From Candidatus Nomurabacteria bacterium (GTDB taxonomy: Bacteria; Patescibacteriota; Minisyncoccia; Phycocordibacterales; UBA9973): a DNA stretch of 64,000 bases. Position numbers and translations under genes: made by a program. Numbering within the stretch: the first letter of the stretch is position 1; each line of letters starts with the position of its first letter. The notes beneath the pieces are model-generated. The model was not told where the DNA came from. It was given only the letters and a program-made list of their open reading frames with translations, and ran no database searches. Below, piece by piece: positions 1 through 64,000 of this stretch. Location: assembly GCA_020845875.1 (NCBI GenBank), contig JADLEY010000009.1, positions 3,907 through 67,906 on the forward strand. The letters are read 5' to 3'.

Positions 1-1592
1 CAGGATCTCTTAACTTCACTGGAGCATTTACCGTCAGTGGTAATGCTGGGACGGTAGGGCAGGTGCTGACTTCTGCTGGAGGGGGTGCACCAACATGGAA
101 CAATATTACTAACGTTGTTTCTTTTAATCAGGCAACTCAATCTCTTTATTCTTCCACACCTATTCTTGCAGCAAGCTCTGGGAATTCAAACGATATATTT
201 CTTGGCCCTTTTGCAGGAATCGGTGCTTCTGGTACTCACGAATCAGTTTTTATAGGGAATTCTGCCGGATATGGTGCTGCTACTGCGAATGACTCCATAT
301 TCTTTGGAGATCACGCAGGATATAATGCAACTTTAGCTTCTAATTCTCAATTCATTGGTGAAGGTGCAGGATGGGGAGCATCTGGTGCGGATAATTCTAA
401 TTTTTTTGGATATTATGCGGGATCAGGAGCAATAAATTCAAGATATTCTAACTTTTTTGGACAATCTGCAGGAAGGGATTCTAACGCCTATAACTCTAAT
501 TTTTTTGGATATTATGCAGGAAATAGTGCTACTGGAGCACAGCACTCCAATTTCTTTGGAGAATATGCTGGTAATGCTGCCACCAACGCCTCATACTCCA
601 ACCTCTTTGGATATCGTGCAGGAGCACTTTTCATTGGTAACAATATAGGTTCCAACAACATCATCATCGGCACCAATATCTCTCTTCCCAACGGAACAGC
701 GAATGCCATTAACATAGGAGGAGTACTTTTTGGCACCAACACTCAAGATAATGTTTTAATGGGAGATCCCTTCATCACTCCACAGACTTCTGGAAAAATC
801 GGCATCGCTACCATCCCTACCACCTATACCTTAGAGGTCGGAAACAGTTCTGTGGGTGGCATCATCGCCTCCTTTACCAACAGTGCAAACACTTGTACTA
901 TCGACACGTCACTCTCTTGTACTTCAGATGAAAGACTTAAAACCAACATCGAAGATCTAGACGATAATACACTCGATAAACTTCTTGACGTGAGAACAGT
1001 GAGATTCAGCTGGCTCAAAGATCCTTCTGCACCAGAACAAATAGGCTTCCTTGCTCAAGACCTCAAACAATACTTCCCAGAGATTGTCTCCAAAGGTCCC
1101 AATGACTACTACCAAGTCAACTACGCGGGTATGACCCCCATCCTCACCAAAGCAATACAAGAGCTTGATATACGGGTCTCCGACATTTCGTCGCTGACCG
1201 AAGACTCGACTTTTGCTGATACGCTTCGCGCATGGCTTGCCAATGCGGGCAATCGTGTCACGCGCATCTTTACTGGCGAAGTGTGTCTCTCTGATGAGGA
1301 GGGGAGCACCTGTCTCAATCGCGGTGAATTGATGCAGCTCAAGACACTCCTTGGAACGCAGGGTGACAATACACTCGTTGATGACGAGATAGGAGAAGAT
1401 GTCCCAGAAACGTCAGAGGAATCAATGGTGCTGTCAGGGGACACTGACGGCACAGCGGGAGAACAGGCTCCCGAAGAAGGTGTTTCAGAAAATATACCAA
1501 CCTCACAAGAAGAGCCTGCCACCGTCTCTCCTGTGTCTGCCGAAGAGGCTGCCCCAGCACCAGAAGCTTCTGTACCGGCAGATACTGTGTAG
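1..1592 (+). CDS. Repeat-rich secreted/surface protein with a C-terminal peptidase-S74-like intramolecular chaperone (autoproteolytic) domain. It is 5'-partial: the frame is open back to the window edge.
   Basis: Gly/Ala/Asn-rich ~16-aa repeats (NFFGYYAG, SNFFGEYAG). C-terminal 'CTSDERLKTNIEDL...IGFLAQDL...VNYAGMTPILTKAIQEL' matches the S-D-x-R-x-K self-cleaving chaperone domain of phage tail-spike/endosialidase proteins. It is a paralog of the 16971-19577 protein. Confidence 0.6.
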   Translation, partial: GSLNFTGAFTVSGNAGTVGQVLTSAGGGAPTWNNITNVVSFNQATQSLYSSTPILAASSGNSNDIFLGPFAGIGASGTHESVFIGNSAGYGAATANDSIFFGDHAGYNATLASNSQFIGEGAGWGASGADNSNFFGYYAGSGAINSRYSNFFGQSAGRDSNAYNSNFFGYYAGNSATGAQHSNFFGEYAGNAATNASYSNLFGYRAGALFIGNNIGSNNIIIGTNISLPNGTANAINIGGVLFGTNTQDNVLMGDPFITPQTSGKIGIATIPTTYTLEVGNSSVGGIIASFTNSANTCTIDTSLSCTSDERLKTNIEDLDDNTLDKLLDVRTVRFSWLKDPSAPEQIGFLAQDLKQYFPEIVSKGPNDYYQVNYAGMTPILTKAIQELDIRVSDISSLTEDSTFADTLRAWLANAGNRVTRIFTGEVCLSDEEGSTCLNRGELMQLKTLLGTQGDNTLVDDEIGEDVPETSEESMVLSGDTDGTAGEQAPEEGVSENIPTSQEEPATVSPVSAEEAAPAPEASVPADTV

Positions 1593-1632
1593 TCCGCCAA
1601 AAAGAATTGTGTTAGTATGAGGCTACTTTTGC

Positions 1633-1705
1633 GCCGAAGTAGCTCAGTTGGTAGAGCGACGCATTCGTAACGCGTAGGTCGCGAGTTCAATCCTCGCCTT
1701 CGGCT
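1633..1705 (+). tRNA. tRNA-Thr (anticodon CGT)
   Basis: Cloverleaf read by hand. Acceptor gccgaag/cttcggc, D-arm gctc-agttggta-gagc, anticodon stem acgca/cgcgt with loop ttCGTaa, T-arm gcgag-ttcaatc-ctcgc, discriminator t, CCA encoded. Confidence 0.8.
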
Positions 1706-1707
1706 CC

Positions 1708-2601
1708 ATGGTTTCTATGCATGATAAAGATACAATCAAAGAACGCATCACGCATCTCGAAGCAGCAATGATGGAGCCTACGTTTTGGAACGATGTGCCG
1801 CTCGCACAGGCGCAAATAAGGGAATTGCAGGAGCTCAAAGATGCACTCGAAGGGCTAGGGAAGTATGACAAATGCAATGCGGTGATTACTATCTTTGCAG
1901 GAGCAGGCGGTGACGACGCCGAAGATTTTGCTGCAATGCTGTTGCGTATGTACATGAAGTATATCGATCAACAAGGATGGCGCATCGACTTCCTCCACGA
2001 GCACACCAACGACAACGGTGGGTATCGCAATGTACTGTTTGAAGTGCAAGGCAAGAAAGCATACGGCACACTCAAAGGTGAGTCGGGTGTACATCGTCTT
2101 GTGCGCGTCTCGCCGTTTAATTCCAATGCAAAGCGCCACACATCGTTTGCAATGGTGGAAGTCATCCCAGAATTTTCAGCAGCGGATACCGAAATTGTTA
2201 TTCCTGAGAGTGAACTCGAAGTAACCTTTGCTCGCGCAGGGGGTCCTGGAGGGCAAAATGTTAACAAACGAGAGACAGCAGTGCGTATGGTACATGTCCC
2301 TACAGGACTTGCAGTACATGTCGCTACCGAACGCAGTCAGGAACACAATCGGCAGCATGCACTAGAGTTGCTTAAAGGTAAGCTCTATAAACGAAAGGAA
2401 GAAGAGCGTCGTGCTGCAGAACAGGGAATGCAGATTTCCAAGACGACAGATATTGAATGGGGTAACCAGATTCGTTCTTATGTACTCCATCCATATAAGA
2501 TGATCAAAGATCACCGTACGGGTGTTGAAACAGGAGCTGTGGATAAAGTACTAGAAGATGGAGAGATAGGCATATTTATCGAGGCGGAATCAAAACTGTA
2601 G
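1708..2601 (+). CDS. prfB: Peptide chain release factor 2. The likely start is the internal Met at ~1717, because the annotated start abuts the tRNA.
   Basis: SPF motif ([16 protein letters not shown]) and GGQ motif ([22 protein letters not shown]). It is a single uninterrupted ORF, so no +1 frameshift site is present. Confidence 0.9.
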
Positions 2602-2616
2602 TCCCGGTGTACGGAC

Positions 2617-3318
2617 GTGATATACTATGACCACGTTGTTATGATTACATTTACGAATGTCTCAAAAGTATATCCCAATGGAGCGATCGCATTGGAAGGG
2701 GTGACGCTCACAATAGAAAAAGGGGAGTTTGTTACAATGATTGGCCTCTCTGGTGCCGGAAAGACTACGCTCACCAAACTCCTTTTAGGGGAGGAACAGC
2801 CGACTGAAGGAGACGTGCTCTTTGAAGGGAGAGATGTAACGACTTTTTCTGTGAAAGAGCTCACCGATCTGCGTCGTCGCATCGGGCCTATTTTCCAGGA
2901 TTTCAGATTACTTGCACATAAGACCGCTTATGAAAACATTTCGTGTGCGATGGAGGCGGCAGGGAAGACTGACGAAGAGATTATTTCCGATGTTCCTCAT
3001 GTCCTGCAGCTCGTCGATTTGCAAGACCGTATGTACCATTTCCCTAGTCAGCTTTCAGGAGGAGAAAAGCAGCGTCTTGCGATTGCGCGTGCCATTATCA
3101 ATCAACCCGAAGTACTTCTTGCTGACGAACCAACGGGTAATCTCGATTCAGTAAATACCGAGGAGGTGCTCAATATATTGAGAAAAATTAATGATCTCGG
3201 AACCACTGTTATCCTTGCGACACATGATCCGCAGCTCATAAATGGGCTCGGGGGACGTCTCATTACTGTCGAGAAGGGGAAGATTGTCAAAGACGAACAG
3301 CATCGTCGTAAGATATAA
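2617..3318 (+). CDS. ftsE: Cell-division ABC ATPase FtsE
   Basis: Walker A GLSGAGKTT, ABC signature LSGGEKQRLAIARA, Walker B LLADEPTGNLD. Immediately followed by ftsX. Confidence 0.9.
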   Translation: MIYYDHVVMITFTNVSKVYPNGAIALEGVTLTIEKGEFVTMIGLSGAGKTTLTKLLLGEEQPTEGDVLFEGRDVTTFSVKELTDLRRRIGPIFQDFRLLAHKTAYENISCAMEAAGKTDEEIISDVPHVLQLVDLQDRMYHFPSQLSGGEKQRLAIARAIINQPEVLLADEPTGNLDSVNTEEVLNILRKINDLGTTVILATHDPQLINGLGGRLITVEKGKIVKDEQHRRKI

Positions 3319-3326
3319 TAAAGCAT

Positions 3327-4250
3327 ATGTTTTGGACTACTTTCAAACGAGTATTGGAATCAGGATGGATTAATTTCCGCAGAAACGGCCTAGTTTCTTA
3401 TGCAGCTATCCTTGTCACGACGATTACGCTTACGGTGATTACAGGACTTTTTCTTCTCAACGCCATACTACATACTACTATCGACAGTATTCAAAAGCAG
3501 GTAGATATTACTGTTTATTTTACGGTAGATGCGCAAGAAGAACGTATTCTTTCGCTCAAACAAACGCTCGAGTCGCTTCCTGAGGTCGCTGCGGTAGGGT
3601 ACATTTCTGCAGATGACGAAGTGCTCGCTTTTCGCGAGCGTCACTCAGACGACTACCTTACTCTGCAGGCGCTCGAAGAGCTCGGCAACAACCCATTTGG
3701 AGGCAATCTCCGTATTAGTGCGCACGACTCTACGCAGTATGAATCTATCGTGAATGTCCTCGAAGGCGACAGTCAGGTAGCGCGTGATAATGCAGAAATC
3801 ATTGATCGCATCAATTTTGCACAAAATAAAGTCGTCATCGATCGACTCAATCGGCTCATTGCGGACTCTCGGGATATCGGACTTATCGTCACCATTATCC
3901 TTTCGTTTATCTCAGTGATTATTATGTTTACGACAGTGCGACTGACTATCTATGTCGTCCATGAAGAAATTGGTATTATGCGTCTCGTGGGTGCTTCAAA
4001 TTCGTATATTAGACTCCCGTTCATTGTCGAAGGAATACTTTACGGTTTCTTTGCATGGACCCTTACTTTCCTTCTTTTTCTCCCTATCACCTATCTGCTC
4101 GGACGATATGCTACTGATGCGCTTGGTCTCAATCTCTACACTTACTACCTCTCACATTTCTTCTCTATTGCTGGAGTAGTGCTTCTCATCGGACTCTTTT
4201 TAGGAGCGCTCTCAAGTGCGTTTGCTGTCCGCAAGTATCTCCGTTCGTAG
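3327..4250 (+). CDS. ftsX: Cell-division permease FtsX
   Basis: N-terminal TM helix, periplasmic domain and C-terminal 3-TM FtsX-like permease region. Adjacent to ftsE. Confidence 0.85.
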   Translation: MFWTTFKRVLESGWINFRRNGLVSYAAILVTTITLTVITGLFLLNAILHTTIDSIQKQVDITVYFTVDAQEERILSLKQTLESLPEVAAVGYISADDEVLAFRERHSDDYLTLQALEELGNNPFGGNLRISAHDSTQYESIVNVLEGDSQVARDNAEIIDRINFAQNKVVIDRLNRLIADSRDIGLIVTIILSFISVIIMFTTVRLTIYVVHEEIGIMRLVGASNSYIRLPFIVEGILYGFFAWTLTFLLFLPITYLLGRYATDALGLNLYTYYLSHFFSIAGVVLLIGLFLGALSSAFAVRKYLRS

Positions 4251-4283
4251 TCGTTGATTTTTTGTTGAAAAAACGTTATTCTG

Positions 4284-4316
4284 ACACACGCTTGTAAAGG
4301 CGTGTGTTCTGTTTCG
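4284..4316 (+). terminator. Hairpin acacacgc-ttgtaaag-gcgtgtgt followed by a T-rich tract, downstream of ftsX
   Basis: Perfect 8-bp inverted repeat seen in the sequence. Confidence 0.45.
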
Positions 4317-4336
4317 AAATTGTTCGTAGATAGCGC

Positions 4337-4407
4337 TGCCAGATCGTCTAATGGTAGGACTACAGATTCTGGCTCTGTGTATCTAGGTTCGAGTCCTAGT
4401 CTGGCAG
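4337..4407 (+). tRNA. tRNA-Gln (anticodon CTG)
   Basis: Acceptor tgccaga/tctggca (U1:A72), D-arm gtc-taatggtag-gac, anticodon stem acaga/tctgt with loop ttCTGgc, T-arm ctagg-ttcgagt-cctag. CCA not encoded. Confidence 0.8.
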
Positions 4408-4481
4408 CACTGCATGGGAACAATCTTGAGACAGCAAACGAAAACCCCTTCCAAAAGCGGAAGGGGTAAGGCAAAAAGTTA

Positions 4482-5138
4482 CTATGATAGAACACTTTCC
4501 ATCATCTTGCGCAAGTTCTTCAATCCCAGGTACATCCTAGTCTGTATTGTGTTGATAGAAATGGTACTGTCAATGCATTCAGTAATTTTTCGAAAAGTAC
4601 ACCTCTTAAAAAGATGAAGGTAGATCACTTCACGTTGTTCTGCAGGGATTCTTTCTAATAATTCTGGAATAACACGCAGGCTCTCTCTACGGATGAACGT
4701 TTCTTCAGGGCCTTGTTCAATGTAGATAGGACAGATAGAGTGGGTAAGGAGATCAATATCTTCTGAGGCATAATACCAAGTGGATTTCTTTTTGAAACCC
4801 CCTCTTACATGGTCAATCGCCAGGTTGCACACAATTCTTCTTATCCATGCTCGAAATGCATGTTTGCTGTCCATATGATATTTTCCTTCTTTAATAGCAA
4901 TAATTGCCTTGATAAAGGCTTCTTGAAGAATATCCTCAGTAAGGTGTAAGTCTTGTACAATAGGGAATACCACCGAAGCTAAGTAGGGTTGGTGTCGTTT
5001 AACAATGACGTTAAATGCTTCAGAATTTCCTGCTGCAAATTGCAAAACAAGAGTGTAATCATCGAGGGAATAAAGGTTTTTGTTCATATTTATTTTTTTT
5101 AAAAGAATGAAAGAAATGTAGTGGTAACGAGCCACCAA
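4482..5138 (-). CDS. ECF-type RNA polymerase sigma factor (sigma-70 regions 2 and 4). Probable true start at the internal MNKNLY...
   Basis: Region 2.2-like RAWIRRIVCNLAIDHVR and region 4 HTH REVIYLHLF...ISINTIQTRMYLGLKNLRK. Confidence 0.7.
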   Translation of the reverse strand: MVARYHYISFILLKKINMNKNLYSLDDYTLVLQFAAGNSEAFNVIVKRHQPYLASVVFPIVQDLHLTEDILQEAFIKAIIAIKEGKYHMDSKHAFRAWIRRIVCNLAIDHVRGGFKKKSTWYYASEDIDLLTHSICPIYIEQGPEETFIRRESLRVIPELLERIPAEQREVIYLHLFKRCTFRKITECIDSTISINTIQTRMYLGLKNLRKMMESVLS

Positions 5139-5227
5139 TACTCTGTCGACGCTATAACATAAAATTTTATAAAAGTCCAGTATCTCTTTTCTTAAAGAGA
5201 AAGAAGGGGTGGTATACTAGAAAGCAT

Positions 5228-5941
5228 ATGAAGAAAACACCTGTTATTGTTACCGTCCTTACGCTTCTTATTATTGGACTTCTTTTTATTCAGTCACGCC
5301 ATGATGCTACGAAAGCAACACGACCGATTGTTGCTGTTTTTACTGATCAACAGACGCAGCAAGTAGCGACCGTTTCTTTTGACAATACTACTCAGACTGC
5401 GACGCTCGATGGTGCAGGGTATCAAGGACTCGTATTTACACAAGACATATCAGCCTCTGGTGCACGATATATAAATAATGAAAACAATCTCGTGCTCTGG
5501 AATAAAGGAAATGATATTACCCTGTACGACTCTACTGGGAAATCACTCTTCAATGGAACGAGTGCTGCTGCAGATACGACAGGTACATCAACTGTGAAAG
5601 CGCTCTCTGAATCAGTATGGGTATGGCAGAGTACTGTGCTTGCCAATGGAGATACTATTGCTCCACGAGAAGCAGGAGCATTCGCTCTTACTTTTGGCAC
5701 TGACGGGCGTATCTCAGGGACAACAGATTGTAATAGTTTCTCTGGTTCATACTCAATAGGAGAGGGACAATCGCTTGCTTTTGGTACTTTTGCTGCAACG
5801 AAAATGTTTTGTATGAATTCTCAGGAAGAGGTCTTTACTCAAGATGTCTCGAGGAGTGTCGGATACTCTTTTTCTGATGCAGACTCCCTCGTGCTTGTTC
5901 TTGGAGGAGACGCTGGGGTAATGACTTTTGCAAAGCGCTAG
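5228..5941 (+). CDS. Membrane-anchored/secreted protein with an MliC-like N-terminal half and a META/HslJ-like C-terminal half
   Basis: N-terminal TM/signal MKKTPVIVTVLTLLIIGLLF. SGARYINNENNLVLWNKG resembles the MliC lysozyme-inhibitor fold. CNSFSGSYSIGEGQSLAFGTFAATKMFC resembles DUF306/META. Confidence 0.45.
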   Translation: MKKTPVIVTVLTLLIIGLLFIQSRHDATKATRPIVAVFTDQQTQQVATVSFDNTTQTATLDGAGYQGLVFTQDISASGARYINNENNLVLWNKGNDITLYDSTGKSLFNGTSAAADTTGTSTVKALSESVWVWQSTVLANGDTIAPREAGAFALTFGTDGRISGTTDCNSFSGSYSIGEGQSLAFGTFAATKMFCMNSQEEVFTQDVSRSVGYSFSDADSLVLVLGGDAGVMTFAKR

Positions 5942-6010
5942 ACAATTGTTCTCTCTGATTGTCTATGGTATAATCACTGGGTTATTTACCAATAATAACA
6001 ATACGACACT

Positions 6011-6265
6011 ATGCCAAAAGAAAACTCCGCATTTATGAAGCCATTGACGGTAAGCGCAACGCTTGCCGCGGTGGTAGGAAATGGGCCGATGCCTCGCAGT
6101 GAAGTAGTGAAGAAACTCTGGGACTACATCAAGAAGCACGACCTTCAGGATCCAAAAAACAAGCGCAATATCAATGCCGACGAGAACCTCAAAGCGGTAT
6201 TTGATGGGAAAGCAGTGGTCAACATGTTTGAAATGACCAAGCTTGTTTCAAAGCACCTCTCATAA
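6011..6265 (+). CDS. SWIB/MDM2-domain protein
   Basis: PRSEVVKKLWDYIKKHDLQDPKNKRNINADENLKAVF is the typical SWIB core. Confidence 0.7.
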   Translation: MPKENSAFMKPLTVSATLAAVVGNGPMPRSEVVKKLWDYIKKHDLQDPKNKRNINADENLKAVFDGKAVVNMFEMTKLVSKHLS

Positions 6266-6282
6266 ATAAAAAGGCACCTCAA

Positions 6283-6312
6283 AAATCGCCCGATTTTCGG
6301 GCGATTTTTGTC
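6283..6312 (+). terminator. Rho-independent terminator after the SWIB gene
   Basis: atcgcccgattttcgggcgat hairpin followed by ttttgtctttt. Confidence 0.65.
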
Positions 6313-6354
6313 TTTTGAAAAGAGTGCTCGCAAATAGTATACTAGCGAGAGGGT

Positions 6355-7029
6355 ATGATTCCTGCAGGTCGCTACTTTCTTTTGCTCATTGGAGTCCCCA
6401 TTGCTGTGGGACTTGTCTGTGTGGTGAGTGTCTCTGTTATTTTGACATCGTCGAAGACCTACATCTATAGCACTGCTGTGGAAGTTCCCAAGACAGATGC
6501 GGCACTGATTCTGGGGGCTGGTATTCTCAGGAACGGCGATCTCTCTCCAGTACTGAAGGATAGGGCAGACAAAGCTATTGAGCTGTATAAAACAGAAAAA
6601 GTCTCTCGTATTATTGCCAGTGGGAATAGTTCCTCTGAGGAGTATAATGAGACTGAGCCGATACGTCGATATCTTATCTCAAATGGCATTCCTGATACGG
6701 CTATTCTCCTTGACGGTGCAGGGCTCGATACTTATTCGAGTATCTACCGTGCCAAGAGCGTCTTTACTGTTCAGTCAATGACGATTGTAAGTCAATCATT
6801 TCATCTCCCTAGGGCAGTTTTTATTGCGCGAGAATTGAACATGGAAGCTTTTGGAATGAATGCAGATCGAGGGAAGTATAAGCTTGTCAATTATTTCAGA
6901 GAAATGGCTGCCGATGTGAAAGCAATGGGCAATCTTTTTTCTCGACGTACGCCGACACACCTTCAAGAAGAAGTAGTTCCGAGTGTGGGATCTGATGGAA
7001 GAACGCGCTATACGATCCCTTTATGGTGA
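6355..7029 (+). CDS. SanA/YdcF (DUF218) family membrane protein
   Basis: N-terminal TM, then ELYKTEKVSRIIASGNSS...NGIPDTAILLDGAGLDTYSS, typical of DUF218. Confidence 0.65.
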   Translation: MIPAGRYFLLLIGVPIAVGLVCVVSVSVILTSSKTYIYSTAVEVPKTDAALILGAGILRNGDLSPVLKDRADKAIELYKTEKVSRIIASGNSSSEEYNETEPIRRYLISNGIPDTAILLDGAGLDTYSSIYRAKSVFTVQSMTIVSQSFHLPRAVFIARELNMEAFGMNADRGKYKLVNYFREMAADVKAMGNLFSRRTPTHLQEEVVPSVGSDGRTRYTIPLW

Positions 7030-7696
7030 TTTTCCTATGACTGCTTTTGTTGAACAATTGATTACAATGATTTTAGCGCAAGGTGCGCTGGGAGTATTTC
7101 TTGCTTCCGTGATTGAAGAGATTATTGTACCGATTCCTTCGACAATCATTCAGACAGGTGCTGCCTTTCTTTTTCTTTCAGGGCATTCATTTTCGATGCA
7201 GTCGATCGGTATTTTTCTTTTCAAAATTGTTTTGCCAACAGCGGCAGGGGCGACCATTGGGACGCTAATGCTTTATGGTCTGGCGTACTGGGGCGGGTTG
7301 CCATTTATCCAACGATGGGGAAAATACTTCTTTGTTACCGAATCAAAGATTCGCCAGGCGCATGATACTGTCCTTTCGCATCGTAGTCTCTTGTGGGGGT
7401 TTTGTATTTTACGGTTTATTCCTCTCTTGCCTAATGCGCTCATTACCGCAGGGGCAGGATTTTTACGGATCCCTTTTTGGTCGTATCTTTGGACAACCTT
7501 TATCGGTATCTTTGTTCGCGCGCTCTATCTTGGTATTACTGGCTGGCTGACAGGAGAAGCATACCAGTCACTTGATGTACAGCGCAGCTTTTTTGGTATG
7601 ATGTCGTCACTTGTTTTAGGAATTACTGTGGTGACTGTCGTTGTCACATTGATTGTTCGTGCGTATGCCAAAAAGACTTTTCGTCGACATCGCTAG
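6983..7696 (+). CDS. DedA/SNARE-associated (VTT domain) membrane protein. The start is probably the internal Met near 7037.
   Basis: Multi-TM protein with FRFIPLLPNALITAGAGFLRIPFWSYLWTTFIG, the VTT signature. Confidence 0.6.
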   Translation: MWDLMEERAIRSLYGDFPMTAFVEQLITMILAQGALGVFLASVIEEIIVPIPSTIIQTGAAFLFLSGHSFSMQSIGIFLFKIVLPTAAGATIGTLMLYGLAYWGGLPFIQRWGKYFFVTESKIRQAHDTVLSHRSLLWGFCILRFIPLLPNALITAGAGFLRIPFWSYLWTTFIGIFVRALYLGITGWLTGEAYQSLDVQRSFFGMMSSLVLGITVVTVVVTLIVRAYAKKTFRRHR

Positions 7697-8513
7697 TTTC
7701 CGCCGCTCCGTCATGCAGCATTATCGTCGTGCTGGCAGACACGATCTTCCATGGCGGCAGACGACAAACTCGTACCGAGTTCTCGTGTCTGAAATAATGC
7801 TACAACAGACGCAAGTGTCGCGAGTTGAGGAGAAATATCAGTTGTTTCTCCGACAATTTCCGACACTTGCTCGGCTCGCTGCAGCACCACTTTCATCGGT
7901 GCTCGCGGTGTGGAGTGGTCTAGGTTACAACCGTCGTGCGAAGTTTCTTCATGAAGCGGCGCGGGAAATCGTACAAAAATACCATGGGAGTATGCCTCGC
8001 ACAGTAGAAGGACTCGAGGCGCTCCCAGGAGTCGGTCCGTACACGGCGCGCGCGGTTGCTGCATTTGCTTACGAACAACCGACAGTGTTTATCGAAACAA
8101 ATATACGCACCGTATTTATTCATCACTTTTTTACGCACAAGCAGATTGTCTCTGATAAAGATATCTTTCCACTTATCGAGATTACTCTCGATAAAAAGCA
8201 TCCTGCCGCATGGTATGCAGCACTCATGGACTATGGTGTGTTTCTTAAAGAGAGAGGTTCTCGAGTGCATCGCAAAAGTTTCCAGTATAAAAAACAATCA
8301 CCTCTGCAAGGGTCACGTCGAGAAGTGCGCGGAGCAATTCTCAAAGCACTCGTTCAACGTAGTCACTCGGCTGCATCATTGATAAAAAAGACGGGATTCT
8401 CGTCAGAACGCATAACAGAAGCGCTTCAGACATTGATAAGAGATGCTATGATTATTCGTTGTCGACAAGAGCAATATCTTCTACCGGGTCAAGATCAATC
8501 GGAGCAGAAGTAG
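7653..8513 (+). CDS. MutY/EndoIII-like HhH-GPD DNA glycosylase without Fe-S cluster cysteines. Probable start at MQHYRR (~7713).
   Basis: HDLPWRQTTNSYRVLVSEIMLQQTQV and the HhH motif LEALPGVGPYTARAVAAFAY. No C-x6-C-x2-C-x5-C cluster. Confidence 0.6.
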   Translation: MFVRMPKRLFVDIASFRRSVMQHYRRAGRHDLPWRQTTNSYRVLVSEIMLQQTQVSRVEEKYQLFLRQFPTLARLAAAPLSSVLAVWSGLGYNRRAKFLHEAAREIVQKYHGSMPRTVEGLEALPGVGPYTARAVAAFAYEQPTVFIETNIRTVFIHHFFTHKQIVSDKDIFPLIEITLDKKHPAAWYAALMDYGVFLKERGSRVHRKSFQYKKQSPLQGSRREVRGAILKALVQRSHSAASLIKKTGFSSERITEALQTLIRDAMIIRCRQEQYLLPGQDQSEQK

Positions 8514-9657
8514 CAGATTCTTTGCTGTAGATAATCGTAAAAAGTGACATTCCTAGCATGATGATGCCAAGGATAAAAAAGAGTGTTGCGTACATATTCC
8601 ACCCGAGGAGAATAATTCCAAGCATTGGGCCGACAAGGTATGCCAGAGGAACCATGTTGCGGAAAAGGGCAATTGTCGGCGTATCATCGTCTTCGACTGT
8701 TTTGAAAAAATAACTTTCATTGGCGACCTCGATAATACTCGCACCGACGCGAGTGAGGAAAAGAATGAGAGCTACAGCGACCGCGCCTATTTCTCCTGTC
8801 AGTGAAAAAATGAGCGTGGCGACACCGGCAGTAAGAAATCCTCCTGCAATAAGGATACGTTCGTTAGAGAAGCGATCTGCTGCTCGCCCTGCAGGGTACT
8901 GGAGGAGGACAAATGGGATAAGCATCACCGAAAAGATACCACCAACTGCTTCCCAAGAAAATCCAAGAACACGGGTGAGATAGAGCGGTGAATAGATTAC
9001 CATCCATACATAAAAGAGCTGCAGGAAGAAGTTGATGATAATAGCATGTCGAACATTGTCACGTTTTCGCAATCGTAAAAAAAGGTGAGAAAAAGAAATC
9101 TGAGTATAGGGTGCGTCGCGATACCCGCGCTCGCCAATAGCAATTATCAAAAATGCCGACACTACTGCACAGGCGGCGAAGAAATACACAATCCCAAATC
9201 CATAGTGTCCTTCAAGTGCACCAGCGAGTACTGGCATGCCAACCCAAGCGAGATTGTTGAGTGTGAGAAAAAGTCCACGTGTATTTCCTACTTTTTTTTG
9301 TCCGGCAAGGTGCTCGATAAATACATCAAAGCTGTAGTAGACGAGTGAGTTGAGCGCGAAGTAGGGGATGAAGAGAAGAATGCTGGTCCAGTGTCCATTG
9401 GACACACCGATACCGCACAGGAGCAATGCAGAAAGTCCGAAGAGAGTGAGAATAGAACGGAAATTTCCAAAGCGGCGAATAAATACTCCCGAACGATGTA
9501 TGAGGAGTATCGACAAGAGAGATCCGAGCGCAAAGACAAAACTAACAGCCTTGGGCTGCAGAACACTTCCTAGCATGCTCGAATTGATATAGGAGACAAT
9601 TGCTATGTGAAGCGAGAAAAAGAATGCAGCGAGGAAGATAGGGCGGAGTGTTCTCAT
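8452..9657 (-). CDS. MFS-type transporter
   Basis: ~12 predicted TM helices in a 6+6 arrangement with a central loop. Confidence 0.65.
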   Translation of the reverse strand: MRTLRPIFLAAFFFSLHIAIVSYINSSMLGSVLQPKAVSFVFALGSLLSILLIHRSGVFIRRFGNFRSILTLFGLSALLLCGIGVSNGHWTSILLFIPYFALNSLVYYSFDVFIEHLAGQKKVGNTRGLFLTLNNLAWVGMPVLAGALEGHYGFGIVYFFAACAVVSAFLIIAIGERGYRDAPYTQISFSHLFLRLRKRDNVRHAIIINFFLQLFYVWMVIYSPLYLTRVLGFSWEAVGGIFSVMLIPFVLLQYPAGRAADRFSNERILIAGGFLTAGVATLIFSLTGEIGAVAVALILFLTRVGASIIEVANESYFFKTVEDDDTPTIALFRNMVPLAYLVGPMLGIILLGWNMYATLFFILGIIMLGMSLFTIIYSKESATSAPIDLDPVEDIALVDNE

Positions 9658-9685
9658 ACGACATCCTCAGTATAGCAGGAGAGTA

Positions 9686-11557
9686 CTAAATAGTGAGAAT
9701 GACAGGAATAACCAGTGGTCGTTTCGCAGTCTTCTGGAGGAGAAACTTCGCCACCGTCTCTGCGAGATCGTTTTTAAGAGCGTCACCATTGAGTGGCTGG
9801 CGCGATGCCGCCTGCTCAATGGTCCGCTTCACAAGGATACGTGTCTGACGCAGAAGTTCCTGATTTTCTTTCAGATAAACGAATCCTCGCGAGATGATAT
9901 CAGGGCTCTTTTTGAGTGAGTTGTTGCGCGTATCGAGGACTGCCATGATGATAAACATGCCATCTTCTGCCAGAAGTTGCCGGTCGCGAAGCACAACGTT
10001 TTGTTCGTCGCCGACCGAAAAGCCGTCTACAATCATCGGACTTGCCGGCGCTTTATCCTTGCGGACAGAGATTTTCTGACCATCAGCGGAGATCTCAATA
10101 ATCGAGCCGTTGTCAGGGACAACGATATGATCTTCTGGCATACCTATTTCCATCGCGAGCTCTTTGTGCAATTCGAGGTGGTAGTGGTGTCCGTGAATCG
10201 GGATAAAGAATTTCTCATTCATTTTGCGGTGGAGCCACTTGATATCCTCTTTGTTGCCGTGACCTGTCGCGTGTACGTACTCTTCTCCAGGAGTACGATA
10301 GGAAATAATCTTCACTCCCTGACGAGAGAGGCCGTCTTTCATGGACTGCACCGCGCGCTCGTTTCCTGGAATGACTGACGCAGAGAGAATGATGCGATCG
10401 CCCTTTTTGAGAGAGAGTTTTTTGTTAGTCTTTTGTGCGAGACGATTGAGACCGCCAAATTCTTCTCCCTGTGCGCCGGTAATAAGGACGAGGATCCGAC
10501 TGGGTGGATAGTTTTCTATTTCATCTACTGAGATAATAGTATCTTTCTTTGGTTTCAGGAGTCCTGCCTGTATCGCGATTTCGACGTTGGTCTTCATACT
10601 GCGTCCTTCGAGCACGATTTTCTTGCCCAGCTCTTCTGCAATCTGTACGACCCGAATGAGGCGAGTGATGTGAGAGGCAAATGCTGCCATAAAGATGCGG
10701 TTATTTTTCTCGCGGCGTAGGATGTTTTCGAGTCCCTGATGCACTTTGACTTCTGGCAATGCAAATCCTTCGTTTTCGATGTTTGTCGAGTCGGTCATCA
10801 GGAGTAGTACGTTTGCATTGTCAAACTGCTTGTACTCTGCTTCTTCGCTCGCTGTCACGATACCGTCGATCTGGTCGAGCTTGTAGTCTCCTGGATTTAC
10901 GATAAGTCCGTGAGGTGTCTCGATAATGACCCCCATGGAGTCAGGGATCGTGTGCGTCACACCCCAGAAGCGCACTTTGATAGCACCGAGTGTTACTACA
11001 TCATCCTTTTCGACGATATTGATATTCATCGCAGGGAGGTGTGGAAACTCGCTCTGCCGCTTCTTCATAAGAAGGACGGTGAGATTGCGCGAATACACTG
11101 GCGGATTGCCGATGCGCGAGAGTACGAGCGGGACGCCGCCGATGTGATCGAGGTGTCCGTGTGTGATGATAAGTGCCCGGATTTTATCTTTGCGCTCTTC
11201 GAGGTAGCGGGTATTGGGGATGACGTAATCGATACCAGGAGTTTCACCGGTGGCGAAGTGCATGCCTGCATCGATAACAATGATATCGTTTCCGATTTCG
11301 ATAGCGGTCATGTTCTTGCCGATTTCTTCGACGCCGCCGAGAGGGATAATCCGTACCACTCCTGCTTCTGGTGCAGGAATGTGCGCTGTCTTGGGGATCA
11401 TAGATTCTGCAGAGGGGGCAAGATCTGTCGGAGGACGAGTGGGACGGCGATTGCGTTCAAAAGGGCGGCGCGCTCCAAAACGCTTCTTAGGAGCGGTACG
11501 AGGTGCATGCATCTGATGCGAAGTGTTCGGTTTGTGTTGGTGGACGGGGGTATTCAT
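9686..11557 (-). CDS. rnj: Ribonuclease J (beta-CASP metallo-beta-lactamase) with a basic N-terminal extension
   Basis: HGHLDHIGG motif and beta-CASP region; overall collinear with RNase J. Confidence 0.9.
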   Translation of the reverse strand: MNTPVHQHKPNTSHQMHAPRTAPKKRFGARRPFERNRRPTRPPTDLAPSAESMIPKTAHIPAPEAGVVRIIPLGGVEEIGKNMTAIEIGNDIIVIDAGMHFATGETPGIDYVIPNTRYLEERKDKIRALIITHGHLDHIGGVPLVLSRIGNPPVYSRNLTVLLMKKRQSEFPHLPAMNINIVEKDDVVTLGAIKVRFWGVTHTIPDSMGVIIETPHGLIVNPGDYKLDQIDGIVTASEEAEYKQFDNANVLLLMTDSTNIENEGFALPEVKVHQGLENILRREKNNRIFMAAFASHITRLIRVVQIAEELGKKIVLEGRSMKTNVEIAIQAGLLKPKKDTIISVDEIENYPPSRILVLITGAQGEEFGGLNRLAQKTNKKLSLKKGDRIILSASVIPGNERAVQSMKDGLSRQGVKIISYRTPGEEYVHATGHGNKEDIKWLHRKMNEKFFIPIHGHHYHLELHKELAMEIGMPEDHIVVPDNGSIIEISADGQKISVRKDKAPASPMIVDGFSVGDEQNVVLRDRQLLAEDGMFIIMAVLDTRNNSLKKSPDIISRGFVYLKENQELLRQTRILVKRTIEQAASRQPLNGDALKNDLAETVAKFLLQKTAKRPLVIPVILTI

Positions 11558-11570
11558 GTGAGAAAAGAAA

Positions 11571-13109
11571 TTATTTTTTTATGAACCATTTCCAGATTCG
11601 ATCAGTAGCGACATGCCATGTATCGGCTGATGCAGAAACAAGTCGCACAGAGCGGAGACTGTCAGTAGTGATACCTCCAACAAATGGGCGAGCAACAATA
11701 TTCTGCATTTGCTCGTACACTGCTACAGCTTTGCTATATCCGCTCGGAAGCGACATGCTCTTTTCTGAAACAAGGACGAAGGGGAACGATCGTTCTTCGA
11801 GCTTCTCTTGGAAGGTGCCAAGGTCAAAGACCTGCACTTCACTGACAATACCTATCGTAGCGAGCTCCTGAGAGAGCTGCCGCGCTGCAGCAATAAGCTC
11901 TGGAGTGCTATTCACGGTAGCAATCGCAATCGAAAGCGGGACAGAACCTTTTTTGAGAATACCGTCATCTATCCGGTATCCTTGTCCAGCAAGCGTCTGC
12001 AAGAGTGCCTCGCGCTTTGCCGTCTGCTGTTCATCAACAGTGGCTTGCACGGAAGAAGTGTCGTAACCGTCTTCTATGGTAGCAGGTGAGGATTGTTTGT
12101 CAAACAGATACTGAGTGATGACGGTTGAAAGTCCTGATGAAAAGAGTGGCTCGTTTGAGAGGCGATAGAGTACTACAGCTCTTCCTGTAGGTATTGTGCG
12201 GACCTGAAGTGTTTTAGGTATATCCCAGCGTTCGAAAGTTTCGGCAGAAATATCTGCAGTCATATCGATTGTCTTATTTTCGAGCGCTTCTGTGAGAGCT
12301 GTCTGATTGGCATAAGTGGTAATAACAAGATGAGAAAGAAGAGGTACTTCTCCTCTAGTACGCTTATTTTTGGAAAGTCGTATGATGTTTGGCGAGCCTG
12401 TGGTTTTGTCAAAATGAATTCGAGAGACAATAAATGCTCCTGCGCCAATCGGATGAGCAGTGCGAGCGGTGTCGGTAAATGCTTCATCAGGCACGCTTTC
12501 CCATTGCGCGTGCGGTAGGATGCCAAATGATGCACGAGAGAGAAAAGTACTATCGGGTGCAGGGAGAGTAAAGATAATAGTTTGTTCATCAGGGGATGAT
12601 ACGAGGAGTTGTTGCCAATACGATGCACCAGCAGGGTTGATGGAGGCACTTCGCAGTTTTTCTAAAGTAAAAAGGATGTCGTGAGAGGTAAGAGGAGTGT
12701 GATTCTGAAAGGTGATGTTGTCTTTGAGTATGAAAGTGTAAGTGCGTTCGTCGGCAGATACTTCATAAGATTGTGCGAGGTCGGGAAGGGGGGTTCCGTC
12801 AGGAAGCTCTTTCATAAGTCCGGCAAAAACAAGTGCAGAGATACTCCGTTCGTTGTCAGTTTGGGCGAGTACAGGGTTGATAAAGCGCGGCGCTCCAATG
12901 ATACCCTGTCGGAGAGTCCCTCCACGGAAGGGAACAGTGACAAGTGTCGTTGCATTGAGGGTGATGAGGAGCACGTAGAGTGAGGCGAAGAAGAGTGTAA
13001 TAGATGCGTACAGAAGCGCTTTTGCACGCGTCAACGGACCAGAGAGAAGTGTTGGCCTGGTAGAAGAAAAAGGAGAATGGGTGAAGAAAAAAGAAAAAAA
13101 TGACGACAT
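11571..13109 (-). CDS. Membrane-anchored solute-binding protein, family 5 (oligopeptide/nickel-type SBP)-like
   Basis: N-terminal TM anchor, then a long periplasmic domain with the SBP_bac_5-like N-terminal region (PRFINPVLAQTDNERSISALVFAGLMK...). Confidence 0.45.
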   Translation of the reverse strand: MSSFFSFFFTHSPFSSTRPTLLSGPLTRAKALLYASITLFFASLYVLLITLNATTLVTVPFRGGTLRQGIIGAPRFINPVLAQTDNERSISALVFAGLMKELPDGTPLPDLAQSYEVSADERTYTFILKDNITFQNHTPLTSHDILFTLEKLRSASINPAGASYWQQLLVSSPDEQTIIFTLPAPDSTFLSRASFGILPHAQWESVPDEAFTDTARTAHPIGAGAFIVSRIHFDKTTGSPNIIRLSKNKRTRGEVPLLSHLVITTYANQTALTEALENKTIDMTADISAETFERWDIPKTLQVRTIPTGRAVVLYRLSNEPLFSSGLSTVITQYLFDKQSSPATIEDGYDTSSVQATVDEQQTAKREALLQTLAGQGYRIDDGILKKGSVPLSIAIATVNSTPELIAAARQLSQELATIGIVSEVQVFDLGTFQEKLEERSFPFVLVSEKSMSLPSGYSKAVAVYEQMQNIVARPFVGGITTDSLRSVRLVSASADTWHVATDRIWKWFIKK

Positions 13110-13144
13110 AACACAAAGAGAGTACTATGTTTCTTTCTGTTGCC

Positions 13145-13426
13145 CTATCGTCCAGCAAAGAGAACAGCAAGCGAGGCAAAAGCAAAGATGGCCGCAGCAG
13201 CAATCATGAGCACAAAAAAGAAGCGTTCGCTTCCGCGTCGTGTCTGGAAGAAAGAGGTCTCTCCGAAAGAGCTACCGCCCATGTCTCCTGTACTTCGCTG
13301 AAGGAGAACAAGGGCAATGACGAGAATTGCGGAGATAATCTGGATGCTATGCAGTGCTGCAGTCATAAATAGGAGAAACGAAGCTAGTATAGCAGTGTAC
13401 GATGCACTACACAAGCACGTAATCAA
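13145..13426 (-). CDS. secG: Preprotein translocase subunit SecG. The true start is probably the internal Met near 13366.
   Basis: Two TM helices flanking LLQRSTGDMGGSSFGETSFF, the SecG Gly-rich loop. Confidence 0.6.
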   Translation of the reverse strand: MITCLCSASYTAILASFLLFMTAALHSIQIISAILVIALVLLQRSTGDMGGSSFGETSFFQTRRGSERFFFVLMIAAAAIFAFASLAVLFAGR

Positions 13427-15395
13427 TCAAGCGTTTTGCCATGTCAGTAGCGGTCACTTTGAATGTCACAGGGCTACCAATACGAAACTCTTTGCGCGTG
13501 CGTCGACCTCTGATGGTGAGTGATTTTTCATCATATTCATAGAAATCGTTTCCGATGTCGCGTAGGCGTACCATACCCTCGCAGCGGGATTCTTTTTCTT
13601 CAACAAAAAGTCCATTGGGAGAGATACCACTGACAACACCATCAAATACTTTGCCAACACGATCGCTCATGTATTCTACCTGTTTATACTTGATAGAAGC
13701 ACGCTCGGCATCTGCTGCCTCTTTTTCGCGCTGTGACGAATGGGTAGAGATGTCCTCATAGCGATGCCAGAGTTCTTTGGGGATAATTTGATCATGGAGA
13801 TAAGAGAAGAGGAGACGATGGACGACAAGATCTGGATAACGACGGATCGGTGAGGTGAAATGGGTATAGTAACGGAAAGCAAGTCCGTAGTGGCCGATAT
13901 TTTTTGTTGAATAGATCGCCTTTGCCATCGAACGGATGATGGCCGTTTGCACGGTCTCTCTCTCAGGCTTGCCTTCGAGCGAGAGAACGAGTTCGTTGAG
14001 CTGTTTGGAAGGAATGACACCATTTTCGTCAGTCGTCACCTTGTGGCCAAGCTGACATAGGAAGCGCTGCAAATTTTCTACTCGTTCAGGGTCGGGAGCG
14101 TCGTGGACACGGAAGACAAATATTTCTTCGCCATGAGCATCGTGAGTAGCGATGTATTCTGCGACCTTACGGTTGGCGAGTAGCATTAACTCTTCGATCA
14201 TATGATGAGTCTCGCCGCGTTCCTTTATATACACGCCAGTGGGGTGACCATTTTCATCAAGACGGAATTTCACTTCTTCGGTTTCCATAGAGATAGCACC
14301 TTCTTCAAAACGTTTCTTTTCAAGCGAACGGGAAATGTCGAGTGCATATTGAAGCTCTCGAAGGAAAGGACCATCTTTTGTATCGAGAATCTGTTGCGCA
14401 TTTTCGTACGTGAAGCGCTGGTGGGAGTGAATGACCGTCTTTCCGTACCATTCATCTACAATTTGTTTGTCAGGAGAAAAGGTGAAGACTGCAGAAAAAG
14501 TGAGACGATCAACGTCTGGGTTGAGCGAGCAGAGATCATTGGATAAGACTTCAGGGAGCATAGGGATAGTACGGTCTACGAGGTACACGCTCGTCGCTCG
14601 CCGGTACGCCTCTTTGTCGATGGCACTTCCGGGAGTGACATAATGAGAAACATCCGCAATATGGACACCTATCTCGACTATATTATCTTTGAGGAATTGT
14701 ACCGAAATAGCATCATCAAAATCTTTGGCGTCCTCAGGGTCGATGGTGAAGGTGGCTATCTGTCTGAAATCGCGACGACCAGCCTTTTGTTCCTCTGATA
14801 TACCAGCCGCTTTGATGCGTGCCGCCTCGTCGAGTACTTCAGTAGAGTATTGGTCGTCGAAGCCTTTTTCAAGTGCAAGTGCTACCATTTCTGCATTGTT
14901 TTCAAATGGAGTGCCGAGCACACGTACGACTTCTCCTGTAGGCTCCTTCATTGGGTCTTGCCAGTTGGTAATAGTACAAAAGACTTTATTTCCCACTTTT
15001 GCCCCTGAAAGTTTGCTATCGGGGATAATGATGGATGTGTACATTCTGCCATCGGTTGTAGTGATACAGTGTGCGCCACGCTCAAAGGTAAGCGTCCCGG
15101 CGTAGCCAATTTTTGAACGGCGAGTGATATCAGTGACTTTGCCACGCGGATTTTCTCCAGCAGGAGTACTCGTGATTTCTCCCTTCACTATGTCGTGATG
15201 AAAGGCGCGGTTGAGTGCCTCGCGCGGAACTTCGACGGTGATATCAAAATCACGGAGTTTGATATAGCCGATACCTTTGGGGGAGATACTAATTACTCCT
15301 TCAAACGAAGCGCCGGCAGCAAGCGGTGTCATAATGGCGAATATTATAACACAGATTGACTTATAATAAAAATGCGATATAATAGGATAAACCAT
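13407..15395 (-). CDS. rnr: Ribonuclease R / RNase II family 3'-5' exoribonuclease
   Basis: RNB catalytic domain (…DDAISV…, HYGLAFRYYTHFTSPIRRYPDLVVHR) plus a C-terminal S1 domain. Confidence 0.9.
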   Translation of the reverse strand: MVYPIISHFYYKSICVIIFAIMTPLAAGASFEGVISISPKGIGYIKLRDFDITVEVPREALNRAFHHDIVKGEITSTPAGENPRGKVTDITRRSKIGYAGTLTFERGAHCITTTDGRMYTSIIIPDSKLSGAKVGNKVFCTITNWQDPMKEPTGEVVRVLGTPFENNAEMVALALEKGFDDQYSTEVLDEAARIKAAGISEEQKAGRRDFRQIATFTIDPEDAKDFDDAISVQFLKDNIVEIGVHIADVSHYVTPGSAIDKEAYRRATSVYLVDRTIPMLPEVLSNDLCSLNPDVDRLTFSAVFTFSPDKQIVDEWYGKTVIHSHQRFTYENAQQILDTKDGPFLRELQYALDISRSLEKKRFEEGAISMETEEVKFRLDENGHPTGVYIKERGETHHMIEELMLLANRKVAEYIATHDAHGEEIFVFRVHDAPDPERVENLQRFLCQLGHKVTTDENGVIPSKQLNELVLSLEGKPERETVQTAIIRSMAKAIYSTKNIGHYGLAFRYYTHFTSPIRRYPDLVVHRLLFSYLHDQIIPKELWHRYEDISTHSSQREKEAADAERASIKYKQVEYMSDRVGKVFDGVVSGISPNGLFVEEKESRCEGMVRLRDIGNDFYEYDEKSLTIRGRRTRKEFRIGSPVTFKVTATDMAKRLIDYVLV

Positions 15396-15622
15396 AAAAT
15401 CATATATTAATGAACATTCCCTACTGGATTGATTGCTGCTTTGTTTGTAGCCTCACTTTCTTTATTCTTTCAATTATTGCCTTTTTGCAGCCGACCTTCC
15501 CTCACCCGTATGTACTCTTTTGTGTCGCATCGGGACTTCTCCTTGTTGGAGCGCTCCTTGCTCTCAAAGAATCACGAACCCAAAGCGTCCGTTGACGCTT
15601 TTTTTATTTCTGCTATTATCTG

Positions 15623-15934
15623 TTGCACATGTTGTCTATCAGACTCCAGCGAATAGGACGGAAAAACGAGGTCGCATTTCGCGTCGTCTTGACTGATTCT
15701 AAAAACGCAGCAAAAAGTGGTAAATTCAAGGAAGTACTCGGCTTTTACACTCTCAAGGAAGACAAAATAGAGTTCAAGAAAGAGCGTATCTCGCACTGGC
15801 TCAGCGTCGGAGCACAGCCATCTGATACTGTCTACAATATGCTCGTCTCTGCGGGGATCATCGAAGGAAAGAAGCGCAACGTTCTCTCCAAAAAGTTGCC
15901 GACTGTGAAGCGCAAAGAAATCAAGAAGAAATAA
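15623..15934 (+). CDS. rpsP: 30S ribosomal protein S16
   Basis: MLSIRLQRIGRKNEVAFRVVLTD. Confidence 0.9.
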   Translation: MHMLSIRLQRIGRKNEVAFRVVLTDSKNAAKSGKFKEVLGFYTLKEDKIEFKKERISHWLSVGAQPSDTVYNMLVSAGIIEGKKRNVLSKKLPTVKRKEIKKK

Positions 15935-15976
15935 CAAATAGCTCCGCATGGAGCTATTTGTTATACTGTATTCATT

Positions 15977-16282
15977 ATGACAGACAAAGAATTTCTAGAA
16001 ATGCTGATAAAAGCGCTCGTCGACAATCCACAAGATGTAGCAATCGACCGCAAGGTAGATGAGATGGGAGTACTCCTTACACTCTCAGTTGCGCCTTCTG
16101 ATATGGGTAAGATTATCGGACGCTCTGGCAACACTGCCAAGGCCATTCGTACACTCCTTCGTGTGGTAGGGATGAAGCACAACGCCCGCGTCAATCTCAA
16201 AATCAACGAACCCGAAGGCGGTCTCTCCACTATCCACGCTGCTGATCTCGATGATGCAATGGCAGATCTAAAGGGACTCTAA
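15977..16282 (+). CDS. KH-domain RNA-binding protein (YlqC/UPF0109 family)
   Basis: GKIIGRSGNTAKAIRTLL KH motif; conserved rpsP-KH-trmD gene order. Confidence 0.8.
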   Translation: MTDKEFLEMLIKALVDNPQDVAIDRKVDEMGVLLTLSVAPSDMGKIIGRSGNTAKAIRTLLRVVGMKHNARVNLKINEPEGGLSTIHAADLDDAMADLKGL

Positions 16283-16286
16283 CACG

Positions 16287-16970
16287 ATGCGATTTCATTT
16301 TCTCACCATTTTTCCGGAGATCGTCGAGAGCTATCTCTCTGAGGCAATGCTGGCACGAGCCAGTGACAAGAGGCTCGCAAAGTTTGTTGTGCGCAATATT
16401 CGCGACTATACCAAGGACAAACACAAAAAGACCGACGACCGTCCGTATGGTGGTGGTCCAGGGATGGTGATGACGGCGCAACCGATACTTACCGCGTACG
16501 ATTCACTCAAACTCAATTTGCAGAAAAGGAAACGGCAAAAGGTAGTAATGCTCTCGCCAAGCGGTATACTTTTTACCAATGCTCTCGCCAAGCAATTCGC
16601 CAAGAGGTATGATGACGTGGTGTTTATCTGTGGCAGATACGAAGGGGTAGATGACCGCGTACGCAAGATTCTGAAGACATCAGAATACAGCATTGGAAGC
16701 TTCGTTCTCACTGGTGGAGAGTTGCCCGCGCTCGTTATGACCGATGCAATCGTGCGGCAGATTCCAGGAGTACTTGGTAAAAGTGAAAGTCTTGAAGAAA
16801 CGCGCACAGCAAGTCCACATGTCTATACTCGACCAGAAGTACTCGTCTACAAAAAGAAAAAGTACAACGTTCCTGAGATACTCATTGGCGGTAATCACAA
16901 ACAGATAGAGCTTTGGCGCGCTTCGCAACAAAAGAAATCAGAGAAAAAGCCACAATCTGTTGAAAACTAA
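16287..16970 (+). CDS. trmD: tRNA (guanine37-N1)-methyltransferase
   Basis: MRFHFLTIFPEIV…CGRYEGVDDRV…TGGELPA, the SPOUT TrmD fold. Confidence 0.9.
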   Translation: MRFHFLTIFPEIVESYLSEAMLARASDKRLAKFVVRNIRDYTKDKHKKTDDRPYGGGPGMVMTAQPILTAYDSLKLNLQKRKRQKVVMLSPSGILFTNALAKQFAKRYDDVVFICGRYEGVDDRVRKILKTSEYSIGSFVLTGGELPALVMTDAIVRQIPGVLGKSESLEETRTASPHVYTRPEVLVYKKKKYNVPEILIGGNHKQIELWRASQQKKSEKKPQSVEN

Positions 16971-19577
16971 TTGTATAATTTTTTACTAACCTCTATAATG
17001 TCTGTTATGAGAAGAAAGACTCATTCATTCATATACATTCCTCTTTCGGTAGTTATCGGATTGTTTCTTGCTTATAGCATCTCTGCTTATGCCGACAACC
17101 CACCTTCTCCTTTCACTCCAGCAGACAACATCCAAGACCCCACATGTCTTCCTAGCGATTCCAATTGCTATGTCTATACTCCTAACGCATCATGGGGAAC
17201 ACTCACCGGTACTCTCACTGACCAAACTGATCTTAGTAATCTTTTAGATGACAAACAGGCTGCTCTTGTCTCAGGAACAAATATCAAGACCATCAACGGC
17301 ACATCTCTTCTCGGTAGTGGAGATATTAGTATTGTAAGTTCACCGATTAGTGTAAATGCCTATGGGACATTGTACTCTGAAGCAACTGGTGCAGGTCAAG
17401 GAAGTGAATATTCTAATGCAAATAATGTTATCCTCGGAAAAAATGCTGGTGTTGGAGCAACCTATGCTGAGGGTTCAGTTTTTTTAGGTGAATCTGCAGG
17501 ACAGAATGTTTCTTCTATATCATGGTCTTTACCTTCTGTGATGATTGGTAGATATGCAGGGTCCAATGGAGTATCAACTCCTGGATCAGTCTTTTTAGGA
17601 ACAGAAGCAGGTCAAAGCGCCACAAATGCCGGAAGGGCACAGTTCATTGGAACTTCTGCTGGTGCTGGAGCAACCAATGCTTCAGCCTCCAATTTCTTTG
17701 GTTATTATGCTGGCTTTTTAGCAGTAAATGCTCAATATTCTACTTTTATTGGAAGATACTCTGGCTCTTACGCCAGTAATGCCTCCCAATCTATACTTAT
17801 TGGAGAACGTGTAGGAAACAATGCTGGGAGTTACTTTGATGCTCTCGGCGCTGGTATCGGAAGCAATAATATCATTATTGGTACCAATATTTCACTTCCA
17901 GATAGTACAGCAAACGCAATAAATATTGGCGGCGTTCTTTTCGGTACAGGAACAAATGCTGATGTAGGAACATTTAATCCTTTTACTCCTCCTATTAAAA
18001 CCACAATGAGTGCTGGGAAAATTGGTATCGGTGTCCTTCCTGCATCACTAACCGCTACTCTTAACACCACGGGCACTACTTCACAAGCTCCTTTTCGTAT
18101 TGTTTCTACTACTGCTCCAACCTCACCAAACAACGGTGATTTATGGATAGCTTCAGATCATCTTTATACAAGACTAGGAGGTGTGAGTTATCAATTAGAC
18201 GGTGGAGGAATCTCTTTACAGCACAATTATTCTCCCAATTCAAGTCAGACAGTGCTCAATCTTATCGCAGGAGCAGGTATTACGCTTACTGAGTATGGAT
18301 TTGGTAATTTAGAAATCAGCAATAGTTCTATTGCTGTGAGTTCTACAACTGATGGGTTATATTCTTCTGGAGTAGGGACGATCGATCCAAACACGGCAGG
18401 TGTAATAAGTTTGGGTTTCGCTAGTACGGGTAATTATTCTACCATGGGTCAAAACTCCATTTATATGGGTTATTTCGTTTGGAATGGAGCCGCTTCTTTT
18501 AGCGGTGAATCGGATGTATACATCGGAGAGAGGGCAGGAACTGTTCTAGATGGGGGGATGGTTTTCAGTGGTGGTGGAAACGTTGTCATCGGGAGAAACG
18601 CTGGTTCTGATTCTGATATAAATGCAGGATTACTTGGAGGGCTGAACTACTCTACGGACTCTATATTTATCGGTAACGGCGCAGGATCGTATGCTGGAGG
18701 AACTGCTTCTATTGCTATAGGAAAAGATACGCACAATGATGGTACTACCAACTCCATCGCCCTCGGCCAGGGAGCTACCAACACTGCTTCCAACCAAATG
18801 ATGATCGGCTCTTCCTCATACCCCATCAACGACCTCGTCATCAATGGAAGCGGATTTACCACCTGTACGGTGAACACAGGGACAGGGGCAGGTATCAGCT
18901 GTTCGTCAGATGAACGACTCAAAACAAACATCGAAGACCTCTCTTCAGTATTAGACACTCTCTCTCAGGTACGTACCATCACCTACAATTGGAACATTGC
19001 CCCAGAAGGAACAAAAAACATTGGTTTCCTTGCTCAAGACTTACAACAGCATTTCCCACAGCTTGTCTCCACCGACCACAATGGTTACCTCTCCGTTAAC
19101 TACGCTGGCATGACTCCTATCCTTACAAAGGCAATACAGGAGATAAATCTCAAGGTCGCGCCACTTCCTACATTCGAAGATGCCACTCTTGCTGTTCGTA
19201 TTTCAGATTTCTTGAAGGGTATTGCAGAAGGTATTGCTCGCATTGGCAGAGTAGAGACAGATACTGTGCAGACCGGTACGCTTTGTATCGGTAGTACTTG
19301 TCTTACAGAATCCCAGATCAAGGATATTCTCAATGCAGCAGGAACACAATCAAGTCCTGTTACACCAGAATCAGAGGAAATACCCAGTGATGTAGATGTA
19401 GATGTTGAGACGCCGTCACAACCAGAATCGACATCAGAACCAGAAGAGGTACCCAGTGATGTAGATGTAGATGTTGAGACGCCTTCAGAGGAGTTTGAGG
19501 AGATTGAGCAGGCGCCGTCAGGAAGCACTGACGGCGCAGTCCTGGAGACTACTATTGAGGATCAGCCTCCTGTCTAA
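16971..19577 (+). CDS. Large secreted repeat protein with a C-terminal peptidase-S74-like intramolecular chaperone domain, paralogous to the 1-1592 protein
   Basis: Signal/TM at the N-terminus. NFFGYYAG-type Gly/Asn repeats. 'CSSDERLKTNIEDL...IGFLAQDLQQHFPQLV...VNYAGMTPILTKAIQEI' C-terminal domain. A C-terminal tandem acidic repeat (EEIPSDVDVDVETPS ×2). Confidence 0.65.
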   Translation: MYNFLLTSIMSVMRRKTHSFIYIPLSVVIGLFLAYSISAYADNPPSPFTPADNIQDPTCLPSDSNCYVYTPNASWGTLTGTLTDQTDLSNLLDDKQAALVSGTNIKTINGTSLLGSGDISIVSSPISVNAYGTLYSEATGAGQGSEYSNANNVILGKNAGVGATYAEGSVFLGESAGQNVSSISWSLPSVMIGRYAGSNGVSTPGSVFLGTEAGQSATNAGRAQFIGTSAGAGATNASASNFFGYYAGFLAVNAQYSTFIGRYSGSYASNASQSILIGERVGNNAGSYFDALGAGIGSNNIIIGTNISLPDSTANAINIGGVLFGTGTNADVGTFNPFTPPIKTTMSAGKIGIGVLPASLTATLNTTGTTSQAPFRIVSTTAPTSPNNGDLWIASDHLYTRLGGVSYQLDGGGISLQHNYSPNSSQTVLNLIAGAGITLTEYGFGNLEISNSSIAVSSTTDGLYSSGVGTIDPNTAGVISLGFASTGNYSTMGQNSIYMGYFVWNGAASFSGESDVYIGERAGTVLDGGMVFSGGGNVVIGRNAGSDSDINAGLLGGLNYSTDSIFIGNGAGSYAGGTASIAIGKDTHNDGTTNSIALGQGATNTASNQMMIGSSSYPINDLVINGSGFTTCTVNTGTGAGISCSSDERLKTNIEDLSSVLDTLSQVRTITYNWNIAPEGTKNIGFLAQDLQQHFPQLVSTDHNGYLSVNYAGMTPILTKAIQEINLKVAPLPTFEDATLAVRISDFLKGIAEGIARIGRVETDTVQTGTLCIGSTCLTESQIKDILNAAGTQSSPVTPESEEIPSDVDVDVETPSQPESTSEPEEVPSDVDVDVETPSEEFEEIEQAPSGSTDGAVLETTIEDQPPV

Positions 19578-19624
19578 ATTTCCAACAAGAGTCCCAGCTG
19601 ACAACGTCTCAAACGGCGAGCCTG

Positions 19625-19653
19625 TTGACTCTATTTATTAGAGAGGTTATACT
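19625..19653 (+). promoter_or_regulatory. Sigma-70-like promoter TTGACT-N17-TATACT upstream of rpoB
   Basis: Hexamers and spacing seen directly. Confidence 0.5.
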
Positions 19654-19732
19654 GCTAGTCCCTACAGTTCAACGGCAGAGTTGCGGCAAGAGAGACAGCA
19701 AATTGAGGGAGCATTTATAAGTCGAGGCAATT

Positions 19733-22700
19733 TTGCGCACAGCGAAGTGCCTTTTTTCTGTTTGTATTATCATACCCATGGCGAAGACCAAAGACCATTC
19801 GGCGACTACAGCGCGTCCGAAAAAGTATTTTTCTAAGTACAAGAAACCACTGGTAGAATTTCCTAATCTTATCCAGCACCAGCTCGACTCATTTAACTGG
19901 TTTATCGAAAAAGGACTCAAGGAGGCATTCAAGGAGTTTACCCCTATCTACGATTATTCAGGCAAGAAATTTCAACTCGATTTCGTCTCGTTCCATCTCA
20001 CACAACCCAAAATCGACGAACACTACGCCAAAGAAAACAAGCTTTCTCTCGAAGTGCAGCTCAAGGCGCGCGTGAAGCTCACCAACAAGCAAAACGGCTC
20101 TGAAAAGGAGCAGGAGATTTTCATGACGGATATCCCGGTCATGACGAGTCACGGCACCTTCATCATCAACGGTGTGGAGCGCTCTATCATCCCGCAGCTC
20201 TCCCGTTCATCGGGTGTCTTTTTCACCGAACTTGATATCAAAGGCAAGCGCTACTTTGGAGCAAAGATTATCCCCAACCGCGGGGTATGGATCGAGATAG
20301 CGTCAGAAGCAGACGGTACGGTACAGGTGCGCATCGACAAGAAGCGCAAGTTCCCTGTGACGACGCTTCTGCGGGCGCTCGGCCTCACTAGTGATGAGGA
20401 CATCAAAAAGCACTTCAAGGGCGAGCAGCTCGAAAAGGCAATCGCGCACTGCATCGAAAAGGACCCGTCCAAGACGCAGGATGATGCCTTTGTCGAAATC
20501 TACCGCAAGCTCCGCGATGGCGACCTCGCGACCGCAGAAAACGCACGCGAATTTGTCCAAAACCTTTTCGGTGAAGAGCGCTACGACCTCTCTGCGGTCG
20601 GCCGCTTCCGCTTCAACCGCCGCTTCTCGCTCGATATGAGCGACAAAGAGATGGAGCGCAAGACGCTCTCTGCTGCCGACATTGCTATTATCGTCGCGCA
20701 GGTACTCACGCTCAACCACACTCCCGGCTCGCGCGGAGATGATATCGACGACCTCTCCAGTCGCCGCGTGCGTTTTGTTGGAGAAATGCTTCAGCAAAAG
20801 GTGTACGTCGGACTCACTCAAATCAAACGCAATGTGCAGGATCGCATGTCTACTATCGACGCTGCAGGAGCACTCCCAATACAGGTGGTCAACCAGCGTC
20901 CGTTGCAGGCACGCATCAAGGAATTCTTTACGACCAACCAGCTCTCTCAGTTTATGAACCAAGAAAATCTTCTTGCCGAGCTTGAAGAACTCCGCACGCT
21001 CTCTGCGCTTGGTCCAGGAGGATTGTCCCGCGAACGCGCAACACTCGAAGTGCGCGACGTGCACCCAAGTCATTACGGTCGTGTCTGCCCGATTCATACA
21101 CCAGAAGGTCCAAACATTGGACTCATCTTGCGCATGTCTATCTACGCGCGCATCAATGATTTTGGTATCATCGAGACGCCATACATGAAGGTGGCAAATG
21201 GCAAACTCACTGGAGAAATCGTTTATCTCAATGCTGCAGAAGAAGCGCAGAAAGTCATTGCGCACGCAAGCACTGCGTATGATAAGGATGGGAATCTGCC
21301 AGCGCAGGTAGAGGCACGTATCAAGACCAGTCCTGGTATTGTTCCGAAAAAGGAAGTTGAGCTTATTGATGTGGCTCCTAACCAGGCGTTTTCACTTGCG
21401 ACTTCGATGGTACCGTTTCTTGAGCACAACGACGCAAACCGTGCGCTCATGGGAAGTAACATGCAAAAGCAAGCAGTACCAGTCATTCGTCCAGAAGCTC
21501 CGCTCGTGGCGACCGGTATCGAAGAGGTAGCAGCACCGTATTCAGGGCGCCTCATTCTCGCCGACGAAGCAGGAGAAGTAACCTATGTTGATGCGGCAAA
21601 GATTAAGGTAAAGGGAGACAAAAGCGGCAAGGAGCATACCTATCCTCTTGTTACTTTCCAGCGCACCAACCAATTCAATTCATTCCACCAACGGCCAGTC
21701 GTATCAGTCGGACAAAAAGTGAAGAAAGGAGAACTTCTCGGAGACACTTCGACTACCGACAATGGACAAATCGCACTGGGACAAAACATGCGCGTTGCAT
21801 TTATGTCCTGGAGCGGGGCAAACTTCGAAGACGCGATCATTCTCTCAGAGCGCCTTATCAAAGATTCCAAGTTTACCTCCATTTATATTGCAGAATTCAC
21901 TTGTGTTGTGCGCGACACCAAGCTTGGTGCGGAGGTGACTACTCGTGATATCCCTAATGTTGGTGAAGCACGGCTCAAAGATCTTGATGAAGACGGTATC
22001 ATCCGCGTCGGCGCTGAGGTGAAAGAGGGCGACATCCTTGTGGGCAAGATTACGCCAAAGGGTGAGACGGAGCTCACCCCAGAAGAGCGCCTCCTGCGTT
22101 CTATCTTTGCTGAAAAGGCACGTGATGTAAAAGATACTTCACTCAAGATGGATCATGGCAAGCGCGGTCGCATCATTCGCGTCAAGGTGTTTTCTCGTGA
22201 CCAGGGACACAATCTCGAAAGTGGCGTTATCAAGAAGGTTGTGGTCGAAGTGGCACAGCTGCGCAACATCTCCGTCGGAGACAAGCTAGCGGGACGTCAT
22301 GGAAATAAAGGTGTCATTTCAGTGGTGCTTCCCGAAGAAGATATGCCGTACATGGCAGATGGCACGGCAGTAGATGTGGTACTTACGCCGCTTGGTGTTC
22401 CAAGTCGTATGAATCTCGGACAAATTTTGGAGCTCCATCTTGGACTCGCTGCAAACGAGCTAGGTTACCAAGCAATTGTGCCGCCGTTTAGTGGTGCAAC
22501 CGATGCTGAGATCAAGGAAGAGCTTGCAAAGGCAGGCTTCCCAGAGACTGGTCGTGTACCGCTCTTTGATGGGCGCACAGGAGAGAAGTTCGAACAAGAC
22601 ATTGCAGTGGGGTACATGTATATCTTGAAACTGCACCACATGGTAGAGGACAAGATCCACATGCGCTCAATTGGTCCCTACAGTCTTATCACCCAGCAGC

Positions 22701-22990
22701 CGTTGGGAGGAAAGGCTCAAGGTGGGGGTCAGCGCTTCGGAGAAATGGAGGTGTGGGCGCTCGAAGGATACGGTGCATCGCACATCCTTCGCGAAATGCT
22801 CACGATTAAGTCTGACGATATTCTCGGACGTGCAGCAACCTTTGATTCTATTATCAAGAGCGAACCGATTCGCGATCCAAATATTCCGGCATCGTTTTCG
22901 GTCATGTTGAATTATCTCCGTGGATTGGCGCTCGATGTAGACTTGCAGCGCACAGAGGTCGAAGCTGCCGCAGAGCAAATTGAAGCATAA
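19733..22990 (+). CDS. rpoB: RNA polymerase beta subunit. Probable start at MAKTKDH (~19778).
   Basis: Full-length collinear RpoB, including the GDKLAGRHGNKG motif. Confidence 0.95.
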   Translation: MRTAKCLFSVCIIIPMAKTKDHSATTARPKKYFSKYKKPLVEFPNLIQHQLDSFNWFIEKGLKEAFKEFTPIYDYSGKKFQLDFVSFHLTQPKIDEHYAKENKLSLEVQLKARVKLTNKQNGSEKEQEIFMTDIPVMTSHGTFIINGVERSIIPQLSRSSGVFFTELDIKGKRYFGAKIIPNRGVWIEIASEADGTVQVRIDKKRKFPVTTLLRALGLTSDEDIKKHFKGEQLEKAIAHCIEKDPSKTQDDAFVEIYRKLRDGDLATAENAREFVQNLFGEERYDLSAVGRFRFNRRFSLDMSDKEMERKTLSAADIAIIVAQVLTLNHTPGSRGDDIDDLSSRRVRFVGEMLQQKVYVGLTQIKRNVQDRMSTIDAAGALPIQVVNQRPLQARIKEFFTTNQLSQFMNQENLLAELEELRTLSALGPGGLSRERATLEVRDVHPSHYGRVCPIHTPEGPNIGLILRMSIYARINDFGIIETPYMKVANGKLTGEIVYLNAAEEAQKVIAHASTAYDKDGNLPAQVEARIKTSPGIVPKKEVELIDVAPNQAFSLATSMVPFLEHNDANRALMGSNMQKQAVPVIRPEAPLVATGIEEVAAPYSGRLILADEAGEVTYVDAAKIKVKGDKSGKEHTYPLVTFQRTNQFNSFHQRPVVSVGQKVKKGELLGDTSTTDNGQIALGQNMRVAFMSWSGANFEDAIILSERLIKDSKFTSIYIAEFTCVVRDTKLGAEVTTRDIPNVGEARLKDLDEDGIIRVGAEVKEGDILVGKITPKGETELTPEERLLRSIFAEKARDVKDTSLKMDHGKRGRIIRVKVFSRDQGHNLESGVIKKVVVEVAQLRNISVGDKLAGRHGNKGVISVVLPEEDMPYMADGTAVDVVLTPLGVPSRMNLGQILELHLGLAANELGYQAIVPPFSGATDAEIKEELAKAGFPETGRVPLFDGRTGEKFEQDIAVGYMYILKLHHMVEDKIHMRSIGPYSLITQQPLGGKAQGGGQRFGEMEVWALEGYGASHILREMLTIKSDDILGRAATFDSIIKSEPIRDPNIPASFSVMLNYLRGLALDVDLQRTEVEAAAEQIEA

Positions 22991-23026
22991 ACATCTCTCA
23001 CTACTCATCATTCATTATCTATTCTT

Positions 23027-26000
23027 ATGAAAACACTCGACACTACCAATTTTGATTCCATCACACTCAAACTCGCAAGCCCCGATCGCATTCGCGAGTG
23101 GAGCTATGGAGAAGTCACCAAGCCGGAAACTATCAACTACCGTACCGGCCGCTCTGAGCGCGGCGGTCTCTTTGACGAGCGCATCTTCGGTCCTGAAAAA
23201 GACTACGAATGCTACTGTGGGAAATACAAGCGCATTCGCTACGCAGGCATCACCTGTGAAAAGTGTGGCGTAGAAGTCACCAAAGCAATCGTTCGTCGTG
23301 AGCGCATGGGACATATCGAGCTCGCGTCTCCTGTCGCACACATCTGGTTCCTCCGTAGCGTACCGAGCCGCATGTCGACTCTTCTCGGTATTTCTCTTAC
23401 TGATCTCGAGAAGGTAGTGTACTTCGCTGGGTATATCATTACTGCAGTGCACGAAGAAGAAAAGACTCGCATTATTGCTGAGCTTGATGTGGAGTTTAAA
23501 AACAAACTCAAAAATGCTGCTGATGAAGATACTCGCGAAAAACTCCGCACACTTCTGTCCAATACCAAAAAAGAAATTGCAGAGATTCACATCGGAAAAG
23601 TATTGACTGAAATTGCATATCATCACTATTCGCTTAAATATGGAAGCGCATTTGAAGCAAATATCGGCGCAGAAGCAATCTACAGCCTCTTCAAGAATAT
23701 GAATCTTGAAGCACTCAAAGATGCTACAGAAAAAGCACTTGAAAAAGCAGGTGCCGCAGATCGCGAAAAGCTCCAAAAACGCCTATCGCTTATCCGTTCG
23801 ATGCTCTACGCAAATATTCGTCCAGAATGGATGCTCCTGACAGCTGTTCCTGTGATTCCTCCGGGACTGCGTCCGATGGTGGCGCTCGAAGGCGGTCGTC
23901 ATGCAACATCAGATGTCAACGACCTCTATCGTCGCGTCATAAACCGCAATAATCGTCTCAAGAAGCTCAAAGAAATTGGCGCCCCTGATGTGATTCTTCG
24001 CAATGAGAAGCGTATTCTACAGGAAGCAGTCGATGCACTCATCGACAACTCTGCAGCAGGGCAAGACGCTCCAGCGATGTCTTCGGCACAGCGCCGCGCA
24101 CTCAAGAGTCTCTCTGACAGCCTTAAGAGTAAACAGGGTCTCTTCCGTCAAAACCTCCTTGGTAAACGTGTCGACTACTCTGGTCGTTCCGTGATTGTTG
24201 TCGGTCCAAACCTCCGTCTCAATCAGTGTGGGCTTCCCAAGCATATGGCTCTCGAACTCTTTCGTCCGTTTGTTATCTCAAAGGTCATCGAGCGTGAGCT
24301 CGCGTACAACATCCGTGGTGCAAATAAACTCATCGAAGACGGCATCCCAGAAGTCTGGGCAATTCTCGAAGAAGTGATCAAAGGCAAGTATGTGCTTCTC
24401 AACCGCGCACCAACACTTCACCGACTCGGTATTCAGGGATTCATGCCAGTCCTCATTGAAGGAAATGCGATTCAGGTACACCCACTCGTCTGCCCTGCGT
24501 TTAATGCTGACTTCGACGGTGACCAGATGGGAGTCTATGTTCCGCTCTCTGATACGGCACAGGCAGAAGCGGCAACACTCATCTCTGCTGATAAAAATAT
24601 CTTGAAGCCTCAAAATGGTGATCCGATTGTTTCATCAAAAATGTTGGATATCGTCCTCGGTTGCTACTGGATGACTTCACAGATTGAAGGAGAAAAAGGA
24701 GAGGGAATGTATTTTGCAAGTCCCAACGAAGCGATCACTGCGACTGACTTCGGTGCAGTATCTTATCGCGCAAAGATTTCTGTATTGGGTACTGAGAGTG
24801 AAAAGTATGCATACTTCGAAAAGAAGCCGTTTGAAACAACTGTTGGACGACTCCTTTTCAATGCGATCATGCCAAGCGATTTTCCGTATATCAACGAAGA
24901 AATCACTTCGAAAAAGATGGTAGTCATTGTAGATAACCTCATTGTGAAGTATGGCGTTGATCGTGTTGCGCCGATCCTCGATCGCATGAAATCGTTTGGG
25001 TATAAGTACGCGACTATTTCTGGAACAACGTGGGGTATCGACAACGTGATTGTTCCGAAAGAGAAAAAAGAAATCGTACAGAAATATCGCGCACAGGAAG
25101 CAGAAGTCAAAGAACAGTTCCAAGACGGTCTTCTCTCAGAAGAAGAGCGCTATCAGAAAGTCATCACTATTTGGGAAAAAGCAAAGAGTGAAATTGAAAA
25201 GATTCTTCCAGAAAGTCTCGAAAAGCACGGCTCTGTGCACGATATGATTGTATCGGGCGCTCGAGGATCTATCTCAAATGTGACGCAGATGGTAGGAATG
25301 AAAGGACTCATCCAAAACACTACTGGTCGCACTATCGACTTCCCAATTATTCCATCGTTCAAGGAAGGACTCTCTCCGATCGAATACTTCATCACCACTC
25401 ACGGTTCGCGTAAGGGTCTCGCCGACACAGCGCTCAACACTGCTCGCGCCGGCTATCTCACTCGTCGTCTCGTCGATGTGGCACAGGATTTGGTGGTGAC
25501 CGAAGATGATTGTGGTACCAAAGCAATGAAAATCATGACTCGGGAAAATATTTCTGGTCTTGAGATCCCGCTTGCAAAAAATATTCGCGGTCGTGTCCTC
25601 GCAAAAGAAATAACTGATGAAAAAGGAGTGCTTCTCTTTAAAAAGGGCCATCTCGTTAGTAAGGAGGATGCTGCGCTTATCGAGAAAAGTGGGGTGACCG
25701 AAGTCGCGGTACGTACTCCAATGACCTGTAAGACGATCTACGGTATCTGTCGCATGTGTTACGGTCTTGACCTCGGACGCAATCGTCTCGTTGAGCGTGG
25801 AGAGTCTGTCGGTATCGTTGCAGCCCAAGCTATCGGTGAGCCGGGTACTCAGCTCACACTTCGTACCTTCCACGCCGGTGGCGTGGCAGGTGTGGATATC
25901 ACCCAAGGTCTTCCTCGTGTCGAAGAAATCTTTGAATGTCGTGAGGTGAAAAATCCTGCAGTGGTAGCAAAGTATTCCGGTACTGTTGCTGAAATTAAAA

Positions 26001-26647
26001 ATGACAATGGCGAACGCGCGATTGTTGTACTCTCAGAAAAATCAGAAACCAAGAAAGACAGTATGGAATATGCTCTTCCAGTGCGTCGTATCCCTATCGT
26101 CAAAGTAGGCGAAGTGGTCGTCAAAGGACAGCTCCTCACTGACGGTTCGGCAAACATCAAAGATGTCTACGAATACGGCGGACGCGAAATGGCAGAAGAC
26201 TACATCATCAAGGAAATCAACAAGGTGTACGAATTGCAGGGCGCCTCTATCGCTCGCAAGCACCTCGAAATCATCATCCGTCAGATGTTCTCTCGCCGCA
26301 AAATCAAGGAAGCAGGCGACAGCTCATTCTCTCCAGGGGATGTGGTAGAAGTCACCGAGCTCCTCGAAGAAAATAACCGCATGAAAGAGATGGGGCTTCG
26401 CGAGGCAAAGGCAGATCTCATCATTCTCGGTATTACCCAAACAGCACTCCATGCAAAGAGCTGGATTTCTGCAGCGTCATTCCAAAACACCAATCGCGTG
26501 CTCATCCAAAACGCAGTGAAGGGCGGTGTGGATACACTCCGTGGATTGAAGGAAAATGTTACTGTCGGACGTCTTATCCCCGCAGGTACCGGCTTCCGCG
26601 ATCGCAAGGCGCTCAAAGTTAACGACATCAAGCGCGACGACGAATAG
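23027..26647 (+). CDS. rpoC: RNA polymerase beta' subunit
   Basis: Zn-binding CYCGKYKRIRYAGITCEKCG and the catalytic NADFDGDQM motif. Confidence 0.95.
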   Translation: MKTLDTTNFDSITLKLASPDRIREWSYGEVTKPETINYRTGRSERGGLFDERIFGPEKDYECYCGKYKRIRYAGITCEKCGVEVTKAIVRRERMGHIELASPVAHIWFLRSVPSRMSTLLGISLTDLEKVVYFAGYIITAVHEEEKTRIIAELDVEFKNKLKNAADEDTREKLRTLLSNTKKEIAEIHIGKVLTEIAYHHYSLKYGSAFEANIGAEAIYSLFKNMNLEALKDATEKALEKAGAADREKLQKRLSLIRSMLYANIRPEWMLLTAVPVIPPGLRPMVALEGGRHATSDVNDLYRRVINRNNRLKKLKEIGAPDVILRNEKRILQEAVDALIDNSAAGQDAPAMSSAQRRALKSLSDSLKSKQGLFRQNLLGKRVDYSGRSVIVVGPNLRLNQCGLPKHMALELFRPFVISKVIERELAYNIRGANKLIEDGIPEVWAILEEVIKGKYVLLNRAPTLHRLGIQGFMPVLIEGNAIQVHPLVCPAFNADFDGDQMGVYVPLSDTAQAEAATLISADKNILKPQNGDPIVSSKMLDIVLGCYWMTSQIEGEKGEGMYFASPNEAITATDFGAVSYRAKISVLGTESEKYAYFEKKPFETTVGRLLFNAIMPSDFPYINEEITSKKMVVIVDNLIVKYGVDRVAPILDRMKSFGYKYATISGTTWGIDNVIVPKEKKEIVQKYRAQEAEVKEQFQDGLLSEEERYQKVITIWEKAKSEIEKILPESLEKHGSVHDMIVSGARGSISNVTQMVGMKGLIQNTTGRTIDFPIIPSFKEGLSPIEYFITTHGSRKGLADTALNTARAGYLTRRLVDVAQDLVVTEDDCGTKAMKIMTRENISGLEIPLAKNIRGRVLAKEITDEKGVLLFKKGHLVSKEDAALIEKSGVTEVAVRTPMTCKTIYGICRMCYGLDLGRNRLVERGESVGIVAAQAIGEPGTQLTLRTFHAGGVAGVDITQGLPRVEEIFECREVKNPAVVAKYSGTVAEIKNDNGERAIVVLSEKSETKKDSMEYALPVRRIPIVKVGEVVVKGQLLTDGSANIKDVYEYGGREMAEDYIIKEINKVYELQGASIARKHLEIIIRQMFSRRKIKEAGDSSFSPGDVVEVTELLEENNRMKEMGLREAKADLIILGITQTALHAKSWISAASFQNTNRVLIQNAVKGGVDTLRGLKENVTVGRLIPAGTGFRDRKALKVNDIKRDDE

Positions 26648-26679
26648 TCGCACCTACTTTCGATAACCCTAAAAATCCC

Positions 26680-26700
26680 CTGGGAACAGGGGATTTTTAG
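26680..26700 (+). terminator. Rho-independent terminator after rpoC
   Basis: aaaaatcccctgggaacaggggattttt. Confidence 0.7.
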
Positions 26701-26705
26701 GTGCT

Positions 26706-26735
26706 TGACAAGAATATGAATATTTGCTATACTCT
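26706..26735 (+). promoter_or_regulatory. Sigma-70-like promoter TTGACA-N17-TATACT
   Basis: Consensus hexamers 200 bp upstream of dnaG. Confidence 0.55.
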
Positions 26736-26952
26736 TCTCAAGTTCATCAATATTTCCTCGTGTTTCAGAAAGAGAACCGCAAAAGGCAATATTGTACATT
26801 GAATTACGCTGATTGAGCTTTTACTCAATCGAACGGCCTTGGCGGAGCAATAATTCGCGAGAATCTTTCAACCTTAACCCCCATACCTTTTGTATGGGGG
26901 TTTCTCTTCTTTTTGACTTCCGGCGGGCAATTCTCTACTATCTAGCTTACTG

Positions 26953-28677
26953 ATGAACTCCATTGTTGACCAAATCAAAGAGCGGCTGCCTATCACAGAT
27001 GTGCTGGGCTCCTACATCACACTTATTCCAGGAGGGAAACAGTACAAAGCCCGCTGCCCTTTCCACAATGAGCGCACACCGTCCTTTTCGGTCTCTCCCG
27101 ACCGCGGCTTTTACTACTGCTTCGGCTGCGGCGCCAAGGGCGACATCTTCACTTTTGTGCAGGAGTTTGAAGGACTCGATTTCAACGGCGCGCTCAAGGT
27201 ACTCGCACAGCGCGCGGGGGTAGAGCTAACCCGCCGCGACCAAAGGAGGGAAGAGACGAGTGAACTCTATGAATGCCTTGAGGCAGCGGCTACGCGCTAC
27301 CAGCTCCAGCTCGGCCGCAATAGCGAAGCGCTTGCGTATCTAGAAAAGCGCGGACTTTCCAGGGAGACCATTGAGCAGTTTCGCCTCGGCTATGCACCTG
27401 ATGAGTGGCGATTTGTCGCCGACGCCTGCAAAGATGAAAAAGAGCGCCGCATTGCTGAGCGTGCAGGGCTTATCAAACGACCGGAAGGAGGAGATAAAGA
27501 GAAGCGTCCGTACGACCGCTTCCGTGGGAGAATTATGTTCCCACTCGCGGACGCAAGCGGACGAGTGGTCGGATTTTCAGGGCGTATCTTTCCAGAAGCT
27601 CCAGAAGGGCCGAAATATCTCAATAGTCCCGAAACAGAAGTTTTTCATAAGTCAAAAGTGCTCTACGGCTTCGACAAGGCAAAGGGGGCTATCAAAAAAG
27701 CAGGATTTTCTATTCTCGTTGAGGGGCAGATGGACTTGCTGCTCTCGCATCAGTCGGGGTTCAAAAATACGGTTGCTACTTCTGGGACTGCTATCTCTGA
27801 ACCAGTGGTAGGGGAAGCAACCAATATGACCGTACTCTCGCGGCTCTCGCCCAATATCCTCTTTGCGTTCGATGGCGATGAGGCGGGGCAAAAGGCACTC
27901 ACGCGCGCAGCACTCGTTGCACTCTCGCTTAGTATGAATCCGCGCGTCGTGTCGCTCCCCGAGGGGGTAGATCCTGCAGAGTATCTGCTGACTGAAGGAG
28001 GAGAGAAATGGAAGGCGCAGCTCGCACATAATACGCATTTCATTCTCTATCAGGCACAGGCGATACGCCACAAAGGGCTCTCGCCGCACCTTTTTGTACA
28101 AGCGCTTCGTGCAGAGGTCTTCCCATTTATTTCGCGTATTCCGTCTCCCATAGAGCAGCAGCTCCATGTAGAGACAGTCGCAAAAGAGCTCTCACTGGAG
28201 CGCTCCGATCTTATCAAAGAGCTAGAGCTCTTTGTCGCGCAGCAACCAGCACTCACGATGCAAAGTGAGGCACCACAAGAGCATCAGACAGACTCCGTGG
28301 CGCTCTCGCCGAGCGAGCGGTATGCGGCATTTGCGCTACGCTTCCCCGAAGCGGTTGCAGAGCAGGGGGCAGAGGAGAGCGATATATTTTCTTTCGATAC
28401 TTTTACTGAATCACCGCGCACACTCGCCGACGAACGTAGAGACCTTGCACTCGCGCTGATTGAGCAGGACTATAGTGTGCTCAACGCGGCACAGGAGCAA
28501 CTACTCGCTGCGCGTGAATTGCGAAAAAAAGCGTATGAGGCATTTCTGTTGAGAGTGCACAGCGCGCTCTCTCGTGCACTGCGAGAGGCAGAGCGCGCAG
28601 AAGACGAAAAAGAGACAGCGCGCCTTTTGGGGGCGCTGGCACAGCTCCATACTGTCCGTGCTGCTGCCGAGGCGTGA
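26953..28677 (+). CDS. dnaG: DNA primase
   Basis: Zn-ribbon CPFHNERTPSFSV…CFGCG, followed by a TOPRIM domain. Confidence 0.9.
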   Translation: MNSIVDQIKERLPITDVLGSYITLIPGGKQYKARCPFHNERTPSFSVSPDRGFYYCFGCGAKGDIFTFVQEFEGLDFNGALKVLAQRAGVELTRRDQRREETSELYECLEAAATRYQLQLGRNSEALAYLEKRGLSRETIEQFRLGYAPDEWRFVADACKDEKERRIAERAGLIKRPEGGDKEKRPYDRFRGRIMFPLADASGRVVGFSGRIFPEAPEGPKYLNSPETEVFHKSKVLYGFDKAKGAIKKAGFSILVEGQMDLLLSHQSGFKNTVATSGTAISEPVVGEATNMTVLSRLSPNILFAFDGDEAGQKALTRAALVALSLSMNPRVVSLPEGVDPAEYLLTEGGEKWKAQLAHNTHFILYQAQAIRHKGLSPHLFVQALRAEVFPFISRIPSPIEQQLHVETVAKELSLERSDLIKELELFVAQQPALTMQSEAPQEHQTDSVALSPSERYAAFALRFPEAVAEQGAEESDIFSFDTFTESPRTLADERRDLALALIEQDYSVLNAAQEQLLAARELRKKAYEAFLLRVHSALSRALREAERAEDEKETARLLGALAQLHTVRAAAEA

Positions 28678-28714
28678 TTGACTTTTACCGTCATTTCGTC
28701 CATTATCATACCCA

Positions 28715-30046
28715 TTGGCTATGCCAAAGAAGACACAGAATTCAAAAAAGAAGAAGGAACTGAAGAAGCGCCCTAGTGCGCCAAAGAAGAAGGGAGCAAA
28801 GAAAACTGTTGCCCCGAAGAAAAAGCCAGCTGCAAAGAAGCGCAGCACTCCAGTAAAGAAGAAGTCCGTTGCCAAGAAGGCGCCGGCAAAAGCTTCAAAA
28901 AAACCAAAAACAAAACCCAAGCCGATTACGATCAAGCCGGCAGGCTCTTCGTCGCGCCGCGAGGCAAACATGGAGAAGCGTCTCAAGGATCTTGAGGTCA
29001 AGTCCGAAGAGTTGATCGCAAAGGGCAAGAAGCGTGGCTTCATCACCTACGATGAAATATTGAAGGCGTTTCCTGATATCGAGAACAACATCATGTTCCT
29101 CGATGAGCTGTATGAGCGTATGTCAGTCGCTGAGATTGATGTGCTCGAGGGCGGCAACCTTCTTGATATAGATCATAGTGCTGATCTGTCCAAGTACACG
29201 CGCGATAGCCACAGCTACAGCTCTGTACAGATGTATCTCAAGGATATTGGTCAGTACCCGCTCATCAATGCCGCACAAGAAAAGGAGCTCGCTCGCCGTA
29301 TCGTCGCAGGAGATGACGAAGCAAAAAATCTCCTCGCTCGTTCCAATCTGCGCCTTGTGGTCTCGATCGCCAAGAAGTATGCCAATCGCACCGCAGATCT
29401 GACGCTCCTCGACCTTATCCAAGAGGGGAACATCGGACTCTTCAAAGCGGTGGAAAAGTTTGACCACACCAAAGGCTTCAAGTTTTCCACCTACGCGACA
29501 TGGTGGATTCGTCAGTCCATCACCCGTGCACTTGCCGATCAGAGCCGCACTATCCGTATCCCTGTGCATATGGTGGAGACCATCTCCAAGTACAAGCAGG
29601 TGATGCGTCGCTTAGCGCAAGATCTCGGACGCGACCCGCTTGCCGAAGAAATCGCCAACGAAATGGGTATTGAAGTAGAAAAGGTGCATGTCATTGAGCA
29701 GATCAACCAAGAGACGCGCTCACTCGAGCAGCCGATTGGCGATGACGACGACAAATCAACTTTTGGCGAGTTTATTCCTGATGAAAAGATTCTCCGTCCC
29801 GACCAAGAGGCGAGCCGCCGCATGCTTACCGACGCTATCAGGAGCGTACTCGACGAGCTCTCTCCGAAGGAGAAGCGTATCCTCGAGATGCGCTACGGCC
29901 TCATTGATGGCGTGCAGCACACGCTCGAAGAAGTGGGCAAGGAATTTGGCGTGACGCGCGAGCGTATCCGTCAGATCGAAGCCAAGGTGCACGAGAAGCT
30001 TCGCCAGAGCGACCGCATCCAGCGCCTCCGCAATTATTTTGATTAA
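28715..30046 (+). CDS. rpoD: Primary sigma factor (sigma-70) with a Lys/Ala/Pro-rich histone-H1-like N-terminal tail
   Basis: Regions 1.2, 2, 3 and 4 (…IAKKYANRTADLTLLDLIQEGNIGLFKAVEKFD…, …EEVGKEFGVTRERIRQIEAK…). KKxxAxKK repeats over the first ~90 aa. Confidence 0.9.
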   Translation: MAMPKKTQNSKKKKELKKRPSAPKKKGAKKTVAPKKKPAAKKRSTPVKKKSVAKKAPAKASKKPKTKPKPITIKPAGSSSRREANMEKRLKDLEVKSEELIAKGKKRGFITYDEILKAFPDIENNIMFLDELYERMSVAEIDVLEGGNLLDIDHSADLSKYTRDSHSYSSVQMYLKDIGQYPLINAAQEKELARRIVAGDDEAKNLLARSNLRLVVSIAKKYANRTADLTLLDLIQEGNIGLFKAVEKFDHTKGFKFSTYATWWIRQSITRALADQSRTIRIPVHMVETISKYKQVMRRLAQDLGRDPLAEEIANEMGIEVEKVHVIEQINQETRSLEQPIGDDDDKSTFGEFIPDEKILRPDQEASRRMLTDAIRSVLDELSPKEKRILEMRYGLIDGVQHTLEEVGKEFGVTRERIRQIEAKVHEKLRQSDRIQRLRNYFD

Positions 30047-30103
30047 CATTAAAGCAGTAAAAAATCCCTCATCTGAGGGATTTTTTACATCGCGAGTTTT
30101 CGT

Positions 30104-30865
30104 TTATAGAAGCGAATCAATCACTTGCTTCAGATAGGCAGCGTCTACTGCTCCGGGGATGACTATTTGCTCGCCGGTCTTTTGGTTGACGGCGATACTG
30201 AAGGGAGTACCTTTTGCGCCGATAGCCTGTGCTTCGTCTGCACCCTTCTGGACACGGTCGTCGGTGCTTGCACGAGCAACGCAGGTCTTCATAGATGCTG
30301 TGTTTATGCCTTGCTGGCCGGCAAAGGTAAAGAGGGCTTCGTTGCTCTTCTCATTGGGGCTAAGGGTGACCCCCATGATTTGGTCGAGGTATGGCCAAAA
30401 GGCACTGTTGCCACCGAGCTCGTATGCGCAAGCGAGGGTGAGTGCCTCAGCGCGTGCGTTGGGGTGGAGAGAGTCGAGCGGGAAGTAGCGGTATGCCCAG
30501 GCGACCTTGTCGCCATAATTTGTCATTGTGGTCTGCATTGTCTCATGGAAACGCGCACAAAATGGACAGTCGCTGTCTGAGTATTCAATCACTAGCACAT
30601 CAGCGCTCGGGTTGCCTCTCACAGGGTCTTCTGCACGAAGTTTCGCAACATCAGCTGGGACGCTAGTCGTCTCTTGCCCTTGCGGCGTGGCAGCAGAAGG
30701 AGCTGCAGCAGGAGAATTGCCCTTTGGTCCGAAGGCCACGAGAATTGCCACACCGATAATTGCTGCTGCCGTTACGATGGCTGCAGGCAGTCCGATACTG
30801 GACTTTTTTTCGGAAGAACGCGTCTCTCCCGCTGGCGTTTCAGGGGTCTGTGTTGTGTATTGCAT
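30104..30865 (-). CDS. Membrane-anchored DsbA-family thiol:disulfide oxidoreductase
   Basis: N-terminal TM, thioredoxin-fold CPFC active site (DSDCPFCARFH). Confidence 0.65.
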   Translation of the reverse strand: MQYTTQTPETPAGETRSSEKKSSIGLPAAIVTAAAIIGVAILVAFGPKGNSPAAAPSAATPQGQETTSVPADVAKLRAEDPVRGNPSADVLVIEYSDSDCPFCARFHETMQTTMTNYGDKVAWAYRYFPLDSLHPNARAEALTLACAYELGGNSAFWPYLDQIMGVTLSPNEKSNEALFTFAGQQGINTASMKTCVARASTDDRVQKGADEAQAIGAKGTPFSIAVNQKTGEQIVIPGAVDAAYLKQVIDSLL

Positions 30866-30939
30866 AGCAGAAAGTATACACCCTTCGCCAAGAGGGAAGG
30901 GCTTTCGTAAGAGAGTTTTTTGTGGTATGATGAGCGCCT

Positions 30940-32172
30940 ATGTCGGTTGCGGCGATTATTACCTACACGATTGTCTTTTTGGCCGTCTATGTACAGGTCT
31001 TTTTTTTGGTGACACTGCTTGAGCGAAGGAAGGAGCTTGCTGCCGCTCATCGCAAAGGATATTCACTTTCTACATATCCGTCGGTGGCGATTATCATGCC
31101 ATGTTGGAACGAAGAGAAGACGGTGCACGGTACCGTGGAGTCGCTCCTTGCACTCGATTATCCAAAAGACAAGCTCGAAATCATCATTGTCGACGATGGT
31201 TCGACTGACGGCACCTGGAAAGAAATTCAGCAGTATCAGGGACATTCGCAGATCAAGATTTTTCACAAAGAAAACGGCGGTAAGCACACCGCGGTCAATT
31301 TTGGTATTGCGCAAACGAGTACAGACTTTATCGGTTGTCTTGATGCAGACTCGTTTGTCGCCCCCGATGCCCTCGCGCGTATCATTTCTGTCTTTCAGGA
31401 GAAGCCCGATACGATGGCGGTTGCGCCTGCGGTGATCATTCATCGTCCTACCAATCTTATGCAAAAGGTGCAAAAAGTCGAATACAACATGGGGCTCTAT
31501 CTTAAGAAAATGCAGGCGCTGCTTGGCGCAATCCATGTGACCCCAGGACCATTTTCTATCTTCCGTCGTACTGTATTTGAGAAACTCGGGGGATTTCGCA
31601 AGGCGCACAATACTGAAGATATGGAGATCGCCTACCGCATGCAGGAAGCGCATATGAAGATAGAGCATTGTCACACGGCACAGGTGTATACGGTTGCTCC
31701 CGATACAGTGAAGAAACTCTACAAGCAGCGCACTCGCTGGATTTACGGCTTTATCCAAAATTCTCTAGACTACAAGCATTTGATTTTTCGCAAAGAATAC
31801 GGACACTTTGCACTCTTCACTATTCCTGCGGGCATCATCTCTATCTGTGCGGCGGTGTATCTCTTTTTTGCAGCTCTGTATAACCTTGTCGGATGGATTG
31901 CCGAGAAAATAGTGCAATGGCGCGCGGTCGGAATCAGTGCGCCTCGCGTGTCGCTTGACTGGTTTTATATCAACACGGGTACTATCGTCTTTGTGACAAC
32001 TATCTTGTACGCACTCCTTATCATGGCTATGGTTCTCGGCAGCCGACTTGCCAAACAAAAGTTTTCTTGGCATATTGTCTCGTACATGGTTGTCTACAGC
32101 ATCATTGCACCGTTTTGGCTGCTAAAGGCGATATGGAATAGTCTACGGGCGAAACAGCCAAACTGGAGATAA
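30940..32172 (+). CDS. Family-2 glycosyltransferase, membrane-integrated (processive GT2-like)
   Basis: IIVDDGSTDGT and DAD motifs; QxxRW-like KQRTRWIYG; C-terminal TM helices. Confidence 0.75.
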   Translation: MSVAAIITYTIVFLAVYVQVFFLVTLLERRKELAAAHRKGYSLSTYPSVAIIMPCWNEEKTVHGTVESLLALDYPKDKLEIIIVDDGSTDGTWKEIQQYQGHSQIKIFHKENGGKHTAVNFGIAQTSTDFIGCLDADSFVAPDALARIISVFQEKPDTMAVAPAVIIHRPTNLMQKVQKVEYNMGLYLKKMQALLGAIHVTPGPFSIFRRTVFEKLGGFRKAHNTEDMEIAYRMQEAHMKIEHCHTAQVYTVAPDTVKKLYKQRTRWIYGFIQNSLDYKHLIFRKEYGHFALFTIPAGIISICAAVYLFFAALYNLVGWIAEKIVQWRAVGISAPRVSLDWFYINTGTIVFVTTILYALLIMAMVLGSRLAKQKFSWHIVSYMVVYSIIAPFWLLKAIWNSLRAKQPNWR

Positions 32173-32181
32173 TACACACGT

Positions 32182-32871
32182 ATGCGACAATGGGGGAAAT
32201 ATCTGATAGTGCTTTTGCTAACTTGCGGAATCTTCGCTATTTCGTGGTATGTGAGCTCGTATTTTAGCGGCAAAAAAATCGCCGAAATCCGCGATATCCA
32301 AAACAAGATTGCCGTCGATATCCTCTCGTCAGAGACACAGTATTCGCTTCTCGAAGAACTCTCCTGCAGCGACATCAATAGCTCGATTATTTCTGATGAG
32401 CTGCTCACGCTTGCAGATCGCATCACCTACAGCGAACAAAATCTCTCCGAGCAGGACGATGTGCTTCTCCTTAAAAAGCAGTACACCATGCTGCAGGTCA
32501 AAGACTTTCTCCTCAAAAAGCGCATCAGCGAACGTTGCAAGACACCGTTTACTGCTATTCTTTACTTCTACGGTACCAAGCAAAATTGCGCCGACTGCGA
32601 ACGGCAGGGCTATGTGCTCGATGCTGCACGGGCAAAGTATCCTGAGCTGCGTATCTATTCATACGACTACAATCTCGACCTCTCGACGATTCGCGCGCTT
32701 CGCTCTATCTACAAAGTAGACGAGCCGCTGCCAGTACTTGTTATCAACAGTAAAACGCAGAGCGGATTTAAGACCCTCGAAGAGATAGAAGCTCTCCTGC
32801 CAAAAGACTTCATCAAACGCTCACAGGCCCAGGCACAAGCTGCCGCAGAGGCAAAGGAAGAAAAGAAATAA
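32182..32871 (+). CDS. Hypothetical membrane-anchored protein
   Basis: N-terminal TM, C-x2-C (CADCERQG), Ala/Gln/Lys-rich C-terminus. Confidence 0.35.
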   Translation: MRQWGKYLIVLLLTCGIFAISWYVSSYFSGKKIAEIRDIQNKIAVDILSSETQYSLLEELSCSDINSSIISDELLTLADRITYSEQNLSEQDDVLLLKKQYTMLQVKDFLLKKRISERCKTPFTAILYFYGTKQNCADCERQGYVLDAARAKYPELRIYSYDYNLDLSTIRALRSIYKVDEPLPVLVINSKTQSGFKTLEEIEALLPKDFIKRSQAQAQAAAEAKEEKK

Positions 32872-33446
32872 AACTGGAGTATCTTTATGACACTGCTAGA
32901 ACTTACTTTATCAAAAATTCGTGAGAATATCCAATCTCGCACATCCGTGCGCTAAAGCGCCTCTGTGCGAAGCACAGAGCTTTTCCAAAGGAAAAGAACG
33001 GAATGTGCGAATACAAATGCGGACTCGGTTTTGCGAAGCAATTTTGCGGGAGGAGGATTCGCAAAACCGAGACTAATTTTTTGAAAAGTTTTTTGGGCTG
33101 GGCTTCCGCCCCGCAGGAGGGTGCGGGAGGAATGCGGGGCGGGATTTCGGAATTTTTGGCGGGCGGGCATTAAGAATTCAAGATACATCTATTGAAATTT
33201 TGGCAAAGCCAAAATACGAAGTTAGTTTGTGTTTACCCCACCCACCCGTGCGTACACAAGATTGCTCCCTACTATGGATAAAAAAGACAAAAAATGCTAA
33301 AATATTCTCCCTCCTTGGCGAAAAACAGGTGCGCGCAAGCGCGCCCGCATTTCCGAATTCCCCCGCAGAATCAGGGCAAACACAGTGGGACGCGCTTCGC
33401 GCGTCCCACCATTTAGCATCTTCCGAACCATTTTGTTCGTTTAGGG

Positions 33447-33520
33447 AGCCAGAAGTCGGGCTCGAACCGACGACCACCCGTTTACAAAACGGGAGCTCTA
33501 CCAACTGAGCTATTCTGGCA
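33447..33520 (-). tRNA. tRNA-Thr (anticodon TGT)
   Basis: On the minus strand: acceptor gccagaa/ttctggc, D-arm agctcagttggtagagc, anticodon loop ttTGTaa on stem cccgt/acggg, T-arm ggtcg-ttcgagcc-cgact. Confidence 0.8.
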
Positions 33521-33546
33521 TTGGCTACATAGTAGCCGATATTGAA

Positions 33547-33948
33547 CTAAATTTCCACCCCTGTAGTTTCTGAAGTTTTCTTTCTTCGTACCACGCGTTT
33601 TTTTTCTTCGCGCTCTGAAATCGAACGGAGGAAGTATGACGAGGGACCGTGTGAAAATCCTGCAAGCTCGTCTTTTTTGGTAAATGCTTCCTTGGCGTCA
33701 GGGAAGATGGTAAAGAATGCGCGACCCGCTTTTTGCTGTACCCATGATGCCGCTTTTTGCGTCTGTATCTGTGCTTGGTACCAGCCGCGGCGTGCGAGTC
33801 GAGCGCCTTGTTCTGCCGAACGCTGCGCGTCGGCAAGTGTCAGTGGTGTCTCAGGCACCCCTTGATCCTTTTTCCACCACAGGTACATATATGCTACCCA
33901 TGAAAGGAGAGCGAAGGTGATGAGTGCGATGACAAGGAAGGTAATCAT
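33547..33948 (-). CDS. Hypothetical small membrane protein
   Basis: N-terminal TM helix (MITFLVIALITFALLSWVAYMYLWW) followed by a basic/charged tail. Confidence 0.3.
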   Translation of the reverse strand: MITFLVIALITFALLSWVAYMYLWWKKDQGVPETPLTLADAQRSAEQGARLARRGWYQAQIQTQKAASWVQQKAGRAFFTIFPDAKEAFTKKDELAGFSHGPSSYFLRSISEREEKKRVVRRKKTSETTGVEI

Positions 33949-33966
33949 GAGGGGGACAGAAGGGGA

Positions 33967-34752
33967 TTAGAGAGAGTAGGTGGCAAACTTTGTGATACTT
34001 GCTCCTGCCTCCTTGGCAAGGGCACCAATGGTCTTGTCGGGGCTCTTGAAGAATGGTTGGTCGAGTAGTGTTTGCTCCTTGAAGTAGCTCGCGATCTTGC
34101 CACCGAGGATTTTTGCTTTCATATCTTCTGGTTTGTCACTCTCATCTACTTCTTTTTTGAAGACTTCCATTGCAGTTGCCTTTGCAGTATCGTCGATATC
34201 ATCTGCAGAGAGAAACTGCGGCTTCATCGCAGCAACATGCATCGCAATATCCTTTGCGAGCTCCGGTGTGCCGCCAGCGAGTGCGACGACTGCTCCAGAC
34301 TTGCCGGTGTGATGCGTGTATGCGCCTACGGTGTCGCCAGTGATTTCTTCGATAATGCCGAGCTGGATGTTTTCACCGATTTTGAGGACGACGTCATTGA
34401 TGAGCGCCGGAGCCTGTTCGCGCGCTGCGTCAGCGCCGTCTTTCCATGCGATATCAAGAAGGGTATTTGCAAGTGTTACAAAATCAGCGTTTTTTGCGAC
34501 AAAGTCTGTCTCGCAGTTGAGGATGAGAGTGAGCGCGCGGCCGCCTTCTGCTTTGGTGAGGACGATGCCGTCAGCAGCAGTACGATCAGACTTCTTCTCA
34601 GCGACTTCTGCGCCCTTCTTGCGAAGGATAATCAGCGCCTTTTCCATGTCGCCGCTGGTCTCCTCAAGCGCCTTGCGGCACTGCATCACAGAGATGCCGG
34701 TCTTGTCTCGCAATTCTTTTACTTGTTCGGTAGTGATAGTCATATATAACAT
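33967..34752 (-). CDS. tsf: Elongation factor Ts
   Basis: N-terminal UBA-like TTEQVKELRDKTGISVMQCRKALEE; conserved rpsB-tsf gene order. Confidence 0.9.
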   Translation of the reverse strand: MLYMTITTEQVKELRDKTGISVMQCRKALEETSGDMEKALIILRKKGAEVAEKKSDRTAADGIVLTKAEGGRALTLILNCETDFVAKNADFVTLANTLLDIAWKDGADAAREQAPALINDVVLKIGENIQLGIIEEITGDTVGAYTHHTGKSGAVVALAGGTPELAKDIAMHVAAMKPQFLSADDIDDTAKATAMEVFKKEVDESDKPEDMKAKILGGKIASYFKEQTLLDQPFFKSPDKTIGALAKEAGASITKFATYSL

Positions 34753-34897
34753 CGCCTCAAGTTAGTGCCTCTCGGAAACCACGAGATTTTCCTGCTGAAA
34801 AATCTCTCCGTTCGTCGCCAGACGCTCCTACCGAGGGTTTCCTCGTGGCACTAGTTTTTGGCAGCTCTTAGTTTTTAATAGGTACTATGTTCAAAAT

Positions 34898-35566
34898 TTA
34901 TTTCCACGCGGTCTGCAGTATAGCAAGGATTGCGCCAATGCTGGAAGCCGAACCGTCATTGCCGACGATGGGGTAAGTGATGCCGCGAATAGAGCAATCG
35001 GTATTGCCGAGCGCGATGACGGGGATACCCATCTTGCGCGCCTCTTTGACGGCGATGTGCTCCTTTTTGGAGTCGATGACGACAAGGGCATCAGGCATCT
35101 TGGTCATACCTTCGACGCCGCTGAAGTACTTGGAGAGGCGTTCCATTTCGCGAGCAATAAGAAGTTGCTCTTTTTTGGTGTACTTAGTGAGCTCGCCGGA
35201 TGCGCGCTTCTCCTTGAGGTCGGTGAGCTTGCTGATACGCTTCTTGATTTCGGGGAAATTGGTGAGGATACCGCCGATCCAGCGCTCGGTCACAAACGGC
35301 TGGTGGAGTGTTGCGGTGAGGCTCTCGATTGCTGCGCGCGCCTCAGGCTTCACGCCGACAAAGAGCACCGTCTTGCCGCTGGCCGCGAGGCCGGTCAGGA
35401 AGGTCGTTGCCGCCTCGATTTGCTGCATCGTCTTGTCGATATCGATAATGTCCACTCCGCCCTTGGTGCCGTAGACAAAAGGGGAAGTAGATGGGTGTCG
35501 GCGGGTGCGGCTGTAGCCGTAGTGCACGCCAGAGGCCATAAGTGCCTCGTATGAGATGGTTGCCAT
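34898..35566 (-). CDS. rpsB: 30S ribosomal protein S2
   Basis: MATISYEALMASGVHYGYSRTRRHP…. Confidence 0.9.
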   Translation of the reverse strand: MATISYEALMASGVHYGYSRTRRHPSTSPFVYGTKGGVDIIDIDKTMQQIEAATTFLTGLAASGKTVLFVGVKPEARAAIESLTATLHQPFVTERWIGGILTNFPEIKKRISKLTDLKEKRASGELTKYTKKEQLLIAREMERLSKYFSGVEGMTKMPDALVVIDSKKEHIAVKEARKMGIPVIALGNTDCSIRGITYPIVGNDGSASSIGAILAILQTAWK

Positions 35567-35746
35567 AACTTTTCTGTGCGAGAGTGGAGCTTTAATCCAC
35601 CCTTACTTATCTGAATAATCGTCCGAAAGGACACCAAAACAATAGCATTTACAGGCACTTTTGGCAAGGAACGATACTTGACAAGTATGTATATACATGA
35701 TATACTGACTCAGTAAAAAGTTCATTCACACTAAAACTAAATAATA

Positions 35747-36124
35747 ATGAAAAAAGTATTTCTTTTTGCGACTTTGTTTGCTTCTACCACTCTTATCTCC
35801 TGCAACTTGTCCTCATCCGGTACTACTACCTGTATTGTGGGTATGTATGGAGCAGAAAACAACTTTGGTATTTCTCAGGACGGTACCATTCATCAAGCTA
35901 TGACGCCAGTTGAAGTAAGAGTGAGAAAGGGGCAGATGCCTGAGTTGTACGAAGGTGAAGATATATGGCTCTACCGTTACAAAAACAGCGGCAGCGAATA
36001 TTCAACATGGATTGTTTCCTTAAATAACCCATTCAAGAAAGATACGGTTGTGATAGAAGAAGTTGTGCCACAATACGACGCGCGAATCGGGGAGTGGAGA
36101 AGGGCAAAGTTGCTAAAGTTATAA
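35747..36124 (+). CDS. Hypothetical lipoprotein
   Basis: Signal peptide with a lipobox (TLISC). Confidence 0.45.
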   Translation: MKKVFLFATLFASTTLISCNLSSSGTTTCIVGMYGAENNFGISQDGTIHQAMTPVEVRVRKGQMPELYEGEDIWLYRYKNSGSEYSTWIVSLNNPFKKDTVVIEEVVPQYDARIGEWRRAKLLKL

Positions 36125-36136
36125 AACAAAACAGTT

Positions 36137-37450
36137 ATGGAACAAAGTTGGCAAAATGGCCGACTTTTTTTATTACCCAAAATGTGCGATTATACAAGGA
36201 CTATGAGGCAGTCGCAGCTGTTTACCAAAACGCGCAAGGAGGCCCCCTCGGACGAGGTGGCAAAAAACGCGCAGCTCCTGATACGGGCAGGGTATGTATA
36301 TAAAGTGATGGCCGGAGTGTATGCATACACGCCACTCGGACTTCGCGTCCTTGAAAACATCAAACAGATTGTTCGAGAGGAGATGAATGCTATCGGTGGG
36401 CAAGAGCTGATTATGAGCTCGCTTCAGAAAAAGAGTACATGGGAAATGACGGGCCGTTGGGACGATGAAGTAGTAGATGTATGGTTCAAATCACAGCTCA
36501 AGGATGGTACCGAGGTCGGGTTCGGATGGTCGCACGAAGAGGCGATTATTGAGATGCTCCAGCAATATCTGGTGAGCTACAAAGATTTGCCGATCAATGT
36601 GTACCAATTCCAGACGAAGCTCCGCAACGAACTTCGCGCCAAAAGTGGTATTTTGCGCGGGCGCGAGTTTGTGATGAAGGATATGTACTCGTGCAGTCTT
36701 GATGCCACACAGCATGATGCGTTCTATAATGCAACAATTGAAGCCTATAAAAAAATATACAGTCGTCTGGGAATCGGCAACGATACCTATGTGACGTTTG
36801 CCAGTGGTGGTGCGTTTACGAAGTTTAGTCACGAATTCCAGACAATTTGTGATGCAGGAGAAGATGTAGTTTATCTGCACAGAGAAAAAAATATTGCAGT
36901 AAATGAAGAGGTGCTCAATGACGAGCATCTTGAGAGTCTTGGCATCAAACGCGAAGAGCTCGAAAAGGTGACTACTGCAGAGGTGGGCAACATTTTCAAC
37001 TTTGGTACACACAAAAGCGAGCAGATGGACTTTTCGTTTACCAACGAGCATGGCGAAAAGCAATTTGTACACCTCGGCTCATACGGCGTCGGCATCACCC
37101 GCGCTATGGGAGTCATCGTAGAAAAATTTGCCGACGACAAAGGCATCGTGTGGCCGGCAAGCGTGGCGCCGTTTGCGGTGCACCTCTTGTCGCTCGGTGA
37201 GGAGGCAAAGACGGAAGCTGATGCGCTCTATACTGAGCTTAATTCGCGCGGAGTGGAGGTACTCTTTGATGACCGCGCGGAAGTGAGTGCAGGAGAGAAG
37301 TTTGCAGATGCAGACCTTCTCGGTATGCCGCTGCGTGTCGTGGTGTCCAAGCGCAGCCTCGAAGCGGGCGGATACGAAGTCAAAGGTCGGGCAGAAAGTG
37401 AATCGAAGGTAGTCTCAAAAGAAGAGCTCCTTTCTTCTCTGCATGCTTAA
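36137..37450 (+). CDS. proS: Prolyl-tRNA synthetase (class II). Start probably at MRQSQLF (~36203).
   Basis: Class II motifs (…FRDE-like REFVMKDMYS…, GGAFTKFSHEF…); the anticodon-binding C-terminal domain is present. Confidence 0.9.
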   Translation: MEQSWQNGRLFLLPKMCDYTRTMRQSQLFTKTRKEAPSDEVAKNAQLLIRAGYVYKVMAGVYAYTPLGLRVLENIKQIVREEMNAIGGQELIMSSLQKKSTWEMTGRWDDEVVDVWFKSQLKDGTEVGFGWSHEEAIIEMLQQYLVSYKDLPINVYQFQTKLRNELRAKSGILRGREFVMKDMYSCSLDATQHDAFYNATIEAYKKIYSRLGIGNDTYVTFASGGAFTKFSHEFQTICDAGEDVVYLHREKNIAVNEEVLNDEHLESLGIKREELEKVTTAEVGNIFNFGTHKSEQMDFSFTNEHGEKQFVHLGSYGVGITRAMGVIVEKFADDKGIVWPASVAPFAVHLLSLGEEAKTEADALYTELNSRGVEVLFDDRAEVSAGEKFADADLLGMPLRVVVSKRSLEAGGYEVKGRAESESKVVSKEELLSSLHA

Positions 37451-38486
37451 GATGCTGCACCGCCGCTTTTCCAATGACATCGGTATCGATCTCGGTACTG
37501 CCAACACGCTCGTCTATCTCAAAGGGCACGGCATCATTATCAACGAACCGAGTATTGTCGCCGTCAACCAAAAGACGGGGCAGATCGTCGCTATCGGAAG
37601 CGAGGCGAAGGAGATGTGGGGCAAGACGCCGGAGCACATCACCATCATCCGCCCATTGATCGAGGGCGTGGTGTCTGACTATGAGATTACCGAAGAGATG
37701 CTCGCATACTTCATCAGGAAGGCGGAAAAACTTTCGAAGAAGTTTTTCCGCCCGCGCGTCGTCATCGGCGTTCCGAGCGGCATTACTAATGTCGAGATGC
37801 GCGCCGTCTATGATGCGGCGATAGATGCCGGTGCGCGTGAGGTGTATCTGGTCGAGGAGGCAATGGCGGCGGCTATCGGTGTGCGGTTGCCAGTACTTTC
37901 GTCGCAGGCGTCGTTTATTGTGGATATCGGTGGCGGGACGACCGATATCGCACTCATCGCGCTCGGCGGCATCGTCCGCTCGCTCAACGTGCGCATCGCA
38001 GGAGATCACTTCAATGCGCGCGTTGCAGAATATATGCGTGATGAATTCAAGCTTCTTGTGGGAGAGCAGACTGCAGAGCAGGTCAAGCTCTCGCTAGGCA
38101 GTGCAGTTGAGAGCGAATACATGGAGATAGAAGTGCGTGGGCGTGATCTGACGACAGGGCTCCCGCGGGCACTCATTACTACCGATGGTGATATCCGCGA
38201 AGCGCTCGGCCGTCCGCTGGCACTCTTGCTCGCAGGGATAAAAGAAGTATTGGAGACGGCGCCTCCGGAGATGGTAGCCGACGTACTCAGCAGTGGTGTC
38301 GTACTCACTGGCGGCGGCGCACTCTTGCGAGGGCTTGCTATCTTGCTGCAAGAGGAAATACGCCTGCCGGTATTTATTGCCGAAGACCCGCTCTCGGCGG
38401 TCGCGCGCGGCACTGGCTGCATCCTTGAATCCTTTGATCAATATCAGCAAGTACTGCTCTCGCTTGACGACTATGCCGTATCGTAA
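37443..38486 (+). CDS. mreB: Rod-shape actin homolog MreB
   Basis: DIGIDLGTANTLVY phosphate-1 motif; full-length MreB. Confidence 0.9.
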   Translation: MLKMLHRRFSNDIGIDLGTANTLVYLKGHGIIINEPSIVAVNQKTGQIVAIGSEAKEMWGKTPEHITIIRPLIEGVVSDYEITEEMLAYFIRKAEKLSKKFFRPRVVIGVPSGITNVEMRAVYDAAIDAGAREVYLVEEAMAAAIGVRLPVLSSQASFIVDIGGGTTDIALIALGGIVRSLNVRIAGDHFNARVAEYMRDEFKLLVGEQTAEQVKLSLGSAVESEYMEIEVRGRDLTTGLPRALITTDGDIREALGRPLALLLAGIKEVLETAPPEMVADVLSSGVVLTGGGALLRGLAILLQEEIRLPVFIAEDPLSAVARGTGCILESFDQYQQVLLSLDDYAVS

Positions 38487-39219
38487 TAAACGTCCATCAG
38501 TATCTTTCTTTTCTTTTGTCCTGCGTGCAACGGGTGTTATCCTTGCGGTGCTGGCACTTTTTTTTATACTTCAAAAAGTGGTAGGCAAAGTGCCGCTCCC
38601 TTCGCTTCACTCAGACGATGTACGCTCAGCGCTTTCATCTAAACGCGTACTCATCGCGCACATAGATGAACTCGAAAACACCCTCGCTGGTATGAAGGCA
38701 CTCTCCGACCAGCAATCACTTCTGCAGGAAGAAAACGATGCGCTCAAAGCGGAGCTTGGCCGCGGCCAAGCTCCGCATGGCACTCTCGCTCGTGTCCTCA
38801 CTATGCCGAGCCGAAGTTTCTATGACACTCTGCTCATAGATGCCGGTGAGGCAGAAGGCATCACCGAAGGGCAGAGCGTGTTTGCTTTTGATGCCGTCGC
38901 CATCGGCACCATTTCGTCAGTAGAGACGCATCGTGCCACCGTGCAGCTTTTTAGTGCTCCAGGGAGAGAGACGACTGGCAATGCAGAAGGCAGTGATGTA
39001 GCCATCACACTCATCGGACGCGGCGGCGGAGAATACGAGGTGCGCATGCCGCGCGATTTACCGTTTGCGATTGGCGAGAGCGTCTCGCTCCAGTCGGTAC
39101 ATATGGCGACGCTGGCAACCATTGAAAAGATCATCACTGACCCGCGTGATCCCTTTCAGCGCCTCTTGGCAAAAGTACCAGTCAATCTCAATGCGCTTAA
39201 GTTTGTGGTAGTACGATAG
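38473..39219 (+). CDS. mreC: Rod-shape protein MreC (internal Met start; the ORF-track start at 38293 overlaps mreB)
   Basis: TM anchor, coiled coil (LENTLAGMKALSDQQSLLQEENDALKAEL), then the MreC beta-domain. Confidence 0.7.
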   Translation: MPYRNKRPSVSFFSFVLRATGVILAVLALFFILQKVVGKVPLPSLHSDDVRSALSSKRVLIAHIDELENTLAGMKALSDQQSLLQEENDALKAELGRGQAPHGTLARVLTMPSRSFYDTLLIDAGEAEGITEGQSVFAFDAVAIGTISSVETHRATVQLFSAPGRETTGNAEGSDVAITLIGRGGGEYEVRMPRDLPFAIGESVSLQSVHMATLATIEKIITDPRDPFQRLLAKVPVNLNALKFVVVR

Positions 39220-39220
39220 T

Positions 39221-40399
39221 ATGAAATTTACGATTGAGAAAAAGCTAGACGGCACGCTTGCTCGGGCGGGGGAGATAGAGACGGTGAACGGCATCATCAA
39301 GACGCCGGCGTTTGTGACAGTCGGGACCAAGGCGACAGTCAAGACGCTCACCGCAGAACAGGTACGAGGTCTCGGTGCGCAGGTGGTACTCGCTAACACC
39401 TATCATCTGTATCTCCAGCCAGGAGAAGATATTGTGGCGCAGGCAGGAGGCTTCGGGAAGTTTATGGATTGGCATGGCCCTACGATGACCGACAGCGGCG
39501 GATTCCAGGCGTTTTCGCTCGGGGCTGCATTTGGTGCAAATGTGAGTAAGGTGGCAACAGGTGACGAGGTAGAAGATATATCTGCATATGAAGGGCAGCT
39601 TGCGCACGTCACTGACGAAGGGGTGACATTCAAAAGTCATATCGACGGCTCAAAACATCTCTTCACGCCAGAACGCAGCATGGAGATACAGTGGAAGCTC
39701 GGCGCGGACATGATATTTGCATTTGACGAATGTACCTCGCCGACAGCACCATATGAATATCAGCAGAAGTCACTCGCACGCACATACGAATGGGCGAAGC
39801 GAAGTCTTGATGCGCATGGGAAGCTTGATACTGAGAAGAAGCAAGCACTCTTTGGGGTGATCCAAGGTGGACGATTCAAAGACCTGCGCGAGCAGGCAGC
39901 ACGCGATCTCGGAGTGCTCAATTTCGATGGCTTCGGCATCGGCGGATCATTTACCAAAGCAGACATTGGTACTGCGGTGGGATGGGTAAATGCAGTATTG
40001 CCAGAGGACAAGCCGCGACATCTCCTCGGTATCGGCGAGCCGGCAGACCTCTTTGCAGCAGTAGAGGCTGGGTGCGATCTCTTTGACTGTATCGCGCCCA
40101 CACGCATGGGCAGGCACGGCACACTGCATACTGCAGATGGCAAAATAAATATAAAAAATGCGCGGTTTGTCCAAGACTTTACACCCATAGAGGAGGGTTG
40201 TACCTGTTACACTTGTATGCGCCATACTCGCGCCTACCTCGCACACCTCTTTCGCGCAGACGAGATGACCGCGGGTACACTCGCTTCAATCCACAATCTC
40301 CACTTCATCTTGCGATTGGTCGAAAAAATCCGCAGGAGCATCCTCGATGATACTTTCCACGACTACAAACAGGCATTTCTTGCTCGGTATAAGGCGTAG
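39221..40399 (+). CDS. tgt: Queuine tRNA-ribosyltransferase
   Basis: Catalytic Asp region, Zn site CTCYTCMRHTRAYLAHL, (beta/alpha)8 fold. Confidence 0.9.
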   Translation: MKFTIEKKLDGTLARAGEIETVNGIIKTPAFVTVGTKATVKTLTAEQVRGLGAQVVLANTYHLYLQPGEDIVAQAGGFGKFMDWHGPTMTDSGGFQAFSLGAAFGANVSKVATGDEVEDISAYEGQLAHVTDEGVTFKSHIDGSKHLFTPERSMEIQWKLGADMIFAFDECTSPTAPYEYQQKSLARTYEWAKRSLDAHGKLDTEKKQALFGVIQGGRFKDLREQAARDLGVLNFDGFGIGGSFTKADIGTAVGWVNAVLPEDKPRHLLGIGEPADLFAAVEAGCDLFDCIAPTRMGRHGTLHTADGKINIKNARFVQDFTPIEEGCTCYTCMRHTRAYLAHLFRADEMTAGTLASIHNLHFILRLVEKIRRSILDDTFHDYKQAFLARYKA

Positions 40400-40499
40400 T
40401 ATACTAGGAAGAGTATGCGATTGAGCAAGACACTCATCTTTTTTCTCATCTTTACACTCGTCGGCGCGCTCTTGGCGTACCGGATTATTGTAAGGAATT

Positions 40500-42605
40500 A
40501 TGAATCATGGACAGCTGTACGTTATGACCCTTTCGAAGACAAAAAATAATTCTGTATTTACTCTCTCCGACCACTTCGTGCCGGCGGGCGATCAGCCAAA
40601 GGCAATAGAAGGATTGGTGAAAGGCCTAAAGAAAGGGATGCCGATGCAGACGCTTCTGGGCGCCACAGGCACGGGCAAGACCTTCACTATGGCGAATGTC
40701 CTCGCGCAGATGGGCAAGCCCACGCTCGTCATTGCGCACAACAAGACGCTTGCGGCGCAGCTTGCGAGCGAATTTAGAGCATTTTTTCCTGATGCTGCGG
40801 TGCACTACTTCGTTTCGTACTACGACTATTACCAGCCAGAAGCATATCTGCCGACGACCGATACGTATATCGAAAAAGATGCCTCTATCAACAAAGAGAT
40901 AGATAGATTGCGCCATGCCACTACCCAGTCGCTTCTGACACGCAAAGATGTGATTATCGTCGCATCAGTCTCGTGTATTTATGGATTGGGAAGCCCTGCC
41001 GAATATGAAAAGACCAATTTTAAAATAGAAAAAGACATGGCACTCTCGCGTACGCAGGCGATGGAAAAGCTCGTATCAATACACTTCTCTCGTACCAACG
41101 CCGACCTTACTCCCGGTACGTTTCGTGCGCTCGGTAATCGCCTCGATGTCATGCCAGTCAATGATACGGTGATGTATCAAATAGACTTTTCGGGAAATGC
41201 AGTGCAGGGCATTACCAAGATAGACCCTGTCTCATCGCGCATCATTCGTGAAGAAGATTCTATTTTTATTTTCCCTGCGAAGCACTTCATCACCAACAAA
41301 GACGAAAAGGAACGCGCAGTGCGCGATATTGCAGAAGAATTGAAAGGACAGCTTGCGAAGTTTGAAAAAGAAGGCAAGTTGTTGGAAGCAGAGCGCCTCA
41401 AGCGCCGTACCAACTACGACCTCGCGATGATTAAAGAAATGGGCTACACCGCAGGGATAGAAAATTATTCTCGTCATATGAGCGGCAAATCTGCAGGTGA
41501 ACCACCAGATACGCTCTTGTCGTACTTTCCAAAAGACTTCCTCCTCTTCATAGACGAATCTCATGTCACTGTCCCGCAGCTCTCTGCAATGTATTCCGGA
41601 GATGCTGCGCGTAAAGAGACGCTGGTGGAGTTTGGATTTCGTCTGCCGAGTGCAAAGGATAATCGACCGCTGAAGTTTGAAGAGTTCACGAAGCGTATTG
41701 GACAGACGGTGTTTGTCTCTGCAACTCCAGGAAAGTACGAGCGCGAACACAGCGAGCAGACGGTGGAACAGATTATTAGGCCGACAGGACTGGTGGATCC
41801 GATGGTGGAAGTACGACCGATACTAGAGAACAAGGAGTATACAGGGCAGGTGCATGACTTTATTGCAGAAGTAGAGAAAGAAATTGCCAGTGGCGGGCGA
41901 GTGCTCGCAACCACGCTCACCAAAAAAATGGCAGAAGACCTTGCGGCATACCTCAAAGACAAAAAGATAAAGGCGGAGTACCTGCACAGTGATGTGAAGA
42001 CGATTGAACGCATCAAAATCATCACCGACCTGCGTAAAGGGAAGTTTGATGTGCTGGTCGGCGTCAATCTCCTGCGCGAAGGTCTCGACATGCCAGAGGT
42101 CTCGCTCATCGGCATTCTCGATGCGGACAAAGAAGGCTTCTTGCGCAGCGATGTGTCGCTGGTGCAGACTATTGGGCGTGCGGCGCGAAATGTAAATGGC
42201 CGCGTCATTCTCTATGCCGACAGCATCACCGGCTCCATGGAGCGCGCCATCGGCGAGACCAGCCGCCGCCGCGACATACAACTTGCGTACAATCGTGAGC
42301 ACGGCATTACGCCCAAGACCATTGAAAAGAAAATCCACGACATCACAGAGAGCATGGAGAGCGAACACGACAAAGCGGTGAGCGCCGAGCTCTCGCTCGA
42401 TATGGAGCTTTTTGCTGCGGTAGCCGAAATGGAAAAGAAGGGTAAAAAGGGCGGACGCCTTACCAAAAATCCCATCCAAAAACTCATCAAAATGAAAGAG
42501 GATGAGATGAAAGAGGCAGTCAGAGTGCTCGATTTCGAGACAGCGGCCATCCTCCGCGACGAAATCAAAGCCCTTCACAACAAACTAGAAACGAAGATAG
42601 AATAG
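40500..42605 (+). CDS. uvrB: Excinuclease ABC subunit B
   Basis: Helicase motifs (GATGTGKT, DESH), beta-hairpin region, C-terminal UVR domain (RVLDFETAAILRDEIKAL). Confidence 0.95.
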   Translation: MNHGQLYVMTLSKTKNNSVFTLSDHFVPAGDQPKAIEGLVKGLKKGMPMQTLLGATGTGKTFTMANVLAQMGKPTLVIAHNKTLAAQLASEFRAFFPDAAVHYFVSYYDYYQPEAYLPTTDTYIEKDASINKEIDRLRHATTQSLLTRKDVIIVASVSCIYGLGSPAEYEKTNFKIEKDMALSRTQAMEKLVSIHFSRTNADLTPGTFRALGNRLDVMPVNDTVMYQIDFSGNAVQGITKIDPVSSRIIREEDSIFIFPAKHFITNKDEKERAVRDIAEELKGQLAKFEKEGKLLEAERLKRRTNYDLAMIKEMGYTAGIENYSRHMSGKSAGEPPDTLLSYFPKDFLLFIDESHVTVPQLSAMYSGDAARKETLVEFGFRLPSAKDNRPLKFEEFTKRIGQTVFVSATPGKYEREHSEQTVEQIIRPTGLVDPMVEVRPILENKEYTGQVHDFIAEVEKEIASGGRVLATTLTKKMAEDLAAYLKDKKIKAEYLHSDVKTIERIKIITDLRKGKFDVLVGVNLLREGLDMPEVSLIGILDADKEGFLRSDVSLVQTIGRAARNVNGRVILYADSITGSMERAIGETSRRRDIQLAYNREHGITPKTIEKKIHDITESMESEHDKAVSAELSLDMELFAAVAEMEKKGKKGGRLTKNPIQKLIKMKEDEMKEAVRVLDFETAAILRDEIKALHNKLETKIE

Positions 42606-42610
42606 TAGGT

Positions 42611-43042
42611 ATGCAGCTCAACATCAAAAAACTTCACCCAGATGCGACGCTCCCGACTAAAGGGCATCCGGGCGATGCGGGGATAGATTTTTATACGTTG
42701 GAAGAGGTGGTGTTTGCACCGAGGGCGCAGATGCGTGTACCGACCGGTATCGCCCTCGAGATTCCCGACGGGCATGTTGGGCTCGTGTGGGACAAGTCGA
42801 GTATCTCGTTCAACAACCATCTCAAAATAATGGGTGGGGTGATAGACGCAGGATTTCGAGGAGAGTTTGTCGCTTCTCTTGTGAATATGTCGGAGGACAC
42901 GCAGGTGCTCAAAAAAGGACAGAAGTTTACCCAAATGCTTATCCAGAAGTTTGAAGATTGCGATATCGTGGAGGTAGATGCGCTTTCCGATACCGTTCGC
43001 GGAGCAGGGCGAGAGGGGAGCACGGGGCACGGACTCGCATAG
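42611..43042 (+). CDS. dut: dUTP diphosphatase
   Basis: PTKGHPGDAGIDFY and GVIDAGFRGE motifs. Confidence 0.9.
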   Translation: MQLNIKKLHPDATLPTKGHPGDAGIDFYTLEEVVFAPRAQMRVPTGIALEIPDGHVGLVWDKSSISFNNHLKIMGGVIDAGFRGEFVASLVNMSEDTQVLKKGQKFTQMLIQKFEDCDIVEVDALSDTVRGAGREGSTGHGLA

Positions 43043-43059
43043 TCTGCTATACTGTGGCT

Positions 43060-43458
43060 ATGAAAAAAGGATACCACGCAAACATTGAGCAGCTGACCAA
43101 AGAAAATACCACCTTCCGCAAGGTGCTGTACACTGGCGCGCATCTGCAGCTCGTCTTGATGACGCTCCAGTCGGCAGAAGAGATAGGGCTTGAAGTGCAC
43201 GAGGAGAACGATCAGTTTTTCCGCTTCGAATCGGGACTTGGTACTGTGCTCGTCGGTGAGACGGAGTACATGGTGGGCGATGGTGATACAGTCATCGTAC
43301 CTGCGGGTACCCAGCACAACGTCATGAATACGGGAAGTGAACCACTCAAACTCTACACGATCTACTCACCGGCACATCACAAAGACGGCATTGTGCGTGC
43401 TACCAAGGCAGAAGCTGAGGCGAGTGAAGAAGAGTTTGATGGTGCGACCACTGAATAA
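43060..43458 (+). CDS. Cupin-domain protein
   Basis: Two-His/Glu beta-barrel motif region (HEENDQFFRFESG…VPAGTQHNVMN). Confidence 0.55.
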   Translation: MKKGYHANIEQLTKENTTFRKVLYTGAHLQLVLMTLQSAEEIGLEVHEENDQFFRFESGLGTVLVGETEYMVGDGDTVIVPAGTQHNVMNTGSEPLKLYTIYSPAHHKDGIVRATKAEAEASEEEFDGATTE

Positions 43459-43464
43459 CTCGCG

Positions 43465-43680
43465 ATGTTTATAAAGGTACGGGTGTTTCCGGAAAGCAGT
43501 GAGGACAAGATAAAACAGCAGTCAGATGACGTGTTTGATGTCCGCGTGCGTGCCGCAGCCCAAAATGGTCATGCCAACCGCGAAGTGATACATCTGCTCT
43601 CCAAACATTTCAACGCTGGCGTGAAGCTTGTCTCAGGCGGTACCCGAAGTCACAAGATTTTTGAAGTGACGGGGAAGTAG
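43465..43680 (+). CDS. DUF167/YggU-family small protein
   Basis: VRVFPESSEDKI…VRVRAAAQNGHANREVIHLLSKHFNAGVKLVSGGTRSHKIFEV is the typical YggU core. Confidence 0.55.
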   Translation: MFIKVRVFPESSEDKIKQQSDDVFDVRVRAAAQNGHANREVIHLLSKHFNAGVKLVSGGTRSHKIFEVTGK

Positions 43681-43947
43681 GCTTGACTTTCGGTACCCTC
43701 GATAGGATAATCGAGATGTATGATGGAAAAAATGAATTTCACGGGACCTTCTATTATAGAGGATATGGCGGTGGCACGGGTAATTGAGTCAATGGAAAAA
43801 ACAAACGATGTTGCCGGGCTTGAGGCGATGAAAGTAGGTGAAGAAGAAGGATCAAAGACACTCACTCGTATCAACGCTGCCATCGAGCGTCTCAAACAGA
43901 AAGAAGAACCAAATCAATAATTATCAAAACCGTACCAAAATGCGGTT

Positions 43948-44388
43948 TTACTTTTTCACCGGATGCAGATGCGCCGCAATCCCAATAGCAGCGGCGATGA
44001 GCGCGAGGTTTTTGATGATGTATTGGCCCTCAAGGGTGGGTACCCACGCCCTCTGCCAGGTCGCTTCTTTGAGGTAGATGAGCGGGAGGAAGGTCGTGAC
44101 CATATGGAAAAGGAGGAGCGGGAGGACTATGCGTTCTGCGCCGGGGATAAGAAAGAGGATGCCGATGAGCATTTCAAACAATGCGAAAAGGAGGTAGAAG
44201 GTATCAAACGACATCCAATTGATGGTCTGGTCAAACAGTGAGTGTACCAGTGCACCTGCAGGAGAGAGGCCGAGGGCTTTCAAGAGGCCAAACCAGAAGA
44301 AAACAACGAAGAGCGCAATGCGCGCTGCTGGTACACTGATACGGCGGAAAAAATGGATAAGATGGATGTCGAGGGTGCGTAGTGACAT
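43948..44388 (-). CDS. DoxX-family membrane protein
   Basis: 4-TM DoxX-like topology. Confidence 0.5.
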   Translation of the reverse strand: MSLRTLDIHLIHFFRRISVPAARIALFVVFFWFGLLKALGLSPAGALVHSLFDQTINWMSFDTFYLLFALFEMLIGILFLIPGAERIVLPLLLFHMVTTFLPLIYLKEATWQRAWVPTLEGQYIIKNLALIAAAIGIAAHLHPVKK

Positions 44389-44474
44389 AGTAGGAGTATA
44401 TCACTCTCGACTACTTAGGAGACAAAATCCCGCATCGAAGCGGGATTTTGCTATAGGAGAAAGTCTGACGTGAT

Positions 44475-44702
44475 TTACATTGTTGTTGCTTTCTGTTGGG
44501 GTGCATTGCACTCCTTGCAGCGCTTATGGTGTCCAAAAATTTCGCACAGCGCCGAAAGACCGACAAGGATGTAAATAATGCGCGAAATAGTTGCGCCCAT
44601 CCCACCGAAGAGTTGGCCAATATCCCAGCCAAAAAGTCCAACTAATAGCCAATTCAATCCTCCAATAACCAAAAGCACAAACGCGAGCTTATGTAATTTC
44701 AT
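44475..44702 (-). CDS. DUF378-family small membrane protein
   Basis: GGLNWLLVGLFGWDIGQLFGG signature. Confidence 0.55.
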   Translation of the reverse strand: MKLHKLAFVLLVIGGLNWLLVGLFGWDIGQLFGGMGATISRIIYILVGLSALCEIFGHHKRCKECNAPQQKATTM

Positions 44703-44842
44703 AATAATGTATATTACTTGATAATACGCGTACCACTCTAGTATAACCCTTTTTACTTCTGTCCATATGAGAAGCTGTGGAGAATGAGGGATAGTATGCT
44801 ACAATCGCCCTATGCACCCCCTCGCGCACTTGCGGAGGGGAT

Positions 44843-47479
44843 TTGGAGGTTTATATGGCAGTCAAAAAAACACTAGCAGAACAGGGGGAGATTGTAGTAA
44901 AAGGTGCGCGCACCCACAATCTCAAAAACATCTCCGTCACGATGCCCAGGGGCAAGATGATTGCCATCACGGGCCTGTCGGGGAGCGGGAAGAGCTCGCT
45001 CGCATTTGATACCATTTTTGCCGAAGGGCAGCGACGGTATGTGGAGAGCTTGTCGAGCTATGCACGGCAGTTTTTGAACCAGATGCCTAAGCCCGATGTT
45101 GATGAGATTACAGGGCTCTCTCCTGCAATTTCGATTGACCAAAAATCCCGCTCCAACAACCCGCGCTCCACGGTGGCGACTATTACAGAGATATATGACT
45201 ACCTCCGTGTCTTGTATGCGCGCGTGGGGAGAGCATACTGTCCGGTGTGTGGGACACATATCACCAAGCTCTCGCAGGAGGAGATAAACAATTTTATCCT
45301 CGCCAAAATCAAGGAACTTTCAAAGACAACGAATAAGAAGGTGATGAACGTAGAGTTCAACGATACGCGCATACAGGTGTATGCACCGATTGTTCGCGGA
45401 CGAAAAGGGGAATACTACCAGCTCCTCTATGATCTGCTCGGCAAGGGCTTTGCAACAGTGCGTGTAGATGGCATGACACACAGCCTACGCGAAAAGATAG
45501 AGCTCAAGAAAAATGACAAACATACGATAGAAGTCTTGGTCGATGAGCTCGCCGTGCATGAGTTCAAAGATAATCCGCGCGATGCGGAGCTGCGCCTCGC
45601 GGAGGCGGTGGAGCGGGCGCTTCTGGAGGCGGATGGACTGGTGCAGATTGTGTTCGGTGCCTCCGCAGACTTCGACATGCAGACGGACGTGGCGAGCGAA
45701 TTTCTCCTTTCGTCAAAGTTTGCCTGCCCGAACGACGGCTTTTCATTTCCAGAAATAGAACCGAGACTGTTTTCATTCAACAGCCCATATGGCGCGTGCC
45801 CGGAATGCAACGGCATCGGCACGAAGTTTTTTGGCGGCACCGAGCCGTGTGAAGTCTGCGGCGGCAAACGGCTGCGCACCGAGGCATTGCATGTGTATTT
45901 AGAAGATACCAAAAGCAAGACGAACATCGTCGACCTCACCTCTTTTTCGGTAGAGCAGACGTTTGATTTCTTCGATTCGCTCAAGCTTTCGGCAAAAGAC
46001 AGGGAAGTGGCAAAGGCGGTGCTGAAGGAAATAGAAGACCGCCTCACCTTCCTCCTCAATGTGGGACTGGAATACCTCGCGCTCTCTCGTACGACAAACA
46101 CGCTTTCGGGCGGCGAAGCACAGCGCATCCGCCTCGCCTCACAGCTCGGCAGTCGCCTTGTGGGGGCGATGTATGTGCTCGACGAGCCGACCATCGGGCT
46201 TCACCAGCGTGACAACGAGCGGCTTATCAAGACGCTCGAAGACTTACGTGATATTGGTAATACGATTGTAGTGGTGGAGCACGATGAAGATACGATTCTC
46301 GCATCGGACTATATGGTAGAAATCGGGCCAGGTGCCGGCATCCACGGCGGGAATGTCATCGTAGCAGATGATTTACAGAAGCTCTTGAATGCAAAAACAA
46401 ATCCAAGCAAATCACGCACGCTCGCATACCTGCGTCGTGATGAAGAAATCGCCATACCGGACAAGCGCCGCGACGACGACAAGGGCGCACTCAAAGTGGT
46501 CGGTGCAAAGCTGCACAATATCGATAATCAAAATATTGAGGTGCCGTTGGGTCGTATGGTGGCTATTACTGGCGTAAGTGGTTCGGGCAAGAGCACCTTC
46601 CTTTATGATATTTTGCACAAAAATCTGCAGGGCCGGTTTGAACGCAAACACCGCACAGCGCAGGTTCATAACGCCGCATCGTTTTCCGGTACCGAATATC
46701 TTTCGCGCGCAATCATGATTGACCAGTCGCCGATTGGTCGCACCCCACGAAGCAACATCGCCACCTATACCGGTGCGTTTACGCACATTCGTGATTTGTT
46801 TGCTGCGACAGAGGAGGCGCGCCTGCGCGGGTGGAAGATCAATCGTTTCTCATTCAATGTGAAAGGGGGGCGGTGTGAGGCATGTGAGGGAAATGGAGAG
46901 ATCGCGGTGGAGATGCACTTCCTCCCCACTGTGTATGTCACCTGTGATGTGTGTGGTGGCAAGCGATTTGATAAAGAGACGCTGACGGTGAAATACAAGC
47001 GCAAGAGCATCTACGATGTCCTTCAGCTCTCTGTCGAAGAAGCGCTGGAGTTCTTTGGTGATATTCCTGCAATATACGACCGATTGAAGACACTCAATGA
47101 TGTGGGGCTTGGCTATGTGAAGCTGGGACAGAGCGCCACCACGCTCTCTGGTGGAGAGGCGCAGCGTGTGAAGATTGCGAGTGAGCTGTACCGCCCGTGG
47201 ATGGAAAAGACAATCTATCTTCTTGATGAGCCAACGGTAGGGTTGCACTATGACGATGTAAAAAATCTTATCGCTGTATTAAATCGGCTCGTAGCGAAAG
47301 GGAATACCGTAGTGGTGATTGAGCACAATCTCGACCTCATCAAGTGCGCTGATTATCTGATTGACTTCGGTCCCGAAGGAGGAGCGCACGGCGGAAAAAT
47401 CATCGCAAAAGGCACGCCGGAAGAAGTAGCGAACAATCCCAAGTCGCACACAGGGAAGTATCTGAAGAAAATTTTGTAA
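44843..47479 (+). CDS. uvrA: Excinuclease ABC subunit A. Probable start at MAVKK (~44855).
   Basis: Two ABC ATPase modules ([20 protein letters not shown]), Zn-finger CxxC pairs, two LSGGEAQR signatures. Confidence 0.95.
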
Positions 47480-47480
47480 T

Positions 47481-48137
47481 ATGACTCCGCGCGAGCTGGA
47501 ACAAAGAAAAGAAATTTGGAAAAAGATCGCGCCGGTATTGCTCAAACAGTATCGCCGCGATGAGACGTTTTTGACGTGGGCAAATCCGTGGCAGCTGACG
47601 GTCGCGGTCACGCTCTCGGCACAGACGACGGATGATATGGTGAACAAGGTCACGCCGGCACTTTTTAAGAAATATCCGACTCCCGCGAAGCTCGCCGCTG
47701 CGCCAGTGGGTGATATTGAGAAACTGATAAGCAGGCTCGGATTTTTCCGCAGTAAAGCGAAGTATATAAAGGCAGCCGCGAAAATCGTCGCTGACGATTT
47801 TCGCGGCGTGATTCCGCACGATCCAATCGAGCTCCAAAAACTTCAGGGCATCGGTCGTAAAGGTGCAGTGGCGGTGATTTCAAACGCGTATCCCAAGTAT
47901 GCCAACATCGGCATTCCAGTGGACACGCATGTTATCCGATTCGCGAAGCGTTTCGGTCTCTCTAGACAAACTGATCCGTCAAAAATAGAACAAGACCTTC
48001 TACAAATCATTCCTAAAAAAGACTGGAAACGCGCCGGCTACGCCATCAAAGAATACGGTCGCAAAGAGGGCAAAGCTCGCGCCTACAATCCCGCCCTTGA
48101 TCCGCTCATGCAGGCAATAAAAAATTGTGTTAGATAA
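47481..48137 (+). CDS. nth: Endonuclease III-like HhH-GPD glycosylase (no Fe-S cysteines)
   Basis: LTVAVTLSAQTTD…HhH LQKLQGIGRKGAVAV…VDTHVIR. The stop codon sits inside a hairpin that terminates the convergent gene. Confidence 0.7.
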   Translation: MTPRELEQRKEIWKKIAPVLLKQYRRDETFLTWANPWQLTVAVTLSAQTTDDMVNKVTPALFKKYPTPAKLAAAPVGDIEKLISRLGFFRSKAKYIKAAAKIVADDFRGVIPHDPIELQKLQGIGRKGAVAVISNAYPKYANIGIPVDTHVIRFAKRFGLSRQTDPSKIEQDLLQIIPKKDWKRAGYAIKEYGRKEGKARAYNPALDPLMQAIKNCVR

Positions 48138-48147
48138 AATCTAACAC
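48117..48147 (-). terminator. Hairpin tgtgttagat-aaa-atctaacaca with a T-tract on the minus strand; terminator for the 78-aa minus-strand gene. It overlaps the nth stop.
   Basis: Perfect 10-bp inverted repeat preceded on the + strand by aaaaaa. Confidence 0.55.
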
Positions 48148-48160
48148 AATCAGTTAATTG

Positions 48161-48397
48161 CTACTTTCTCAAAAAGGAAGGCACATCTGGCACATCTTGT
48201 AATATTTTATATGCTTCTTCAAAAATAGTTTGATGTTCTTTGTCAAAGTTTCTTGAAGCAGTATATTGCTCCCGGATTTGTTCCCATGTTAGATCTTCGT
48301 AAACCTTGTATGAGCGGTATGCGTACCCAGAGTCAATATATTTTTTCTTTGAGATGCTATCAGCAATCTTCATTGCTATTGCGTATGCATTTTCCAT
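48161..48397 (-). CDS. Hypothetical 78-aa soluble protein, first small-gene module of the CRISPR island
   Basis: ORF bracketed by its own promoter (copy 1 of TTGACGAATCATA-N17-TATCAT) and terminator. No recognisable family. Confidence 0.4.
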   Translation of the reverse strand: MENAYAIAMKIADSISKKKYIDSGYAYRSYKVYEDLTWEQIREQYTASRNFDKEHQTIFEEAYKILQDVPDVPSFLRK

Positions 48398-48415
48398 AAT
48401 TTTAAGTCTTGCGTT

Positions 48416-48447
48416 ATGATAGCATGTATCTTATGATTCGTCAAGAG
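48416..48447 (-). promoter_or_regulatory. Promoter-core copy 1 (minus strand TTGACG-N17-TATCAT); the + strand carries the uvrC-start remnant ATGATTCGTCAAGAGAAATAA
   Basis: + strand 48431-48447 ttatgattcgtcaagag; −10 reverse complement at 48416-48421; −35 reverse complement at 48439-48444. Confidence 0.55.
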
Positions 48448-48451
48448 AAAT

Positions 48452-48485
48452 AAAAACTGCGTTAGGTCTTGCCTAACGCAGTTTT
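48452..48485 (-). terminator. Bidirectional hairpin terminator H1 (ctgcgttagg-tcttg-cctaacgcag) flanked by A5/T4
   Basis: 10-bp perfect stem. On the minus strand it is followed by ttttatttctc, and it ends the 49-aa TM-protein gene. Confidence 0.65.
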
Positions 48486-48555
48486 GCTTTGCTCTTTCTG
48501 TATCTGTATTTTTCAGCCAAATCGTATAAAGATTGGCACAACAACATAACAAGCG

Positions 48556-48705
48556 TCACGAGCAGCCAAAAATATATCCTGATAGGATTGCTAACAGCGG
48601 ATTTACAGAGATAGCCGCGATAGCACAAATGACGCAAGTGATTGGCCAAATACAGAATAGGTAACCCGCAAAGACGAATACTTTTACAAAGTTATACCAT
48701 TTCAT
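48556..48705 (-). CDS. Hypothetical 49-aa Cys-rich two-TM micro-protein (not in the ORF track because it is under 60 aa)
   Basis: Hand-translated MKWYNFVKVFVFAGYLFCIWPITCVICAIAAISVNPLLAILSGYIFGCS. Bracketed by promoter copy 2 and terminator H1. Confidence 0.35.
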   Translation of the reverse strand: MKWYNFVKVFVFAGYLFCIWPITCVICAIAAISVNPLLAILSGYIFGCS

Positions 48706-48722
48706 TTTTTAAGTTTTGTGAT

Positions 48723-48754
48723 ACTATACTGCCTATATTATGATTCGTCAAGAT
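48723..48754 (-). promoter_or_regulatory. Promoter-core copy 2 (minus strand TTGACG-N17-TATAGT)
   Basis: + strand 48738-48754 ttatgattcgtcaagat; −10 reverse complement 48723-48728. Confidence 0.5.
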
Positions 48755-48800
48755 TTAAAAAAACTCTTACCTTACGTCCTCTTGCAAATCAAAAACCTGA

Positions 48801-48836
48801 TATACTCAAACTATGCTATCGCGCAAAATGAGTATA
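48801..48836. repeat. 36-bp palindrome copy U (TATACTCA-aactatGCTATCGCgcaaaa-TGAGTATA) overlapping the start codon(s) of the wHTH::Cas2-like gene
   Basis: Perfect 8-bp outer inverted arms. A second direct copy is at 49338-49373. Confidence 0.6.
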
Positions 48837-49334
48837 GAAGAGAAAATTATGAGATTTCTGTACGACAGAAAGTATTTGCACGCTCTCGCATTTAGTACCC
48901 TGCTACAAGAACCTTCTTTTTCTTCATACAAACCACAATCCATACGAAACGCGCTCACTAAGCTTTCGAAACAAGAACTAGTGCGCACCGGTGCCGACGG
49001 TATCATGCTCCACACAAAGGGGAGAGCGTATATAGAACAGAGGATGGCGCGGCTTCAACTATTTGATTCGCCGTTTACCAAGAATGCCCCGAAAAATCTG
49101 CTCGTGCTTTTTGATATCCCCGAAGATTGCAAGGCTGAGCGGGAGTGGTTTCGCCGGCAGCTCCGCGAGTTTGGCTACGACATGGTGCAAAAGAGTGTAT
49201 GGCTCGGACCGTCGCCATTGCCGAAAGAATTTGTGGAATATGTAAAAACTATCGGATTGCGCGATTGCATCAAAACATTTCGCCTCGCCCGCAATCAGCA
49301 GAGTGAACTGAAAAACAGCAAGATGAAAAAATAA
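48813..49334 (+). CDS. Winged-helix (PaaX/MarR-like) N-terminal domain fused to a Cas2/VapD-like ferredoxin-fold C-terminal domain; candidate adaptation/regulatory component
   Basis: C-terminal 'NLLVLFDIPEDCKAEREWFRRQLREFGYDMVQKSVWLGP…IKTFRL' has the Cas2 beta1(…YDV/FDI…)-alpha1-beta2(…RVQ.SVF…) pattern. The N-terminal ~90 aa look like a wHTH. The gene lies in the cas neighbourhood and is flanked by palindromes. Confidence 0.5.
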   Translation: MLSRKMSIEEKIMRFLYDRKYLHALAFSTLLQEPSFSSYKPQSIRNALTKLSKQELVRTGADGIMLHTKGRAYIEQRMARLQLFDSPFTKNAPKNLLVLFDIPEDCKAEREWFRRQLREFGYDMVQKSVWLGPSPLPKEFVEYVKTIGLRDCIKTFRLARNQQSELKNSKMKK

Positions 49335-49337
49335 CTA

Positions 49338-49373
49338 TATACTCATTCTGTGCTATCGCACAATTTGAGTATA
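49338..49373. repeat. 36-bp palindrome copy D (TATACTCA-ttctGTGCTATCGCACaatt-TGAGTATA) immediately after the wHTH::Cas2-like stop
   Basis: Same outer arms and GCTATCGC core as copy U. Confidence 0.6.
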
Positions 49374-49406
49374 TGCATGTTTCTGGTGTGTGAGAATTAT
49401 TGAGTA

Positions 49407-49439
49407 ATAAAAAACTGCGCTGGGTTGTGCCTAGTGCAG
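49407..49439 (-). terminator. Hairpin terminator H2 (degenerate copy of H1) ending the 77-aa minus-strand gene
   Basis: ctgcgctggg-ttgtg-cctagtgcag with aaaaaa/tttttt flanks; shares the aaaactgcg…cgcagt frame with H1. Confidence 0.5.
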
Positions 49440-49451
49440 TAGTAGTTTCAT

Positions 49452-55123: not shown

Positions 55124-56128
55124 ATGGAAGACAAAAAATTGACACCCGCATTTTTCTTTCTCTCTATTGGAGTAGTAGCGTCGCTCATCGTTAGTGTGAC
55201 CGCTTTTCTTCGACTCGTTTTTGCGACGCTCGACAAAGTATTCCCCGATGTCCTCTCTGGCATGTATCAGTACGGATACTCTTCGAGTAGCTTCGAACAG
55301 ATGCGTGTCTCGACCGCGATGCTCATAATCGTGGTGCCGGTATTTTTTATACTCTCTCGTCAATGGATGCGTTTGCAGCGGGCAGGACTCTCTCACTGGG
55401 ATTCCGTCCTTCGCAAATGGGTCATCTTGCTCATCCTCTTTGTTGCAAGCGTTGTTGCTGTTGTAGATTTGGTGGTGTTGGTGAGCTACTTTGTTTCGGG
55501 AGAAATCACTGTCCGATTTGTACTGAAGGTACTCGCGACACTCATCGCGGTGGGCATTCCAGGCTGGTACTATGCGCAACTGCTTAGTACAGATAATACT
55601 CGCTGTAAACAGATCGAAAAGTGGGCAGGAATTAAGAGTAGTGTCTTGGTACTCGCTGCGATTGTGTGGGCATTTACGGTGATGGGCTCTCCCTTTGCGC
55701 AGCGTGCGCTTCGTCTCGATCAGCGTCGTATTGAAGATCTCCAGTCAATTCAGTGGCAGATTGTGAACTACTGGCAGCAGCGAGAGAGGCTTCCCGAATC
55801 GTTTGGTGATATGGCTGATCCTCTCTCTGGCGTATCGCTTGCACGTGATCCAGAATTTCAAAAAGGGAAGGAGTATGAATACAAAAAGACTGGTGATATG
55901 TCATTTGAGCTCTGCGCGACATTTGCAGAGCCGCTACCTGAAGGATGGGTAGAGTATGGCAACAAGGGCGGTTATGGGGGCGAAGTGATGCCGATGCGTG
56001 ATAGTGCGGTATCCAGCGCACCTTACTACGGCAATGCAGATAGCTGGGATCATAAGGCAGGTCGTACCTGCTTTGCCCGCACTATTGATCCCGAACTCTA
56101 CCCTCCATACCCAAAACCAGAGCGATAG
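55124..56128 (+). CDS. Hypothetical integral membrane protein with an extracytoplasmic C-terminal domain
   Basis: ~5 TM helices, then a soluble domain. Confidence 0.4.
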   Translation: MEDKKLTPAFFFLSIGVVASLIVSVTAFLRLVFATLDKVFPDVLSGMYQYGYSSSSFEQMRVSTAMLIIVVPVFFILSRQWMRLQRAGLSHWDSVLRKWVILLILFVASVVAVVDLVVLVSYFVSGEITVRFVLKVLATLIAVGIPGWYYAQLLSTDNTRCKQIEKWAGIKSSVLVLAAIVWAFTVMGSPFAQRALRLDQRRIEDLQSIQWQIVNYWQQRERLPESFGDMADPLSGVSLARDPEFQKGKEYEYKKTGDMSFELCATFAEPLPEGWVEYGNKGGYGGEVMPMRDSAVSSAPYYGNADSWDHKAGRTCFARTIDPELYPPYPKPER

Positions 56129-56307
56129 AAGAAGTTAAATCATACAATGTGTTGCATTGTATGACTTTTCTTTTTAAATGGTACACTGATTTCGAAATTC
56201 CTTATTTATGTATGCCGCATCATTTTTCACGTATTGGTGGAATAGTTCAAAACGATAAACTATCAGCCCCTTTTCAAGGGGGCTTTTTTATGGAAAAATC
56301 GTAGGAC

Positions 56308-58602
56308 ATGGAAGGATATAATCATCGCGAGATTGAAGAGAAATGGCAGGAGAAATGGGCGCTTGACGGCATATACAAAGTGCCTGATACAGAAGCTGGA
56401 AAAAATAATTTCTACCAGCTCGTTGAGTTTAGTTATCCCTCTGGTAATCTGCACACTGGACACTGGTACGCCTTTGCAGTACCGGATATCTTCGCGCGAT
56501 ACAAACGCATGCAGGGTTTAAATGTGTTGTACCCGATGGGCTTTGATGCATTTGGCTTGCCGGCAGAAAATGCAGCAATAAAAAATGGCGGAGACCCAGC
56601 AGAGTGGACAGAGAGACAGATGGAAGCAATGCGCACCCAGCTGCGCAGTATGGGAGCGAGTTTTGATTGGTCGCGTGAAGTCGTCACATGTGCGCCGGAA
56701 TACTACAAATGGACACAGTGGATGTTCAACCAATTTTTGAAAAACGATTTGGTATATCGTGATATTACGATGGTAAACTGGTGTCCGAAAGATCAGACTA
56801 TCTTAGCAAACGAGCAAGTGGTAGACGGCAAGTGCGAGCGGTGTGGGACAGAAGTAGTCCAAAGCGAACAGCAGCAATGGATGCTTCGCATCACAAAATA
56901 CGCAGACCGCCTTGTTGATGATTTGGATAAACTCGATTGGCCAGAGGAAATAAAATCTGCACAGCGAAATTGGATAGGGAGAAGCGAGGGAAGTGAGATT
57001 ACCTTTAAACTTTCAACCGACGATACTGTTTCGGTATTTACTACTCGTGCTGACACCCTATTTGGGGTCACCTATATTGTGTTTGCTCCTGAGCATCCGC
57101 TCCTTGAGATACTTCCTATAGAAAATAGAGATGAAGTGAATGCATATGTTGTTGCGACCAAGAAGAAGCAAGAACTCGAACGTCAGCAGTCCAAAGAGAA
57201 GACAGGTGTGCAGTTGAAAGGTATTACAGCTATTAATCCAGCAAATGGTGAAGAAGTGCCGGTCTGGATTGCCGACTATGTGCTGTCTGGGTATGGCACA
57301 GGCGCAGTGATGGGTGTACCACAACATGACGAGCGAGATAGGGAATTTGCGGAGAAAATGGGACTTGCGATTGTTGATAGACCTCTTGTAGATAAAAAAG
57401 AAATTACAGAAAAAGTTGGCGGGAAATTGGTGAAGACATATCGTCTGCGCGATTGGGGAATTAGCCGGCAGCGGTATTGGGGCTGTCCGATACCGATTGT
57501 GTATGACCCAGAGGGCAAAGCGCACGCGGTGCCTGACGAACATTTGCCATGGCTTCTCCCGACTGACGTCGACCACACTCCAGACGGCACCGCGCCGCTT
57601 GCCAGAAGCAAGGAGCTTTTGGAGCGAACAGAGAAAATTTTTGGTGCGGGTTGGAGACCAGAAGTAGAGACGATGGATACATTTGTGGATTCGTCATGGT
57701 ATTTCTATCGCTATCTTGATAATAAAAACGAGGCAACATTCGCATCTCCAGAAAAGATGGACACATGGATGCCGGTGGATTTGTATATGGGTGGGGCAGA
57801 GCATACGACTATGCACTTGTTGTATTCGCGATTTTGGACCAAAGCATTGCATGACCTTGGGCTTGTAAAAGACAGTGAAGCATACAAAGTACGACGTAAC
57901 AGAGGTCTTATTCTCGGTCCTGACGGTAATAAGATGAGTAAATCGAAAGGGAATGTCATCAATCCGGATGAGTATGTCGAGAGGCTCGGCGCAGATACGG
58001 TGCGCATGTATCTTGCATTCATGGGGCCGTATGGTGTGACAGTGAATTATCCGTGGGACCCGAATGGCGTCGTCGGGGTGCGCCGCTTCTTGGAACGCGT
58101 GTGGAAACTGAAGGCGAAAATAGATGTCGAAAAGAAAGTCTGCAAAACGGATCCGCTCGTACATAAGACGATAAAAGGTGTCGGTGAGGATATCGATGAG
58201 TTCAAGTTCAACACCGCAATTGCAAAAATGATGATACTGCTCAATGCGCTTGAAAAGGAAGAGAAGATAGTACTTGGTTCGTACAAAGCACTACTGAAAC
58301 TCCTTTCTCCGTTTGCTCCGCATATAGCTGAAGAGCTTTGGCATGAACTCGACGAAACAGAGAGTATCCATTTGGCATCGTGGCCCACATACAATACGGA
58401 TTTCCTTATCGAAGAAACTGTGACACTTGCGGTACAAGTTAATGGCAAGGTGCGTGGAGAGATTACTATCGCTCCCGATATCGCGAAGGAAGACATCGAG
58501 GCTGCAGCGCTTGCACTTCCGCGGGTCATTGCCATTGTTGCAGGAGGGCAGCCAAAAAAGATCATCGTTGTTCCAAAAAAAGTAGTCAATATTGTCTTCT
58601 AG
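56308..58602 (+). CDS. leuS: Leucyl-tRNA synthetase
   Basis: HTGHWYAF (HIGH) and KMSKSKGN motifs. Confidence 0.95.
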   Translation: MEGYNHREIEEKWQEKWALDGIYKVPDTEAGKNNFYQLVEFSYPSGNLHTGHWYAFAVPDIFARYKRMQGLNVLYPMGFDAFGLPAENAAIKNGGDPAEWTERQMEAMRTQLRSMGASFDWSREVVTCAPEYYKWTQWMFNQFLKNDLVYRDITMVNWCPKDQTILANEQVVDGKCERCGTEVVQSEQQQWMLRITKYADRLVDDLDKLDWPEEIKSAQRNWIGRSEGSEITFKLSTDDTVSVFTTRADTLFGVTYIVFAPEHPLLEILPIENRDEVNAYVVATKKKQELERQQSKEKTGVQLKGITAINPANGEEVPVWIADYVLSGYGTGAVMGVPQHDERDREFAEKMGLAIVDRPLVDKKEITEKVGGKLVKTYRLRDWGISRQRYWGCPIPIVYDPEGKAHAVPDEHLPWLLPTDVDHTPDGTAPLARSKELLERTEKIFGAGWRPEVETMDTFVDSSWYFYRYLDNKNEATFASPEKMDTWMPVDLYMGGAEHTTMHLLYSRFWTKALHDLGLVKDSEAYKVRRNRGLILGPDGNKMSKSKGNVINPDEYVERLGADTVRMYLAFMGPYGVTVNYPWDPNGVVGVRRFLERVWKLKAKIDVEKKVCKTDPLVHKTIKGVGEDIDEFKFNTAIAKMMILLNALEKEEKIVLGSYKALLKLLSPFAPHIAEELWHELDETESIHLASWPTYNTDFLIEETVTLAVQVNGKVRGEITIAPDIAKEDIEAAALALPRVIAIVAGGQPKKIIVVPKKVVNIVF

Positions 58603-58620
58603 AAATACACAGCCCTTTGG

Positions 58621-61005
58621 TTGTGCGATTTTCAAAAACAGGAGTATACTGAAGGGCGTATGTATCACAGTATTTCTGCGCGTCTAAACGCGATTTCGTT
58701 TACTCTTATTACCTTCCTTTGTGCACTTCTTCCACTGTTCATCTTACCTGCCTCTCTTGGGGGTGTAGGGGCAGTAAAGGGGGTGGTTCTCTATACAGGA
58801 GTACTATTGTCGTTTTCTTTGTGGATTGTCTCGCAGTTTATCAACGGCAATCTCAAGTTACTCAAAAATTGGATTTTTGTCTTTTTGGGAGGCGTGGCCG
58901 TTTTTTCATTGGTGAGCGCTATCGCTTCTGGAAATACTACACTTGCACTGTGGGGAAGAGGATTTTCACTCGACTCTTTTTCTTCTATTGCGATTTTGAG
59001 TTTGTTTGCATTTCTCGTTGCCGTCTTTTCTTCCGAACAGCACTACCTCATTAGACTCTTTCTTGCTGCATTTATCGGTTCGGTATTGACGGTACTGACA
59101 CAGGTTCTCCTCTTTGCTTTCAAAGGAACGCCGTTGGTCTTGTCTCATTTTTCTCATGTAGCATCTCAAGGTACGCTTGTTGGTTCGTGGGTTGATTTTT
59201 CTCATTTTGTCACCTTCACCTTTGTGTTATCGGTTCTTATGTTCGAAGTGCTCATGCCTCGTGGATTTTTCCGCTGGCTTTCACTCTTTTCTGCAGTACT
59301 TGCGCTTGCAGTACTTGCGTTTCTCAATTTTAAGGTAGCATGGATCATTACTGTTGTTTCTGCACTCATTGTGTTTGTCTATAAGATTTCGGTCGAACGC
59401 TCTATTTTCAGACTTTTCTCCAAGAAAGAAGATCGAGACGAATCTTTTTCGGTGGATGATGGCGCTCGTGCGCCGCGCTTCCCATTTCTCTCCTTTGCAA
59501 GTCTCCTTGTCGGACTATTCTTTCTTCTTTCAAGTGCGACTGGAGCTCGTCTTGCACAAATGGCACAGCTCAACTTTGCTGATATCCGTCCTTCTTTTGC
59601 TTCTACCATGCATGTTGCTCGTGCGACACTTTCTCACAATCCTATATTTGGGGCGGGAGCAGGACGGTTTGCAGATCAGTGGAACCTTTATCACACCACG
59701 GATGTAAATCGCACACTTTTTTGGAATACCTCCTTTGATATGGGATTTAGTTGGCTGACAACAATCATTACGACGAATGGTGTCGTTGTTAGTCTTCTCT
59801 TTCTATTGGTGCTTATTACTGCAATTATCCACGGTTTCAAACTCTTCAACTACCAATATCCCGATCAATTCAGCCGCTTTATTGCAGTCACCGCACTCAT
59901 TGTTTTGATTGCGTTTACTGTGTTGATCGCACTCTCTTCTCCTGGAATGGTCTTGGTCGCGTATGGTTTTATGTACCTTGGATTTTTGATGGGAGTGTCA
60001 GCGCTTGTCGGTAAAACGAAGTATGCGACGTTTGATTATCTCAATGACCCGCGTTCATCATTTTTTGCTATCCTTGTATTGGTACTCGCTGCAATGGTGG
60101 GATTCTCTTCTATTTACTTCACCATCAATCGATTTACTGGAATTGTTTCGTATCAAAAGGCGATTGCTGCAACCGATTTTGCGAGCGCAGAAGGATTTAT
60201 CAACAAGGCCATCGCGCGTTCGGACAACGATCTCTTCTGGCGCATGCGCGCAGCATTGTATGCAAAGCAGTTTACCGCTGAGGCAGCAAAGACAACTCCT
60301 GATAAAGCTCAGATGCAGATTTATTTTACTCAAGTGGAGCAGAGTGCTCAGTCAGCAGTAGCGTGGAGTCGTGCAAGTGCAGGGAATTGGCTCGCGCTCA
60401 GTCAGATCTATCGTCTCGTTGCTTCGGGGAATAGTGATGAAGCATATAACAATGCAAAGACAGCAGCAGAAGAGGCGCAAAAGCGTAATCCAAACAACCC
60501 TGCATTTATTCTCAATCAGGCACAGGTAGCGCTCTCGCACCAAGATGTCACTGGGGCAAATACGTTTATCGACAAAGCGCTCGCTCTCAAGGCAGATTAT
60601 CTCGATGCCTTCTTGCTCCGTGCTCAAATCAAAGGTGCGCAAGGTGACAATCAAGGCGTACGCACCGAATTGCAAAAGTATATTGCAGTAGCACCATTTG
60701 ACCCTCAGGGATATGTTCTCTTTGGTAACGCAGAGCTGGAAATGAAAAATTATCAATCAGCACTCGATGCTTTTGCACGAGCACGCTCGCTTGCTACAGA
60801 TCCTTCAATTGATGTTGCGTATATCAATACACTCCTTCTCTTGGGACGCAAAAGTGATGCAGTGACAGAATTGCAATTACTCAAGGAGAAGTACCCTCAG
60901 ATTACTGGTATTGATGAGCTCGTCGAACGTACCAAAAATGGTACATCTGGAGCGGCAACATCAGAAGGCACTACTCCTGTTGCTGAAGAAAACAAGGAAG
61001 AATAG
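58621..61005 (+). CDS. O-antigen-ligase/Wzy_C-like polytopic membrane protein with C-terminal TPR repeats
   Basis: ≥10 TM helices, then ~250 aa of TPR-like helical repeats. Confidence 0.45.
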   Translation: MCDFQKQEYTEGRMYHSISARLNAISFTLITFLCALLPLFILPASLGGVGAVKGVVLYTGVLLSFSLWIVSQFINGNLKLLKNWIFVFLGGVAVFSLVSAIASGNTTLALWGRGFSLDSFSSIAILSLFAFLVAVFSSEQHYLIRLFLAAFIGSVLTVLTQVLLFAFKGTPLVLSHFSHVASQGTLVGSWVDFSHFVTFTFVLSVLMFEVLMPRGFFRWLSLFSAVLALAVLAFLNFKVAWIITVVSALIVFVYKISVERSIFRLFSKKEDRDESFSVDDGARAPRFPFLSFASLLVGLFFLLSSATGARLAQMAQLNFADIRPSFASTMHVARATLSHNPIFGAGAGRFADQWNLYHTTDVNRTLFWNTSFDMGFSWLTTIITTNGVVVSLLFLLVLITAIIHGFKLFNYQYPDQFSRFIAVTALIVLIAFTVLIALSSPGMVLVAYGFMYLGFLMGVSALVGKTKYATFDYLNDPRSSFFAILVLVLAAMVGFSSIYFTINRFTGIVSYQKAIAATDFASAEGFINKAIARSDNDLFWRMRAALYAKQFTAEAAKTTPDKAQMQIYFTQVEQSAQSAVAWSRASAGNWLALSQIYRLVASGNSDEAYNNAKTAAEEAQKRNPNNPAFILNQAQVALSHQDVTGANTFIDKALALKADYLDAFLLRAQIKGAQGDNQGVRTELQKYIAVAPFDPQGYVLFGNAELEMKNYQSALDAFARARSLATDPSIDVAYINTLLLLGRKSDAVTELQLLKEKYPQITGIDELVERTKNGTSGAATSEGTTPVAEENKEE

Positions 61006-61031
61006 GAGTTCTGAAAGGAAGGGAAAGCGCG

Positions 61032-62732
61032 ATGGTCTCACGATTACTTAAGTTGTTTAGCAGGGATGTAGTGTCGATGAATCAGGCGGCGCTGGTCCTT
61101 GCGGTATTCTCGGTGTTGTCGCAGGTCTTTGGGTTGGTACGCGACCGGCTTTTGGCTAGCACGATCGGTCCAGGGGCGGTCCTTGATGTATACTATGCTG
61201 CGTTTCGTATTCCTGATTTCCTTTACAATTCGTTTGGGGTACTCTTTTCTGTCACTGTTCTCATCCCTTTTATTGCTCGTTTTGCTCAGGAAGAGAAAGA
61301 AGGGAAGGATGGAAGGTTGCGGTACTTTCTCGATAATGTCACTACTGTCTATATCTGGGGAATGGGAGCACTTTGTGTGGGAGTAGCGCTTCTTATGCCA
61401 TGGCTCACGCATCTGACAGCCCCAGGATTTTCTGCAGAGCAGCAGCATACCCTGGTCGTTTTCTCTCGGTTGATGCTCATCTCTCCCTTCCTCTTCGGTC
61501 TTTCAAGCCTTCTTTCTTCATTTGCGCAGGTGAAAAAGAAATTTTTTGCTTATGCAATTGCTCCATTATTTTATAACGCCGGTATTTTGACAGGTGTACT
61601 ACTCTTTCTTCCACATTGGGGGATGCTTGGCGTTGTGATGGGGGTCATCCTTGGGGCAGGATTGTATTTTGTTGTACAACTTCCGCCGCTTATCGTCCTG
61701 CAGAAGATTCCGCGACTCGTATCGCAGGTCGATTGGCGTCTTATCAAAGAAGTAATAGCGCTCTCACTTCCACGAACACTTGGTTCATCGCTCACCAATA
61801 TCACCTTTATCCTTATTGCTGCGATCGCTTCACTCTTGGCGACAGGGTCTATTTCTGTCTTTCAACTCGCCTACAATATAGAAAATAGCCCACTTCTCAT
61901 CTTTGGTATTTCTTATGCTGTCGCTGCATTTCCTGCTATGGCGAGATCATTTTCAGAAGGGAGAAACGACGAAGTACTCCGCGTGCTTTATCGTACGACA
62001 AGAAATATCTTTTTCTTCACTGTCCCTATTGCGTTTTTGATGATTGTGTTACGAGCACATGTGGTACGGGTACTTCTCGGGGCAGGCGCCTTTTCGTGGA
62101 ACGATACGCGTCTGGTTGCTGCATCGGTTGCGCTCTTTTGCCTTTCGGTGACAGCCCAGAGCATGGTGCTGCTTTTGGTGCGTGGATTTTTTGCTACTGG
62201 AGATACGTGGACACCATTGAAGATCAATCTCTGGGCAGTTGCAGGGACTGGGGCTGCCGCTCTGGGACTTGTCTATGGATATCATCATGTCGTTGCGCTC
62301 CGCTATTTCCTCGATAGTCTCTTGCGTCTTGACGGTGTTGAAGGGGGCAGTGTGGTATTGCTCGCACTCGCATTTTCTATCGGGCAGACATGGAATGCCC
62401 TCGCGCTTTGGAAGAAGCTGCATACACGTATAGTGGTAGTACAACCGCAGGCCGCAACTCTTGCGCGCACGCTTTCACATATGATCGCTGCAGGGATTAT
62501 TGCTGCGGGCGCAGGATACTGTACGCTGCTAGGTATCGGGACGAGTGTGGATCAAACTAGATTTTGGGGTATTTTCTCTCAGGCAGCAGTAGCAACAGTT
62601 GTTGGTTTTGGCGTCTACGGTGGCATACTTTGGCTACTGGGCAACGAAGACATCCGTCTCTTTCTCGGCACACTCAAGAGTAGATTCTGGAAAGAGAAGC
62701 CACCATTGGTGCAGGGGCAGCAGGAGCTGTAA
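61032..62732 (+). CDS. murJ: Lipid II flippase MurJ/MviN
   Basis: 14-TM MOP-superfamily topology and N-terminal signature (…LGLVRDRLLASTIGPGAVLDVYYAAFRIPDFLYN…). Confidence 0.85.
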   Translation: MVSRLLKLFSRDVVSMNQAALVLAVFSVLSQVFGLVRDRLLASTIGPGAVLDVYYAAFRIPDFLYNSFGVLFSVTVLIPFIARFAQEEKEGKDGRLRYFLDNVTTVYIWGMGALCVGVALLMPWLTHLTAPGFSAEQQHTLVVFSRLMLISPFLFGLSSLLSSFAQVKKKFFAYAIAPLFYNAGILTGVLLFLPHWGMLGVVMGVILGAGLYFVVQLPPLIVLQKIPRLVSQVDWRLIKEVIALSLPRTLGSSLTNITFILIAAIASLLATGSISVFQLAYNIENSPLLIFGISYAVAAFPAMARSFSEGRNDEVLRVLYRTTRNIFFFTVPIAFLMIVLRAHVVRVLLGAGAFSWNDTRLVAASVALFCLSVTAQSMVLLLVRGFFATGDTWTPLKINLWAVAGTGAAALGLVYGYHHVVALRYFLDSLLRLDGVEGGSVVLLALAFSIGQTWNALALWKKLHTRIVVVQPQAATLARTLSHMIAAGIIAAGAGYCTLLGIGTSVDQTRFWGIFSQAAVATVVGFGVYGGILWLLGNEDIRLFLGTLKSRFWKEKPPLVQGQQEL

Positions 62733-62887
62733 GGAGAATTGACATAGTTATATATAGATGCTATAAAGAGAAATAATCATTTTGTTCATCAAAAATTTTA
62801 TAGATATGAGAAATACTTTTCCAATGAAGGCAACGTTTCTTCTTATAGCCCTGTCGGGTGCAACTATTTCTTCGATAGTCATCGATA

Positions 62888-63238
62888 ATGATTATTTCCG
62901 GAATACAAATATTAATATCAGATGGATGGCTATTGTTTCTATTGTTGTTCGCTTTACTTATTGGGGCAATACAAATGTATAAATGGGAAGTAAGGATGGG
63001 CACCCCTCTTACCATTAAAGATATTGTGCCTTTAAAGACATTTCACTTACGGTACGTAGGACTGGCAGATGAAAATCATATTTATCTCGTCACCTATGCA
63101 GAGAAGAAATATTTCTATCAATCTTCCAGTGATAAACGCCTTAAAGACGGCACCTTCTACAAAAACGAAGAAGGGAATCTCGTCTTTGTTGACGAAAATA
63201 AAATCTTTTTTGAAGAAAATTGGGTACTTGTTGGCTAG
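62888..63238 (+). CDS. Hypothetical membrane-anchored protein in an AT-rich segment
   Basis: ORF only; N-terminal TM. Confidence 0.3.
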   Translation: MIISGIQILISDGWLLFLLLFALLIGAIQMYKWEVRMGTPLTIKDIVPLKTFHLRYVGLADENHIYLVTYAEKKYFYQSSSDKRLKDGTFYKNEEGNLVFVDENKIFFEENWVLVG

Positions 63239-63309
63239 GAAAATGCACTCTCTTTTCGCCCCCCTGCTACATGCAAGGGTGTTTGTTTTATGATATATTC
63301 CCACAAGGT

Positions 63310-64000
63310 ATGGACGCCAAACTCATTCGCAACTTTTCTATCATTGCCCATATTGACCACGGCAAAAGCACGCTTTCTGACCGTATGCTGGAGGTGACAG
63401 GCACTATCGAGGCACGTAAGATGCGCGATCAGGTGCTCGATAGTATGGAGTTGGAAAAAGAGCGTGGTATCACTATCAAGATGACGCCGGTACGAATGCA
63501 GTATCGCGGCTACCAGCTCAATCTTATCGATACTCCGGGACATATTGACTTCTCCTACGAAGTCTCTCGCGCACTCAAAGCAGTTGAGGGGTCGCTTCTC
63601 CTTGTAGATGCGACTCAGGGTGTACAGGCGCAGACGCTCACGACACTCACTATGGCGCGTGAATCGGGACTCGTCATCATTCCCGTCATCACCAAGATAG
63701 ATGCGCATCATGCGCGCGTAGACGAGACGAAGCTAGAGCTGTGTGAGCTGCTTGATTGTGATGAACGGGATATTCTTGCTGTTTCGGGGAAGACCGGAGA
63801 AGGAGTAGAAACACTCCTTGCGCACATCATCGAGAAAGTACCTCCACCAAAAGAAGTGTCAGAAAAAGCGCCGCAGGCACTGGTCTTTGACTTTTCATAC
63901 TCCAATCACAAGGGTGTTATTGTATATGTACGACTCTTTTCTGGGTCCCTAGAAAAGGGAGATACCCTCGCTTTTTCGGCTTCTGGAAAACAATTTCAGG
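63310..64000 (+). CDS. lepA: Elongation factor 4 (LepA), 3'-partial
   Basis: IRNFSIIAHIDHGKSTLSDR G1 motif; DTPGH; continues beyond the window. Confidence 0.9.
   Translation, partial: MDAKLIRNFSIIAHIDHGKSTLSDRMLEVTGTIEARKMRDQVLDSMELEKERGITIKMTPVRMQYRGYQLNLIDTPGHIDFSYEVSRALKAVEGSLLLVDATQGVQAQTLTTLTMARESGLVIIPVITKIDAHHARVDETKLELCELLDCDERDILAVSGKTGEGVETLLAHIIEKVPPPKEVSEKAPQALVFDFSYSNHKGVIVYVRLFSGSLEKGDTLAFSASGKQFQ

Follow-up and report, generated by a model that had tools for sequence, protein, structure and literature searches.

Two copies of a 36-bp palindrome bracket a small gene in the window, the 64-kb stretch (64,000 nucleotides) of Candidatus Nomurabacteria DNA that was analysed here. 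It is proposed that they are probably the cognate operator pair of an autoregulator encoded between them, which would have a few other targets. The gene product is a mini-PaaX, that is, a winged helix followed by a Cas2-fold dimerisation domain, and is very probably not a working Cas2.

Palindromes and predicted promoter in the window

Direct reading and a pattern search confirmed that the same palindrome, with perfect 8-bp outer inverted arms and a common centre, stands at both ends of the gene, as the sequence-only reading had described; the centre GCTATCGC is identical in the upstream copy (site U) and the downstream copy (site D), and so is its orientation (Table 1). With up to 3 mismatches allowed, the search of all 64 kb matched these two sites only, the number expected from 100 shuffles being 0.00. 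The placement of the sites relative to the gene was likewise as first reported: both candidate start codons (ATG 48813 and ATG 48828) fall within site U, and site D begins at the fourth base past the stop codon TAA (49332-49334). Site U also spans the putative -10 element and the predicted transcription start. Folded as single-stranded DNA, site D (-9.6 kcal/mol, z -5.3) is the better palindrome of the two; site U is weaker (-4.7 kcal/mol, z -2.0), and its inner part is a weak palindrome (12/19). A 760-nt region is identical across four independent public assemblies (L001-L004). Tandem Repeats Finder reported no repeats in the whole window, nor did Rfam yield a relevant RNA family, whether at the gathering threshold or, on 48650-49500, at E<=1.

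ATG 48813 lies only 6 nt past the extended -10 element, which suggests that a transcript translated from this codon would be leaderless or near-leaderless. Rightward transcription from copy 2 of the repeated ATGATTCGTCAAGA segment would cross site U. The four ATGATTCGTCAAGA copies had been considered as att-like duplications of the uvrC start; they are now read as copies of a leftward promoter with its -35 element over the first codons of uvrC. Downstream, the G+C-rich hairpin resembles a terminator, so that site D is not needed as one.

Table 1. Features at and around the mini-PaaX gene (positions in the window)
Feature	Positions	Strand	Description
Repeated promoter segment, copy 2	48707-48765	.	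one of four copies with ATGATTCGTCAAGA; ~40 nt upstream of site U
Extended -10 element	48798-48806	+	TGaTATACT, the left arm of site U; letters read directly, function inferred
Site U (upstream palindrome)	48801-48836	.	TATACTCA-N6-GCTATCGC-N6-TGAGTATA; letters TATACTCAAACTATGCTATCGCGCAAAATGAGTATA
Mini-PaaX gene	48813-49334	+	N-terminal winged helix and C-terminal Cas2-fold (PaaX_M) domain
Site D (downstream palindrome)	49338-49373	.	arms and centre as in site U; letters TATACTCATTCTGTGCTATCGCACAATTTGAGTATA
G+C-rich hairpin	49410-49440	.	terminator-like; between the gene and a convergent 77-aa ORF

The protein between the sites

The protein is 173 aa long from ATG 48813 and 168 aa from ATG 48828, the start used in public gene calls. 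Pfam PF20803 (PaaX_M, the central Cas2-like dimerisation domain) matches residues 97-164 with 48.8 bits (cut-off 24, E 7.5e-13) and is precomputed on all 120 homologs listed. The Cas2 models score at the margin, Pfam CRISPR_Cas2 just under its cut-off (23.6 vs 23.8) and NCBIfam TIGR01573 just over (26.9 vs 24.5), and they match residues 96-131 or 96-146 only, corresponding to the first 35-50 profile positions; PADLOC returned weak Cas2 matches only, and PHROGs none. The NCBIfam PaaX model aligns residues 41-166 with its profile positions 34-159, and the score for the PaaX equivalog TIGR02277 is far under the cut-off (23.7 vs 264.55 bits). The Pfam search gave no PaaX_C match, and the chain ends after the middle domain.

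The AlphaFold model (pLDDT 89) has the order H-H-H-wing followed by beta-alpha-beta-beta-alpha-beta. The best full-length PDB matches in Foldseek were the PaaX structures 8a39, 3l09 and 3kfw, PaaX being the phenylacetate catabolism repressor of E. coli. The alignment to 8a39 covers 166 columns with a probability of 0.99, the global TM being low for the PaaX structures (0.32-0.36); MarR-type domains match residues 1-75. A sequence search of the PDB with the family profile found weak Cas2 and MarR matches only, so PaaX was found by fold alone. The product of the gene first labelled wHTH::Cas2-like is a PaaX-type regulator scaffold more than a CRISPR Cas2, with cas genes nearby in only two of ~85 related loci. 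These two, in which cas1 lies within 4 kb, are the window and L009; the 83 without it include the close relatives L005, L010 and L017. An Asp at the Cas2 catalytic position (FDIPE) is invariant in the family, and a nuclease role may accordingly be possible.

Conservation of the paired sites

Some 85 related loci, encoding proteins 40-82% identical, were assembled; 80 GTDB loci together with L005 and L008 entered the site comparison, in which a strict filter keeps 120 sites in 73 loci. In the related loci a palindrome of 36-40 bp marks the promoter of nearly every gene, and a second one follows 0-25 nt past the stop codon; in an independent metagenome set both sites are present at all 29 complete genes (29/29). 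Site U is kept in L008, whose protein is 82% identical, and occurs with changed arms in L005 and ~70 further loci. Across the family an extended -10 element adjoins or overlaps the upstream site: the TGnTATA(A/C)T arrangement of the window recurs in L005, L008, L009 and L013-L023, and TGnTATAAT comes immediately after the upstream site in other clades, with an ATG 6-9 nt further on. Among the related loci the downstream site stands in variable relation to whatever gene or promoter comes next. The paired sites are 498-713 bp apart, centre to centre, and helical phasing between them was looked for across the loci and not found.

The family centre reads ACAAACTCT-GCnnnnGC-AGAGTTTGT, with GCTATCGC as its form in the window. 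The family is a large one in Patescibacteria, with 1612 representative clusters, nearly all of 150-200 aa, and several paralogs occur per genome, each with its own palindrome type. A literature search retrieved the PaaX operator sequence alone and nothing on the mini-PaaX family or its paired-palindrome arrangement.

Covariation of the arms with each other and with the protein

The outer arms change between lineages and retain their complementarity. At positions 12-17 nt from the dyad, Watson-Crick complementarity amounts to 90-99%, with 3-4 pair types in use at each. Arm complementarity is 7.29 of 8; shuffling the right halves between sites lowers it to 3.23 (maximum 3.77). Within a locus the two sites have 18.3 of 24 outer bases in common, compared with 9.2 between loci. 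Arm type goes with the recognition-helix motif, and arm identity correlates with winged-helix identity when the Cas2-like domain is controlled for (partial correlation 0.22-0.27; 0.07 in reverse), although these arm-protein correlations are modest and partly confounded by common ancestry. Conservation is 37% in the winged helix and 70% in the Cas2-like domain. The site centres are mostly palindromic or one change off (CATG, TATA, GATC, GGCC, TATC), and mismatches overall have no excess of G:T over A:C; both features fit a double-stranded DNA site read by a symmetric dimer. That the arms might be mere -10 boxes was considered and dropped, as in most clades they are unlike TATAAT.

Sites away from the gene

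In the sequence-only reading, many copies unlinked to the gene would have spoken for a MITE-like repeat rather than an operator. Unlinked copies do exist, making up 79 of the 133 sites of this type in metagenomes, but their low copy number and conserved positions make them look like extra targets and not like a MITE. Anchored loci of 10-15 kb have one site or one pair each, and ~3 solo sites were seen in ~560 kb of flanks, beside the 2 copies in the 64-kb window. The few solo copies occupy conserved places, namely inside miaA, between ruvB and ruvC, and 1-17 nt upstream of a Cys-rich gene; the homolog of the latter in L021 has no site upstream, so that this gene is not a universal target. The arms of two solo sites (L081:2133 and L024:5299) are those of the sites at the gene on the same contig. 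The miaA site of one MAG has arms (GGTGCCA/TGGTACC, L211) that do not match the arms TGTTATAA of the only paralog seen from it (L064).

Some sites lie in coding sequences (miaA, reverse transcriptase), which is unusual for operators. The miaA site sits at one fixed codon position, where lineage-specific arm changes cost amino-acid changes and nucleotide variation at synonymous positions is reduced; miaA genes with the palindrome are neither longer nor shorter than those that lack it.

Proposed autoregulatory mechanism

We propose that mini-PaaX acts as a homodimer in which the Cas2-fold dimerisation core would hold the two winged-helix domains apart, so that each could read one 8-bp outer arm (the arm centres are ~29 bp apart) while the core lies over the conserved centre, GCTATCGC in the window. 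Since site U covers the extended -10 element, the predicted transcription start and the start codon, a dimer bound there should shut its own promoter, giving negative autoregulation. Site D would be a second operator of the same specificity, most likely strengthening repression via a protein bridge to site U or blocking RNA polymerase at the gene end. In related genomes, the same type of protein may serve a few further target sites. The suggestion first made for this DNA, a dimeric wHTH protein binding its own start region and a second site, is in line with the bracketing of the gene, the covariation of the arms and their tracking of the winged helix, the promoter overlap and the PaaX-like fold; what it missed is that the pair is not the whole story, since solo copies exist. 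A role for the protein as a LexA substitute in these bacteria was considered and dropped, since a study that appears in the reference list of PMC8565304 describes, going by its entry there, a LexA network in Patescibacteria.

For PaaX the operator reads TGATTC(N27)GAATCA, and repression of its own promoter comes about through competition with RNA polymerase (PMC9493321). PaaX and mini-PaaX both have an N-terminal winged helix followed by a Cas2-fold dimerisation domain, and the PaaX operator and the predicted one both consist of two short inverted arms, 2-3 helical turns apart, over a promoter; the predicted operator here, with 8-bp arms 20 bp apart on an extended -10 element, resembles the PaaX operator in geometry. 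Unlike PaaX, mini-PaaX (165 aa vs ~300) lacks the C-terminal ligand-binding domain for the phenylacetyl-CoA effector, and hence has no obvious effector pocket, and it is found without paa gene context. Its sites differ in having 8-bp arms and a 20-bp spacer that is itself conserved, and the family keeps the second site past the stop codon and has several paralogs of different specificity per genome. The layout is also reminiscent of lambda CI with OL and OR, and of similar looping repressors: there, too, operators of one specificity lie on both sides of the repressor gene, and a protein bridge reinforces autoregulation. Here, in contrast, there is a single long palindrome per side, the loop would span ~0.5 kb and no domain for oligomerisation past the dimer stage is apparent; looping is a guess.

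Alternative explanations

The protein could bind the palindromes for purposes other than gene regulation. They might be landmarks for chromosome organisation, DNA repair or recombination, set at gene boundaries and inside genes, with the flanking pair keeping protein and sites co-inherited. The fixed codon position in miaA, kept at an amino-acid cost and with reduced synonymous variation, would agree with this, as would the sites at 3' ends of genes, the solo site between ruvB and ruvC, the location of miaA ~3 kb from parB, and the genes found beside family members (helicase-nuclease of UvrD/PDDEXK type x9, recJ x7, recR x4, nth/uvrC x7). Because these neighbours represent 4-5 independent synteny groups only, the enrichment in repair genes is weak; moreover, the upstream site is tightly and conservedly tied to the promoter, as are the solo sites 1-17 nt upstream of the Cys-rich gene, and the closest characterised relatives are repressors, which makes a landmark function quite unlikely. 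It is also unlikely, though worth considering, that these Cas2-fold/winged-helix proteins, together with the 36-40-bp palindromes that evolve along with them, make up a self-contained system of protein and sites and not an ordinary repressor, one that would act on DNA itself at its own gene and at a handful of fixed positions (inside miaA, at gene ends, beside repair genes), for example by cleaving or protecting it, by setting recombination or repair boundaries, or as a barrier to replication or transcription. If true, this would be a Cas2-derived counterpart of REP/RAYT or Tus/Ter-type systems. The gene with its two palindromes might instead be a selfish or mobile unit, comparable to REP and RAYT, with the solo sites as dispersed derivatives and the Cas2-fold domain as a nuclease. 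As with RAYT genes, the gene is bracketed by a palindrome that is also found elsewhere, here in every family member, with one palindrome type per protein lineage and several paralogs per genome; some solo sites lie in frame inside genes, and the Asp at the Cas2 catalytic position is invariant. The differences are substantial: the fold is not HUH/Y1, and Pfam, NCBIfam, PADLOC and PHROGs found no HUH (Y1) or DDE domain in the protein; copies are few, one site or pair per 10-15-kb locus and ~3 solo sites in the flanks, compared with tens to hundreds for REP; and the solo sites are at orthologous positions, with miaA unchanged in length and no sign of recent spread. The 47 loci checked for target-site duplications have no exact 5-mer direct repeat at any offset, and their flank identity equals the control; synteny is stable within clades, recent duplicates were not seen, four samples have the locus in identical form, and the viral contigs searched contain neither the gene nor the site. 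The tiny mobile cassette with terminal inverted repeats that the sequence-only reading had offered as its alternative finds no support in these results, and we hold mobility in general to be very unlikely.

For a reading of the palindromes as RNA hairpins, the 5' one masking the start codon and the 3' one serving as stabiliser or terminator, one could point to site D, which folds well, would be transcribed and has a weak wobble bias on the sense strand (G:T 44 vs A:C 27). In most loci, however, the upstream site precedes the -10 element and is thus outside the gene's own transcript, and in the window the predicted start inside site U would leave only half of it as RNA; neither site U nor the sites taken together have a wobble bias, the centres are self-complementary, which a loop could do without, no U-tract follows site D, where a separate G+C-rich hairpin is found instead, and Rfam gave no match. 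We judge RNA hairpins highly improbable. The chance is very slim that the two sites are crossover sites of site-specific recombination (as hix or lox) inverting or excising the gene, even though each resembles an imperfect dimer-binding palindrome whose short core is asymmetric, the pair stands around a gene of ~0.5 kb much as hixL and hixR do around hin, and relative core orientation varies by clade, with (+,+), (+,-), (-,+) and (-,-) all represented. Unlike Hin, mini-PaaX has no recombinase domain, and none was found in the island 48138-52355, host Xer proteins being a possible substitute; orientation is fixed inside clades, many centres are symmetric, no inversion was found, and the window sites are direct repeats at a locus that is nevertheless intact and identical in four samples. 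Least probable of all, bordering on negligible, is a role in CRISPR biology, in which the protein would be the Cas2 of the type V-F system next to it and the palindromes would serve, for example, cas regulation or adaptation. In the window and in L009 the gene adjoins a Cas12f-like gene, cas1 and a CRISPR array, and like Cas2 the protein has a ferredoxin-like fold, a beta1 motif with Asp (LVLFDIPE) and weak HMM matches, one of them over the NCBIfam cut-off. It differs from Cas2 in being fused to a winged helix and in belonging to a family almost never beside cas genes, 83 of the ~85 loci being without cas1. The Cas1 of the window (51173-51904, 243 aa) covers profile positions 116-327 of 327 only, so that the N-terminal third is missing, and it is the N-terminal domain of Cas1 that contacts Cas2 in Cas1-Cas2 structures. 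The palindrome has no similarity to the local CRISPR repeat, and the 64-kb pattern search found no further site near the cas genes.

Implications

To our knowledge, the Patescibacteria (CPR), with their tiny genomes, have almost no characterised regulators. With the operator-pair explanation, a function could be predicted for more than 1,600 sequence clusters, and for each lineage a binding site that can be read from the gene flanks; dozens of natural, apparently orthogonal protein-operator pairs may be on offer. The DNA-binding domain and its sites appear to shift specificity together, even within the miaA coding sequence. The conserved second site past the stop codon and the intragenic sites fall outside textbook operator logic. 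Annotation pipelines call this family "CRISPR-associated endonuclease Cas2", a systematic error that inflates counts of CRISPR adaptation genes in CPR.

The palindrome pair and the encoded protein

Direct reading of the window bears out the sequence-only reading on both 36-bp palindromes (Table): coordinates and sequence are correct, the 8-bp outer inverted arms are perfect, the two sites have a common centre, GCTATCGC, in the same orientation, ATG 48813 and ATG 48828 both lie within the upstream site, and the downstream site begins on the fourth base past the TAA stop (49332-49334). The downstream site is the better palindrome. No other match to the pattern with up to three mismatches was found across the 64-kb window, 100 shuffles of which gave zero matches, and the 760-nt region including both sites is identical across four independent public assemblies. 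Judged from sequence comparison, the palindromes are probably the cognate operator pair of a PaaX-like autoregulator without an effector domain.

Table. Features of the window at and around the palindrome pair
Feature	Position	Description
Upstream palindrome	48801-48836	TATACTCAAACTATGCTATCGCGCAAAATGAGTATA, read directly
ORF	48813-49334	two-domain protein
Downstream palindrome	49338-49373	TATACTCATTCTGTGCTATCGCACAATTTGAGTATA, read directly
Low-G+C island	48138-52355	nth on one side, uvrC on the other
CRISPR-Cas locus	49796-52158	compact, type V-F-like
Cas12f-like protein, 442 aa	in island	PADLOC Cas12_x1, 7e-30
Cas1, 243 aa	in island	matches profile positions 116-327 of 327 only
CRISPR array, small	in island	three full 39-nt repeats (GTACCCAACCACCCAATCTCTTTAATGGAGGTTTTGGGT) and one degenerate on the cas1 side
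ATGATTCGTCAAGA, four exact copies	48433-48446, 48740-48753, 49719-49732, 52356-52369	last copy is the true uvrC start (MIRQDL...)
G+C-rich hairpin family	48120-48150, 48452-48482, 49410-49440	AAAAACTGCGYTRGG...CCTARYGCAGT

The encoded protein matches PaaX_M, the Cas2-like central domain of PaaX, in Pfam (7.5e-13), where it scores slightly below the cut-off for CRISPR_Cas2; among NCBIfam models it scores slightly above the cut-off for Cas2 and far under that for PaaX, with which its alignment is collinear. The AlphaFold model (pLDDT 89) places a winged helix ahead of a beta-alpha-beta-beta-alpha-beta domain. Over its full length it best matches, in the PDB, PaaX from E. coli W (8a39) and two PaaX-like proteins, 3l09 and 3kfw; taken separately, one half matches MarR-type winged helices and the other Cas2. 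Unlike PaaX, proteins of this mini-PaaX family have no C-terminal effector domain. They are 150-200-aa proteins of Patescibacteria (Paceibacteria, Nomurabacteria). A single search gave more than 200 matches, GTDB genomes contain 481 confirmed stretches, and at 50% identity the family comprises 1612 representative clusters. Several sources call them "CRISPR-associated endonuclease Cas2", a label that, like the CRISPR surroundings in the window, is incidental. Two related contigs (public loci and contigs are denoted by L numbers) carry another paralog, more similar to PaaX (192 aa, ...WDGQWRVVLLDLP; L074:3350-3925, L076:606-1181) immediately upstream of the family gene, with its own palindrome (TTTTGACAAGTATTTAGCGACCGCAAAAGACTTGTAAAAT) 46 nt ahead of the start.

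Conservation of the sites across the family

A flanking site pair characterises the family as a whole; the literature searched contained no description of this arrangement. In the related locus L008 both sites are kept nearly unchanged, and in L005 the upstream site (TATAATCAATAAATGCTATCGCATAAATCGATTATA) and the post-stop site have the same new arms, the centre of the latter being inverted. In 37 of 80 GTDB loci with proteins 40-68% identical, the GCTATCGC 8-mer or its complement stands on both sides of the gene and is usually absent from the rest of the 8 kb; the remaining loci have the same architecture with centres GCTATAGC, GCGATCGC, GCCATGGC, GCGGCCGC, ACCATGGT and GCACCTGC. On independent metagenome contigs, both ends carry a site in all 29 complete TACTCA-type genes. 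In the family consensus, a lineage-specific outer arm of 7-10 nt is followed by a poorly paired stretch and ACTCT-GCnnnnGC-AGAGT, after which the order is mirrored.

Across the 120 sites (73 loci) that passed a strict filter, complementarity is 90-99% at dyad distances 12-17, each of which uses three or four pair types (CG 41, TA 38, AT 36 and GC 3 at distance 14). The two arms complement each other at 7.29 of 8 positions; with right halves reassigned among sites the figure drops to 3.23 (maximum 3.77). Of 24 outer bases, 18.3 are common to both sites of a locus, compared with 9.2 for sites of different loci. Arm type tracks the predicted recognition-helix sequence: TACTTA occurs with NS-LSGTLSY, TGACACA with KRS-LRTTIDRL, TGTTAnA with SS-LRGTMSYL, TACTCA with KKQS-INNT and TAATCA with HPQS-IRNA. 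Average conservation is 37% in the winged helix and 70% in the Cas2-like domain; the partial correlation of arm with winged-helix identity, controlled for the Cas2-like domain, is 0.22-0.27, and the reverse 0.07. These correlations are modest and confounded by shared ancestry; their direction is the expected one.

Promoter context and the downstream site

We favour duplex DNA, which a symmetric dimer would read, over an RNA hairpin, because 45 of 120 sites have self-complementary centres (CATG, TATA, GATC, GGCC), with most others one change off (TATC/GATA), a property needless in a hairpin loop. It also follows from the lack of an overall sense-strand preference among wobble-compatible mismatches (101 versus 80; 41 versus 38 at the upstream site), the bias at the downstream site being weak (44 versus 27). 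Furthermore, in most loci a -10 element lies downstream of the upstream site, which is therefore outside the gene's own transcript. In most clades TGnTATAAT directly follows the upstream site on its 3' side, with the ATG 6-9 nt later; in the clade to which the window belongs, the extended -10 (TGaTATACT, 48798-48806) is formed by the left arm, and ATG 48813 lies 6 nt beyond. The conserved "MLSRK" extension in many gene calls is the translated site centre. Given this placement, a dimer on the upstream site would occupy the -35/spacer or the -10/start region. The geometry (8-bp arms, 20-bp spacer, 36 bp in total) is of the same kind as that of the PaaX operator TGATTC(N27)GAATCA, where repression proceeds via competition with RNA polymerase (PMC9493321). 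We infer that the protein binds and represses at the palindromes.

The downstream site starts between -33 and +77 nt relative to the stop, mostly 0 to +25, and site-to-site distances range from 498 to 713 bp, in which no phasing was found; nor was any fixed relation to the next gene (either strand) or its promoter found in related loci. A separate G+C-rich hairpin lies beyond it in the window, so termination does not require this site. It might form a bridge to the upstream site or act as a roadblock, both of them guesses.

Sites away from the family gene

Related genomes contain a few additional conserved targets of this site type. Scanning JGI metagenomes for TACTCA-N6-GCTATCGC-N6-TGAGTA gave at least 120 matching loci; the matches listed comprise 133 sites, of which 54 flank a family gene and 79 do not. 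Numerous unlinked copies had been named as the mark of a MITE-like repeat; such copies do exist, but at low copy number and in conserved places. Among the matches listed they recur at few positions: 26 in frame within miaA (LRKxL-YSKSAIALFEY-LKKxDP; contigs including L089, L091, L093, L096 and L102), about 20 lying 1-17 nt 5' of a gene for a Cys-rich ~570-aa protein (L101, L105, L113, L149, L183, L207 and L208 among them), 6 within a reverse transcriptase gene (RVT_1 by Pfam) and 2 between ruvB and ruvC (L092/L133). Loci of 10-15 kb hold the anchoring site or pair and no more, and about three solo sites with local arms occur in ~560 kb of GTDB flanks. Where a solo site and a family gene are on one contig, their arms are identical. 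On L081 the Cys-rich gene (2161-3900), itself flanked by two sites, is divergent from the family gene, and three near-identical sites bracket both; on L024 the second site lies past a convergent 257-aa gene.

The Cys-rich protein (M..ICQNCKKDF...) has no Pfam, PADLOC or PHROG match, and some contigs carry two tandem copies of its gene with a palindrome between them. In the reverse transcriptase contigs (L131, L132, L161, L184, L192, L203) the TACTCA-type palindrome is in frame (YSNSAIARHEY), and the motif GLPLGNLTSQ (GLPLGNLTSQLLVNIYMNEFD) is one that we take to be of the diversity-generating retroelement type. L131 has a second palindrome-like stretch just ahead of that site (SIYAIADI, centre GCTATAGC).

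The miaA palindrome is kept at the DNA level inside the gene, which fits a site that may be bound. Its position is fixed and its arms vary between lineages (YSKSAIALFEY, VTKSAIALFVT, VPLSAIALFGT), differing in DNA yet staying complementary (TATACTCAAA...TTTGAGTAT in L213, TTGTTACAAA...TTTGTAACA in L209, GGTGCCAC...TTGGTACC in L211). Third-codon entropy is 0.41 within the site, counting positions that the search pattern leaves free, versus 1.16 outside. MiaA orthologs with the palindrome and those without it (for example EKKSxxELFKI) are of equal length in this region, which disfavours insertion of a mobile element. The miaA arm types also occur around family genes. Three different site types lie within 10 kb on L209 (10893-10933, 19187-19227), consistent with genomes having several paralogs each: in miaA (10400-10430), 28 nt past the miaA stop (centre GCATATGC) and beside alr (arms TACTTTA), with no family gene in view.

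Alternative readings

That the palindromes are terminal inverted repeats of a tiny mobile cassette, the alternative offered by the sequence-only reading, is unlikely. No target-site duplications were found around gene and sites in 47 loci, no rearranged forms of the locus among four samples, and no transposase or recombinase domain in the family protein or the window island; gene and site are both absent from IMG/VR, and all same-genome paralogs are old and divergent. Synteny is stable within clades (nth/uvrC, upstream helicase-nuclease, convergent recJ, recR, glutamate dehydrogenase, trigger factor). An operator pair, its first proposal, is best supported, and was incomplete in omitting the further conserved targets and the family-wide flanking pair. 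A non-regulatory DNA transaction is unlikely but could lie behind the second site past the stop, the sites within genes, the retained asymmetry of GCTATCGC, the repair-gene surroundings and an Asp invariant at the Cas2 catalytic position.

Genomic neighbourhood

DNA repair or recombination genes adjoin the family gene in several independent synteny groups, as in the window (nth, uvrC and, upstream, uvrA); this enrichment comprises 4-5 such groups only. The neighbour is a helicase-nuclease in L027, L028, L032, L054, L061, L063-L065 and L087, recJ in L025, L035, L044, L048, L055, L083 and L085, and recR in L011, L016, L019 and L023.

The unit does not include the CRISPR genes, since the closest relatives mostly have no cas genes. 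L005 (protein 69% identical) has the order uvrA-nth-gene-uvrC without them, L010 and L017 likewise have uvrC downstream of the family gene and no cas genes, the short contig L008 shows none, and cas1 within 4 kb is absent in 83 of about 85 loci. The cas12f-cas1 pair is common to the window and, among the closest relatives, L009 only (Cas12f-like proteins 69% identical). The window's Cas12f-like protein has a TnpB family match under the NCBIfam cut-off, and its Cas1, from the extent of the profile match, is missing the N-terminal domain.

The nth-uvrC island looks like three stacked modules, each closed by a ATGATTCGTCAAGA promoter copy. The ~45 nt upstream of each copy are also similar, and on the minus strand every copy contains TTGACG as a -35 and, 16-17 nt beyond, a -10 element, so each is a leftward promoter; they precede small minus-strand ORFs (78, 49 and 77 aa) and, at the fourth copy, the CRISPR array. 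L005 and L008 have the same duplication with a different module order. The G+C-rich hairpins, which sit past nth and between convergent genes, look like terminators, and a terminator scan calls both strands of the copy at 48453-48485.
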